In this document: positions 1 to 32,000 of the stretch, piece after piece | Layout of the letters: every line of letters starts with the position of its first letter | Position numbering within the stretch: position 1 is the first letter of the stretch | Origin: Geobacter sulfurreducens PCA | GTDB taxonomy: Bacteria; Desulfobacterota; Desulfuromonadia; Geobacterales; Geobacteraceae | Assembly: GCF_000007985.2 (NCBI RefSeq) | Contig: NC_002939.5 | Location: 2,940,001 to 2,972,000 of the forward strand | Direction: 5' to 3' | DNA length: 32,000 bases | Program-made: the position numbers and the translations under genes | Notes under the pieces: model-generated | What the model saw: only the letters and a program-made list of their open reading frames with translations | The model's database searches: none | Told to the model about the DNA's origin: nothing

Positions 1-334
1 CCGACGCCTCCGCCCTCTTGGTCAGGGCCTCCGGCTCGGCAGTATCGATGCGCGCCAGGGGAGCCCCCTTGCGGACCCGCACCCACTCCGTAACGTAGAC
101 CTGCTTTACCAGTCCGGGGATCTGAGTTTTGACGTCGGCCGAAAATTTTGGCTCAAGGCTTCCGGTAACCTCGATTCCCTCCGCCAGATCGCGGGCGGTC
201 ACGGGAACCGTTTCCACCGCCAGCGCCGGCTTTTCCACCCGAGCGTTCTGTGCCTCGCCATCCTTCGAACATCCCGCAAGCCCGCCTGCCAGAAGCACCC
301 CGCCAAGTACGCACACCAACCATTTGACTGTCAT
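1..334 (-). CDS. Efflux RND-type periplasmic adaptor (membrane-fusion protein), N-terminal part; gene runs off the left edge
   Basis: Hand translation from ATG at 334 gives MTVKWLVCVLGGVLLAGGLAGCSKDGEAQNARVEKPALAVETVPVTARDLAEGIEVTGSLEPKFSADVKTQIPGLVKQVYVTEWVRVRKGAPLARIDTAEPEAL..., with no stop down to nt 2. It has an LAGC lipobox followed by the TGSL.P ... IPG.V..V.V ... KG..LA.ID pattern typical of HlyD/RND adaptors. A 4-nt ATGA overlap joins it to the tetR stop. It is absent from the ORF track because no stop lies in the window. Confidence 0.75.
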   Translation of the reverse strand, partial: MTVKWLVCVLGGVLLAGGLAGCSKDGEAQNARVEKPALAVETVPVTARDLAEGIEVTGSLEPKFSADVKTQIPGLVKQVYVTEWVRVRKGAPLARIDTAEPEALTKRAEAS

Positions 335-972
335 CGTTCCACCTCGTCGGCCGTCCGGGCCGCAAATCCGCTCAGGACAAGAGTCAACATACGCCTCACC
401 CCCTCCCGGTCAATGCCGGGCGGACGGTCCGGGCGCCCGCACAACTGCTCCTCCAGGGCAACATTGAAGACTCCGAGCAGAATCCACATCACGTCGTCCA
501 CGTTTTCCGAACGCAGCGCACCCCCCTCCATGCCTTCGGAAACCAGCTTCCGAATGGCATCCTGGAAATGGCGGTGGTAGCCCTCGAAGTCGATAAAGGG
601 AGCGCCCTGGGGCGGCCCGTAGTAAATGGAGTACATGAGCCTCGTGCCGCCCAGGTTCTCCTGAACGAGCATGAGCGTATGGTCGAGCAGATCCACGAGC
701 CGGCCGCACGGGCTTCCGGCAGCGCCCAGGTACTCTTCCAGCAGTGCGGTAAAACGGCCGAACGGCTCGGTCATCAGCTCCAGATAGATGCCTTCCTTGT
801 TGCCAAACCAGTAATAGAGGACCGGCTTGGAAACGCCTGCCGCCTCAACGATCTCCCGTACCGACGTGGCCGCGTATCCCTTTACGGTAAAAAGCTCCGT
901 CGCCGCCGCCAGCAAACGTCTCCGCACCGCCGAATCTCCGTGGTCGGTCCGTCTCTTGTCCCGTTCTGCCAT
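331..972 (-). CDS. TetR/AcrR family transcriptional regulator
   Basis: The N-terminal HTH LLAAATELFTVKGYAATSVREIVEAAGVSKPVLYYWFGNKEGIY is a classic TetR_N. I place the start at ATG 972 (MAERDKRR), which has GGAGG 8 nt upstream. The track start at 996 is a TTG. The gene is translationally coupled to the downstream adaptor gene. Confidence 0.9.
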   Translation of the reverse strand: MAERDKRRTDHGDSAVRRRLLAAATELFTVKGYAATSVREIVEAAGVSKPVLYYWFGNKEGIYLELMTEPFGRFTALLEEYLGAAGSPCGRLVDLLDHTLMLVQENLGGTRLMYSIYYGPPQGAPFIDFEGYHRHFQDAIRKLVSEGMEGGALRSENVDDVMWILLGVFNVALEEQLCGRPDRPPGIDREGVRRMLTLVLSGFAARTADEVER

Positions 973-1001
973 TGAATATTTCCTCCCGGGCCCCAAAATA
1001 C

Positions 1002-1017
1002 TACCTACCGGTAGGTA
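1002..1017. promoter_or_regulatory. Perfect 16-bp palindrome TACCTACCGGTAGGTA, candidate TetR operator 1
   Basis: Read directly from the sequence. It sits 30 bp upstream of the tetR start, in the divergent intergenic region. Confidence 0.5.
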
Positions 1018-1048
1018 CTCTAACCGGATACATCTGTCAAGAACAATT

Positions 1049-1064
1049 TACCTACCGGTAGGCA
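1049..1064. promoter_or_regulatory. Second copy TACCTACCGGTAGGCA (12-bp perfect core CCTACCGGTAGG), candidate TetR operator 2
   Basis: It has the same core as operator 1. The two centres are 47 bp apart. Confidence 0.45.
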
Positions 1065-1135
1065 ACCTCCTGACACTTCTCCTGGCTCAAAATTCACCCA
1101 CAACCTTCAAGATGAAACGAACGTAAAGTTCTTTC

Positions 1136-1150
1136 TGGCGGGACAAGTGC
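1136..1150 (+). promoter_or_regulatory. Possible sigma-54 (-24/-12) promoter TGGCGGGACAAGTGC
   Basis: GG and GC are at the correct TGGCAC-N5-TTGC spacing, about 58 nt upstream of the kinase ATG at 1209. Only the core dinucleotides plus flanking T/C match. Confidence 0.25.
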
Positions 1151-1208
1151 GATTGGGATATACTTTTTGTTGGCAAAATCAAACTACTGCCAACTCTCCG
1201 GGGCGCCC

Positions 1209-2705
1209 ATGATATTCGGCATCATTGCGCTTTCGCTTGTTCTGCAGCTTGTGGCTGCCATTCTCGCCCTCCGGCTGATTCGGGTAACCGGCGGGGCTTT
1301 CGCGTGGACGCTCCTTGCCCTGGCTTCGCTTCTCATGGTCGGCCGGCGATCGCTGTCCCTCTACCATTTGTATGCCACCCCCCCAACCGTCCCTCCACTC
1401 CTGGTTAACGAAGTCATCGGCCTGTTCATCTCTTTGCTCTTTGTTGCCGCCGTTGCCGGCCTTTCGCCCCTGCTGGCGCGGATCAAGAGTGCCGAGGACT
1501 ATTGGCGGGAATCGGAGCACCGCCTCCGGGGGATGCTCGACAATACCGGCCTGATCGCCGTCATGCTCGACGACCGGGGGGCCATAACGTTCTGCAACCG
1601 TCACCTGCTTGACCTGACCGGCTGGAGCCGGGAAGAGGTGGTCGGCGGCAACTGGTTCGACACGTTTATCCCCGCCGACCAACGGGAAGGAGTTAGCGAA
1701 CGCTACCGACACATCCTTGCCGGAAGTAAATTACCTCTTCACAGCCAGAATGAAATCATAACGAAAAGCGGTGAACGACTCCTCATCGCATGGCACAACA
1801 CCATTATGCGCGACGGCAGCGGACGGGTAGTCGGGGGAACGGCCATCGGCGAGGACATCACCGAGCGCATGCGGGTAGAGGAGGAAATCCGGCGCCTCAA
1901 TACGGAACTTGAGCAGCGGGTCAGTGAACGGACAGCGGAGCTGGCTGCGTCAACGCGCGAACTGGAAGGGTTCTGCTACTCGGTTTCCCACGATCTAAGG
2001 ACCCCCCTCAGGGCCATTGCCGGTCACAGTGCCATCATCCGCGAGGAGTGCGCCGCCATCACCCATTCCTGCCGCCATCACCTGGGCCGCATCGAACGGG
2101 CGGCAGTCAGGATGGGTGAACTCATCGACGCCTTGCTGGAACTGGCGCGGGTTGCGCGCCACGCGGCCCACCCCGAGGAGATCAGTCTCAGCAAGATAGC
2201 GCAGCAGGTCCTCACCGACCTGCGCATCGCCTCACCCGAACGAAGCGTAGCCTGTGCGATCGACGAGGGACTTGCCGCCTGCGGCGATCCGGTCCTGGTC
2301 CGGGTGGCACTGCAAAATCTGCTGGAGAACGCCTGGAAGTTTACTGCGGGAACCCCGGACGCGCTGATCGAGGTCGGCTCCGAAACAGCGGGCGGAGAAA
2401 CGGTATTTTTCGTGCGGGACAACGGCGTCGGCTTCGACATGGCCCATGCGGGCAAGATGTTCGGCACGTTCCGGCGCCTGCACCGGGACGAAGAATTCGA
2501 GGGAACCGGCATCGGCCTCGCCACGGTAAAGCGGATCATCGAACGCCACGGCGGCAGGGTCTGGGCCGAGGGAGAGCCCGGCCGGATGGCGATCTTCCGC
2601 TTCACGCTGCCGGGGCTGCGGCCCTGTGAACCGGAATATCCGGCAGACATGCCGTCTTCGAATGCACACGCACAGGGAGTGCCTGTCAATGTATCAGGAA
2701 AGTGA
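1209..2705 (+). CDS. Membrane-anchored PAS-domain sensor histidine kinase
   Basis: It has N-terminal TM helices and a PAS-like block (GMLDNTGLIAVMLDDRGAITFCNRHLLDLTGWSREEVVG). The HisKA H-box is FCYSVSHDLRTPLRAI, and HATPase_c motifs are NLLENAWKF, VRDNGVGFD and GTGIGLATVKRIIERHGGRVWAEG. The track start at 1167 is a TTG; the ATG at 1209 (MIFGIIAL) is preferred. Confidence 0.9.
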   Translation: MIFGIIALSLVLQLVAAILALRLIRVTGGAFAWTLLALASLLMVGRRSLSLYHLYATPPTVPPLLVNEVIGLFISLLFVAAVAGLSPLLARIKSAEDYWRESEHRLRGMLDNTGLIAVMLDDRGAITFCNRHLLDLTGWSREEVVGGNWFDTFIPADQREGVSERYRHILAGSKLPLHSQNEIITKSGERLLIAWHNTIMRDGSGRVVGGTAIGEDITERMRVEEEIRRLNTELEQRVSERTAELAASTRELEGFCYSVSHDLRTPLRAIAGHSAIIREECAAITHSCRHHLGRIERAAVRMGELIDALLELARVARHAAHPEEISLSKIAQQVLTDLRIASPERSVACAIDEGLAACGDPVLVRVALQNLLENAWKFTAGTPDALIEVGSETAGGETVFFVRDNGVGFDMAHAGKMFGTFRRLHRDEEFEGTGIGLATVKRIIERHGGRVWAEGEPGRMAIFRFTLPGLRPCEPEYPADMPSSNAHAQGVPVNVSGK

Positions 2706-2970
2706 AATTTTCAACCTCGTGCTGGGCGTCATCAGCCTGATCTTCTTTGCGGGTTTCGGCACCCGGCGGCTCAGCATACCCCGCTCCCTGCTCATTGCAT
2801 ACGGCTGTCTGCTGCTCAGCTACCTGTTTACCGTGGTGGAAGGATTCATCGCACCGGATGCGTTCAACCTGCTGGAGCACCTTGCCGTTGCCGTGGCCGG
2901 GGTAGTTTTCGCCTACGGGTGCCTGCACATATCCAGAAAACAGAGCTCCGAAGGGAATGGGACGTCATGA
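2689..2970 (+). CDS. Small (93 aa) 3-TM membrane protein, unknown function
   Basis: Sequence MYQESEIFNLVLGVISLIFFAGFG...; three hydrophobic segments. GGGAG lies 9 nt upstream of ATG 2689. It overlaps the kinase-1 stop by 17 nt and shares an ATGA overlap with the kinase-2 start, which suggests translational coupling. Confidence 0.55.
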   Translation: MYQESEIFNLVLGVISLIFFAGFGTRRLSIPRSLLIAYGCLLLSYLFTVVEGFIAPDAFNLLEHLAVAVAGVVFAYGCLHISRKQSSEGNGTS

Positions 2971-3998
2971 CCCCGACGGTTGTATTTGACGTCATTTCCG
3001 CAATCGGATTCGCCATTGCGACAGGGGCAATCCTGCGCACCGACCCGAACGTTCTCGGCAGGTTGCCCAAACTCTTCCTGACCATCTGCATGTCTCTCTA
3101 TACGCTGGTGGGCCTGTCGAACATCATCGAACATGCCGGCATCACCCCTTACCTTGACCGCTACGAAGACTACCTGGAAATCATCTTCATCCCCTTCTTT
3201 CTGTTTTTCGTCTTTTCCGTGCAGAATGAGGAAGAAAGCAGGAGGCGGATTCAGGCGGAACAGGAAACCCGGGCGATCAACGAAAACCTCGAACTGCTCA
3301 TCGCCGAGAGGACGGCGGCGCTCGAGGCGAGCAATCGGGAACTGGAGAGCTTCTGCTATTCGGTCTCCCACGACCTCCGGGCACCTCTGCGCCATATTGA
3401 CGGGTACAGCAGGATTCTGCTGGAAGACCTTCAGGGGCGTCTGAACGAGGAGGACAGGCTCTATCTGGAGCGGCTTCGTCACTCCACCCTGAAAATGGAG
3501 AGCCTGATCGATGACCTTCTGGAATTGTCGCGGGTGACTCGTGCCGATCTGGACCGCCAAAAGGTCGATCTGAGCCTGATGGCGCGGGAGATTGTGACGG
3601 AGCTGGGCAAAGCGTCACCGGCCCGGGCCATTGAATGGCACATTGACGGCGGCATGTGGGCACAGGGGGATCCCCTGCTGTTGCGGGTGGCGCTCGTGAA
3701 CCTCCTCGGCAATGCCTGGAAGTACACGAACAGAACAGCACACGCCATCGTAGAGTTCAGCTCGGTCAGGGAAAACGACCATCAGACGTTTTTTGTCCGC
3801 GATAACGGCGCAGGATTCAGCATGGATTACGCGGACAAGCTCTTCATCCCCTTCCAGCGCCTCCACCGGGAGGAAGAGTTCGAGGGGACAGGGGTGGGTC
3901 TGGCCACGGTCAAGCGCATCATCGCCCGCCATGGCGGCCGGATCTGGGCCGAGGGTTCAGTGGACCACGGTGCCACCTTCTATTTCACCCTTCGCTAA
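2967..3998 (+). CDS. Membrane sensor histidine kinase (paralog of 1209-2705, no PAS)
   Basis: The start is ATG 2967 (MTPTVVFDVISAIGF). The N-terminus is polytopic, followed by a coiled linker. The H-box is FCYSVSHDLRAPLRHI; other motifs are NLLGNAWKY, VRDNGAGFS and GTGVGLATVKRIIARHGGRIWAEG. Confidence 0.9.
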   Translation: MTPTVVFDVISAIGFAIATGAILRTDPNVLGRLPKLFLTICMSLYTLVGLSNIIEHAGITPYLDRYEDYLEIIFIPFFLFFVFSVQNEEESRRRIQAEQETRAINENLELLIAERTAALEASNRELESFCYSVSHDLRAPLRHIDGYSRILLEDLQGRLNEEDRLYLERLRHSTLKMESLIDDLLELSRVTRADLDRQKVDLSLMAREIVTELGKASPARAIEWHIDGGMWAQGDPLLLRVALVNLLGNAWKYTNRTAHAIVEFSSVRENDHQTFFVRDNGAGFSMDYADKLFIPFQRLHREEEFEGTGVGLATVKRIIARHGGRIWAEGSVDHGATFYFTLR

Positions 3999-4083
3999 CC
4001 CTGTCACTTTTTCTTTCATTGCGGGCAGACAGCCGGCCATCCGCGCCGGACGGCCCCCACGCCCCACCCCGGCCTTCCTTCGC

Positions 4084-5376
4084 TTACTCCCCTTGGTCAG
4101 TCCCCAGCTTTGCCAGCAATTCCTCTTTCCCTGACACGCTCATCTTATCGTAAATCCGTTTCATGTAGGTCTTGACCGAAGATTCGGAGATGCCCAGCTC
4201 CCGGGCTGCCTCCCTGAACGTCATCCCTCGGACGACGCAGGCGAGGACCGACTTTTCCTGGTCGGAGAAGCGCTTGCGCAGACCCGGCGGAAGCATCAGC
4301 TCAAAGGTCGGCTCAGCGTTGCCGGCCTCGGCTTCCGCCTGATCAGCCATGCCTCCGATTGCCGGAATGGCCGCCACATCCAGGTGCTGTTCGCCTCGCA
4401 TGACCAGATAAAGAACAAGAACCGATGAAGTGAGGACGAGATTCGCTACAGCCACCACCAGTTGAGAGGCGTCGCCGATCAGGAGCGAGGCCGTCTTGCC
4501 TGCAGCTATGCCGGCGCAGGTGACCGCAAGACCGATGCCGAAGGCACGGCAGCTGTTTCTCTGGGCAAGAAGCAGCGCCAGCAGGTAGAGATCGAGGAAC
4601 CCCGCTGCCACCTGCATGGCGAACAGGGCCACGTTAACCGATGCCGCCCCGTCTATCAGAACGAGGGAAAAGGCGAACATGGCCATCACGATAGCCAGGG
4701 CCAGAAGCCCCTCCCTCCGGCGGCGCAGGAACATAAGCCCCACAAGGACGGCTACTACGTAAAAGGCGAGTTCGATCCCGGGAAGAAAGGCTGCCTCGGC
4801 ATATTCCTGGTACAGGGCCCCGTACATGAGACCACTTACGATCTGAAAAACGAACACGAAGGGGAGAAAGGGGGCCAGGTTCGATTCCCCGTCGGCTTCG
4901 TCCTGAGCCCCGGTGCGTGCCAGCGTGGGAACCAGAAGCAAGGCTGCCGCGGCCGGGAATTTCACGCTGTGGGGCACGGGAACGATCATGAACACGAAGA
5001 GCAGGACATTGGCCGCTGCCAGGCCGACTGCAGCCGATACCGCTACTGTGGGAGAGCGCTTCAGGATGCTGCCCGCCTTGACGCAAACAAAAGCTGATCC
5101 CACGCCGGCCGTGGCCAGAAACCAGGGGACTCCGGCAGGGACCTGGGCGATCAGCAGCGTCGAGCCTGCGGCGGCTGCTCCGCCGACGGCTGCCAGGGGC
5201 GGCAGCATCCGCCGCGGAAGAGCGGCGCCTATGACTGCCAGCGTAACGACGTGGGGAATGAGAAAAAAGAGGATAGCGTTGCCCGACCCGACGTGGGCCA
5301 GCAGGAATCCCTCCATGGGGAGGGCAAGGAGCCAGACGACAAAGGCGACAAAGGGAAGTGATGCTGTAAGGGTCAT
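4084..5376 (-). CDS. LuxR/FixJ-type HTH transcriptional regulator fused to a ~10-TM N-terminal membrane domain
   Basis: About 345 residues consist of consecutive hydrophobic helices. The C-terminus FSDQEKSVLACVVRGMTFREAARELGISESSVKTYMKRIYDKMSV is a GerE/LuxR HTH. The start is ATG 5376. Confidence 0.85.
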   Translation of the reverse strand: MTLTASLPFVAFVVWLLALPMEGFLLAHVGSGNAILFFLIPHVVTLAVIGAALPRRMLPPLAAVGGAAAAGSTLLIAQVPAGVPWFLATAGVGSAFVCVKAGSILKRSPTVAVSAAVGLAAANVLLFVFMIVPVPHSVKFPAAAALLLVPTLARTGAQDEADGESNLAPFLPFVFVFQIVSGLMYGALYQEYAEAAFLPGIELAFYVVAVLVGLMFLRRRREGLLALAIVMAMFAFSLVLIDGAASVNVALFAMQVAAGFLDLYLLALLLAQRNSCRAFGIGLAVTCAGIAAGKTASLLIGDASQLVVAVANLVLTSSVLVLYLVMRGEQHLDVAAIPAIGGMADQAEAEAGNAEPTFELMLPPGLRKRFSDQEKSVLACVVRGMTFREAARELGISESSVKTYMKRIYDKMSVSGKEELLAKLGTDQGE

Positions 5377-5428
5377 GGACGGGCCCGAACCAAGGATATC
5401 TGACTACGATTAGCCAAAACTATAGCAT

Positions 5429-5469
5429 GGTTGACAGCTTGGTCTACATTAATTTTGCCGGTTGACAGC
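5429..5469. repeat. Direct repeat GGTTGACAGC x2, 31 bp start-to-start; candidate regulator-binding sites
   Basis: The copies lie at 5429-5438 and 5460-5469 in the 311-bp divergent intergenic region between the membrane LuxR gene and the envelope operon. Similarity continues imperfectly (nnGGT...ATT) for about 10 more bp after each copy. Confidence 0.4.
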
Positions 5470-5687
5470 CGGGTGACTATTGGCCGGACGACAAATACCG
5501 ATAGGATGAGCAGCCCTGACGTATACACACCGCGCAACGACTGGCCGCAGACGCTCGCTCCGCCCTGTGGAGGGGAAAACGGGCCGGCGTCCCCACACGG
5601 AACGGGGGCCGGATTGTGATGGTCGCCCGTTGCCAGGTTCAACCCATCTATTGAATCGTATCACATCACATCATCGGGAGGGTTTTA

Positions 5688-7295
5688 ATGAAGCGACTGA
5701 AAAAGGCCCGGCGACTGCGGCTGCTCACGGCGTGGCTGGCAGTGGTGGCACTGGCGCCGGCCGCGGCACTGGCGGCTGAACACGAGATTCACGGCTCCAA
5801 CGACTTTTCGATTACCTACAATGACGTGCAGGGTGCCGGCGGGAGTCAGTCGTCCCTCACCGAGGGAACACGGTACCTGGAGATTCTCAACCTCTTCGGC
5901 AACGGCCGGGCGGGAGACTTCGACTACAACTGGACCGTGGGAGCCAAGGCTACCGACGACCGGCGCAATGACCAGAAGACCTTCTCTCTCACCAACCTCC
6001 AGGGCAGAGTCAGCAACAAGATCCACACGATCACCCTGGGCGACACCTTCGAGGCGTTCTCCCAGTACTCTCTCAACACTGCGGTCAAGGGCGGCTCCTA
6101 CAAGTTCACCCCGGAACAGTCCTATCTTCCCCAGTTGAGCCTCCTGTACGGCATCGCCTACTCCCGCTGGGATAACTTCTGGGGGGTGGACGCGGTGGAG
6201 CGGCAGGTGGCGGGCGGCAAAATCAGGCAGAACATCGGTCCGGACTTCTGGATCGGCCTGAGCGGAGTCCAGACCAATGATCACGTACGGGTCCTGGGCG
6301 GAGAGCTGACCAACCACCAGACCTGGACCGTCGACTGGGAATACCGCCCGATCCCCGGGCTCACCATCCAGGGGGAATCCTCGTGGCTCAACGGCGACAG
6401 GAGCCCGAGCGACGGCGCCCCCTTTGACGCCTACCACGGCCATGCCCACAAGGTGGTGGCCATCGGCGACGGCGGCCCCAGCCGGGTAACGCTCGAATAC
6501 GAGCGGGTCTCGCCCGAGTTCAGGACCACCATCGGGTCCGCCACTCCCGACCGGGAGAAGGTGAAAGCCAAGTGGCGCTACAAGTACAGCAAGGATCTCA
6601 GCATCACCAGCGCCATGCTCTGGTACCACGACAACCTGGACGGACAGAAGGCCTACGGCACCGACCACTACAAACCCGAGATCGCAGTCTCCCTGAAAAA
6701 ACCGTTCAAGCGCCAGTACGCGGTGGCCGACATCAGCTACAAGCTCGACCGGGCTTACAGTCCCGTGATGCGGAGCCTTGACCACTATATCACCATGGGA
6801 TACCGTGACCGCTTCGGCGTCCTGGACAGCGACTCCACCTTCGGCATCATCGTCTACGACCAGAACGGCACCGCCAAGCGCAAGGACGTGGAATTCACCT
6901 ACAACACCAGCCTCTCCAGCAGGCATACCCTGGGACGGTTCGTGCTGAAGCCCTCCATCTACCTGGGGGGCTGGACCCACAACGACGAGGTGGCCGAGAA
7001 CACCGACCAGATTGTGGAATACTCTGCCGGCTTGGGCGTGGACGTGCCCGACCTGAAGATAACCTCCACCATCAGGGTGGGCGAAAACCGTCTCCTCAAA
7101 GAGGCCGGCACCGATACGGCAAAGACCTTCGCCGGCGTGAACGTCTTCTGGCGGCCCGAAATGCTCGCCAAGGCGCAGGGGATGCTCTACGCCAAGGCGA
7201 GTGTCAATGACTTCCGCTACGACCCCAGCCTGGCCGCCGGCAGCCGGAACTTCCGGGAGACCAGCGTCACCGCGGGCATCAGCATCCAGTTCTGA
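5688..7295 (+). CDS. Outer-membrane beta-barrel protein, unclassified family
   Basis: GGGAGG RBS. The signal peptide is MKRLKKARRLRLLTAWLAVVALAPAAALA/AEHE. The composition is beta-strand-like, rich in Y/G/T/S/D, throughout. The C-terminus SVTAGISIQF carries the terminal aromatic residue typical of BAM substrates. Confidence 0.8.
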   Translation: MKRLKKARRLRLLTAWLAVVALAPAAALAAEHEIHGSNDFSITYNDVQGAGGSQSSLTEGTRYLEILNLFGNGRAGDFDYNWTVGAKATDDRRNDQKTFSLTNLQGRVSNKIHTITLGDTFEAFSQYSLNTAVKGGSYKFTPEQSYLPQLSLLYGIAYSRWDNFWGVDAVERQVAGGKIRQNIGPDFWIGLSGVQTNDHVRVLGGELTNHQTWTVDWEYRPIPGLTIQGESSWLNGDRSPSDGAPFDAYHGHAHKVVAIGDGGPSRVTLEYERVSPEFRTTIGSATPDREKVKAKWRYKYSKDLSITSAMLWYHDNLDGQKAYGTDHYKPEIAVSLKKPFKRQYAVADISYKLDRAYSPVMRSLDHYITMGYRDRFGVLDSDSTFGIIVYDQNGTAKRKDVEFTYNTSLSSRHTLGRFVLKPSIYLGGWTHNDEVAENTDQIVEYSAGLGVDVPDLKITSTIRVGENRLLKEAGTDTAKTFAGVNVFWRPEMLAKAQGMLYAKASVNDFRYDPSLAAGSRNFRETSVTAGISIQF

Positions 7296-7365
7296 CGGAA
7301 ATGGTGTATCCTTGACTGCACTGCGCCCGTACGCAGCCAAGCGGATGCCCCTCGGGAGGTTCACT

Positions 7366-7842
7366 ATGAAAGCCTATAGCGCCGGACTCTTCCTGCTGCT
7401 CGCCTGTGCCCTTCTTCCCGCCTGCGCGGGGCTGCAGATCGGCGGAGGCGGCGATTCGCCCTCTGCCCTGGCCATGACGAGCCACGGGCAGGTGAGGCAG
7501 ACCATCGACCGGCTCATCGCCGCCTATGAGGCAAAAGACAGTCGCGGCTTCTCCGAGTTGGTGAGCGAACGATACACGGGCGAGGCGGCCATTCTCGAAA
7601 CCGCCGTCCGGCGAGACTTCAGCGCCAACCACAACCTGGCGATCCGCTACACCGTCAACAACATTACCCTCGACGATGGCGGCAAGGCCTTTGCGGCCAT
7701 CACCTTCACCCGGTCCTGGACTGACGTCAAGACCGCCAGAACCATGAACGAAACCAGGGAAACATCCCTGGTGTTCATCCGTGAAAACGGCACCTACAGG
7801 CTCTACAGCCAGAACGGCCCGCCGCTGTTCGGGCTGCACTGA
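7366..7842 (+). CDS. Small exported protein / probable lipoprotein (158 aa) consisting of one NTF2-like (SnoaL/DUF4440-like) module
   Basis: GGGAGG lies 7 nt upstream of ATG 7366. The N-terminus is MKAYSAGLFLLLACALLPACAG, with lipobox-like LLAC/LPAC. The module begins IDRLIAAYEAKDSRGFSELVSERYTGE, a pattern typical of NTF2-like domains. The longer track ORF from 7201 overlaps the OMP gene and was rejected. Confidence 0.8.
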   Translation: MKAYSAGLFLLLACALLPACAGLQIGGGGDSPSALAMTSHGQVRQTIDRLIAAYEAKDSRGFSELVSERYTGEAAILETAVRRDFSANHNLAIRYTVNNITLDDGGKAFAAITFTRSWTDVKTARTMNETRETSLVFIRENGTYRLYSQNGPPLFGLH

Positions 7843-7877
7843 ACGAGCAGATACCCTTACCGATTCAGGAGGAATCC

Positions 7878-9218
7878 ATGAACGCAGTACGATTCTTTGT
7901 CATTCTGACCATGCTGGCCCTGCTGCCCGCCACCGGTCATGCCAAATGGTGGATCTTCGGGCAGGCGGAGAATGAGATCTCCACCCGCTACCTTTATCTG
8001 AACGGCATCTCCTACGACGAGCTGGGTGACAAGGTCACCATCTACCGGGAGACTCTGGACAACGGCCAGGTGGTCCTGCGGGGCAAGGCCGCCACCAGTT
8101 CGTCGGCAGTGGGCTCGGTGCAGGTCAGCACCACCAACAGGGAACGCTGGGAAAAGGCCCGCAAGACCTCCGACGGCAGCTTCGAATATGCCTTCCGCCC
8201 TGAAACGGGCGCATCCTACGTGCTCTACGTCAAGATCATCGACACCACCGGCAAGACCAACGACGTGGATGCCACCCGCAAGGAGATCGTCATCTCCGAC
8301 CGGAACATCTCGGCCCTCATCCGCCAGGCCCTTGATGAGCTGGTTGCGGCCTACCGGGCCGAAGACCCGGCCCGCTTCATGGCCCTTGTCAGCGAGGATT
8401 TCGCCGCGGACCCCGCCGTGCTCGACCGGGCCATCCGCCGGGATTTCACCGCTTTCGACAACATCGATCTGAGCTACACCCTGAACAACGTAACCGCCGC
8501 CAACGGCAAGATCTACGCCGGCTTCACCTTCAGCCGCAAGTTGACCTCTACCCGGAGCGGCCAGACCCTCTCCGACAAGGGTTCCAGTGAGTTCATCTTC
8601 AGCCTCGGGGAAAAGGGGCCGCTGGTGTTCAGCATGAAAAATCCTCTCATCTTCGGCCTCTCCGATGCCTCCAACGTGGCCACGGGCACGGTCAACACCG
8701 GCACGAACGAACCGGTGATCGTCGTGACCAGCAGCGGCGACGTTATCACCCAGCCGTTCACCGAGGCCATCACGACCATCGACAATGGCGGCGTGGTGCA
8801 AACGACAGCTGATACGGTAGAGGCGGGCAGTTTCACTCTCAGTAACAGTTGCCCCGAGGACTCGTGCATTCAGCCGGGATTCCTCTTCAGTTCACAGGAA
8901 GTGACGAACATGTGGACCGGTGACATCAATCTGGAAATCAACCTCATGTTCATCAAGAGCGGCATCGGAATCCAGAACCTGGGGGCGGTCGGCATCAATA
9001 CGGTGACCTCGGCCCCCGCAAGCGGCTATGTCGTTTCAGACGGAACCGGCCTTACCGGCTTCATCGTCGGCGACAACATCGGCAACACCTTTGCGTTCCA
9101 ATTGCTGAACGGCAAGTACGCCCTGCTGGAGGTGGTCTCCTACACCGATCTCGGCGCTGCCAAAACCCGCTCAACCTTCCGATACAAGTACCAACCAGAC
9201 GGAACCCGCAATTTCTAG
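7878..9218 (+). CDS. Exported 446-aa protein: N-terminal beta-sandwich-like region, central NTF2-like module, C-terminal beta-rich domain
   Basis: AGGAGG RBS. The signal peptide is MNAVRFFVILTMLALLPATGHA/KWW. Residues ~144-261 (nt 8307-8660) align clearly with the preceding lipoprotein. Confidence 0.8.
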   Translation: MNAVRFFVILTMLALLPATGHAKWWIFGQAENEISTRYLYLNGISYDELGDKVTIYRETLDNGQVVLRGKAATSSSAVGSVQVSTTNRERWEKARKTSDGSFEYAFRPETGASYVLYVKIIDTTGKTNDVDATRKEIVISDRNISALIRQALDELVAAYRAEDPARFMALVSEDFAADPAVLDRAIRRDFTAFDNIDLSYTLNNVTAANGKIYAGFTFSRKLTSTRSGQTLSDKGSSEFIFSLGEKGPLVFSMKNPLIFGLSDASNVATGTVNTGTNEPVIVVTSSGDVITQPFTEAITTIDNGGVVQTTADTVEAGSFTLSNSCPEDSCIQPGFLFSSQEVTNMWTGDINLEINLMFIKSGIGIQNLGAVGINTVTSAPASGYVVSDGTGLTGFIVGDNIGNTFAFQLLNGKYALLEVVSYTDLGAAKTRSTFRYKYQPDGTRNF

Positions 9219-9232
9219 CGGCACCAGTACCG

Positions 9233-9265
9233 GAGCCGGCAGGGAACGTCCTGCCGGCTCTTTTT
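9233..9265 (+). terminator. Intrinsic terminator/attenuator inside the operon
   Basis: The stem GAGCCGGCAGG / CCTGCCGGCTC is a perfect 11 bp with a 6-nt loop GAACGT, followed by TTTTT. It begins 15 nt after the stop of the 446-aa gene and ends 3 nt before the AGGAGG of the next gene. Confidence 0.7.
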
Positions 9266-9279
9266 GCAGGAGGAGATCC

Positions 9280-12200
9280 ATGAGAACCCTTATCCGCTGC
9301 GTCCTGTTCTGCCTGCTGCTCATTCCCGCCGCGGCCCGGGCCGATGACCAGGTAGCCATGGTGCAGGGACAGATCCAGATGGCTCAGGAGCGTCTGACGG
9401 CATACCAGGGGGAGCTGAGCAGCACCCTCTCCCTGCTGCAGAAAACTCCCAGCGAGGCCACCTTCCAGAAGATCAGGGACCTGCAGGACCGGATCCGGCG
9501 CCAGGGGAACGTGGTGGACACCCTGAGAATGGCCCTGCAGGATGCCCGGGCCGCCCAGAGCTGGAGCGCCCTGGTGAGCGACATGGCCAAGAACTCAACC
9601 ATCCTTGGGCTGGGCGCCGACATCGGGGTATCGGTCTATCAGTCGGGCAAGTGGATCTTCGGTGCCACCGATGATGAAATTTACGGCGAGAACTGGCAGC
9701 AGGTGGAGAGCTACAACGCGAAGCTGGTGGCCGAAGCTCGCGCCATCCGGGATGAGTCGAAGGCCATCCTCGGCGCCCTTGACCAGGTTAAGGCCCAGCT
9801 CAATGCCGGCGGCTCCGAGGAGCAGCTCCGCTCCCTGGCTGAAACCCTGTCGGCGCGGCTCCGGGAACTGCAGACCCGAGGGGAGCAGGTCAAAAAGAAC
9901 ATCCGCCTGCTGATCCGCATCTACCGGGCGGAAAAGGAAAATCTCCCTGCCTCGACCCTTTTTCACGGGGTCTTCATGGGGCGCTACACCGAAAAGATGG
10001 TGGAGGAATTCGACGCTTCCAAGCTGGTTGATCTGGTCATCGACGTCATCAAGGGGGATACCAACGACGCGCTGATCAAGCTCATCAAGCCCATGGTCAA
10101 GACCGCCGTGGGGGACTATCTGGCCAAGAATGCCGGCGGCGGGCACCTGACCCCGGAGATCACCGACGACCTGGTCTTCAAGATCCTCTTCGGCGGCGAG
10201 AGCGGCTTCGACGCCCTGATCCAGGACCGGCTCGGCGACGAGGCCGGCGGCGCAGCCATCAAGGGGCTCGTGAAGGAAGTGGTCGCGGCCGAAGCGAACC
10301 ACGTAATCCTCAAGTCCAATCAGCAGTTCTACGGGGCCATGAAGCGCACCCTGAGCACCATGCCTCCCACCGCCGACATCGTCGAGCATACGTTGGTGGT
10401 GGACACCACCGACCAACTGGTGAAGGAGCACAAATCCCTCGTGGAGAGCGGCGCCCGGGCCAAGGCCCAGCGGCTGGCCCAGACCGGCGAGGCAATCAAG
10501 AAAGTCTGGGACCTGGTGCTCAAGGACGCGGTGCAGGCATACCTGCAGAAGGATTCCTTCAACAACGCGGTCAAGGCGGCCGACGAGGCCTGCGAGACCT
10601 GGCGAGGGGAATGGCGCAAGGTCAGGGATGACATGATCCTGACCGAGGATGAGTACGTCAACCACCGCTGGTTCAAGGGGGGGCAGAATGCCGCGGCCCC
10701 TCCGAAACAGGTTGTTGGTGGGACGGAGGATACCGGTAAGACCTATGCGGCGTTCAATCCAGAAGAAGCCGGCAAGCTGCTCGAAGCCCGGAAGCGCCTC
10801 GTGGAGTCGGGTGTCGGGGAAGGGGGAAGTGCCGGCCTGGGAGATTTCGACGCCAACGAGGACGGCCTGGTGGTACTGGCCTGCAACGGCGGGATTCCCC
10901 TCGGACGGGTCGGCTTCGTCCCCCTGCGTGATGTCAAAAAGCTCACCTCCGCAGCACTGTTCGCGCCCTGCGACGAACTGAGCATCCGGCGCAGTGCCGA
11001 AATTGAGGCGGGATACAAGGCATGCGAACACCTCTGGAATCCGCAGTCGGTCAACGAATACTTCGCGTGCAAGGATGCCATGAGGGTCAAGAACAATGCC
11101 TACGCGGAAGAGATCAACCGGTGCATTGACACCAATGTCACCCAGCCCCACCAAGCATTTGCCCAGCGCCGGTTGGAACGGCACCGGCGGCTGAACGACT
11201 GCGAGACGAAACGCTATCAGGAAACGGTGAGGCGAATCCAGGCGGAGATCGCCCCCGCCGTCTCCTGGGCCGAGAGCGTGAGGGGTGACGTAGAGCGGCT
11301 CCAGGAGGCCATCAACAAGCTGCGGCGCTCCGGTCTCATGTACCCGGAAGCACCGCCGCGGCTCCCCGCGGACATCGGCGCAGCCGTTGAGGAGGAGGAG
11401 TACGACACCGCTTCTGCCGACGACAAAATTGCCATGATCCGAGCCAATCTGGGCATCACCAGGGGAATCGACGTGGCGGGCCTTGAGAGTGCCCTGGCCA
11501 GGGCCGACTTCGTGGTGGACTGGGCATCCGTTGACTCGGGCGGGACTCCGTACCTCTGCAAAGAGTTCGTCCTGAACAACCAGCCCGGAATCGAAGAGGT
11601 GGAGTGTACCGGGGGCTATTATGCCCAGGATGAGCAGCTGCTGCAGGACATGGCCCTGATCGCCACCATCAACCCATCGACGGTTCAGGAACTGGTGAGC
11701 CACGGCCGACAGCTTCCGGAGGTGGCCAACCGGCCCCTCCTGGAAGCCATGACCGGCTTCTCCCCCCAGGAAAGCGTCAACCTCTATCGGCAGGGGATGA
11801 GCCAGCGGAACCGGGCCAGGGCGGCCATCGATGGGGTGAACAGCCGCCTCCTGGACGTGGAGAACGTCCTGTCAGGCTCCTCCGTGGCGCAGATATCCCT
11901 CTACTACGACTACCAGTTCACCCCCTGGAAGGTCCGCCGGATCCCGACGCTCCTGGGCCAGGACCTGGACGCCCTCGAAGGGCACATCAGGGAAATGCGG
12001 ACCCGCTTCAACGCCGACAGACAGGTGGTCATCCCCGACTATGATGCCCTGCGGCGCGAAGCAGAGGCCGCCAGCGGCGCGGTGGCGCAGTACCGGGAGA
12101 TATACGGGCGGTATGCCGCCCTGCTGACCAAGCACTTCCCCACGGCGTTTGTCGATGAATTCTCCCCTCCCGACCTGAGCGGTCTCGTGTCGGCCATCGA

Positions 12201-13008
12201 TGCCCAGGCCTTCCTGGCGGAGCGGTATGCCGAGGAATTCAAGCGGGCCGCCACGGCCCTGGATGAAATGGAACGGGAGGTACAGGCCCTCCGCCGCCAG
12301 GAGGAGCAGTCCCTGAAGGGGCTGGAGATCTACCACCAGGCCAGGGCCGGCGCCGTCAAAAAGGCCGCCGGTTCCTGCGCCGCGCTCCCCGCAGACCCGG
12401 AGGGATGCCTCAAGGCCGTTGAGGAAAGCAAGGCTCAACTGCTGGCAATAACTCTGCAGGGAGACATCCTGACCCACTTCCCGTCGCAGAAGTACCGGGA
12501 CCGCCGCGACGAAATCCTGGCCGGCTCCCGAATTGACTACGACATCTATGCGTTGGAGGCAAAGGCAAAGGCGGCCATCGAACAGCGGGAACAGGACGAA
12601 ACCCGGAAACGCGAGGACCGGGAAACCAACGCCCCCCTGAGAATCGCCGAATTCTATCAGCAATTCCGCGGCGCCTATGAGGGGCGCAACGATTCACAAC
12701 TCATCAGCTTCCTTGGCGACGACTGGGAATCGGGCGACGGCACCACCCTTGCCGACCTCCAGGGCTACCTGCGGAACAGCTTCTCGGTGTTCGACGAAAT
12801 CCGCTACACCCAGAGCAATCTCCAGATCCACCCTGCTGCTCAGGGGGGTTACCGGGTCACCTACGATCTGGCCATAATCGGCAGGATCTATGCGGACAAC
12901 CTGACCCATGAGGAAAAATCCACCGTCAGTGAGGAACTGGCCTTCGACAACGGAGGGAAACTGCGGATCACAAGAACCACCGGCGGCCGCTTCTGGTCGG
13001 TGCAGTAG
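9280..13008 (+). CDS. Exported 1242-aa, predominantly alpha-helical/coiled-coil protein with C-terminal NTF2-like module; unknown function
   Basis: AGGAGG RBS. The signal peptide is MRTLIRCVLFCLLLIPAAARA/DDQ. Long heptad-like E/K/R/Q/A/L-rich stretches are present. Six Cys lie within ~110 residues (nt ~10880-11205). The last 126 aa (12628-13005) follow the same module pattern as the two upstream proteins. Confidence 0.85.
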   Translation: MRTLIRCVLFCLLLIPAAARADDQVAMVQGQIQMAQERLTAYQGELSSTLSLLQKTPSEATFQKIRDLQDRIRRQGNVVDTLRMALQDARAAQSWSALVSDMAKNSTILGLGADIGVSVYQSGKWIFGATDDEIYGENWQQVESYNAKLVAEARAIRDESKAILGALDQVKAQLNAGGSEEQLRSLAETLSARLRELQTRGEQVKKNIRLLIRIYRAEKENLPASTLFHGVFMGRYTEKMVEEFDASKLVDLVIDVIKGDTNDALIKLIKPMVKTAVGDYLAKNAGGGHLTPEITDDLVFKILFGGESGFDALIQDRLGDEAGGAAIKGLVKEVVAAEANHVILKSNQQFYGAMKRTLSTMPPTADIVEHTLVVDTTDQLVKEHKSLVESGARAKAQRLAQTGEAIKKVWDLVLKDAVQAYLQKDSFNNAVKAADEACETWRGEWRKVRDDMILTEDEYVNHRWFKGGQNAAAPPKQVVGGTEDTGKTYAAFNPEEAGKLLEARKRLVESGVGEGGSAGLGDFDANEDGLVVLACNGGIPLGRVGFVPLRDVKKLTSAALFAPCDELSIRRSAEIEAGYKACEHLWNPQSVNEYFACKDAMRVKNNAYAEEINRCIDTNVTQPHQAFAQRRLERHRRLNDCETKRYQETVRRIQAEIAPAVSWAESVRGDVERLQEAINKLRRSGLMYPEAPPRLPADIGAAVEEEEYDTASADDKIAMIRANLGITRGIDVAGLESALARADFVVDWASVDSGGTPYLCKEFVLNNQPGIEEVECTGGYYAQDEQLLQDMALIATINPSTVQELVSHGRQLPEVANRPLLEAMTGFSPQESVNLYRQGMSQRNRARAAIDGVNSRLLDVENVLSGSSVAQISLYYDYQFTPWKVRRIPTLLGQDLDALEGHIREMRTRFNADRQVVIPDYDALRREAEAASGAVAQYREIYGRYAALLTKHFPTAFVDEFSPPDLSGLVSAIDAQAFLAERYAEEFKRAATALDEMEREVQALRRQEEQSLKGLEIYHQARAGAVKKAAGSCAALPADPEGCLKAVEESKAQLLAITLQGDILTHFPSQKYRDRRDEILAGSRIDYDIYALEAKAKAAIEQREQDETRKREDRETNAPLRIAEFYQQFRGAYEGRNDSQLISFLGDDWESGDGTTLADLQGYLRNSFSVFDEIRYTQSNLQIHPAAQGGYRVTYDLAIIGRIYADNLTHEEKSTVSEELAFDNGGKLRITRTTGGRFWSVQ

Positions 13009-13162
13009 GCTTATTCCGCTGGAATCAACGTACTAACACGTGCATTGACTATTCGCCCCCCCTCAGTCGCCCTTATAAAATAGGGGGTAAGCCGAAGGCG
13101 GGGGGATAAGATGCGCTGTCGAGTAATCAGGTTTCGTCTTAGTATAACCGGGCGAGTTAATG

Positions 13163-13199
13163 ACAAGGCCCCGCCTGACTGCTGCCGGCGGGGCCTTGT
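13163..13199. terminator. Strong hairpin between convergent genes (bidirectional terminator candidate)
   Basis: ACAAGGCCCCGCC / GGCGGGGCCTTGT is a perfect 13-bp stem with an 11-nt loop, followed by TTGTTGTTG on the plus strand. It lies 20 nt beyond the stop of the minus-strand gene at 13220. Confidence 0.7.
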
Positions 13200-13219
13200 T
13201 GTTGACGCGTAGCGCTTCC

Positions 13220-15286
13220 TCAGAACCCGCGCAGGCTTTCCACCCGCGTGATCAGAGTCGCGCCCCGAATCCGCTCCAGTGTAGCGGTAACTACCGCCAC
13301 ATCGTTATCGAAAGAGCCGTGGGCAAGGGGTATCAGGCCTTGGCCGTCCGAAACCTTTTCCCGTTCCTTGCCGTGGACCCGCACGGGCCCCATTCCCCCC
13401 ATGAAGTTCCGCCACACGTCCACCTCGCCGGCGGCGCGCTGGTTCCAGAGGTCTGCCTGGCCGGGAACAGGACGCCACGCCCCTTCCATACCGAGAATCG
13501 GCATCTTGTGGTAGTCCTCCAACGCCCGGCTCACCAGGTAGAGGAGTGATTTGCCGTAGGGACCCACGGTGTCGGCGCGCTCCCGCTCGTCGCTCAGAAT
13601 ATCGAAGAAGAGGCGGTTCCGATCCACCAGCCCGCGATTGACGGCGGGAACGTAATGGGCCAGGGCAAAACCCACGGTGCAGGCCGGGGCGTAGAGCGAG
13701 ATGCTGGCCACGGGGATCTTTTTCTGACCCAGCCGGTCCAGGAGATGTCCATGGAGGATGGAACCGGCCGAGTGCCCCACGAGATGGATTTCCAGGGAGG
13801 GAATCTGTTTCCTGAGCTCGGCCAGGTGCCCGGCCAGGAGCGTCAGTCCGGCCTCGCGGTCCGCCGCGGCCGCGGCATTCTGCTTCATCTGCATCCAGAC
13901 CGGTTTGACGAGCAGGTTCTCGCTGGCAACCTCCACCGAGCGGTCCCGGGCGTCCTCCAGCCGGTTTTTGATGTCGTCCCACCACCCTCGCGACGGGTCC
14001 TGTGCCGAGGGTTTGAAGAATTTCCCCACGGCATCTTCGAGCATGCCGGCAATGCTCTCGCCGAAGCCGGTTTTCCAGGTCACGAACAGGGGATAGATGT
14101 CGTTGGCCAGGAAGTAGGGGGCCATGACCCTGATCCGCTTGATGGAGGCATCCTCGTCGTTGAGCCCCCCGTGGGCGTAAATGGCGAGCTTTGGTGCGCT
14201 CCTGCCCGACAGCCAGGCCAGCGGCAGGCGGTAGGTGGCCTCTTTCACGGCGCCGGCGGCATCGGACACGTCGAGGAACCGGTTGATGGGGCAGCCGTCA
14301 TTGCCGAGCACAACGGTGTGCTCATAGGCCCGGGATTCACTCAGGGGCTCCACGGCCGGATTCACATAGGTGAAGGGCTTGGAGGTGCTGCCCGAACTCC
14401 AGTACCACGCAGCCTTGCCGTTGGCCACTTCCTGGAGGGTCATGCTGCTCATGGTGCGCCCCTCGCCGCTCACGAGCATGGGGGCGCCCAGGACCGCCAC
14501 CCAGGCGTCGGAGCCATGCTGGATCCAGTCCTCGTAGGTCATGATGGCGAACCCCAGGTATCCCCAATCGTCTCCCCAGGAATTCTGCACGATGAACCCC
14601 TCCGGGGTGTAGCCCACCAGGGCGAAGGCGTGGCCCCCGGTCTCACCGGGTTGCATCCGGATCACCGGCAGGGTTGTCGAAGCATCCAGGAACCACCCCT
14701 TGTGGACCGCCGCCGAGACATAGACGGCCCCCACTTCGTTGATGGCCGCCTGCAGATCTGACACCGAATCCTTGTCGACCCGGTAATACGCTCCCAGAGG
14801 CCGCTGGGCCGCGTCCTGCTGCCACCCCTCCTTTGGGGGGACGAACTTCTGCTTGTAGGGCCAGAGCAGGTCGGTGCAGATGCCGTGGCGGTGCCACCCT
14901 TTCATGGCCCCGCGGCAGCTGGAGCCTTCGTAATCCTCACCGGGCCACTCATCATAGATACGGGCCATGTGGTAGAGCATCCGGGGACTCACCCGGGGAA
15001 CCTTTCCCCCCTTGCGGCCGCGCTGTTTCACCTCCTCCAGATGTTTGCGCCAGTTGAGGTAGTTGATGACCGCGGCCAAGCCGAAGCCGGTGCAGGCCCC
15101 TTCGGTCCCCTGGTCGAGGACCAGTTTGTGGACCTTGGTATAGTCGGCCAGAAAGGTGGTGATGAACGACGGATCGGGGTACTGGGGGGGAAGACTTACC
15201 AGTGGCGGATCGTAGCGGCGGTCACGGTAATCGACACGGTCGGGGCGGGCGTCGAAAATCCGTCCCTGGATTTCTCGCGTGGGCAT
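13220..15286 (-). CDS. Fusion protein: N-terminal papain-like (C1 family) cysteine peptidase + C-terminal DUF900-like alpha/beta hydrolase; no signal peptide
   Basis: The start is ATG 15286, with AAGGAGG 5 nt upstream. C1 motifs: DYRD, Q68...GAC74TGFG (Cys codon at 15092-15094), GGH228AFALVGY and VQN244SWGDDWGYLGF. Hydrolase motifs: LAIYAHGGLNDE, FVTWKTGF, HLVGHS515AGS (Ser codon 13769-13771) and a late LAHGSFD. Residue numbers follow the 697-aa track ORF. Confidence 0.85.
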   Translation of the reverse strand: MPTREIQGRIFDARPDRVDYRDRRYDPPLVSLPPQYPDPSFITTFLADYTKVHKLVLDQGTEGACTGFGLAAVINYLNWRKHLEEVKQRGRKGGKVPRVSPRMLYHMARIYDEWPGEDYEGSSCRGAMKGWHRHGICTDLLWPYKQKFVPPKEGWQQDAAQRPLGAYYRVDKDSVSDLQAAINEVGAVYVSAAVHKGWFLDASTTLPVIRMQPGETGGHAFALVGYTPEGFIVQNSWGDDWGYLGFAIMTYEDWIQHGSDAWVAVLGAPMLVSGEGRTMSSMTLQEVANGKAAWYWSSGSTSKPFTYVNPAVEPLSESRAYEHTVVLGNDGCPINRFLDVSDAAGAVKEATYRLPLAWLSGRSAPKLAIYAHGGLNDEDASIKRIRVMAPYFLANDIYPLFVTWKTGFGESIAGMLEDAVGKFFKPSAQDPSRGWWDDIKNRLEDARDRSVEVASENLLVKPVWMQMKQNAAAAADREAGLTLLAGHLAELRKQIPSLEIHLVGHSAGSILHGHLLDRLGQKKIPVASISLYAPACTVGFALAHYVPAVNRGLVDRNRLFFDILSDERERADTVGPYGKSLLYLVSRALEDYHKMPILGMEGAWRPVPGQADLWNQRAAGEVDVWRNFMGGMGPVRVHGKEREKVSDGQGLIPLAHGSFDNDVAVVTATLERIRGATLITRVESLRGF

Positions 15287-15291
15287 GGCGG

Positions 15292-15374
15292 CCTCCTTGT
15301 CACCAGCGGGCATAGGATAATGCCCTTATTTGATTGATGAAAGTCTGCCACACTTTTCAATGGTGACAAGGAGG
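15292..15374 (-). promoter_or_regulatory. Structured 5' leader: perfect 14-bp stem sequestering the Shine-Dalgarno of the peptidase-hydrolase gene
   Basis: The plus strand has CCTCCTTGTCACCA at 15292-15305 and its exact reverse complement TGGTGACAAGGAGG at 15361-15374. In the minus-strand mRNA, the upstream CCUCCUUGUCACCA therefore pairs with UGGUGACAAGGAGG, which contains the SD. The 55-nt loop holds two smaller hairpins (UGAAAAGU/ACUUUCA and GGGCAU/AUGCCC). Confidence 0.55.
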
Positions 15375-15385
15375 GAATATTGTTT

Positions 15386-16285
15386 TTACGGGCGGCCGGA
15401 CCGGTTCCGGGGGCCTACGGCCAGCAGCGCGAGGCCGCCGAAAATGAGCAGGATGCCGCCGAGTGAGGTGAGGGTAAGGCGTTCGCCTACCACCGTTACG
15501 CCGAGAATGGTGGCGGTGAGCGGCTCGGCCAGGGAGAGAGTCACGGCGCTTGCCACCGGCACCGTTTGAAGCCCCCGGGCGAAGAGGCGGTAGGAAAGGG
15601 CCGTGGCAATGAGCCCCAGGTGAAGGACCACCACGGCACCGCGCACCGAAGGGATCCAGGAGAGGTCGGCGCCCACCAGGAGCGGCGCCAGTAACAAGGC
15701 CCCGAGACAGAAAGCCACAGCAATGACCGCATCCGGGGAGCGGCCGGCCAGAAGCGTTTTGATTGCCAGGGTATAGGCCGCATAGGAGAGCCCCGCGCCC
15801 AGGGCCAGGGCGATGCCCAGCGGATTGACGCTCACTTCGCCACCGGTGGCCAGGAGCAGGGAACAACCGGCCACGGCAAGCGCAGTGGCACCGGCCCAGC
15901 GCCGCCCAGGCCGCTCGCCGAGCACCAGGAATGCCAGAATCCCGGCCATGACCGGCGAACTGCCGATGCCCACCATGGTCCCCACTGCCACCCCTGTCGT
16001 CTTGACCGCCGCGAAAAAGGTCAGCTGGTAGGAGGCGATGCAGCCTCCCGCGCAGAGCGTGGGGATGAGGGGCCAGCGCATGCCCTTCGTGAACCCGCCC
16101 CGGGCCACGGCCAGGAGCAGGAGTGCCAGCCCCCCCACCGCCAGCCGGAGGGCGCCGATGGTCATGGGATTGGCCCCCACGGGAGCGAGGGCCTGGGATG
16201 TGCCCGTGGTCCCCCACAGGATCGCCGCCGCCAGGATGAACCACGCCCCTCCCCTGCCCGCTTGTGCCATGCCGCTACCGCCCAT
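15386..16285 (-). CDS. EamA/DMT-superfamily transporter (10 TM)
   Basis: The protein is polytopic, with ILWGTTGTSQ and a duplicated EamA-like half architecture. GGGAGG lies 6 nt upstream of ATG 16285. Confidence 0.85.
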   Translation of the reverse strand: MGGSGMAQAGRGGAWFILAAAILWGTTGTSQALAPVGANPMTIGALRLAVGGLALLLLAVARGGFTKGMRWPLIPTLCAGGCIASYQLTFFAAVKTTGVAVGTMVGIGSSPVMAGILAFLVLGERPGRRWAGATALAVAGCSLLLATGGEVSVNPLGIALALGAGLSYAAYTLAIKTLLAGRSPDAVIAVAFCLGALLLAPLLVGADLSWIPSVRGAVVVLHLGLIATALSYRLFARGLQTVPVASAVTLSLAEPLTATILGVTVVGERLTLTSLGGILLIFGGLALLAVGPRNRSGRP

Positions 16286-16333
16286 GCCATGCCTCCCTGT
16301 TGTTCCCGTCTGCCGCCATACCTCTGTGCCGCA

Positions 16334-17242
16334 TCACTTCGCCCGGGCCAGGGCCACCACGGCGCCCAGCACCAGGGCGGCACCCGCCAGTTGCACGCCC
16401 CCCAGAGATTCGCCCAGGATCAGCGCCGCCAGGACCAGGGTCACCACCGGCTCAAGCGTTGAGAGGGTCGCCGCGTCGGCGGCCCCCAGGCGTTGCATGC
16501 CGGCGAAGAAGCCGACCATGGCCACCACGGTGGAAAAAAGGGCTATTCCGACTACGGCTCCCCAGCCGGCCAGCCCCGTGGGCCAGTGAGGCCCCTGCCA
16601 GATCACGGCGCAGCCATAGACCGTGGCCGCCGCAAGCATGATGACGGTTGCCGCCGGAATGGCGCCGGTGCGGCGAGACACCTGCTCCCCCACGAGGATG
16701 TAGCCCGTATAGATGACTGCCGCGCCGGCGCCGAACGCTATTCCGGACAGGCTGCCGGTCAGACCGTCGGCCACGGTCAGCAGGATGCCAATGAGAGAGG
16801 CCGCAACGGCCGCTACCTTGAGGGGCGTCAGCCGCTGACGGCCCAGAGCTGCCGAGGCCAGGGTGACCAGGGCCGGGTAGAGATAGAGCAGGAGCGCCGT
16901 AAGGCCGGCGGACGCATAGCGCAGGGACGTGAAATAGCAAAAAGCCTGGCCCACGTAGCCGATGGCGCCCATGCCGACCAGTATCCATAAATCGCGGCCC
17001 CGGGGCCAGGACAGGCGCAGGACGGGCATCAGGGCAGCCATGAGCACCCCCGCCACCAGGAACCGCAAAAAGAGAACCACGGCGGTGGAGGCGCCCGAGG
17101 CAAACGCCACCTTGCCGAAGATGCCCAGGGCGCCGAACCCCACGGCCGATGCCGCCACAAAGGCCGCCCCGGCCAAGCGGGGGCCAACGAGAGAGTGGCT
17201 GACGCGGTCCTGCCGGGTAGTGTGCAACGATTCGAGCGCCAT
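16334..17242 (-). CDS. EamA/DMT-superfamily transporter (second, tandem)
   Basis: The protein is polytopic and has two EamA-like halves. I prefer the start at ATG 17242 (MALESLHT) over the long R/G-rich extension to 17347. Confidence 0.85.
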   Translation of the reverse strand: MALESLHTTRQDRVSHSLVGPRLAGAAFVAASAVGFGALGIFGKVAFASGASTAVVLFLRFLVAGVLMAALMPVLRLSWPRGRDLWILVGMGAIGYVGQAFCYFTSLRYASAGLTALLLYLYPALVTLASAALGRQRLTPLKVAAVAASLIGILLTVADGLTGSLSGIAFGAGAAVIYTGYILVGEQVSRRTGAIPAATVIMLAAATVYGCAVIWQGPHWPTGLAGWGAVVGIALFSTVVAMVGFFAGMQRLGAADAATLSTLEPVVTLVLAALILGESLGGVQLAGAALVLGAVVALARAK

Positions 17243-17378
17243 GCGTTCCTGTTCCTTTCCCGGCCGCCACATACCGGGGGGCCGGCCGCAAATGCCGCAT
17301 AGTACACGAATGCGGCGGTTCTGTCCTCTATTTTGAGCACATGACACCGAGCCACCGTACCCTGCTCACATTTTATTA

Positions 17379-17406
17379 TTGACATCCATTTTCAATAAAA
17401 TACAAT
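17379..17406 (+). promoter_or_regulatory. Near-consensus sigma-70 promoter TTGACA-N16-TACAAT upstream of hsp20
   Basis: TTGACA is at 17379-17384 and TACAAT at 17401-17406, within an AT-rich block. Confidence 0.6.
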
Positions 17407-17576
17407 AGAAGCAAAAGGACTGATCACTACGAAAGGGGTGTCGAGTCATGAGACGTCAAACTGAACTCAAGACCGTTCACAGAAGTGATACGGATAGAAT
17501 GCATACGGTGAAAAGATCGACCAGAAGCGGCTCCTCAACGGACAGAAGCATGTCGATGGCGACTCCCCGCGAGAGC

Positions 17577-18032
17577 ATGCCCATGTCGTCAACTGTAACG
17601 AACCCGTTCCGCGAAATGGAGCGGTGGTTCGAGGAATCTCTGAACCGCCCCTTCTTCGGCATGAACTGGGTTCCCTTCCGCAACCTGATCAACGACCTGG
17701 GGAATACCGGCGAACTGATGCCCGCCGTAGACATGTTCGAAGAAGGGGAGCACCTGGTGGTGAAAGCCGAACTGCCGGGTATTTCCCGGGATGATCTGAA
17801 CCTACGGATAGTGGATGGCAACCTGATCATTTCGGGCGAAAAGAGGTCCGGGGAAACGGTCGAGCGGAGCAACTACCTGCGGCTCGAACGGCATCACGGC
17901 TCCTTCACGCGGACGCTGAGACTGCCTGATGGTCTCGATACCGAACACATCAAGGCCAGTTTCAGAGACGGAATACTGGATGTCCGCATCCCGAAAACCG
18001 AAAGCACCGTCCGGCAGATCACCGTGGAATGA
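17577..18032 (+). CDS. Hsp20/alpha-crystallin family small heat-shock protein
   Basis: The alpha-crystallin domain reads PAVDMFEEGEHLVVKAELPGISRDDLNLRIVDGNLIISGEK...GSFTRTLRLPDGLDTEHIKASFRDGILDVRIPK. The start is uncertain: the ORF is open from ATG 17448, but its first ~33 codons have low GC3 and five AGA codons. ATGs at 17550, 17556, 17577 and 17583 give a typical ~150-aa sHSP. Confidence 0.85.
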   Translation: MPMSSTVTNPFREMERWFEESLNRPFFGMNWVPFRNLINDLGNTGELMPAVDMFEEGEHLVVKAELPGISRDDLNLRIVDGNLIISGEKRSGETVERSNYLRLERHHGSFTRTLRLPDGLDTEHIKASFRDGILDVRIPKTESTVRQITVE

Positions 18033-18057
18033 CCACCCGGCGTCACCACCGCAGCAC

Positions 18058-18086
18058 AAAGGGGAAGCCCGAAGCTTCCCCTTTTT
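18058..18086 (+). terminator. Intrinsic terminator after hsp20
   Basis: AAAGGGGAAGC-CCGAA-GCTTCCCCTTTTT: an 8-bp GC-rich stem extended by A/T pairs, followed by a T5 run. Confidence 0.75.
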
Positions 18087-18160
18087 ACGTCTCTTTCCTT
18101 GCCATCCCCGCCCCGTGAACGTACAATGCCTCCGCACCCATCAGCGCCCCGGAGGCTTTC

Positions 18161-18598
18161 ATGTCGAACCTCGTCCTCTTTCTCCTCATGATGTGCGGCG
18201 GCGTGTTCATCGCCGTCCAGCCGTCCATCAACGCCCGGCTGGCCCAGAAGACGGGCGTGATCGAGAGTTCCACCGTTTCCTTCGCGGTGGGGGCCCTGGC
18301 GCTCCTGATCGTGAGCATCCTGGTGGGAAGGGGGAGCCTGCGCGGCGTCGCCGCGGCGAACTGGTGGGAGTTGACCGGTGGGCTGTGCGGCGCCTTCTAC
18401 GTCACCCTGGTCATCTTCGCTGTCCCCCGCATTGGCACCGCCGCGGCCATGGCGGCCACCATCGCCGCCCAGTTGGCCACCGGCCTGCTGCTGGACCACT
18501 ACCGGCTCTTCGGCTACCAGGGAGCCCCCTTCGACCTGAAGCGGGGCATCGGCGTGGTGCTTCTGCTGATCGGCGCGGCGCTGGTGTTCCGGCGCTAG
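18161..18598 (+). CDS. YdcZ/DUF606-like DMT-family membrane protein
   Basis: 145 aa with 4-5 TM helices. MSNLVLFLLMMCGGVFIAVQPSINARLA... matches my recollection of the DUF606 N-terminal signature (G..I..Q...N..L). Confidence 0.7.
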   Translation: MSNLVLFLLMMCGGVFIAVQPSINARLAQKTGVIESSTVSFAVGALALLIVSILVGRGSLRGVAAANWWELTGGLCGAFYVTLVIFAVPRIGTAAAMAATIAAQLATGLLLDHYRLFGYQGAPFDLKRGIGVVLLLIGAALVFRR

Positions 18599-18620
18599 AC
18601 CCGGCCGGGGAGTCCCTGCC

Positions 18621-19082
18621 ATGGAACCGAACAGCCGCGACATTGCCGGCGTCCGCACCGTCGCCCTCTTCGAAGGGGCCAAGGGAGCCCTTGTGATTGC
18701 CGCTGGCCTGGGCCTGCTCGCCCTGATCCACCATGACGTCCAGGCTCTGGCCGAGGAGATCGTCTCCCATTTCCACCTGAACCCGGCAAGCCGGATTCCG
18801 CGCATCTTCCTGGAAGCGGCGAACGCGGCCAGCGACGGGCGGCTGAGGCTGCTGGCGCTGGGTGCTTTCGGCTATGCCGGACTGCGCTTCACCGAGGCCT
18901 GGGGGCTCTGGCGGGCCCGCCCCTGGGCCGAATGGCTCGGCATCGTTTCGGGCGGCATCTACCTACCCCTCGAAGTCTATGAACTCGTTGTCTCCATCTC
19001 TGCCGTCAAAATCGGCACCTTCCTCGTGAACCTCATCGTAGTGGCCGTGTTGGTGCGGGCGCGAATCCGGGCACGCAGGTAG
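18621..19082 (+). CDS. DUF2127-like membrane protein
   Basis: 153 aa. GVRTVALFEGAKGALVIAAGLGLLALIHHD...HFHLNPASRIPRIF is the pattern I recall for DUF2127. Confidence 0.65.
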   Translation: MEPNSRDIAGVRTVALFEGAKGALVIAAGLGLLALIHHDVQALAEEIVSHFHLNPASRIPRIFLEAANAASDGRLRLLALGAFGYAGLRFTEAWGLWRARPWAEWLGIVSGGIYLPLEVYELVVSISAVKIGTFLVNLIVVAVLVRARIRARR

Positions 19083-19093
19083 CATCCAGGCCG

Positions 19094-20650
19094 CTAACCA
19101 TAGGGATCGCCGCCCTTCTCAACCGGAACCGGGCCTTGAAACTCCCTGAGCGGCGTCCGGTCTTTCACCGCAAAGACCTCAATTCCGGCCTTCCCCTCCA
19201 CCGGACAGACGTTCTCGCAGATCCCGCAGCCATTGCACAGCTCATCCACCACGTAGGGGACCAGCAGTTCCACCTGCCGCCCCTGGTCGTCCGTGTCCAG
19301 AACCCGGCGCGAGCGGATCGCCTTGGCGGGGATGGGACAGTGCTCTTCGCACACGATGCAGTTGATCTTCTTGGCAAAGGGGAGGCAGTGGTTGCGGTCG
19401 AACACGGCCTTGCCGATGACCTCCCGCTTCTTGGCCGGCACCGGCAGGTTCGGGATGGCTCCGGTGGGGCAGACCTGCCCGCAGAGGGTGCAGTTGTATT
19501 CGCAGTAGCCGAGCCGGGGGATCAGCACCGGTGTGTAGAGCCCCTCCACCCCTGACTGCAGCACCGCCGGATAGAGGGCGCTCCGCAGGCAGACCTTCAT
19601 GCACTCCCCGCACCGGACGCACGCGGCGAGGAATGCCCCCTCGTCCCGCACCCCCGGCGGACGGAGCACACGCGCCTGTGCCGCGGGATCGCGGAAACGG
19701 AAAAACCTGGCCGCCAGGAGCCCGCCGATAACGCCACCCAGCAGAACCCGGCGCTGGGGCAGAAGCGGCCCCTCCCCGGCCAGGGGCGAACCGGGCAGGA
19801 AGCGGACCCGCGCCGAGGGGCACCGCACCGCACACTCCATGCAGAAGATGCACTCTTCCTTCTGAAGAATCTCCCGGTCGAAAGAGGTGGGACAGAGTCC
19901 GCTGCAGGCGCGGCAGTCGGCACAGAGTTTTTCAGGACGGCGATTGAACGGCGAAAAGCGGGCGGCAAGCCCCAGAAGCGTGCCCAGGGGACAGAGACGG
20001 CGGCACCAGCAGCGGGACTCGCATCCTTCCAGCCCGATCACCCCCGCCAGGATGAGGGCGGAGAGGAAGGCCAGGGGATAGGCCGTCTCCCGGAATGGCA
20101 GGACATGGTCGCGGATCAGGGCATAGCCCGGAGCCAGCAGGTCTCGCCCCTCCCCCAGCACCCGGTAGAGCCCGACCCAGGCGCCACGGGTCGTGTCGCC
20201 CAAGAGGGGATGGAGGGAGAATGCGAGACCCCGTACGAGGATGGCCAGAGGGTCCAGCAATCCGGCCAGGTTGATGCCGGCCAGGGCTGCGCCGAGCAGA
20301 GGAAGAAGCACCCAGTACTTGGCATTTCCCGTGAACAGGGAGGGTGCGCCCCGCCGGCGGAACCGGCCGCCGAGGAGGTCGAGAATAGTGCCGAGGGGAC
20401 AGATCCAGCCGCAGAAAAAGCGCCCCAGGAGCGCCGTGGCAACCAGGAGCAGCACCGCCGGGAGCAGCAGCCAGGTGAATGCCTTTGCCGCCAGGAGATA
20501 CGCTGCCGCCACCAGCGGGTCAGCTCGGAAGAAGGCGTTAACCGCCCCATTGATCTCGTCCCTGCCCCGGTACTCGGTGTTAATGAAGAGGACAAGAAAG
20601 AGGACCAGAAACAGGAGCTGGCTGATCCGCGCCGAGGTAATCCGTTTCAT
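19094..20650 (-). CDS. Membrane-bound polyferredoxin (NapH/MauN/NosR-like 4Fe-4S binding protein)
   Basis: The N-terminus has TM helices with repeated CGWICPLGT / CRRLCPLGT motifs. Several CxxCxxCxxxCP ferredoxin clusters follow (CADCRACSGLCP, CIFCMECAVRCP, CVRCGECMKVC, CTLCGQVCP, CIVCEEHCP, CNGCGICENVCP). Confidence 0.85.
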   Translation of the reverse strand: MKRITSARISQLLFLVLFLVLFINTEYRGRDEINGAVNAFFRADPLVAAAYLLAAKAFTWLLLPAVLLLVATALLGRFFCGWICPLGTILDLLGGRFRRRGAPSLFTGNAKYWVLLPLLGAALAGINLAGLLDPLAILVRGLAFSLHPLLGDTTRGAWVGLYRVLGEGRDLLAPGYALIRDHVLPFRETAYPLAFLSALILAGVIGLEGCESRCWCRRLCPLGTLLGLAARFSPFNRRPEKLCADCRACSGLCPTSFDREILQKEECIFCMECAVRCPSARVRFLPGSPLAGEGPLLPQRRVLLGGVIGGLLAARFFRFRDPAAQARVLRPPGVRDEGAFLAACVRCGECMKVCLRSALYPAVLQSGVEGLYTPVLIPRLGYCEYNCTLCGQVCPTGAIPNLPVPAKKREVIGKAVFDRNHCLPFAKKINCIVCEEHCPIPAKAIRSRRVLDTDDQGRQVELLVPYVVDELCNGCGICENVCPVEGKAGIEVFAVKDRTPLREFQGPVPVEKGGDPYG

Positions 20651-20664
20651 GGGAGTCCCATGTC

Positions 20665-21546
20665 TCAGGCCGTGACGATGCGGACCCGCTTCAGGTTCAT
20701 CTCGCCGAGGCCCCGCTTGTGGGCCGCCACGGTGACCGGAATATCCTCGGGCTTGAGCCCGAACAGGGTGGTGGCGTAGGCATCGGCAGCCACGATGTCC
20801 GTGGAGGCGATGACCGTATCCATCACCTTCACGTCGGCCGGGCTTCCCCCCTGGGGTCCATGATCGGTCAGGATGCGGGTGGCGTCGATGACCGTCAGAT
20901 GGCTCTTGAGCACGCTGTTGATGTCGGCCAGGGCATCATCCAGATGGCGATGGATGCTCCCCCGATTTCCCCCCATGACACCCATCACGTTCTTGAGCCC
21001 CAGGGTCAGGCGGGACAGGCCGTGATGCTTGGCCACCGGCACGTTGATGAAGACGTCGGCCGAGAGCGCTTCGTCGTAGAGCTCCCACGCCGGGAGCACC
21101 GCACCCTTGATGGGGACCCGCCGGAACCGCTCGTTCTCGATGAATTTCAGCTCCACCCCCTTCATCCCCTTAAGGGCGTCGCTGATGCCGCTCTGCACAT
21201 AGCAGCGGCGCTCGTCGTTGCAGGTCCGGTCAAAAACCTTGACCCGCTTCGCTCCGGCGGCCAGGGCCTCCTCGGCCAGGGCGCGCACCACCAGCGGGTG
21301 GGTATTGGCTGCCTGGGCAGGGGTCCGGTCCCACCCCATGTTGGGCTTCAGGACCACCACATCCCCCGGTTTCACGAACCGCTTCATACCGCCCAGAAGC
21401 GCGAGGGCGCTCCGGGTCGTGCGGGCATAGTCCTTTCCCCGCGCCACCGCCACTGTCGGCTGCGGTGCCGCGAACAGCCGCCGGAATGCCCCTTCGGCAA
21501 AGAGGGACGACAGCCCCACGAGCTTCAGAAACGTGCGTCGTTCCAT
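20665..21546 (-). CDS. Tat-signal DUF362 domain protein
   Basis: GGAGG RBS. MERRTFLKLVGLSSL matches the twin-arginine consensus (RRxFLK). The body (VLKPNMGW...THP..V, INVPVAKHHG) fits my recollection of DUF362. A 14-nt gap separates it from the polyferredoxin gene. Confidence 0.75.
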   Translation of the reverse strand: MERRTFLKLVGLSSLFAEGAFRRLFAAPQPTVAVARGKDYARTTRSALALLGGMKRFVKPGDVVVLKPNMGWDRTPAQAANTHPLVVRALAEEALAAGAKRVKVFDRTCNDERRCYVQSGISDALKGMKGVELKFIENERFRRVPIKGAVLPAWELYDEALSADVFINVPVAKHHGLSRLTLGLKNVMGVMGGNRGSIHRHLDDALADINSVLKSHLTVIDATRILTDHGPQGGSPADVKVMDTVIASTDIVAADAYATTLFGLKPEDIPVTVAAHKRGLGEMNLKRVRIVTA

Positions 21547-21620
21547 GGTTTCCTCCCCGGCTCGACATAGAATTCACGCTTTCCAAGGATACCATAGAGA
21601 CGGCAGCGCTCCAGGAAAAA

Positions 21621-22529
21621 CTAGCCGGCAGACTGCTCCAGCAGCGTTGCCAGCATCTCCACCCGGGGCATGGCGATACCCCGTTGGCTGCCGTAGGCAA
21701 GGGGCGTCCGGAAGATGGCCCAGATCTCCAGGGGCCTCCCCTCTTCCCGGTCGATCTGCATGGAGGGTTTGTATTCGCCCATCCTGTCGGTGAATTCCAG
21801 CATGCTGTCCGCGTATGCCGGGGCTATGGGCACGGTCAACCCCTGGGCATTGGCCGCGGCAATCACCTCATGCATGATCTCCCGCACCAGCGTGCGGCTC
21901 GCATCCCGCGCCAGGAGCAGGTTGACCGGCTGCTGCAGCAGGGCGCACAGGCCGTTGAACGGAATGTTCCAGACCAGCTTCTCCCAGCGGGCCCGCTTCA
22001 GGTCGCCGGTTGCACGGCACTCCACTCCTGCCCGCACGAACAGGGCGGCCAGCGCCTCGGTCCATTCCCGGTCGCGGGGAAGAAATTCGCCCAGGGTGAT
22101 CCGGCCCGCACCAAGGTGGTGCACCTCTCCCGGCTCACCCCGGTTGGAACAGAGAAAGGCCACCCCGCCGATGACCCGCTCAGGGCCGAACAGGGCGGCC
22201 AGTGCCTCCTCGTTCCCCAACCCGTTCTGAAGGGTCAGGATCCGGGTCTCAGCCCCCACCAGCGGACGGATCAACTCCTCATACCGATCGTTGGCAAAGG
22301 TCTTCAGCCCCACCAGAACCAGATCTGCGGCACCGATCTCATCAGGGGTCCGGTATCCTTTCACGTGGGGGAGGACAAAGTCACCGTCAGTGGAGAATAC
22401 CTTGAGGCCGTTGCGAACGATTGCCTCGAAATCGCGGCGCAGAAGAAAATGCACGTCCTCCCCCGCCCGCTGCAGCAGCGCGCCGTAGTAGAGCCCCAGG
22501 GCTCCGGCGCCGACAATGGCTATTTTCAT
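21621..22529 (-). CDS. panE: 2-dehydropantoate 2-reductase (ketopantoate reductase, ApbA/PanE family)
   Basis: MKIAIVGAGALGLYYGALL is a Rossmann GxGxxG motif. The 302-aa length and downstream motifs (NGLG, K..W.N..FN, S..QD.E.GR..E) are typical of PanE. Confidence 0.85.
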   Translation of the reverse strand: MKIAIVGAGALGLYYGALLQRAGEDVHFLLRRDFEAIVRNGLKVFSTDGDFVLPHVKGYRTPDEIGAADLVLVGLKTFANDRYEELIRPLVGAETRILTLQNGLGNEEALAALFGPERVIGGVAFLCSNRGEPGEVHHLGAGRITLGEFLPRDREWTEALAALFVRAGVECRATGDLKRARWEKLVWNIPFNGLCALLQQPVNLLLARDASRTLVREIMHEVIAAANAQGLTVPIAPAYADSMLEFTDRMGEYKPSMQIDREEGRPLEIWAIFRTPLAYGSQRGIAMPRVEMLATLLEQSAG

Positions 22530-22810
22530 CAGAACGACTCCAGGGAACGGGTTTGCCGGGCACGGCGGCCAATGGTCCGCAGATGGCCAGTAATCCGTGC
22601 CTCGTCAGGCATCGGGTAGAGTGCCACATAAACGCCGCCATGGAAACAACTCCGTAGCAGAGGCGCGGAAAGGGCCGCCGCAGCCACGGCCCTGCCCGTG
22701 CGGAGGGTCGCCGGCTCTGCCGCACGGGCCATCCTGGTAGCGGCGTTCAAGGCGGGATCCGTGGATGTGCCGGTTGCCTTCCCCAGGACGCCACCCGGGA
22801 TCGGCATCAC
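22529..22810 (-). CDS. Hypothetical small protein (<=93 aa)
   Basis: It fills the gap between yhhJ-like and panE. By hand count GC3 is about 75%, like its neighbours. Its TGA overlaps the panE ATG (TGATG), suggesting coupling. There is no clear RBS and no recognisable domain. Confidence 0.4.
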   Translation of the reverse strand: MMPIPGGVLGKATGTSTDPALNAATRMARAAEPATLRTGRAVAAAALSAPLLRSCFHGGVYVALYPMPDEARITGHLRTIGRRARQTRSLESF

Positions 22811-22860
22811 ATATGATTCGATGGTACATCATATCGTGCGGCGTGGCGCGCCGGGCAGGC

Positions 22861-23982
22861 TTACGCCATCGTCCCGATCGTCTTGCGGAAGCGAGCCAGA
22901 GACACGGCAAACAGCACCGCGCCAATCAGGGCAAGGGAGACGAACTGGGGCCAGACCACGGAAATCCCGGCACCCCGGTAGAGGATTGCCTGGGCAAGCA
23001 TGACGAAATGAGTATTGGGGGCTGCCAGCATCACGGCCTGAACAAAGCCGGGCATGCTCTCCCGGGGGGTCGTCCCACCCGAAAGGATCTGCAGCGGCAG
23101 CAGGATCAGCATCACCAGGAGCCCGAACTGGGGCATGGAGCGGGCCAGGGTGCCGAGGAAAATCCCCAGGGAAGTGGTAGCGAACAGGTGCAGAGCCGTA
23201 CCGGCCAGGAACAGGAGGATGGAGCCCTCGACAGGAACCTTCAGAAGCCCCTGGACCACGAACAGGAGTGAACAGGCCGTGGCGGCGAGTACCACCAGGG
23301 CCATGGCCCACACCTTGCCCGTCATGATCTCGAAGGGAGTTACCGGCATGGCCAGGAGGTGCTCGACCGTGCCGTGCTCCCGCTCGCGGAGGAGCGCCGC
23401 CCCGGTGAGAATAATCGAAAGCATGGTCACGTTGTCGATGACCTTCATGACCCCCCCGAACCACGATTTGTTCAACTCCGGGTTGAACCGCGCCCGCAGT
23501 GCCAGATCCACCGGAGGGGCATGGTTCGAGCGGTATCTTTGGAGGAAACTCGCGATCTCGCCGTTGACAATGGTCTGAATGTGGCCGCTGCCGGCAAAGG
23601 CCTGGCTCATGCGGGTGGCATCCACGTTGAGCTGGATAGCGGGGGAGCGGCCGGCCAGCACGTCGCGCTGAAAATCCGGGGGAATATCAATGGCAAAGGT
23701 ATCAATACCGGCATCCATCCGGGCGTCCATCTCGGCTCGGCCAATAAGGACAGGCGGGACGAACTGGGGGGGATAGAACGCATCGACGATGCGCCGCGAG
23801 AGTTGGGAGTGGTCCTCGTCCACAATGGCGATGGGAGCGTTGTGGAGGGTTTCGGGCATGGCCGTGGCGCCGGAGTAGATGGCGAGGGTGAAGGCATAGA
23901 CGATCAGGACGAGCATGATGGGATCCCGCAGCAGGCTGCGGAGCTCTTTGATGCCGAGATGGAGAATGTTTGCAGGCCGCAT
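22861..23982 (-). CDS. ABC-2 type transporter permease (YhhJ-like)
   Basis: The N-terminus is MRPANILHLGIKELRSLLRDPIMLVLIVY, followed by a large periplasmic loop and then 5 C-terminal TM helices. It directly follows the rbbA-like gene, as in the E. coli yhiI-rbbA-yhhJ cluster. Confidence 0.9.
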   Translation of the reverse strand: MRPANILHLGIKELRSLLRDPIMLVLIVYAFTLAIYSGATAMPETLHNAPIAIVDEDHSQLSRRIVDAFYPPQFVPPVLIGRAEMDARMDAGIDTFAIDIPPDFQRDVLAGRSPAIQLNVDATRMSQAFAGSGHIQTIVNGEIASFLQRYRSNHAPPVDLALRARFNPELNKSWFGGVMKVIDNVTMLSIILTGAALLREREHGTVEHLLAMPVTPFEIMTGKVWAMALVVLAATACSLLFVVQGLLKVPVEGSILLFLAGTALHLFATTSLGIFLGTLARSMPQFGLLVMLILLPLQILSGGTTPRESMPGFVQAVMLAAPNTHFVMLAQAILYRGAGISVVWPQFVSLALIGAVLFAVSLARFRKTIGTMA

Positions 23983-23984
23983 GG

Positions 23985-26777
23985 TCAGTGCTCCTGTTTC
24001 CTGAGCAATGCTCCCCCGAGGCCGGTCAGGATGGGGACAGCCAGTGCCAGGGAAAGGAATGAGGAGTAGAGGTCATGGAAATCGAGCCCTTTTGAAAAGG
24101 TGCCCCGGGCGATGGTCAGGAAATGGGTGGTGGGGTACGCCCTGCCGATCATGGCCCCTGCCCCTTCGAGGGAGGAAACCGGGTCGATCATGCCGGAAAA
24201 CTGGACCGCAGGCAGGAGGGTCAGGAGCGCCGTTCCGAAGAGGGCCGCTATCTGGCTCCGCATGAAGGTGGAGATCACCAGTCCCAGCGCGGTGGCAGCG
24301 GTTACGTAGAGGAACGCGGCCGTGGCAAGGGTTGGGAAGCTCCCCTTCAGGGGAACCTGGAACACGAAGACGGCCAGGGCGGTGAGGAGGAGAAAGTTGA
24401 GCATGGCCAGTGCCACGTATGGACCCTGCTTGCCGAGGAGGAATTCCAGCCGGGTGACCGGAGTGACGTAGAGATTGACGATGGAGCCCAGCTCCTTTTC
24501 CCGCACCACGGACAGAGCGGTCAGCATGGCCGGAATCATCATGAGCAGCAGCGGAATGACCGCCGGCACCATGGCCGGCAGGCTTTTCACGTCGGGGTTG
24601 TAGCGGAAGCGCGTTTCAATGGTGGCAGCCCCGGCCCCGGAGAGAGCCGTGGCATGCTCCCGGGCCAGGACCGACAGCCACTGCGCATGCATCCCCTGCA
24701 CGTAGCCGCGCACCGTCTCGGCACGGGTGGGCATGGCGCCGTCGATCCAGGCCCCCACCGTCACCGGAGCCCCCCTGCGCAGGTCTCGGCCGAAGCCGGG
24801 GGGGATCTCGATGGCCAGGCTGATCTCGCCGGCCCGCATGCGCCGGTCCAGGTCGCCATAGTCGATGATGGGAGGACGTTCGTTGAAGTAGCGTGAACCG
24901 GCGAGGTTAAGGGCGTAATCGCGGCTGAGGGTGGTCTGGTCCCGGTCGAGGACCGCGAAGGAAAGATTCTCCACGTCCAGGTTGATGCCATATCCTATGA
25001 CGAGCATGAGGATAACGCTCCCCAGGAGCGCCAGGGTCAGGCGGATCGGATCCCGGCGCAGTTCCAATGCCTCGCGCCGGGTGTAGCTGAACAGGCGGCG
25101 CAGGCTGAAGAAGCCGCCCCCTTCGGGTCCTCCCTCCCTGGCCGGACCGAGGTCAGAGGGAGCGCGCGGTTGAGGGGAAAGGGCGTGCTCTTGCAGAGGC
25201 GGCGCCATGGCATCGGAGTCCGTGGCCGCCTCCTCAAGGTAGCCGATGAAGGCCTCTTCCAGGCTCGCTGCCCCCCGTCTTTCGATCAGGGCAGCCGGGG
25301 TGTCGCTCACCAGCACCCGCCCCGCGTGCATCAACGAGATGCGGTCGCAACGCTCGGCCTCGTTCATGAAGTGGGTTGAGATGAAGATGGTGACCCCGTC
25401 CCGGCGCGCCAGGTCGAGCATGATATGCCAGAACGCATCGCGGGCCACCGGATCGACCCCCGAGGTGGGCTCGTCCAGAATCAGCATCTCCGGGCCGTGG
25501 ATCATGGCCACCGCCAGGGAAAGCCGCTGGCGCTGCCCCAGGGGCAGGGCATCGGGGAGGCTCTCCATCACCTCCACCAAACCGAATCGCTCCGCCATCT
25601 CCTTCACCCGGGCCGGGATCCCCTTTTCCGGCAGCCTGAAGAGACGGGCGTGGAGCACCAGGTTCTGCCGCACCGTCAGTTCGCCGTAAAGGGAGAAAGA
25701 CTGGGTCATGTAGCCGACCCGGCGGCGGGTATCGATGTCCTGGGAGTCCACGGGACGGCCGAAGAGCCACGCCTCCCCTTCGCTGGCCGGCAGGAGGCCG
25801 GTCAGCATCTTCATGGTGGTCGTTTTGCCGCAGCCGTTGGAGCCCAGGAAGCCGAAGATCTCCCCCCGCCCGATGCGGAAGCTCACGTGGTCGACGGCCG
25901 TGAACTCGCCAAAGCGCATGGTAAGGCCATGGGCCTCGATGGCTGCCTCGGCGGAAACGTCGGTTTCCCGGGGAAAAACCTCTACCGGCCGATGACCTTC
26001 CCGCTGGGATGGGGGAAGAAGGGCGATGAACGCCTCTTCCAGGGCGGCAGTGCCGGTTTGGGCCAGAAGTTCGGCCGGAGAGCCCGTGGCCAGGACTCGC
26101 CCCCCGTTCATGGCCACCAGCCAGTCGAAACGTGCCGCTTCTTCCATGTAGGCGGTGGCCACCAGCACGCTCATCCCTGGCCGTTTGGCGCGGATGCGGT
26201 CGATGAGCTCCCAGAATTGGCGGCGCGACAGGGGGTCGACGCCGGTGGTGGGCTCGTCCAGGACCAGAAGATCAGGGTCGTGAATCAGGGCGCAGCACAG
26301 ACCCAGCTTCTGCTTCATGCCGCCGGACAGTTTGCCCGCCGGCCGATCGGAAAAAGGCTCAAGGCCCGTTGCCCGCAACAGCTCAAGGATGCGGCGCTCC
26401 CGCTCCCGGCGGCCGTGGCCGAAAAGGCGGGCGAAGAAATCGGCATTCTCGAAGACCGACAGGGTGGGATAGAGATTCCTGCCGAGCCCCTGGGGCATGA
26501 AGGCCACCCGGGGGCAGACTGTGCGCCGGTGGCCACGGTCGGCCATGCTCCCCCCGAGCACCTCCACGGCACCGGACTGGACCGCCCGGGAACCGGCGAT
26601 GAGCGAGAAGAGGCTCGATTTACCCACCCCGTCGGGGCCGATGAATCCGACCATGCAGCCGGCGGGGAGATCAAGGGAGATATTCTCAAGCGCCGGGGTC
26701 TTGCCGTAACGGAGACCGACCCCCTTCAGCCGGACCACGGGGGGCTGCTCGGCGGCTGCCGGTTCCCGCGCGTTCAT
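23985..26777 (-). CDS. rbbA: Fused ABC protein with two ATPase domains plus an ABC-2 permease domain (RbbA/YhiH-like)
   Basis: Walker A motifs are GPDGVGKSS and GSNGCGKTT. Signature motifs are LSGGMKQK and LPLGQRQR. The C-terminus is polytopic. The start is ATG 26777 (MNAREPAA), which shares an ATGA overlap with the hlyD-family stop. Confidence 0.9.
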
Positions 26778-27847
26778 TGTACGAGTCCCGTTGTCAGGCG
26801 TTCCGGCCACGGGGTAGCGGTGTCGAGCCGCACGTAGGCCATGCCGGGGAGGCCGGTCTTAACCCGGGTGATGTGCTTTTTGAGGAGCTCCACGGGGATC
26901 TGGGCCCGGACGCGGAACATCAGCTTCTCCCGTTCACTGGCCGTTTCCACGGTCTTGGGGGTGAACTGGGCCACGTCGGAAACAAACGACACCCTGGCGG
27001 GAATCACGTACCGGGGAGCGGCATCCAGTACCAGCCGCACCTCGGTTCCGAGCGCAACCTTGCCTGCCGCAGCAGTGGGCAGGAAAAACGTCATGTAAAC
27101 GTCGCTCAGATCGACAAGACTGAGAACCCGTCCGCCGGCGCCGACCACCTCGCCCACCTGGGCGACCTTGTACTGGACCCGGCCATCACGGGGGGCCTTG
27201 AGGGCGCTGTCCCTGATATCCGCCTGGATCCGCTCAATGGTGGCCCGGGCGGCGTCGACCATGGACCCCGCCCCCACCACCCGGGTGCGGGCCGTTGCAA
27301 TGGCAGCCTCGGCGGCGGCAACCTGGGCCCGGGCCGAACTTACGGCGGCTGCGGCGCTTTGGAATCCCGTATAGTCATCATCGGTTTCCTGCTGGGACAT
27401 GGCTCCTTTTGCTGCAAGCTCAGCGGAACGTTCCCACCGTTTGCGGGCATTGACGAGCTCGGCCTCCCGCTGCCCGACCACCGCCACAGTCGCCGCCTTC
27501 TCGCTTTCCCTCTGGGCCAGTTGGCTGCGCTCCGTGGCGATGGCGGTCTGCGTCTGGCGATAATATGCCTCGGCCTCGCGGAGCTGGGCTTCAAGGACTT
27601 CCGTGTCCATAACCGCCACCACCTGGCCGGCGGTGACGAAATCCCCCTCGCGCACCAGTATCTCCCTGACCCGGCCGGCAGCCTTGGCGGCCACATCTAT
27701 CTCCACCGCCTCGATGCGGCCGTTGCCGCCGACCAGCCCCTTGTCCCTGTTGCTCCCGCCGAATTTCTGCCACGCGGCAAAACCCAGGGCCGCCAGCGCC
27801 AGCACCACGGCGATCCGAATCAGCAATCTTCTCCATTGACCGGTCAT
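26774..27847 (-). CDS. HlyD-family secretion/adaptor protein (YhiI-like)
   Basis: GGGGGAG RBS. It has an N-terminal TM anchor, a [39 protein letters not shown] lipoyl-like hairpin, and a long coiled coil. Confidence 0.9.
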
Positions 27848-27883
27848 GGCTCCCCCGTTCTCTGCTCCCGGAACGCAGACGGC

Positions 27884-28015
27884 TCAGTGCTTGAACAGAA
27901 GGTGGATCAGGTTGATGGGCCAATCCGGGTGCGGCTCTCTGGTTAACACATACAGGGCCGCCATCATGGCGAGCAGCGCGATAAGCACATAGAGGGCTAT
28001 CCTGGCTGGTTTCAC
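27884..28015 (-). CDS. 43-aa single-TM membrane peptide
   Basis: A GTG start at 28015 has AAGGAG 5 nt upstream. The sequence is (M)KPARIALYVLIALLAMMAALYVLTREPHPDWPINLIHLLFKH. It lies 36 nt upstream of the hlyD-family gene. The longer 68-aa track version lacks an RBS. Confidence 0.5.
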   Translation of the reverse strand: MKPARIALYVLIALLAMMAALYVLTREPHPDWPINLIHLLFKH

Positions 28016-28155
28016 GACATCTCCTTTCGCGTCTTCAGGTAGTACCGGGCATCTCCAATCGCCGCTGCCACGTCCCCACGCATCACCCACGGTTCCGATT
28101 CCCGCGGCAATCCGCCGGCTCAGGCCGGCACGGGTGACGGCCTCCCCCAGCTCCG

Positions 28156-28920
28156 TCAGTTGGCCACGTCGTCCTCCCGCTTCATGGTGTACAGCATCCG
28201 GAGCAATTCGTACTCGAACGGCGAACCGGTCTGGCGATAGCGGAACGGTATCCGGTGCCGCCTGTCCACGGCGGAGGTGCCGGTGTAGGCCGCGGTAATG
28301 GCGGCATTGTCGACCCAGGCAGCGGGACCGGCCAGAGTGAAGGCTGCCGAGTCCACGGCAAGGCCGGTTGTGTCCCGGACATTGGATGGCCCCAGGACCG
28401 GAAGGACGAGATATGAGCCGTTCCCTACCCCGTAGCGGCCGAGGGTTTGGCCGAAATCCTCCGGCTGGCGCCTGAGGCCCCAGGCGCCGGCCGGATCCCA
28501 GAGCCCGGCAACGCCGACAGTGGAGTTGATGACGAAGCGGCTCACGGTGATACCGGCGGCCTTGAACTTGAGCTGCAGGAGGTTATTGGCGAGGTTGCCC
28601 ACTTCGCCGATGTTGTCGATGGCACTGGAAACCCGTTCTTCGGCGTAATCGGGCATGATGGTTTCGTAGGTGCGGACAACGGGACGGAACAGGAACTCGT
28701 CGAAATAGTAGTTGAACCGGTATACTCCCCGGTTGAAACCTTCCAGGGAGTCGTCCACTTCAAACATCGGTGACATCCCCTCCTTGACCACATCCTCGTA
28801 GGTGCGCAGGGGCAAGGCGCCGGCGGGAACCGCCTGGGGAAGGCTACTGCATCCCGCCGCCGGCAGAAGGGCCGCAAGGATCACCAACAGGAGCTTGATT
28901 CTCGCAAGGACGGTGCCCAT
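28156..28920 (-). CDS. mlaA: MlaA/VacJ family outer-membrane lipoprotein
   Basis: The lipobox is LLPAAGC/SS. The conserved MlaA blocks are D.LEGFNRGVYRFNYYFDEFLFRPVVRTY, NLLQLK, RFVINSTVGVAGLWD and GNGSYLVLPVLGPSNVRD. Confidence 0.9.
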   Translation of the reverse strand: MGTVLARIKLLLVILAALLPAAGCSSLPQAVPAGALPLRTYEDVVKEGMSPMFEVDDSLEGFNRGVYRFNYYFDEFLFRPVVRTYETIMPDYAEERVSSAIDNIGEVGNLANNLLQLKFKAAGITVSRFVINSTVGVAGLWDPAGAWGLRRQPEDFGQTLGRYGVGNGSYLVLPVLGPSNVRDTTGLAVDSAAFTLAGPAAWVDNAAITAAYTGTSAVDRRHRIPFRYRQTGSPFEYELLRMLYTMKREDDVAN

Positions 28921-28923
28921 GGC

Positions 28924-30210
28924 TCACCTCTCCTTCCCGGCCAGAAAATCGATCATGAATGAGACCACGTCGGGGTGGAACATGTTTCCCATGTGGCCAC
29001 CGGTGGGGAACAACCGGGCTCGTCCGCCAAAGACTCCCTGGAGGTAGTCGATATCTCCCGGAGCGAGAATGATATCGTCCTCGTTATGGATCAGCCCGAC
29101 TTTGTCCGCGTTCCGCAGGTAGGCCTCCTGGGAACGGAGGCTCATGCGCGCCAGCAGAGCCTGACGGGTCAGGGACGGTTCGCGGTGCCGGCGGTTGGGA
29201 AAGAACCATTCGTCGAAATAGTCGGTGAAGCGCGTGTGCAACGAGACCGTGGCGTAGCGGGTGAGGGACGAGGTGGCGGTGAGCCTCGCATTTCTGGGGA
29301 CGATATAGCCGCCACCGTTCATGACGTCGGCGGTGAAAATCATGTTGGCCGCACTCATGCGGAAAGAAAGGCCGATGAGTGCGGCAAGATTCTCCTCATT
29401 GGGAGGAAACCGCTTATAGGCGCTGTAGATGAAATCCCCGCTGAGACTTCCCGGCCCCACCTCCCTGCTGACGTGGGAAAATTCGGCAAAAACGCTGCGG
29501 AACCAGGCGTCGAACTGCTCCATCCCCTGCGGGACGTTCTCCACCAGCAGTTGATCCAGGGCCGCCACTGACTCATACAGGCTGACCGGAGGGTTGATGA
29601 GAAGAACCTTGCTGAAATTGAATCGTTTCTCCTCTTCGTCGAGCCGGGCGACAAACGCCGCGTTGAACGCGCCAAGGCTGTAGCCGGCAAGATCGAAGCC
29701 CGAAACGTCTATGGTATCCCGCACCGCGTCATAGGCCATCTCCATGACCCGGTAGAGATCCCGCGCGTCGTCGAGGGGATCCCCCGGGAGCCCCGACGAG
29801 GCGTTCACCACGAAATCCATATGGGTTGGCGACGTCAGGGAGATGACGTGGAACCCACCCTGGTACAGGGCGCTCCGGAGCTTTACCATGCGTGGGGTGT
29901 TGTGGCTGGCCCCGGTTCCGGCAATGATGAAGACCAGGGGTGCCCGATGGTTCTGGTAGGCCAGGGTGCAGACGAGACCATCTTCGTACCAGAAGGCCGG
30001 CGGGATCTCGCGGGCGGGAAACACCTTCAGGGTGAACTCCCGGGACGGGACCTTCTCGGGAAGCCTGACCTCGAAATTTCTCGGCAACTCCATGACGGTT
30101 GCCTCATAGGGATTTACGAAGGGATAAAAATATGACTGAGGCGCGGCCGCCGCGTTCGGAGCCAGGGGGAAACACGCCGCCAGGAAAAACAGGACGATGA
30201 ACCGCTTCAT
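28924..30210 (-). CDS. Secreted alpha/beta-fold serine hydrolase (lipase/esterase-like), unknown specificity
   Basis: GGAGG RBS. The signal peptide is MKRFIVLFFLAACFPLAPNAAAA. The nucleophile elbow is LAGYSLGAF (GxSxG). Its stop lies 3 nt from the mlaA ATG, and the mlaA SD lies inside its 3' end. Confidence 0.8.
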   Translation of the reverse strand: MKRFIVLFFLAACFPLAPNAAAAPQSYFYPFVNPYEATVMELPRNFEVRLPEKVPSREFTLKVFPAREIPPAFWYEDGLVCTLAYQNHRAPLVFIIAGTGASHNTPRMVKLRSALYQGGFHVISLTSPTHMDFVVNASSGLPGDPLDDARDLYRVMEMAYDAVRDTIDVSGFDLAGYSLGAFNAAFVARLDEEEKRFNFSKVLLINPPVSLYESVAALDQLLVENVPQGMEQFDAWFRSVFAEFSHVSREVGPGSLSGDFIYSAYKRFPPNEENLAALIGLSFRMSAANMIFTADVMNGGGYIVPRNARLTATSSLTRYATVSLHTRFTDYFDEWFFPNRRHREPSLTRQALLARMSLRSQEAYLRNADKVGLIHNEDDIILAPGDIDYLQGVFGGRARLFPTGGHMGNMFHPDVVSFMIDFLAGKER

Positions 30211-30252
30211 GGTGTCCTCCGGAAAACGGTTTGTGGGCGCACCGCCCGCGGC

Positions 30253-31242
30253 TCAGGGGGCGGTGCCCGCCTCCCGGAAAAAGCGTTCGGCTCCGGGATG
30301 GAGGGGAATGACCGCGGCGTCGGCAGCCTCACGGGGAGAAAGGACCTGCAGGGACGGGTGCTGGCGCCTGAAAAGATCGAAGTTCGTCATGATATCCCGC
30401 ACCAGGCGATAAACGGTTTCCTCCGCCATGTCGGAGCGGGTGAACAGTATCGACCGGATACCGATGGTCGGCACCACCCCGGCGTGCTCCAGCACCGGAT
30501 AGGAACTGGTGGGAACCACCGCGGGCAGCAGAAGCGGGTTTTCGGCCGTCACCCGTTCGATCAGCGAGGTGTCGAGGGGCACGAGGACAACCTTCCGGGG
30601 GCCGGTGCTGGCCTCCATGACGGCAAGGTTCGGATGCGACACCGTATAAATGTAGGCGTCGATATCGTTCTTCTGCAGCAGTTCGGAGGCAAGCGAGGCG
30701 GGATGGGTCGAGATGACCACGTCTGAGGGAACGAGGCCGGAGAGACGGAGCAGGGTCACCGCATAGTCATGGTCGAAGGATCCCTCGGCACCGATGTTGA
30801 CCCGCTTGCCCTTGAGGTCTCCCATCCGGCTGATACCGGCATCCGCTGCGGCGACGACTGTCACGGCTTCAACCGGAAGGCCGAGAACGGCTCGCAGGCC
30901 CGGTTGACTCTTTCCCGCCCATCTGCCGGCGCCCCGCGACGCATCCCGCAGTACGTCGTCCTGGGCTATCCCGAAGGCCGTTCTCCCCTCCGAGACGCTT
31001 TCCACATTGGCCACCGACCCCTGGGACGAAACGGTGGCGAGCCGCATGCCGTATTCGGCGCTGCGCCGGTTGAATATCTTGGCTATGGCACTGGACGAGA
31101 CATAGTAGGAACCGGTGGTGTTCCCGGAACCGATTGAAAGCGTGTGCTGCGGAAATGCGGGAAGGGCCGCGGGCGTCAGGAGCAGTGTCACTGCCGCCAA
31201 AAGAGACAGTTTCAACGGTATGAATCTGGAGAAGCAGGTCAT
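30253..31242 (-). CDS. TAXI-family TRAP-type solute-binding protein
   Basis: GAGGAGG RBS and a signal peptide. LSIGSGNTTGSYYVSSSAIAKIF...VSSQGSVANVESVSEGRTAFGIAQDDV is the TAXI (TIGR02122-like) signature as I recall it. Confidence 0.85.
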   Translation of the reverse strand: MTCFSRFIPLKLSLLAAVTLLLTPAALPAFPQHTLSIGSGNTTGSYYVSSSAIAKIFNRRSAEYGMRLATVSSQGSVANVESVSEGRTAFGIAQDDVLRDASRGAGRWAGKSQPGLRAVLGLPVEAVTVVAAADAGISRMGDLKGKRVNIGAEGSFDHDYAVTLLRLSGLVPSDVVISTHPASLASELLQKNDIDAYIYTVSHPNLAVMEASTGPRKVVLVPLDTSLIERVTAENPLLLPAVVPTSSYPVLEHAGVVPTIGIRSILFTRSDMAEETVYRLVRDIMTNFDLFRRQHPSLQVLSPREAADAAVIPLHPGAERFFREAGTAP

Positions 31243-31386
31243 CGGTCACTTCCTCCTCTAGCGTGGAGGATGGATGTTCGATACGCTAAGTCTGTCTCGC
31301 CAGAACCACTACCGGAAAGGATACCACCCTTTCCCGTGTTTGTTCGGGAGAACCTATCCGGCACACGGTCGCGATGCGCACTCTGT

Positions 31387-31773
31387 TCAGGCGGGTGTAT
31401 GCCGGCCTTTCCTCCGGGAAAAGTGCCGGATGTCCGCCAACAGCCGTCCCACATTGACCGGTTTGTCCAAAACCCGGCAGATGCCGACATCTGTAGCCAT
31501 TTCAATGAGATCTGATGTCACTTCGCACGTAACCATCATGACCGGGAGGTCGGGATGCAGTTCTTTTACGGCAGCCGCCAGTTCAAGACCATTCATACCC
31601 GGCATGCTGAAATCGGTTATGACCATGTCGAACGTGGTTTTCCGCACGATGTCGACTGCTTCTGCTCCACGCGAGGCTGAAGTGACCTCCAGATCTTTTG
31701 ACTCAAGGAGCAAACCCAGAACATATAAAAAATTGACATCATCGTCGACGATAAGAACGTTAATTCTTCCCAT
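31387..31773 (-). CDS. Single-domain CheY-like response regulator receiver
   Basis: The motifs are INVLIVDDD, FDMVITDFSMPGMNG (phospho-acceptor Asp) and PVMMVT...LDKP. At 128 aa it has no output domain. Confidence 0.9.
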   Translation of the reverse strand: MGRINVLIVDDDVNFLYVLGLLLESKDLEVTSASRGAEAVDIVRKTTFDMVITDFSMPGMNGLELAAAVKELHPDLPVMMVTCEVTSDLIEMATDVGICRVLDKPVNVGRLLADIRHFSRRKGRHTPA

Positions 31774-31881
31774 ATGAGCACCTCTGCGACAATTTCCCTT
31801 GCCTGCCTGTCAGAGTACAACATATGAACAGCCAACACGATAGAGTTACCCGATCAAATACAACTACGCACAGCATCATGC

Positions 31882-32000
31882 TTAGTAGGGAATTTTCAAT
31901 TTACCCACTATCTTCTGCAACCTATCTTTTGCTTTAGTGAATTCCTGGTAAGACATGACATAGCTATCACGCATTTCTACGCAATCTGACTGAATATCGT
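31882..32000 (-). CDS. Possible 3' end of a low-GC gene running off the right edge
   Basis: On the minus strand the frame from 31998 reads DIQSDCVEMRDSYVMSYQEFTKAKDRLQKIVGKLKIPY, then TAA at 31882-31884. The open frame spans only 38 codons, so support is weak. Confidence 0.25.
   Translation of the reverse strand, partial: DIQSDCVEMRDSYVMSYQEFTKAKDRLQKIVGKLKIPY

Follow-up and report, generated by a model that had tools for sequence, protein, structure and literature searches.

A conserved outer-membrane module of Geobacter sulfurreducens with a large barrel, polymorphic giant proteins and a candidate NTF2-like pairing domain

Introduction

What do four adjacent genes of Geobacter sulfurreducens PCA, GSU2671-2674, contribute to the cell envelope, and do they belong together? 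The genes lie in the window, which here means the whole 32,000-nt stretch of DNA that was analysed, and are adjoined by GSU2670, the gene of a membrane LuxR regulator. An earlier note, made from the sequence alone, described an operon for an outer-membrane barrel and three exported proteins with no recognisable function, and proposed it as an undescribed system for surface assembly or export. The genes are as follows.

5688-7295, plus strand: GSU2671, outer-membrane barrel, 535 aa
7366-7842, plus strand: GSU2672, small lipoprotein, 158 aa, starting at an internal ATG of a longer GTG open reading frame
7878-9218, plus strand: GSU2673, adaptor, 446 aa
9280-13008, plus strand: GSU2674, giant protein, 1242 aa, stop codon at nt 13006-13008

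Gene content and selection

The four open reading frames are co-directional and separated by gaps of 70, 35 and 61 nt, in exact agreement with the earlier description. Similarly, the strong ribosome binding sites and export signals claimed for every gene were found in all four cases, as a Shine-Dalgarno sequence (GGGAGG or AGGAGG) located 6-8 nt upstream of the start codon and a Sec-type signal peptide at the protein's N-terminus. GSU2671-2674 are genuine genes and not chance open reading frames, because there are exact matches among G. sulfurreducens PCA proteins (AAR36043, AAR36045 and AAR36046), sequence searches return hundreds of homologs for the cassette proteins, and the dN/dS ratios of all four genes against a second G. 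sulfurreducens strain are 0.09-0.17 (GSU2671, 0.09). These ratios indicate purifying selection on all four genes; between the same two strains, no sign of positive selection appears at the gene level. Further, synonymous divergence between the two strains is raised locally, with dS of 0.31-0.61 in the operon versus 0.08-0.20 in its flanks, which makes the operon an island in this respect.

Profile searches did not place the proteins in a characterised system. In particular, no Pfam or NCBIfam family reached threshold for any of the four, PDB sequence searches placed none of them in a known family, and the PADLOC models of anti-phage defence gave no match. None of the four contains a CXXCH motif, and the previously reported absence of this motif and of TonB-type, usher, POTRA and secretin signatures is consistent with these searches.

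The outer-membrane barrel

GSU2671, which carries the name 'outer membrane channel' in UniProt, has a signal peptide at about residues 1-29 and ends with the C-terminal beta-signal ...GISIQF. It had been called a barrel on the basis of its composition and this ending, and its AF2 model (pLDDT 89, pTM 0.73) is indeed an outer-membrane beta-barrel, with 26 strand elements, where the count of ~26 is that of the predicted model alone. In the model, the first strand begins at residue 33, straight after the signal peptide, there is neither a plug nor a periplasmic domain, and the longest loop has at most 14 aa. The best Foldseek matches are MtrB (6r2q_B, TMq 0.56, 9% identity) and the FimD usher (TMq 0.48-0.50), with 8-11% identity overall; the predicted structure has generic large-barrel similarity only. 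GSU2671 has no Pfam-A match at E<=1 and no NCBIfam match, and a profile built from 33 of its homologs has no PDB match at E<=10.

Homologs of the barrel number over 220, and identity stays near 50% between phyla. Conservation is 0.72 at lumen-facing positions versus 0.61 at lipid-facing positions, and it reaches 0.67-0.82 in six putative outer loops. This is the pattern that would be expected for extensive protein-protein contact.

The partner proteins and their NTF2-like domain

The adaptor and the giant protein are divided into the following parts.

GSU2673 residues 1-22, plus strand: signal peptide
7944-7961, plus strand: invariant KWWIFG peptide of GSU2673 (residues 23-28)
7974-8297, plus strand: Ig-like domain of GSU2673 (residues ~33-140; AF2 and Foldseek)
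8307-8663, plus strand: NTF2-like domain of GSU2673 (residues ~144-262; AF2 and Foldseek)
8712-9215, plus strand: C-terminal beta domain of GSU2673 (residues ~279-446; AF2)
9280-12633, plus strand: signal peptide and variable body of GSU2674 (residues 1-1118), a rare body type
12634-13008, plus strand: conserved C-terminal NTF2-like domain of GSU2674, named N2c (residues ~1119-1242)

The adaptor had been described as a beta-rich exported protein. It is exported, but it is not simply beta-rich; its AF2 model (pLDDT 86) comprises three domains, of which the first is Ig-like, the second NTF2-like (alpha+beta) and the third beta. Between residues 144 and 253, the model has helices at 144-160, 164-168 and 179-192 together with four long strands, which, with the Foldseek matches, gives the three helices on a curved beta-sheet of the NTF2-like fold. 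Foldseek pairs the adaptor with 3hx8 and 3rob, both NTF2-like (TMt 0.72-0.76), and with the Ig-like domain of sulfite oxidase; its nearest multi-domain matches are Pgp2 and Bd1075, peptidoglycan enzymes whose NTF2 domain takes part in peptidoglycan-related targeting. Of the 82 members of the adaptor family, 76 have a KWWIFG-type motif, against 0 of 2215 background open reading frames, and residues 19-32 of the model fall below pLDDT 50. Near-invariance together with low confidence in a monomer model is as expected of a partner-binding segment.

GSU2672 is a probable lipoprotein, as claimed, with the lipobox LPAC and Cys20. The lipobox is kept in Geobacter-type homologs and is replaced by a plain signal peptide in Nitrospirae-type homologs. 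Being ordinary, it would by default leave the protein facing the periplasm on the inner leaflet of the outer membrane, and at least one NTF2 docking site would accordingly lie on the periplasmic side. Residues ~41-158 make up a stand-alone copy of the NTF2-like domain. The gene is found in about a third of the loci, at variable positions, and its product is an accessory component; the small lipoprotein, counted until now among the parts of the system, is not core.

Profile comparisons indicate that a single NTF2-like domain is common to the adaptor, the lipoprotein and the giant protein. By hhalign, the GSU2672 domain aligns to the adaptor's NTF2 domain with a probability of 100% (E 1e-51), and N2c aligns to the adaptor's domain with 95.7% (E 1e-8) and to the lipoprotein's with 91%. 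Among family models, SnoaL_3 (E 0.003 for GSU2672, 18.3 bits, cut-off 22) and SnoaL_2 (E 0.025) both stay below their gathering thresholds. Co-variation between the adaptor's NTF2 domain and N2c is modest, with a partial correlation of 0.26 once barrel divergence is removed. The description of the exported proteins as having no recognisable function has to be amended, since all three partners carry this recognisable domain. NTF2-like domains commonly form homo- and heterodimers (e.g. NTF2 and NXF1-NXT1), and the cone of the NTF2/SnoaL fold commonly binds ligands, which are often hydrophobic.

GSU2674 had been regarded as one large exported cargo; it turns out to combine a swappable polymorphic body with a conserved C-terminal domain. 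Its body is rich in alanine, leucine and glutamate, has 11 Cys in the mature part, and is probably largely helical. It contains no Pfam domain, and its profile gives weak matches to the PDB, all of them coiled-coil or helical-bundle entries. Within 1.84 billion representatives, the body recurs only in the cluster representative P0127, with 55% identity, and in three proteins from Omnitrophota, with 33-34%. Overall, 65 giant-protein bodies fall into at least 11 unrelated clusters. N2c, about 120 aa long in these proteins, is 40-62% identical across all loci, whereas the bodies cannot be aligned; it has 328 representatives at E<=1e-10, and in all listed matches that contain it, it occupies the protein's extreme C-terminus. 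Body types are also swapped between close relatives. For example, in locus L006, from a Geobacter MAG, identity is 84% for the barrel and 83% for the adaptor, but the giant body is of a different type. In another variant, 1 of the 15 giant proteins scanned, there are 10 PASTA domains. A C-terminal N2c behind unrelated, swapped bodies is what a sorting or anchoring tag would look like on polymorphic proteins that are exposed.

Distribution and synteny

The core, comprising the barrel, a ~440-aa adaptor and a ~1000-1400-aa protein, is retained in 63 loci from Desulfuromonadota, Desulfobacterota, Nitrospirota, Campylobacterota, Elusimicrobiota and Victivallales, with a remote version in Omnitrophota; among the hosts are the syntrophs Syntrophorhabdus and Smithella, and Sulfurospirillum. 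Barrel and adaptor are adjacent in 64 of 64 non-redundant sources (the 63 genome loci plus the window), and the giant protein is present in 56, several of the remaining 8 being truncated contigs. The earlier note had made its proposal dependent on conserved synteny, and the three genes are adjacent in essentially all 63 loci, across several phyla. GSU2671-2674 is a widely conserved cell-envelope module.

Variation on this core takes several forms. The adaptor-giant gene pair is a recurrent unit, with two to four copies at some loci and just one in G. sulfurreducens PCA; in several loci, a small gene lies directly 3' of the giant gene. In Omnitrophota, a GSU2674-like body is fused to a complete adaptor module, adjoined by a remote barrel homolog and an NTF2 lipoprotein. 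The neighbourhood comparison shows no transporter, enzyme or substrate-pathway gene conserved near the loci. Three protein families that have no curated family, solved relative or literature make up a strictly conserved outer-membrane module in many phyla, and its hosts span the electroactive model G. sulfurreducens PCA, syntrophs, Sulfurospirillum, Nitrospirota, Elusimicrobia and Omnitrophota.

Comparison with known systems

The claim that the parts fit no described system has held up against Pfam, NCBIfam, PADLOC and PDB sequence searches, and against Foldseek. Several systems nevertheless resemble the cassette in part. LptD-LptE likewise couples a ~26-stranded barrel (here an AF2 prediction), one so wide that it has to be plugged, to a small outer-membrane lipoprotein, roughly 140-170 residues long, which could fit into its lumen. 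However, GSU2671 has no OstA_C/LptD match at E<=1 in Pfam or NCBIfam and its model has no N-terminal beta-jellyroll, while GSU2672 matches no LptE family and is homologous to the adaptor's NTF2-like domain. In contrast to LptE, the lipoprotein here is NTF2-like and dispensable in most loci, and the barrel's universal partners are the 440-aa adaptor with its three domains and the polymorphic giant.

MtrCAB offers the top TM-score to the barrel model, through MtrB, and a similar logic, in that MtrB sheathes MtrA and MtrC is held at the surface; the host Geobacter itself has porin-cytochrome complexes. At 9% identity and with no MtrB_PioB match in Pfam, GSU2671 is not assigned to MtrB/PioB, and a porin-cytochrome complex was rejected with CXXCH in 0 of 4 proteins and NTF2-domain proteins as partners. 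Type IX secretion likewise serves diverse large cargos that bear a small conserved domain at the extreme C-terminus, through a dedicated outer-membrane barrel, but Pfam and NCBIfam give no Por_Secre_tail or PorV match. Further, N2c is NTF2-like (alpha+beta) whereas the T9SS CTD is an Ig-like beta-sandwich, no T9SS motor or sortase genes are found here, and the host phyla differ.

Chaperone-usher and two-partner secretion share with the cassette a large barrel, FimD being the usher example, encoded beside its exported substrates. For the former, there is no usher or PapD-chaperone match, the model lacks plug and periplasmic domains, and the similarity to FimD is restricted to the barrel; for the latter (type Vb), no POTRA, ShlB or TPS domains were found by Pfam and NCBIfam in the barrel and 16 giant proteins. 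The barrel also has no Pfam-A match at E<=1 to Slam/type XI (DUF560), curli CsgG, Secretin, Autotransporter or Omp85 (Bac_surface_Ag/POTRA). Finally, the shared domain has the fold of envelope NTF2-like proteins (the C-terminal domains of Pgp2, Csd6 and Bd1075, VirB8 and MlaC), which are targeting, dimerisation or ligand-binding modules in the periplasm. In contrast, sequence similarity to SnoaL/DUF4440 models is below threshold, and no dedicated barrel or polymorphic giant goes with any of these proteins.

Proposed mechanism and alternatives

We propose, with a probability of roughly 0.42, that GSU2671-2674 form a plug-and-barrel complex in which paired NTF2 domains serve to anchor or export the polymorphic giants. 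Because it has no plug and short loops only, the ~26-strand barrel would be unable to stand open in the membrane, and it would be occupied by an obligate partner, the adaptor GSU2673, docked through its KWWIFG peptide plus its NTF2-like and/or beta domains. GSU2674 would be recruited by pairing of its C-terminal NTF2-like domain with that of the adaptor, and the complex would either export the ~1100-residue body or hold it at the outer cell face as a coat or adhesin. GSU2672, a free copy of the NTF2 domain, may act on that docking site, by occupying or regulating it, from the outer membrane's inner leaflet, and GSU2670 would control the unit. We infer the physical contacts, the occupancy of the barrel lumen, the surface exposure of the giant protein, and the location of the partners at the surface, in the lumen or in the periplasm. 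In support, the closest folds, MtrB and FimD, are partner-filled or translocating barrels, and the Omnitrophota fusion of body and adaptor is of the Rosetta-stone type. Also in its favour are the strict association of barrel and adaptor, the domain that all partners share, and the raised dS of the operon combined with low dN/dS. Counting against export, the cassette encodes no energy source and no periplasmic chaperone; the modest co-variation of the adaptor's NTF2 domain with N2c and the lack of gene-level positive selection also weigh against the proposal.

The same PASTA variant and Pgp2/Bd1075 matches that speak against surface export point to the periplasm, and to the main rival, a periplasm-facing scaffold in which the barrel is a mere anchor and the adaptor, lipoprotein and giants, all kept in the periplasm, hang from the outer membrane via NTF2 contacts, binding or organising peptidoglycan or the periplasmic space as an outer-membrane tether or 'periskeleton'. 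PASTA domains are muropeptide-binding modules, the standard lipobox of GSU2672 leads by default to the inner leaflet, and the giants are long, probably helical and Cys-rich; moreover, the NTF2 domain of Bd1075 is reported as required for targeting (PMC8938487). Yet a simple anchor has no need of a plugless 26-strand barrel with a conserved lumen face and putative outer loops, the swapping of unrelated body types and the presence of several copies at a locus suit exposed proteins better than a structural scaffold, and PASTA was confined to a single scanned giant. On balance we regard the scaffold as unlikely, although it would, if true, be a new kind of envelope architecture. It is improbable that the barrel is instead a passive uptake or efflux pore for large solutes, with NTF2-like domains that bind or gate a small-molecule or lipid substrate. 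The missing plug and TonB box, the ligand-binding cone of the NTF2/SnoaL fold and the UniProt name would suit such a channel, but a pore of 26 strands, if left unplugged, would kill the cell, the loci lack a conserved gene for transport or a substrate pathway, and ~1000-1400-aa polymorphic partners with a conserved C-terminal domain and fusions would go unexplained. Contact-dependent delivery of effectors or toxins, by CDI or two-partner logic, would have the giants act on neighbour cells and a small conserved-domain protein give protection. This we consider very improbable: polymorphic giants, swapped cassettes, several copies per locus and the small gene straight after the giant gene recall such systems, but a conserved C-terminus behind a variable body is the reverse of CDI/Rhs, the small protein shows conservation, not polymorphism, and is missing from most loci, and neither POTRA, ShlB, TPS or toxin domains nor PADLOC or Pfam matches were found.

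The plug-and-barrel proposal has a bolder form, namely an unrecognised outer-membrane export or display pathway, in which the barrel and Ig-NTF2 adaptor would read the NTF2-like C-terminal domain as a sorting signal and translocate or anchor interchangeable giants at the cell surface in at least six phyla of anaerobic diderms. We hold this form to be rather unlikely. If true, it would give diderms a new way to place large proteins on their surface, in effect a new secretion 'type', and the NTF2 fold would gain a role in sorting or pairing that is new for it. In syntrophic and metal-reducing communities, the polymorphic giants would be candidates for cell-cell contact, aggregation or variation of phage receptors. 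Because PCA has a single adaptor-giant pair and is open to genetic manipulation, the hypothesis is directly testable.

Regulator and non-coding elements

Four further features flank or interrupt the genes.

4084-5376, minus strand: GSU2670, membrane-embedded LuxR/GerE-type regulator, divergent from the barrel gene
5429-5438 and 5460-5469: GGTTGACAGC, present as two identical copies at a spacing of 31 nt within the divergent promoter region
9232-9267, plus strand: terminator- or attenuator-like hairpin between GSU2673 and GSU2674, a 13-bp GC-rich stem followed by UUUUU
13156-13206: strong hairpin between the convergent GSU2674 and GSU2675 (dG -38.5 kcal/mol, z -6.5)

Gene order and spacing agree with a four-gene operon, as first described, but a terminator-like hairpin stands between its third and fourth genes, and a single uniform transcript is therefore not certain. 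The fold of nt 9222-9270 has a dG of -28.5 kcal/mol (z -5.0), and 0 of 200 shuffles fold as well; a simple terminator scan did not detect this hairpin. The hairpin at the far end is a probable bidirectional terminator that would end the unit.

Upstream, the GGTTGACAGC copies are candidate -35 boxes or regulator binding sites. The AP017912 locus of G. sulfurreducens keeps their block and L006 keeps it almost unchanged, while the remaining intergenic region diverges. The divergent membrane LuxR regulator is also as described, with about 10-11 hydrophobic or TM segments (a hydropathy scan finds 11) followed by a C-terminal GerE HTH at residues 370-420 (E 3e-12), and its homologs hold the equivalent divergent position in 14 loci. 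GSU2670 is reported to be upregulated in the biofilm of a gsu1771 mutant (PMC10599522).

Conservation and gene organization

A cassette of three genes, encoding an outer-membrane barrel (GSU2671), an adaptor (GSU2673) and a giant protein (GSU2674), forms the core of a genuine, conserved and undescribed envelope module. The earlier note's interpretation, an undescribed cell-surface assembly or export system, is partly supported, and the export function is unproven. The genes under discussion are:

4084-5376, divergent from GSU2671: GSU2670, about 10-11 hydrophobic segments, then a GerE/LuxR HTH
5688-7295, + strand: GSU2671, barrel, 535 aa
7366-7842, + strand: GSU2672, small lipoprotein, 158 aa
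7878-9218, + strand: GSU2673, adaptor, 446 aa
9280-13008, + strand: GSU2674, giant protein, 1242 aa
13220-15313, - strand: GSU2675, 697 aa, papain-like Peptidase_C1 domain (E 7e-9)

The open reading frames of the four co-directional genes and their 70, 35 and 61 nt gaps were recovered exactly as first described, with strong GGGAGG or AGGAGG Shine-Dalgarno sequences ahead of all four start codons and a signal peptide at the N-terminus of all four proteins. GSU2671 does end in ...GISIQF, the probable lipoprotein GSU2672 has a lipobox (LPAC, Cys20), and the divergent gene encodes both the hydrophobic segments and the HTH of the membrane-embedded LuxR regulator that had been noticed. The lipobox is kept in Geobacter-type homologs of GSU2672; Nitrospirae-type homologs have a plain signal peptide.

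None of the papers covered discusses GSU2671-2674. The literature searched for these genes and for barrel plus NTF2 systems mentions just two neighbors, both in a single transcriptome study (PMC10599522) that names the LuxR gene GSU2670 and places GSU2675 under proteolysis. The latter matches the papain-like gene at 13220-15313 and GSU2670 is the LuxR gene, and therefore the operon is GSU2671-2674; we infer this numbering from consecutive accessions. Exact matches to Geobacter sulfurreducens PCA proteins, which identify the window, are AAR36043 (UniProt name "outer membrane channel"), AAR36045 and AAR36046.

More than 220 barrel homologs were found, every one annotated as hypothetical. A survey of one genome per species gave 63 loci. 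Their hosts are Geobacter and other Desulfuromonadales; Syntrophorhabdaceae, among them the cultured S. aromaticivorans UI; Smithella/Syntrophus, Desulfatiglans and Desulfobacula; Nitrospirae/Thermodesulfovibrio; Sulfurospirillum, Sulfuricurvum and other Campylobacterales; and Elusimicrobia and Victivallales. When each locus was annotated by domains, a common three-gene core emerged: a barrel, an adaptor of about 400-490 aa that is homologous to GSU2673, and a giant protein of about 1000-1400 aa whose final ~120 residues match those of the 1242 aa GSU2674. Further, unsupervised clustering of flanking ORFs in 64 non-redundant sources (the 63 genome loci and the window) recovered the barrel in 64, the adaptor in 64 and the giant protein in 56. 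Only three more genuine families recur: the LuxR regulator in 14 loci, a TPR protein in 13 and a sigma-54 response regulator in 10. All further clusters that recur in this analysis consist of unannotated ORFs, mostly on the opposite strand, and are taken as spurious.

Because this core is shared and strictly adjacent across loci, the refuting condition set by the earlier note, a lack of conserved synteny, fails decisively, and chance adjacency of the genes is rejected. The small lipoprotein is present in roughly one third of loci, at varying positions, and many loci have at least two adaptor-giant pairs or additional giant genes (for example, L007-L009, L018, L031 and L051). Conservation of the cassette does not extend to the other genes of the window, among them those for histidine kinases, EamA, a ferredoxin-like protein, PanE and an ABC-2 transporter.

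Structure of the barrel and the adaptor

As the earlier note had judged by eye, the four proteins carry no recognized family signatures: none has an above-threshold match in Pfam, NCBIfam or PADLOC, and none contains a CXXCH motif, for which reason a heme or electron-conduit role was rejected. A precomputed PF21620 tag on four barrel homologs (P0035, P0042, P0043 and P0062) was irreproducible by hmmscan against current Pfam-A at E<=1, and a 'BfrB' (8b6a) lead came to nothing.

The AF2 model of the barrel (pLDDT 89, pTM 0.73) has 26 strand elements, the first at residue 33, with neither a plug nor a periplasmic domain, and its longest loop is at most 14 residues. The barrel has no match among PDB sequences, either as a single sequence or as a 33-sequence profile, and Foldseek pairs its model with nothing but further large barrels, whose identity to it is 8-11% (MtrB, TMq 0.56; FimD usher, 0.48-0.50; AlgE; SlpA). 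At about 50% identity between phyla, it is unusually conserved for an outer-membrane protein; conservation is 0.72 for lumen-facing versus 0.61 for lipid-facing positions, and 0.67-0.82 in six putative outer loops.

The adaptor model (pLDDT 86) has three domains, which are Ig-like, NTF2-like (TMt 0.72-0.76 to 3hx8 and 3rob) and C-terminal beta; a Foldseek comparison with viral structures gave only Ig/FN3-type noise (TM <=0.2). A near-invariant K-W-W-I-F-G peptide, modeled with low confidence in the monomer, directly follows the site where the signal peptide is cleaved; it occurs in 76 of 82 adaptor family members and in none of 2215 background ORFs. At the other end of the adaptor (window 9167-9215), the family terminus is a conserved ...YKYQPDG(S/T)RNF with an invariant-like terminal Phe, resembling the beta-signal of outer-membrane proteins, yet the adaptor is predicted to be soluble.

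Local profile-profile comparison identifies the lipoprotein as a stand-alone version of the NTF2 domain found in the adaptor (probability 100%, E 1e-51), and the conserved C-terminal domain of the giant proteins (N2c) as its more distant homolog (95.7%, E 1e-8; 91% versus the lipoprotein). As a domain, the shared module is a member of the NTF2-like fold class.

Giant proteins with interchangeable bodies

When 1.84 billion representatives were searched exhaustively with HMMER, 328 proteins matched at E<=1e-10, most of them 1000-1400 aa long; among the matches listed that contain the C-terminal domain, the domain match always reaches the extreme C-terminus. The part upstream of N2c, the body, is variable: the GSU2674 body is common to only four representatives in this search, and clustering of 65 giant-protein bodies gave at least 11 groups unrelated to one another. 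Searches of the giant protein against the PDB by sequence and profile gave weak coiled-coil or helical-bundle noise only (WipA, designed bundles, occludin), and Pfam found nothing in 15 giant proteins of different clusters and the Omnitrophota proteins but 10 PASTA repeats in one protein.

That protein, from a Desulfuromonadales MAG (L050, 5413-9624), has its 10 PASTA domains (E 1.6e-88) ahead of N2c. A PASTA array is unusual in a diderm bacterium, and this variant hints at peptidoglycan binding. Loci with a giant protein of cluster 2 (about 1078 aa) always encode, immediately upstream of the giant gene, an exported TPR protein of ~400 aa (L018, 13140-14417, and 12 other loci), which is probably a type-specific partner. 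A KWWIFG-like motif was rejected as a common feature of giant proteins, being limited to window-type bodies (the window, L022, L054 and Omnitrophota g1542), which carry W[IL]FGA(S/T)..(E/D)(I/L)(F/Y)G. The GSU2674 motif KWIFGATDDEIYGENWQ (window 9649-9702, residues ~124-141) is kept in the window-type bodies of Nitrospirae L022 and L054 and Omnitrophota g1542, is missing from the other 62 giant proteins, and resembles the invariant N-terminal KWWIFGQ..E(I/V) of the adaptor.

Evidence for joint action of the parts

Distant relatives of the GSU2674 body occur only in Omnitrophota (33% identity over >80% of the query), and these proteins end not in N2c, but in a complete Ig + NTF2 + beta adaptor. 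In particular, an Omnitrophota locus (L070, JBMONI010000024.1, 7663-23507) carries a remote version of the cassette, with a 586 aa remote barrel homolog (E 1e-16), a 151 aa NTF2 lipoprotein, and three giant proteins of 1542, 1529 and 1344 aa, each of which ends in a complete adaptor module of ~390 aa. Alongside the strict adjacency of the core genes, this Rosetta-stone fusion is evidence of the parts acting together. The next gene at this locus encodes a 1536 aa protein with CarboxypepD_reg/CARDB domains.

Between the window and a Geobacter MAG (L006), the barrel is 84%, the adaptor 83% and the lipoprotein 69% identical; the L006 giant protein belongs to another type and can be aligned with GSU2674 in the C-terminal domain only (46%), a case of cassette swapping. 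Within the species, the locus is syntenic between PCA and G. sulfurreducens AP017912 (L071), with a dS of 0.31-0.61 in the four genes versus 0.08-0.20 in the flanks, rising to 1.3 in adaptor residues 301-403, and a dN/dS of 0.09-0.17 in the four genes. The island of raised dS and the low dN/dS therefore indicate a locus that is recombining but under purifying selection, and the raised dS suggests within-species allelic replacement by recombination at the operon. Positive selection was rejected as the source of the variability, since dN/dS is low and whole body types are replaced. Co-evolution of adaptor and giant protein gave a positive, though weak, signal in a mirror-tree test; divergences of the adaptor NTF2 domain and N2c correlate with a Spearman coefficient of 0.59, which drops to a weak 0.26 after removing barrel divergence.

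Proposed mechanism and alternatives

With 26 strands, short loops and no plug, the barrel must have an occupant, and the adaptor is its universal neighbor. The preferred reading, to which we assign a probability of about 0.4, is an adaptor-filled barrel that exports or holds NTF2-paired giant bodies at the cell surface. The adaptor would fill or cap the barrel, like LptE in LptD or MtrA in MtrB, and its NTF2 domain would pair with the giant protein's NTF2-like C-terminus; this would export the interchangeable body to the cell surface or keep it there, and the lipoprotein may be a free NTF2 module acting on the same site. The physical contacts, like the partners' final location, are inferred throughout. 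The main rival, in which the entire assembly would project into the periplasm and serve as a scaffold or as a tether to peptidoglycan, is rather unlikely, though three things favor it: the orientation that the lipoprotein would take by default, the giant protein with PASTA repeats, and the link of the NTF2 domains in Pgp2 and Bd1075 to peptidoglycan. A gated channel for solutes or lipids is improbable, and CDI-like effector delivery is more improbable still.

In its working, the module comes closest to the plug-and-barrel or sheath complexes LptDE and MtrCAB. Its cargo logic is like that of type IX secretion, whose diverse cargo proteins have a small C-terminal domain in common and need a dedicated barrel. 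Membership of LptDE, Mtr, usher, two-partner secretion, T9SS, Slam and curli was nonetheless rejected, as every tested defining sequence feature is absent; the dissimilarity from two-partner secretion, curli and Slam-type systems had been recognized beforehand. The module is far removed from any described system, and it is directly testable because its host is a genetically tractable model organism.

Regulation and boundaries of the operon

The divergent promoter region between the LuxR and barrel genes contains an exact 10 nt direct repeat, GGTTGACAGC, at 5429-5438 and 5460-5469 (31 nt apart), which is kept in two other Geobacter loci where the surrounding sequence diverges. Both copies are candidates for -35 boxes or for sites bound by a regulator. 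The leader of about 200 nt that follows them is poorly conserved, and an Rfam scan of the window, including the ~310 nt leader, gave no match.

A hairpin at 9232-9267, with a 13 bp GC-rich stem followed by UUUUU (dG -28.5 kcal/mol, z -5), begins 13 nt past the adaptor stop codon and lies just ahead of the giant gene's Shine-Dalgarno sequence, making it a possible attenuator that lowers the giant-protein dose. It is not universal, because L006 has just 32 nt at the corresponding gap. A stronger hairpin lies past the giant gene (dG -38.5 kcal/mol); neither was picked up by a simple scan for promoters and terminators, which proved uninformative.

GSU2671-2674 are not among the differentially expressed genes of the transcriptome paper (PMC10599522). 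The downstream GSU2675 is not kept beside the cassette outside G. sulfurreducens, and its C-terminal half has a weak, sub-threshold match to an alpha/beta-hydrolase family; the gene is reported to be downregulated in the gsu1771-mutant biofilm (PMC10599522).

Follow-up and report, generated by a model that had tools for sequence, protein, structure and literature searches.

We analysed a window of 32,000 nucleotides from Geobacter sulfurreducens PCA (NC_002939.5, positions 2,940,001 to 2,972,000). Four genes on its + strand, most likely GSU2671-2674, encode a barrel-like protein, a lipoprotein, a 446-aa protein and a 1242-aa protein, referred to here as barrel, small, mid and big. GSU2671-2674 are mentioned in no searchable paper, and Pfam, NCBIfam, PADLOC and PHROGs hold no family for any component of this cassette. 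The first gene (5688..7295, + strand; AAR36043, probably GSU2671) encodes 535 aa and is named 'Outer membrane channel' in UniProt. Its product has a signal-peptide-like N-terminus, ends in ISIQF, contains no hydrophobic helix (maximum 19-residue KD mean of 0.56) and shows approximately 20 alternating amphipathic segments in a crude scan; these sequence heuristics point to an outer-membrane barrel. Homologues are 40-71% identical, or 20% in Omnitrophota, and searches of Pfam, NCBIfam and PDB sequences returned no match.

The small protein (158 aa; 7366..7842, + strand; AAR36044, probably GSU2672) starts at the ATG at 7366 and is 100% identical to the database entry 'lipoprotein [G. sulfurreducens]'. 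Its signal peptide and LPAC lipobox span 7366-7425, with the lipobox Cys20 at 7423-7425, and its second Cys is the conserved Cys of the family alignment. The whole mature domain is NTF2-like segment 1 (7489-7839, + strand; residues 42-158).

The mid protein (446 aa; 7878..9218, + strand; AAR36045, probably GSU2673) has 279 homologues and an AlphaFold model with a pLDDT of 90. Its mature N-terminal peptide AKWWIFGQ (residues 22-29; 7941..7964, + strand) is invariant, with A22, W24, W25, F27 and G28 unchanged in 101 sequences; the peptide has a pLDDT below 50 in the monomer model and is a candidate for binding in trans. An Ig-like beta-sandwich follows (residues 34-140; 7977..8297, + strand), detected by Pfam (Big_13 in 87 of 101 members, Mo-co_dimer in 23 of 101) and matched to the sulfite oxidase dimerisation domain by both Foldseek and PDB profiles. 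NTF2-like segment 2 comprises residues 144-255 and a PLIFGL tail at 256-261 (8307..8660, + strand). The C-terminal domain (residues 279-446; 8712..9215, + strand) is all-beta and resembles HmuY below threshold: its profile matches 6eu8 at E 1.8e-3 over residues 29-195 of 196 and 3u22 and 6r2h more weakly, and Pfam HmuY matches 13 of 101 members (best 1.2e-5).

The initial annotation had noted a near-identical initiation region before the two larger genes. Both copies are present (CAGGAGGAATCCATGA at 7866-7881 before the 446-aa gene and CAGGAGGAGATCCATGA at 9267-9283 before the 1242-aa gene), but the shared part is only an AGGAGG Shine-Dalgarno plus spacer, that is, an ordinary strong ribosome-binding site, read directly at 7866..7872 (AGGAGG core) and 9268..9274 on the + strand. 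Between the mid stop codon and the ribosome-binding site of the big gene lies a 12-bp GC-rich hairpin followed by U5 (9233..9264, + strand), which appears terminator- or attenuator-like; the 67-nt stretch containing it (9219-9285) has a folding energy of -30.5 kcal/mol (z -3.26). The big protein (AAR36046, probably GSU2674) begins with a signal peptide (approximately residues 1-21) and a fast-evolving body (9280..12627, + strand) that contains 11 Cys, consists to 50% of the helix-favouring residues A/E/L/K/Q/R/M and has no match in Pfam, NCBIfam or PDB. NTF2-like segment 3 (12628-13005, + strand; residues 1117-1242), identified from its AlphaFold model and Foldseek, forms its C-terminus.

We found that the three segments, whose coordinates had been placed correctly (residues 42-158, 144-261 and 1117-1242 of the respective proteins), are homologous. 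Segments 1 and 2 share 38% identity and 62% positives over 117 aa (BLASTP E 2e-25), and their family profiles align by hhalign at 99.9% (E 4e-36). The earlier estimate of 40-45% identity over the first approximately 75 positions was about right, since a hand count of the BLASTP alignment gives approximately 47%. The PPLFGL and NPLIFGL tails are also real and are conserved in the lipoprotein family (P152, L154, F155 and G156 nearly invariant) and in the mid family (P256, L257, F259 and G260 invariant in 101 homologues). Segment 3 is more distant, as had been proposed: BLASTP gives no match to segment 2 and a non-significant one to segment 1 (E 0.17), which falls in the register of the initial annotation. 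Profile-profile comparison relates segment 3 to both others. A big-module profile of 151 sequences matches the mid module at an hhalign probability of 94.5% (E 8e-8) and the lipoprotein family at 93.0% (E 3e-7, 61 columns that correspond to the first two sequence blocks of the originally described pattern), and a forced global profile alignment is colinear over 107 columns (90.5%). Controls made by reversing the profiles, or taken from the mid protein's Ig and C-terminal domains, reached 0.1-1.6% (E 0.03-0.5). In a set of 2539 ORFs from related loci, most big C-termini are matched by the mid-module HMM at E<=1e-3 (down to E 3e-6), and the big-module HMM in turn finds proteins of the mid and small types at E 1e-5 to 1e-3. 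When 1.84 billion proteins were searched with the big module, no mid or small proteins were among the best 150 matches. Few positions are common to the big and the mid/small modules: helix 1 has AY, strand 1 an aromatic, helix 3 the pattern R..F..F and strand 4 one Glu. The claim of one module thus holds for homology but not for a single uniform family. The lipoprotein and mid modules are close, recent paralogues, and the big module belongs to a sister family of its own that is much larger and older.

The models agree with the NTF2 fold that had been assigned by pattern, as the big C-terminus and the mid protein both form an a1-a2-b1-a3-b2-b5 NTF2 cone. The segment 3 model (pLDDT 83.8, pTM 0.75) has 311 PDB matches by Foldseek at E<=1e-3, and the best 50 of the 311 are all NTF2-like. 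Its top matches are LinA, the scytalone-dehydratase-like 3ef8 (TM 0.81), the KSI-like 3hx8, 3rob (TM 0.80) and the CaMKII hub (TM 0.72-0.77). In the mid model, helices at 144-160, 164-168 and 179-192 precede four long strands; it matches 3hx8 (TMt 0.75) and 3rob (TMt 0.74-0.76), and some of its NTF2-like PDB matches are identical to those of segment 3. Sequence matches to Pfam are weak (SnoaL_3, SnoaL_2, DUF4440, NTF2_YvbJ and Cds6_C), with SnoaL_3 sub-threshold in 21 of 32 lipoprotein-family members. Of 41 big-module members, only 12 match the best Pfam NTF2 family at E<=1, and the big-module profile matches no PDB sequence below E 0.28. As the cross-matches beat any to Pfam or PDB, the modules of the cassette are nearer relatives of one another than of other NTF2 families. 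They have the fold and a weak signature in common with SnoaL_3, DUF4440, SnoaL_2 and NTF2_YvbJ: helix 1 contains AY, strand 1 is acidic-aromatic and helix 3 contains F..F. None of the three modules of the window, however, reaches any Pfam gathering score; they form their own barrel-tied families, and the big module has a fixed place at the very end of giant exported proteins. P0267, a relative of the big module, carries three modules in tandem, the middle of which passes the SnoaL_3 gathering score at 46.9 bits.

Conservation of the big proteins is strongly asymmetric. Whole-length identity among them is 13-20%, and BLASTP with residues 1-1115 detects similarity in no more than 4 of the 35 big ORFs of related loci, whereas the C-terminal module is 43-67% identical across all 35. 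The module matches 381 representative clusters of exported proteins, mostly of 900-1400 aa, whose bodies are otherwise unalignable, and it is C-terminal in 148 of 149 representatives examined. It contains a strongly conserved polar strand (H-E-E-K-S-x-V-x-E-E) and invariant Tyr and Trp residues.

Barrel, mid and big genes are clustered in Nitrospirota, Desulfobacterota, Elusimicrobiota, Moraxellaceae and Melainabacteria. In loci found via the big module alone, so that big-barrel co-occurrence is partly by construction, 20 of 28 contain a barrel and 23 of 28 a mid gene; those lacking either are mostly cut contigs. At least two NTF2-bearing proteins are encoded in all 22 distinct barrel-containing loci, and four loci (L009, L015, L005 and L007) combine one barrel with several big paralogues. 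Twelve of the 22 barrel loci lack the small protein, so a fixed three-way complex is not universal, and Nitrospirota copies of the small protein have ordinary signal peptides, so its lipoprotein anchoring is not conserved. Omnitrophota encode a barrel, a small NTF2 lipoprotein and, adjoining them, big-mid fusions in which big residues 1 to approximately 1030-1066 are joined to mid residues 41/137-446 without a big-type module. In Elusimicrobiales, one big protein (L031) carries an Ig domain of the mid type immediately N-terminal to its module, and one MAG carries orphan big genes away from any cassette (L024, L028). No ATPase or inner-membrane component was seen beside the cassette in the three loci inspected, and the lack of an energy-coupling gene fits a self-assembling envelope complex. 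GSU2671-2674 are one copy of a conserved, previously unannotated gene set, probably of the outer membrane, that is present in many bacterial phyla. Its parts are a barrel-like protein of approximately 20 predicted strands, an Ig/NTF2/HmuY-like mid protein, at least one big protein and often a small NTF2 protein. The big members are predicted to be Sec-exported and are about 1000-1400 aa long, rich in helix-favouring residues and NTF2-like at the C-terminus, and the small member is an exported protein or lipoprotein made of a bare NTF2-like domain.

We hypothesize that the NTF2 modules serve not as enzymes but as handles for assembly or targeting at a dedicated barrel, a role to which we give not quite even weight. 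NTF2-fold proteins commonly pair through their sheets, and the CaMKII hub, LinA and scytalone dehydratase families form oligomers. The small, mid and big domains may likewise pair with each other, which would hold variable big proteins, a mid adaptor and a small anchor at or under the barrel. This is suggested by a conserved module on hypervariable big bodies, the Rosetta-stone fusion in Omnitrophota, two or more NTF2-bearing genes at every barrel locus, cross-phylum synteny, several big paralogues per barrel, oligomerising structural neighbours and the tandem modules of P0267. Counting against it are the non-conserved lipoprotein anchor, the lack of the small protein at 12 of 22 barrel loci, the search via the big module, the heuristic basis of the barrel call, and the polar strand and invariant Tyr and Trp residues, which would be compatible with a ligand pocket as well.

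Ligand binding is a classic role of NTF2 cones; MlaC binds phospholipid and the NTF2 domain of Pgp2 binds peptidoglycan. The module could therefore recur in three proteins because each cone binds the same envelope molecule, such as a lipid, LPS, a peptidoglycan fragment or a hydrophobic metabolite. The very high conservation of the big module, polar strand included, favours such a ligand, as do Foldseek neighbours of the mid model, among them the peptidoglycan carboxypeptidases Pgp2 and Bd1075 (NTF2 accessory domains) and RsgI9 S1C-NTF2. An NTF2-like domain has also been described in MlaC (PMC12153054). We consider a common ligand rather unlikely, as the few positions common to big and mid/small modules leave little for one pocket and the cassette has no lipid-transport or peptidoglycan genes. 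Catalysis by SnoaL/KSI/LinA-type enzymes is very improbable even though the top Foldseek matches are enzymes (LinA, scytalone-dehydratase-like, KSI-like): identity to these is 12-19%, no Pfam enzyme family is reached at threshold, one Arg and one Glu are the only polar residues common to all three modules, and lipoproteins, Ig-domain proteins and the ends of giant proteins rich in helix-favouring residues are an atypical setting for them.

The big C-terminus might instead be a signal for export or surface display that the dedicated barrel recognises, which we doubt to about the same degree as the common ligand; the mid and small proteins would then be, just as doubtfully, translocon accessories in a novel Sec-dependent pathway for secretion or display at the outer membrane, operating in the manner of T9SS C-terminal domains or Slam/T11SS cargo domains. 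About 380 clusters combine a conserved C-terminus, a hypervariable body and an N-terminal signal peptide, one barrel is common to several big paralogues, and the orphan big genes lie outside any cassette, all of which would suit cargo. Ig-like and HmuY-like domains, both found in the mid protein, are typical of surface proteins. Surface exposure of any component would be an assumption of this reading, however, the barrel matches no known translocon family, the Omnitrophota fusions lack the big-type module, and we know of no precedent for secretion directed by a folded NTF2 domain of 125 aa. A coincidence, in which the big module had an independent origin and NTF2-like domains are simply frequent among exported proteins, would explain its distance from the other two (BLASTP E 0.17) and the missing mid and small proteins among its best 150 matches. 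We regard this as quite unlikely, given adjacency kept across at least five phyla, profile cross-matches that exceed those to every NTF2 family of Pfam or PDB, the big-mid fusion and the mid-type Ig domain in L031.

Among known systems, the mid C-terminal domain resembles the haemophore HmuY through its sub-threshold structural and Pfam matches, but it has no conserved His or Met pair as ligands in the 101-sequence alignment, it is fused behind Ig and NTF2 domains, and the cassette has no TonB-dependent receptor. By analogy only, LptD-LptE and MtrB-MtrA also encode a large barrel with a small lipoprotein and periplasmic partners possibly in or under it, although the cassette has no sequence similarity to them, no haem motifs and no Lpt genes. 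VirB8 of type IV secretion and the CaMKII hub would be parallels for an NTF2 fold serving as a non-catalytic envelope-machine module or oligomeric hub. Unlike VirB8, which was not among the best 50 of the 311 Foldseek matches of segment 3, the modules here have no N-terminal membrane anchor, and the annotated neighbours include no T4SS genes. The C-terminal domains of T9SS and Slam/T11SS cargo differ in fold (an Ig-like sandwich or 8-strand barrel rather than an NTF2 cone), the cassette barrel matches neither PorV/SprA nor DUF560, and export is here a prediction. The likeness to these systems lies in variable Sec-exported bodies that share one conserved C-terminal domain, a dedicated outer-membrane barrel encoded alongside, and several cargo paralogues per barrel.

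The cassette consists of four genes on the + strand, encoding a barrel-like protein (5688-7295, 535 aa), a small lipoprotein (7366-7842, 158 aa, with 100% identity to a protein recorded as a lipoprotein of Geobacter sulfurreducens), a mid-size protein (7878-9218, 446 aa; here the mid protein) and a large protein (9280-13008, 1242 aa; here the big protein). Their products are AAR36043-AAR36046 of strain PCA, and the genes are very probably GSU2671-2674, since the flanks fit, with the LuxR-type GSU2670 upstream and the papain-like GSU2675 (proteolysis) downstream. The listed ORF of the lipoprotein begins upstream of the ATG at 7366, which is preceded by GGGAGG, and a family alignment places its lipobox Cys at residue 20. 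The initial annotation proposed that the lipoprotein, the mid protein and the big protein share one NTF2-like module at 7489-7839, 8307-8660 and 12628-13005 (segments 1, 2 and 3), and these coordinates are right. We found that segments 1 and 2 are 38% identical over 117 residues (BLASTP, E 2e-25), with approximately 47% identity over the first 75 positions, in agreement with an earlier estimate by hand.

Segment 3 gave an E of 0.17 against segment 1 and no match against segment 2 by BLASTP, and a shallow profile of 7 sequences reached only 39.7% in hhalign. Its relationship became clear only after diverse members were obtained by searching the segment-3 profile against 1.84 billion representative proteins, which matched 381 clusters, 340 of these below 1e-10. 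A 151-sequence profile of the big module, the C-terminal NTF2-like domain of big proteins, then gave hhalign probabilities of 94.5% (E 8e-8) with the mid module and 93.0% (E 3e-7) with the lipoprotein family, in the register that had been drawn by hand for segment 3. A forced global alignment of the big module was colinear across 107 columns (90.5%), and the hhalign controls, comprising reversed profiles and two non-NTF2 domains of the mid protein, scored 0.1-1.6%. HMM searches of 2539 ORFs taken from related loci gave matches in both directions, with E as low as 3e-6 for the mid module to big C-termini and E of 1e-5 to 1e-3 for the big module to mid and small proteins. Profile-profile comparison had been set in advance as the test that could refute a shared module, and the claim withstood it with segment 3 included, given the hhalign scores, the colinearity, the controls and the HMM cross-hits. 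The view that segment 3 is the more distant member also holds, because BLASTP fails and only deep profiles connect it. The big-module profile found nothing below E 0.28 among 177,635 PDB sequences, and the best Pfam NTF2 family matched 12 of 41 big-module members at E<=1; the mid-module HMM matched most big C-termini at E<=1e-3. Judging from these comparisons, the mid and small modules are the nearest, still distant, relatives of the big module that are detectable in the libraries searched. The modules form two families, with the small and mid modules as close paralogues and the big module separate.

We took as an NTF2-like fold an alpha+beta cone in which a curved sheet of 5-6 antiparallel strands packs against three helices, and the models of the big and mid modules both have this form. 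The AlphaFold model of the big module (pLDDT 83.8, pTM 0.75) contains helices at 2-17 and 21-26, a strand at 28-34, a helix at 40-53 and then four long strands, and residues 144-255 of the mid protein are modeled with the same order of secondary structure. Foldseek returned 311 PDB matches for the big module at E<=1e-3, and the best 50 of the 311 are all NTF2-like. The best matches were LinA, scytalone-dehydratase-like 3ef8 (TM 0.81), KSI-like 3hx8, 3rob (TM 0.80), CaMKII hubs and Aln2/ActVI-ORFA; the mid cone also matches 3hx8 and 3rob, and the TM of the best NTF2-like matches to the two modules is 0.7-0.8. The module of the lipoprotein probably has the same fold, given its identity to the mid module. 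These models and matches bear out the NTF2 fold that the initial annotation had assigned.

The mid protein (N-terminal peptide KWWIFGQAENEIS; AlphaFold model pLDDT 90) comprises a signal peptide, the mature N-terminus AKWWIFGQ (7941-7964), an Ig-like sandwich (residues 34-140), the NTF2 cone (144-255) and a C-terminal beta domain (279-446). AKWWIFGQ is invariant across 101 homologues, yet its pLDDT in the model is <50. A similar motif, KWIFGATDDEIYGENWQ, lies at residues 123-139 of the big protein (9646-9696) and is kept in Nitrospirota and Omnitrophota relatives, and motifs of this type may be docking peptides that act in trans. A W[IL]FG motif was rejected as a family-wide trait of big proteins, being present in only 4 of 100 representatives. 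The C-terminal domain of the mid protein has a sub-threshold match to HmuY-like structures (PDB 6eu8, E 1.8e-3) and to Pfam HmuY (13 of 101 members). HmuY haemophores ligate haem through His-His (or Met). For this domain the match is one of fold, from sequence, and the 101-sequence alignment has no invariant His or Met and no conserved ligands across residues 279-446.

None of the four cassette proteins matched Pfam, NCBIfam, PADLOC or PHROGs above threshold. The lipoprotein scores 18-20 bits against SnoaL_3 (cutoff 22) and the mid protein 15.6-18.6 bits against SnoaL_2 (cutoff 27), both below the gathering threshold, and the big module of the window alone has no NTF2 family match in Pfam at E<=10. 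Across family members, the best E against NTF2-clan Pfam families is 5e-5 to 1e-4, values that are E-values and not bit scores set against cutoffs. All Pfam matches of the three modules, which lie under the cutoffs for the window proteins, fall within the NTF2 clan: the lipoprotein family matches SnoaL_3 (21 of 32 members), the mid family SnoaL_2, and the big module family NTF2_YvbJ, Cds6_C, DUF4440 and SnoaL_3. Against PDB sequences, the barrel profile had 0 matches, the big protein had one, which is spurious, and the big-module and lipoprotein profiles had nothing significant. Our data indicate that the modules belong to the NTF2-like superfamily by fold and are families of their own, below every Pfam threshold. 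P0267, a distant, bridging relative of 1720 aa from the 1.84-billion-protein search, carries three tandem big-type NTF2 modules (residues 1314-1718), the middle one of which exceeds the SnoaL_3 threshold; this tandem hints that the modules may act as a trimer-like set. We found no literature pairing Cds6 with NTF2, and reviews of MlaC, T4SS and Mce were all that turned up on outer-membrane lipoprotein systems with NTF2-like domains. GSU2671-2674 appear in no main text of the searchable literature.

The last 127 residues of the window big protein are 43-67% identical to all 35 of the 35 big ORFs in related loci, while the first 1115 residues show similarity in only 4 of the 35, over approximately 250-480 residues at 21-26%. 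Across a whole-length alignment of 48 sequences, identity to the window protein is 13-20% and invariant columns occur only in the module, which ends <=5 residues from the C-terminus in 148 of 149 representatives. A hydrophobic N-terminal segment is present in 92 of 97 full-length members. The residues A/E/L/K/Q/R/M make up approximately 47-50% of the bodies (the parts before the module), and the bodies of 7 family members contain no Pfam domain except TPR in one protein. Conservation of the C-terminal module beside such fast change in the body is the pattern that a fixed handle attached to a quickly diversifying body would show.

A genome scan with the big module alone, using a 14-sequence subset as query, identified 28 distinct loci in Nitrospirota (Nitrospiraceae, Thermodesulfovibrio), Desulfobacterota (Geobacteraceae, Desulfobacula, Smithella), Elusimicrobiota, Moraxellaceae/Fluviicoccus, Gastranaerophilales and one 'Clostridia' MAG. 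By HMM annotation of these loci, all found via the big module, a barrel is present in 20 of 28 and a mid gene in 23 of 28, usually in the order barrel, mid, big; most of the exceptions are orphan big genes or contigs that are cut. Every barrel locus contains at least two NTF2-bearing genes. Of the 22 distinct loci with a barrel, 10 also have a small NTF2 protein; its position varies, and it is a lipoprotein in some lineages and has an ordinary signal peptide in others. Two big genes surround one barrel in L005, L007 and L009 (such labels denote related loci in other genomes), three do so in L015, and L006 and L014 each hold two whole cassettes. In Omnitrophota (L001/L002, 9836-23507), a barrel and a 151-aa NTF2 lipoprotein are followed by three tandem proteins of approximately 1350-1600 aa, each of which is a big body (1 to ~1030-1066) fused to an Ig-NTF2-HmuY-like mid portion (41/137-446) and lacks a big-type module. 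A 1536-aa CarboxypepD_reg protein lies downstream of these fusions. In an Elusimicrobiales big protein (L031, 3-2684), the C-terminal module is immediately preceded by a mid-type Ig domain, with mid-protein HMM positions 47-182 overlapping the start of the big-module HMM match, and the protein looks like an architectural intermediate of big and mid proteins. No ATPase or inner-membrane partner lies beside the cassette in the three loci inspected.

Outer-membrane beta-barrels in general have a signal peptide and amphipathic beta-strands, lack a transmembrane helix and carry an aromatic beta-signal at the C-terminus. The sequence features of the barrel-like protein agree with all of these, with a signal-like N-terminus, approximately 20 alternating segments, a maximum KD mean of 0.56 and the end ...IQF, and it has no Pfam or NCBIfam match. 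A porin-cytochrome complex was rejected, as inspection of the four protein sequences by eye showed no CXXCH motif.

The gaps between the cassette genes are 70, 35 and 61 nt, and a terminator scan found no + strand terminator within the operon; a hairpin lies 3' of the big gene, ahead of the convergent gene. By eye, an inverted repeat, CAAGGCCCCGCC...GGCGGGGCCTTG (13161-13203), was seen between the big gene and GSU2675, and it looks like a bidirectional terminator. Overlooked by the scan was a 12-bp GC-rich hairpin, GAGCCGGCAGGG-AACG-UCCUGCCGGCUC followed by UUUUU (9233-9264), between the mid stop codon and the ribosome-binding site of the big gene; the surrounding 67 nt (9219-9285) fold at -30.5 kcal/mol (z -3.26). 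This hairpin could lower read-through into the big gene and may be an attenuator that fixes the mid:big ratio. The near-identical initiation region noted earlier for the mid and big genes exists; it consists of an AGGAGG ribosome-binding site and a spacer that is similar in the two genes. We rejected it as a special element; the pattern is not repeated elsewhere in the window.

The genes annotated around the cassette in the window encode a LuxR regulator, a papain-like protease, histidine kinases and EamA transporters. Upstream and divergent lies a gene at 4084-5376 (minus strand), probably GSU2670, whose product joins a polytopic membrane domain to a LuxR/GerE helix-turn-helix at its C-terminus. 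GSU2670 is a LuxR-family regulator that is reported to be upregulated in the hyper-biofilm gsu1771 mutant (PMC10599522), which hints at a biofilm or surface role for the cassette, and it is a candidate regulator of the cassette. The convergent gene (13220-15313, minus strand, 697 aa), probably GSU2675, has a papain C1-like N-terminal half; an HLVGHSAGS serine-hydrolase-like motif was seen by eye in its unannotated C-terminal half. GSU2675 is classed under proteolysis and reported to be downregulated in gsu1771 mutant biofilm (PMC10599522 supplement), and a CsrB-like sRNA is predicted antisense to it (PMC11934962).

We hypothesize that the modules are non-catalytic handles that would pair mutually or dock to the barrel. 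In this way the big proteins with their variable bodies would be joined to the Ig-NTF2-HmuY-like adaptor, and to the small anchor in loci that have one, in a single complex at the outer membrane, a reading we favor tentatively, at slightly below even confidence. A sharper version, in which the barrel reads the big module as a signal for export or display, is rather unlikely. The barrel, aided by the adaptor, would then recognise the C-terminal NTF2 domain in its folded state and place on the cell surface giant proteins that evolve fast and are rich in helix-favouring residues; that the cassette is an unrecognised phylum-spanning export or display system is similarly doubtful. We keep the binding of a common ligand as a less probable explanation because the big module has a conserved polar strand and invariant aromatics. 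Coincidence, with no functional link among the modules, is distinctly unlikely given the synteny and the big-mid fusion. Catalysis by the modules is very unlikely. SnoaL, KSI, LinA and scytalone dehydratase have a conserved catalytic pocket set, such as Asp-His or Tyr-Asp; in the hhalign alignments, the three modules have in common only an Arg in helix 3 and a Glu in strand 4.

The shared module is real. More broadly, the analysis describes an unannotated cassette of the outer membrane that spans phyla and in which an NTF2 handle recurs; the mechanism put forward for it is inferred. What is new is the system in which this putative NTF2 scaffold domain is found. Should the modules serve in assembly or targeting, they would define a diderm envelope system named by no annotation resource, with cassettes in Geobacter, Nitrospirota, Elusimicrobiota, Omnitrophota, Moraxellaceae and Melainabacteria. 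The one conserved C-terminal domain of approximately 380 protein clusters could serve to find, pull down or retarget these proteins. Since G. sulfurreducens is genetically tractable, GSU2671-2674 offer a direct experimental entry point.

VirB8 has an N-terminal transmembrane anchor and a periplasmic NTF2 domain and is encoded among T4SS genes (VirB4 ATPase and others), whereas the cassette proteins have cleavable signal peptides or a lipobox and no anchor, and no T4SS genes occur among the annotated neighbours in the window or in L001-L003. The Mla system has the MlaC fold with a phospholipid pocket, encoded in an mla operon; the cassette proteins have no MlaC/Mla match in Pfam or NCBIfam, and no mla genes lie near the cassette in the window or the inspected related loci. 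Cargo of T9SS and Slam/T11SS carries an Ig-like CTD or an 8-strand barrel and uses PorV/SprA or DUF560 translocons, in contrast to the NTF2 cone of the big proteins and a barrel without a Pfam or NCBIfam match. Given the lack of an anchor and of T4SS genes, the different cargo fold and the barrel that matches no family, the cassette is a member of none of VirB8, the CaMKII hub, T9SS or Slam/T11SS. By analogy, its mode of action would come closest to that of NTF2 scaffolds such as VirB8 and the CaMKII hub, or to that of cargo systems with a C-terminal domain (T9SS, Slam/T11SS).

Follow-up and report, generated by a model that had tools for sequence, protein, structure and literature searches.

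The window analysed here is a 32,000-nt stretch of the Geobacter sulfurreducens PCA genome, and its minus strand carries a gene whose product joins a papain-type cysteine peptidase to an alpha/beta serine hydrolase (Table 1). The first ATG, at 15313, opens a longer frame (13220..15313, 697 aa, minus strand), while an internal Met at 15286 (MPTREIQ, 688 aa) has AAGGAGG 6 nt upstream and is equivalent, in the homologue alignment, to the start of 34 homologues. We prefer 15286 because both the spacing of this Shine-Dalgarno (SD) sequence and the homologue starts agree with it. The sequence-only reading of this DNA had the same start, and its residue numbers (Q68, C74, H228, N244 and S515) were nine too high, having been counted from the ATG at 15313. 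A sister strain carries a protein 98% identical to the 688-aa hydrolase.

Table 1. Coordinates of the hydrolase gene, its predicted domains and catalytic codons, and the flanking hairpins (window positions; residues numbered from the start at 15286)
Feature	Position	Strand	Basis or remark
CDS of 688-aa two-domain hydrolase	13220..15286	(-)	ORF call; stop codon 13220..13222
C1A cysteine peptidase domain, 3OIS type, residues ~10-268	14483..15259	(-)	Pfam and 3OIS profile match, Foldseek
Predicted catalytic Cys65 codon (GACTGFG)	15092..15094	(-)	Invariant in 35 homologues; aligns with 3OIS Cys motif
Predicted catalytic His219 codon (GGHAFALVGY)	14630..14632	(-)	Invariant; aligns with 3OIS
Inter-domain linker, residues ~269-312	14351..14482	(-)	pLDDT ~47-62 in full-length model; partly conserved
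Alpha/beta hydrolase domain (lipase/esterase-like, DUF900-related), residues ~313-688	13223..14350	(-)	AlphaFold model
HGG372-374 in YAHGGL, putative oxyanion-hole motif	14165..14173	(-)	Invariant
Putative nucleophile Ser506 codon (GHSAGS elbow)	13769..13771	(-)	Invariant; directly after strand 499-505
Asp572 codon, candidate triad acid	13571..13573	(-)	Invariant; follows strand 559-564
His656 codon (LAHGSFDND), candidate triad His	13319..13321	(-)	Invariant; follows last strand 651-653
Predicted leader hairpin	15292..15374	(-)	Anti-SD arm 15362..15374 (CCUCCUUGUCACC) pairing with SD arm 15292..15304 (GGUGACAAGGAGG)
GC-rich hairpin between two convergent genes	13163..13199	(.)	16 interrupted pairs, 12 contiguous

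The leader had been described as AT-rich and structured, and it is both: its 99 nt have a GC content of 46.5% (62.8% in the window) and fold to a minimum free energy of -38.5 kcal/mol (z -6.2; 0 of 200 shuffles folded as well). The AAGGAGG (15292..15298) lies inside one arm of the predicted hairpin with a pairing probability of 0.9, and the pairing is preserved in the sister strain (L001). Covariation support was absent in other relatives, whose alignment yielded no supported consensus structure; strong SD sequestration was seen in the closest relatives only, the family median being z -0.2. The folding model suggests that the hairpin could control translation at the Geobacter locus by sequestering the SD sequence, depending on where transcription starts. 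Rfam gave no match in any part of the window, and a known riboswitch or thermometer was therefore rejected as an identity for the leader.

At the other end of the gene, a strong terminator had been proposed. The hairpin there is indeed strong (MFE of -36 kcal/mol and z of -4.2 for an 80-nt stretch; centroid structure -31.7 kcal/mol); a U-tract is absent, and the terminator scan did not report the hairpin. It may possibly act as a bidirectional terminator lacking a U-tract.

Two predicted catalytic heads in one soluble protein

The N-terminal head is a papain-family C1A peptidase with a complete predicted catalytic set. Pfam Peptidase_C1 (PF00112) matches residues 120-251 with 36.6 bits (cutoff 20.7; E 6.5e-9) and is found in 51 of the 52 sequences scanned, the exception being a C-terminal fragment of the window protein that lacks this domain. 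A family profile aligns with PDB 3OIS over residues 15-264 (E 1.3e-16), and the Gln, Cys, His and Asn motifs fall in register with DQG..GSCT, GGHAVLCVGY and IRNSWG of that structure. When the AlphaFold model was searched with Foldseek, papain, cathepsin K and silicatein were returned (probability 1.0, E ~1e-8, target TM ~0.7). Q59 and C65 lie in DQGTEGACTGFG with the spacing known from papain, where the Gln sits 6 residues before the Cys, and Asn235 follows His219 in VQNSWGDDWG. All four residues are present, invariant and aligned to 3OIS, in agreement with the complete C1 catalytic set first claimed.

The linker turned out shorter than the ~90 aa originally estimated: about 45 residues are modelled with low confidence, and residues 313-365 are confidently modelled within the hydrolase domain. 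Because papain matches swamped the fold search with the full-length model, the C-terminal half was modelled separately. The model of residues 303-688 (pLDDT 84, pTM 0.86) has alternating strands and helices with a helical, lid-like insertion at ~408-494. It contains what marks an alpha/beta hydrolase, namely a G-x-S-x-G elbow after a strand, a later acid and His, and an HG-type oxyanion motif. HGG372-374 lines up with an HGG in 1VKH, a yeast serine hydrolase whose match is not significant, a TWKTGF motif is present (residues 404-407), and the Ser506 elbow aligns with the lipase GHSxG in a PDB sequence comparison (best E 0.12). Thus, the fusion of a peptidase to a serine hydrolase with HGG, W-K-T-G and GHSAGS motifs was confirmed. 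The placing of Asp572 and His656 in the putative triad follows the usual order of triad residues along the chain and does not draw on model geometry.

The C-terminal half has no significant structure match in the PDB or among viral structures, and no significant PDB sequence match (E 0.12 as above). The best Foldseek values were E 6e-3 (PDB) and 1.1e-3 (viral) at TM <=0.33, and the weak nearest folds were lipases, cutinases, a DDHD (phospholipase-type) domain and TesA; 'lipase' is therefore a guess from fold neighbourhood. The label 'DUF900-like' holds for the clade and not for the window protein itself. Among the alpha/beta-hydrolase families in Pfam, DUF900 (PF05990, cutoff 20.5 bits) fits the clade best: 16 of 52 members match at E<=0.1 (best E 1.7e-5) and one relative, P0190, exceeds the cutoff with 22.3 bits. 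The window protein gave no DUF900 match at E<=1, and its C-terminal half alone none at E<=0.1. An NCBIfam scan of the 688-aa protein returned nothing meaningful.

No signal peptide or transmembrane segment was found in the protein or elsewhere in the family, and the highest 12-residue hydrophobicity in family N-termini is 1.13 vs 2.96 in a neighbouring secreted control protein, which bears out the reported lack of an export signal. The product is a soluble two-headed hydrolase without a Sec/Tat signal and, as described below, a typical representative of a large, uncharacterised family encoded by stand-alone genes.

A large stand-alone family and its fused variants

The search yielded more than 7000 homologues, of which the best 120 almost all span ~100% of the query. 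The architecture occurs in at least 581 of 185,579 species genomes, where its distribution is patchy, and forms at least 661 clusters at 50% identity; the fusion had been regarded as unusual and instead defines a widespread family. It spans Desulfuromonadia, Proteobacteria, Nitrospirota, Planctomycetota, Bacteroidota and other phyla, and database annotation calls its members 'C1 family peptidase' only. Neither catalytic set varies across 35 sequences that reach down to 55% identity (mean column identity in this alignment, 58%), and the hydrolase set stays unchanged across 27 sequences that extend to 39% identity. Sequence identity roughly tracks taxonomy, and synteny at the genus or family level was observed in Nitrospirales, Undibacterium and Steroidobacteraceae. 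Conservation, synteny and agreement with taxonomy of this kind are seen more often in stable physiological genes than in genes engaged in an arms race. In the literature on xylellain, DUF900, Tlde1/papain, toxin-immunity C1 peptidases and papain-lipase polymorphic toxins we found no paper that describes the fusion family, in line with the initial view that the architecture is uncharacterised.

To compare gene neighbourhoods, ORFs were called in 80 loci and clustered by all-against-all BLAST. The largest neighbour cluster, made of GGDEF proteins at scattered distances, covers 12 of the 80 loci, and no other family exceeds it, which agrees with the proposal of a stand-alone gene. Immunity-like, VgrG/Hcp/PAAR, holin and phage genes were not conserved nearby, no cognate immunity gene was found beside the hydrolase gene, and no lineage showed a metabolic operon partner. 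Small same-strand ORFs downstream of the gene are unrelated to one another across loci. At the Geobacter locus and most others the hydrolase gene, with intergenic regions of its own, is flanked by housekeeping genes, and relatives in the Geobacter-like lineage keep an HSP20 gene nearby. The inspected loci, like the ten neighbouring ORFs scanned in the window, contained no vgrG, hcp, PAAR or adaptor gene. We rejected a connection with the convergent secreted-protein cluster (5688..13008), since this cluster is absent beside the homologues at four loci (L002, L004, L006 and L008).

Searches for a defence or phage connection gave a similar picture. None of the PADLOC-DB v2 families matches the protein at E<=1, and no recognisable sensor domain was seen in it. 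The 50,697 phage genomes searched contain partial C1 matches only and no full-length family match, and the one full-length match among viral-contig matches sits in an island bounded by an integrase gene and tgt; phage origin was therefore rejected. The specific forms suggested earlier, a secreted toxin or a defence protein, thus found no support from defence models, immunity genes or secretion-related neighbours (PADLOC 0; 80 loci).

A minority of relatives, about 19 of the best 150 representative clusters, carry a further N-terminal module. Four have Amidase_2 (E 1e-9 to 1.8e-18), and others a PF11860 muramidase (E 1.6e-53), GH19 (E 1.1e-9), Tlde1_dom (E 1.4e-8), PG_binding_1 (E 4.7e-5) or Phage_lysozyme (E 3.7e-4, just under its cutoff); five peptidoglycan-directed module types exceed their Pfam cutoff. 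The window protein is not among the fused forms, and the Pfam scan found no wall-hydrolase domain in it. The cores of the fused relatives are ~38-60% identical to ordinary two-domain members, and all of them lack a signal peptide. In the Tlde1- and Amidase_2-fused proteins the core is 55-60% identical to that of ordinary members, among which these proteins nest. Tlde1 is a peptidoglycan-targeting T6SS effector (PMC12994826), and the genes fused to it adjoin RHS, CHAT, Trypco/trypsin and ApeA genes; as to T6SS-type linkage, the inspected loci offered only the RHS-repeat genes near one Tlde1-fused relative. One Amidase_2-fused gene lies ~5 kb from a CRISPR-Cas locus; the GH19- and Amidase_2-fused relatives have no secretion-system or phage-tail genes among their neighbours. 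Defence-type genes (ApeA, CHAT/Trypco, CRISPR-Cas) lie near fused variants, and the window and most loci are not defence islands.

Several known systems resemble the protein in part. The closest structure, 3OIS, we take to be xylellain, a cysteine protease of Xylella fastidiosa, as reference 70 in PMC10380794 also indicates. Like the peptidase head, xylellain has Gln, Cys, His and Asn in register and lacks a classical I29 propeptide and a signal peptide. It is, however, a single domain of 291 aa, whereas the window protein adds a 380-aa C-terminal alpha/beta hydrolase, and an insertion separates its DYRD motif from the catalytic Cys. PMC10380794 mentions multidomain prokaryotic C1A proteins without analysing them. 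DUF900 hydrolases, functionally uncharacterised as a family (PMC11878206), share with the hydrolase head the Ser-Asp-His type and the G-H-S-x-G elbow. One archaeal DUF900-related protein, 'cinquedea', is an experimentally shown bactericidal phospholipase A (bioRxiv 10.64898/2026.06.10.730825); it too comes from one gene whose neighbours are uninformative, but has a signal peptide and a single domain.

T6SS effectors such as Tlde1, Tae and Tle likewise lack a signal peptide, and their hydrolytic heads target the envelope. The C1A and DUF900-like catalytic domains differ from those of the described Tae (NlpC/P60-type) and Tle families, and, in contrast to such effectors, our family showed neither an immunity gene nor T6SS linkage in 80 loci. 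Endolysins and the mycobacteriophage LysA-LysB pair are a further parallel: the fused relatives similarly join wall-hydrolase and wall-binding modules to an esterase-type alpha/beta hydrolase without a signal peptide, and cutinase-like (LysB-type) folds are among the weak structural neighbours of the hydrolase head. Unlike endolysins, the family is not phage-encoded, the window protein has no wall-hydrolase domain, and no holin or spanin gene lies nearby. C1A peptidases are not known to cleave peptidoglycan.

A possible role at the cell envelope

With a probability of roughly 45%, we favour an envelope-directed lytic or antagonistic hydrolase that acts by a Sec-independent route. The repeated fusion to cell-wall-cutting modules suggests the envelope as the target, the bactericidal phospholipase A activity of cinquedea and the weak similarity to lipase, cutinase and phospholipase folds point the same way, and SD sequestration in a strong hairpin at the Geobacter locus fits tight control. 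The esterase head would attack the ester bonds of envelope lipids (acyl chains of phospholipids or lipoproteins), the peptidase head would cleave envelope proteins or peptide tethers, and in some relatives the third, fused head would cut peptidoglycan. The enzyme might be released, or be loaded onto a secretion apparatus, to act against other cells; alternatively it might work inside its producer as a self-lysis enzyme. The architecture, the conserved catalytic residues, the missing export signal, the stand-alone genetics and the fusions in relatives are observed, whereas the envelope target, the substrates, toxicity and the route are inferred. The toxin or defence reading is unproven; the fusions to peptidoglycan-directed modules and the conflict-type islands of some variants count in its favour. 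Against an envelope role stand the lack of a conserved immunity-like, VgrG/Hcp/PAAR, holin or phage neighbour in 80 loci, the mostly housekeeping flanks, the empty PADLOC result, the strong conservation with local synteny, the restriction of the fusions to a minority that does not include the window protein, a peptidase family not known to act on peptidoglycan, a hydrolase without a significant solved relative, and a leader hairpin without covariation.

If the envelope reading is true, thousands of genes annotated as 'C1 family peptidase' would encode a new bacteriolytic enzyme family, and an unusual catalytic pair without an immunity or secretion partner would raise the question of how it is delivered and kept harmless. 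It would also give functional context to DUF900-type hydrolases and to 3OIS-like short bacterial C1A peptidases, and could be a source of modular lytic enzymes for applied use.

The protein could instead be a cytoplasmic housekeeping or stress enzyme that turns over recycled muropeptides, lipopeptides, or damaged or acylated proteins and has no conflict role, in which case the locus represents an ordinary annotation gap. We consider this somewhat unlikely. It would agree with the family-wide lack of a signal peptide or transmembrane segment, with the stand-alone position among housekeeping genes, with strong, partly vertical conservation and local synteny, with the missing immunity gene and with HSP20 as a conserved neighbour in the Geobacter-like lineage. 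Two of the fused modules also have counterparts in cytoplasmic recycling, as Amidase_2 is the family of AmpD and the L,D-carboxypeptidase chemistry of Tlde1-like domains resembles that of LdcA. Prokaryotic C1A peptidases without a signal peptide have moreover been described as intracellular (PMC10380794). However, the substrate or ligand of GH19, GH24, PF11860 muramidases and PG_binding_1 is polymeric peptidoglycan, a material absent from the cytoplasm, and the patchy distribution, the conflict-type islands of some variants and the lack of a metabolic operon partner in any lineage also argue against such an enzyme.

If the producer itself is the target, the envelope-directed reading becomes that of a single-gene abortive-infection or programmed-lysis protein, a sub-case we judge improbable. 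A latent cytoplasmic enzyme, once triggered, would degrade the inner membrane from inside, open the envelope to the peptidase and, in relatives, to a fused wall hydrolase, and so lyse the cell, making an export signal and an immunity gene unnecessary. The fused relatives pair a signal-less wall hydrolase with a possible membrane-breaching lipase, much as an endolysin awaits a membrane lesion; ApeA, CHAT, Trypco-trypsin or CRISPR-Cas genes occur close to some variants, and the sequestered SD suggests restrained expression. Such a function is hard to reconcile with a protein that has no recognisable sensor domain and no PADLOC match, and with a gene that is not phage-borne, lies outside defence islands at the Geobacter locus and most others, and shows a conservation and stable synteny atypical for this class. 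The other sub-case of the envelope-directed reading, a classical contact-dependent antibacterial effector such as T6SS cargo with a periplasmic target, appears very unlikely. The missing signal peptide, the resemblance of the lipase-like and peptidase heads to Tle and Tae activities, and a relative fused to Tlde1_dom that adjoins RHS-repeat genes would suit T6SS cargo, but no adjacent immunity gene accompanies the hydrolase, the small downstream genes are mutually unrelated, and vgrG, hcp, PAAR and adaptor genes are absent at the inspected loci and in the ten neighbouring window ORFs.

A more far-reaching idea, which we regard as doubtful, is that the family represents a previously unrecognised, widespread class of 'one-protein lysis cassettes' for programmed self-lysis. 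The protein would be a latent enzyme of the cytoplasm. The lipase head would take the role of a holin by breaching the inner membrane from within, the papain-type head would act as a spanin by cutting protein tethers between outer membrane and wall, and the wall itself would be cut by an optional fused head or by the cell's own autolysins. A cassette of this kind might serve altruistic defence or the release of public goods, and would need no export signal, immunity gene or partner gene.

Two catalytic domains in one polypeptide

The open reading frame picked out from sequence alone lies on the minus strand, and its translation contains every motif quoted for it. It extends to ATG 15313 when the first ATG is taken as the start. 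AAGGAGG lies 6 nt 5′ of ATG 15286, and homologues begin at the equivalent methionine; judged from the sequence, ATG 15286 is the better start. Residues had been counted from the upstream ATG, so each reported position is 9 too high for this start. The table gives the corrected numbering.

The N-terminal half matched the Pfam family Peptidase_C1 with 36.6 bits (threshold 20.7). A profile of 35 family members aligned with the bacterial cysteine protease structure 3OIS over residues 15–264 (E 1.3e-16), with the Gln, Cys, His and Asn motifs in register; PMC10380794 (reference 70) identifies 3OIS as xylellain. The full-length AlphaFold model (pLDDT 76, pTM 0.75) matched papain-fold structures at probability 1.0. 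In xylellain, the N-terminal region is reported to lie over the active site. The proposed papain-like domain is thus borne out; on profile, catalytic residues and modelled fold it is a member of family C1, with predicted proteolytic activity.

Modelled alone, residues 303–688 (AlphaFold pLDDT 84, pTM 0.86) form alternating strands and helices, with GHSAG directly after a strand and a helical insertion at about residues 408–494. No significant relative of solved structure was found for this half: fold comparison reached an E of 6e-3 at best against PDB and 1.1e-3 against a viral library (TM ≤0.33), and the best profile match to a sequence of known structure had an E of 0.12. Its weak fold neighbours are nearly all lipases, cutinases, a phospholipase-type DDHD domain and thioesterases. 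DUF900 (PF05990) is the best alpha/beta-hydrolase Pfam family for the clade, matched by 16 of 52 members (best E 1.7e-5), and one relative scores above the Pfam threshold, which the window protein does not reach. The description 'DUF900-like' is therefore fair for the family, but membership does not extend to the window protein. The supposed linker of ~90 residues shrinks to ~45 poorly modelled ones, the remainder being part of the hydrolase domain.

Neither catalytic set varies among 35 sequences with identities as low as 55%, and HGG, S506, D572 and H656 are still unchanged in a set of 27 that reaches 39% identity. D572 and H656, which come after the last strands of the model, are on that account putative triad members. 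The expected absence of an export signal was confirmed: neither the window protein nor its relatives have a signal peptide or membrane segment. An A-P-A-C motif (residues 533–536, with Cys536), just past the strand after the nucleophile, is kept family-wide. The C-terminal tail (675–688, V-E-N/S-L-x-G-F) is conserved across the family as well, and is extended and of high confidence in the models, even without the peptidase domain.

Features of the window, of its protein and of relatives (P, proteins of relatives; L, homologue contigs; residues in 688-aa numbering)
Feature	Sequence	Position	Detail
Target gene, start ATG 15286	window	13220..15286 (-)	688 aa, MPTREIQ
Target gene, first ATG	window	13220..15313 (-)	
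Peptidase residues	window protein	Q59, C65, H219, N235	
Hydrolase residues	window protein	H372-G373-G374, W404-K-T-G407, S506	
Downstream hairpin	window	13163..13199	z -4.2
Upstream leader arm	window	15362..15374	13 nt
Shine-Dalgarno region	window	15292..15304	
Tandem EamA-family genes and HSP20 gene	window	15386..17347 (-) and 17448..18032 (+)	
LuxR/GerE-type regulator	window	4084..5376 (-)	
Four-gene cluster	window	5688..13008 (+)	535 aa; 158 aa (start 7366); 446 aa; 1242 aa
Locus of Tlde1-fused gene	L092	4067..13893	
Locus of a relative	L090	1189..8821	
Stand-alone C1 domain	L096	8001..8765	
Amidase_2	P0214, P0229, P0237, P0244		E 1e-9 to 1.8e-18
PF11860 N-acetylmuramidase	P0266		E 1.6e-53
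GH19	P0204		E 1.1e-9; weaker matches in P0190, P0192, P0207
Phage_lysozyme	P0129		E 3.7e-4, just below cutoff
PG_binding_1	P0197		
Tlde1_dom	P0222		E 1.4e-8

Distribution and genomic surroundings of the family

A word-indexed search returned more than 7000 matches, and nearly all of the best 120 span ~100% of the query at 53–98% identity. Exhaustive comparison with 1.84 billion cluster representatives gave 6910 matches at E ≤1e-3, of which 661 reached E ≤1e-30, the best being mostly two-domain proteins of 660–730 aa. With each species represented by a single genome, at least 581 carriers were counted. Those listed include Desulfuromonadia, Gamma-, Beta- and Alphaproteobacteria, Nitrospirales, Planctomycetota, Methylomirabilota, Verrucomicrobiota and Campylobacterota; later searches added Bacteroidota, Acidobacteriota and anammox Planctomycetes. 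Some cultured bacteria have full-length copies on a chromid or megaplasmid.

Public annotation calls the family just 'C1 family peptidase', and NCBIfam has no specific model for it. The architecture had been considered unusual, which holds for its lack of characterization but not for its rarity. Both domains come from known superfamilies, and the protein is a multi-headed hydrolase of known catalytic domains within a large, uncharacterized family. Our literature search found no description of a fusion between a C1 peptidase and an alpha/beta hydrolase; multidomain prokaryotic C1A proteins are mentioned, and left unanalysed, in PMC10380794. This two-headed enzyme is very widespread and conserved; it offers a concrete functional hypothesis, although the functional evidence is all indirect. 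Cultured carriers include Ideonella dechloratans CCUG 30977 (43% identity), Pseudomonas vranovensis DSM 16006, Solimonas flava DSM 18980, Roseateles puraquae CCUG 52769, Gimesia alba and Flavobacterium akiainvivens, and the form fused to Amidase_2 occurs in Hymenobacter daecheongensis DSM 21074.

That the gene stands alone was borne out across 80 loci: no neighbour family occurs in more than 12 of them, and the commonest (GGDEF proteins, 12 loci) has no fixed distance from the gene. The genes directly beside it are singletons in almost every case, and synteny is confined to genus or family level; the few short same-strand ORFs downstream have no mutual relationship. Ordinary genes flank the window gene and its divergent relatives alike (EamA transporters, HSP20, ALAD, LeuA, COX15, pncB, glnA).

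No full-length copy was found in 50,697 phage genomes. Viral contigs contain many stand-alone C1 domains but just a single full-length copy, which sits in an island with an integrase and tgt at its flanks. Such 3OIS-type stand-alone domains are common in IMG/VR viral contigs (L095–L173), where they match the N-terminal half only, at 22–48% identity, and they occur in jumbo-phage-sized contigs and giant-virus bins too. Their presence agrees with horizontal transfers reported in PMC10380794.

Fused modules and possible function

About 19 of the best 150 representative clusters exceed ~825 aa through N-terminal additions. A Pfam scan of 20 relatives, mostly such long forms, revealed the peptidoglycan-directed modules listed in the table, and signal peptides are absent from all extended proteins. 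Tlde1 is a peptidoglycan-targeting T6SS effector (PMC12994826). The cores of the Tlde1-fused and Amidase_2-fused proteins are 55–60% identical to ordinary two-domain members, which rules out a remote sister family. One core has been fused independently to several different wall-directed modules, good 'Rosetta-stone' evidence for its acting in the compartment and process that they serve, the cell envelope. Among other additions, P0233 (1159 aa) carries DUF7379 (E 2.7e-60) with a weak DUF7362 match, and P0255 (1025 aa) a weak Vps62-like one; the long N-terminal regions of P0216, P0250 and P0263 gave no Pfam match.

In L092, RHS repeats flank the Tlde1-fused gene, with a TPR-CHAT gene before it and Trypco1 and Trypsin_2 after it, and a second Tlde1-fused gene is flanked by ApeA-HEPN; by gene content, these are conflict-type islands. 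One Amidase_2-fused gene has a CRISPR-Cas locus ~5 kb away, and another stands after a polysaccharide-synthesis cluster and before a second Amidase_2 gene. Going by such annotations, relatives are repeatedly found beside other protease-type conflict modules (the L092 and L090 loci; plasmid matches H27 and H29). On Rhizobium leguminosarum plasmid pRle248d the genes beside a distant homologue encode a trypsin-like protease, a caspase-family protein and a YEATS-associated helix protein. Paracoccus and Roseivivax plasmids have the C1 domain inside proteins annotated as trypsin-like peptidases.

Our preferred reading, to which we give a probability of roughly 0.45, is that the window protein is an envelope-directed lytic or antagonistic hydrolase. 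Its esterase/lipase head would act on ester-linked envelope lipids and its papain-type head on envelope proteins or peptide tethers, with a third head against peptidoglycan in some relatives. Delivery to the target would not involve the Sec pathway, and its toxicity may be directed at other cells or, through self-lysis from within, at its own. The sequence-only reading, which had proposed a toxic effector or defence protein, retains its fusion architecture, missing export signal and lone gene, and loses rarity and the DUF900 membership of the window protein. Cinquedea, a DUF900-related secreted archaeal phospholipase A that kills bacteria, is likewise a single gene without informative neighbours (bioRxiv 10.64898/2026.06.10.730825); we found no other DUF900-related protein with demonstrated function in the literature.

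A cytoplasmic housekeeping or stress enzyme, the main rival, would fit a protein that has no signal peptide, keeps a stable place in the genome and is highly conserved, but the muramidases and wall-binding domain fused in relatives would find no substrate in the cytoplasm, and we regard this explanation as unlikely. The role of a typical abortive-infection gene is improbable: synteny is stable and conservation strong, the protein has no sensor domain, PADLOC returned no match for it, and the flanks are housekeeping genes. A classical T6SS effector-immunity pair seems very doubtful, with an immunity gene and linkage to secretion genes both absent in every lineage examined.

Flanking hairpins and neighbouring genes

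The 'strong terminator' noticed downstream is indeed a strong GC-rich hairpin between the two convergent genes, but it has no U-tract and was not reported by the terminator scan. The AT-rich structured leader was confirmed: the 99-nt spacer following an EamA transporter stop codon has 46.5% GC (window 62.8%) and folds at -38.5 kcal/mol (z -6.2). Its upstream arm pairs perfectly with the Shine-Dalgarno region, which would restrain translation if that arm is in the transcript. A sister strain with 98% identity retains this pairing. No common structure was supported when more distant relatives were aligned, leaders across the family do not generally fold strongly (median z -0.2), and Rfam had no match anywhere in the window.

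Two tandem EamA-family transporter genes separate the target gene from the HSP20 gene. At the 74%-identical locus of a Geobacter sp. (L002), HSP20 lies right beside the homologue in divergent orientation, and synteny covers HSP20, DMT_YdcZ and DUF2127. The lineage thus seems to differ by an insertion or deletion of the EamA pair.

On the other side, the four consecutive genes of the cluster all open with signal-peptide or lipobox-like sequences, and none has a Pfam match. The 158-aa and 446-aa proteins have a common 116-residue domain (38% identity, E 1e-24); an apparent likeness at the C-terminal end of the 1242-aa coiled-coil protein falls short of significance (E 0.29). With the regulator gene divergent from it, the cluster looks like an uncharacterized envelope or surface operon. 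The sister strain (L001) has it too, and elsewhere it is unlinked to target-gene homologues.

In Nitrospirales loci (L022, L023, L024, L026, L030, L033 and L035) a common TCATCAGGAG[G/A]ATGA lies ~15 nt upstream of the homologue start codon; it forms a small hairpin with the Shine-Dalgarno sequence in the loop and is conserved across Nitrospirales genomes.
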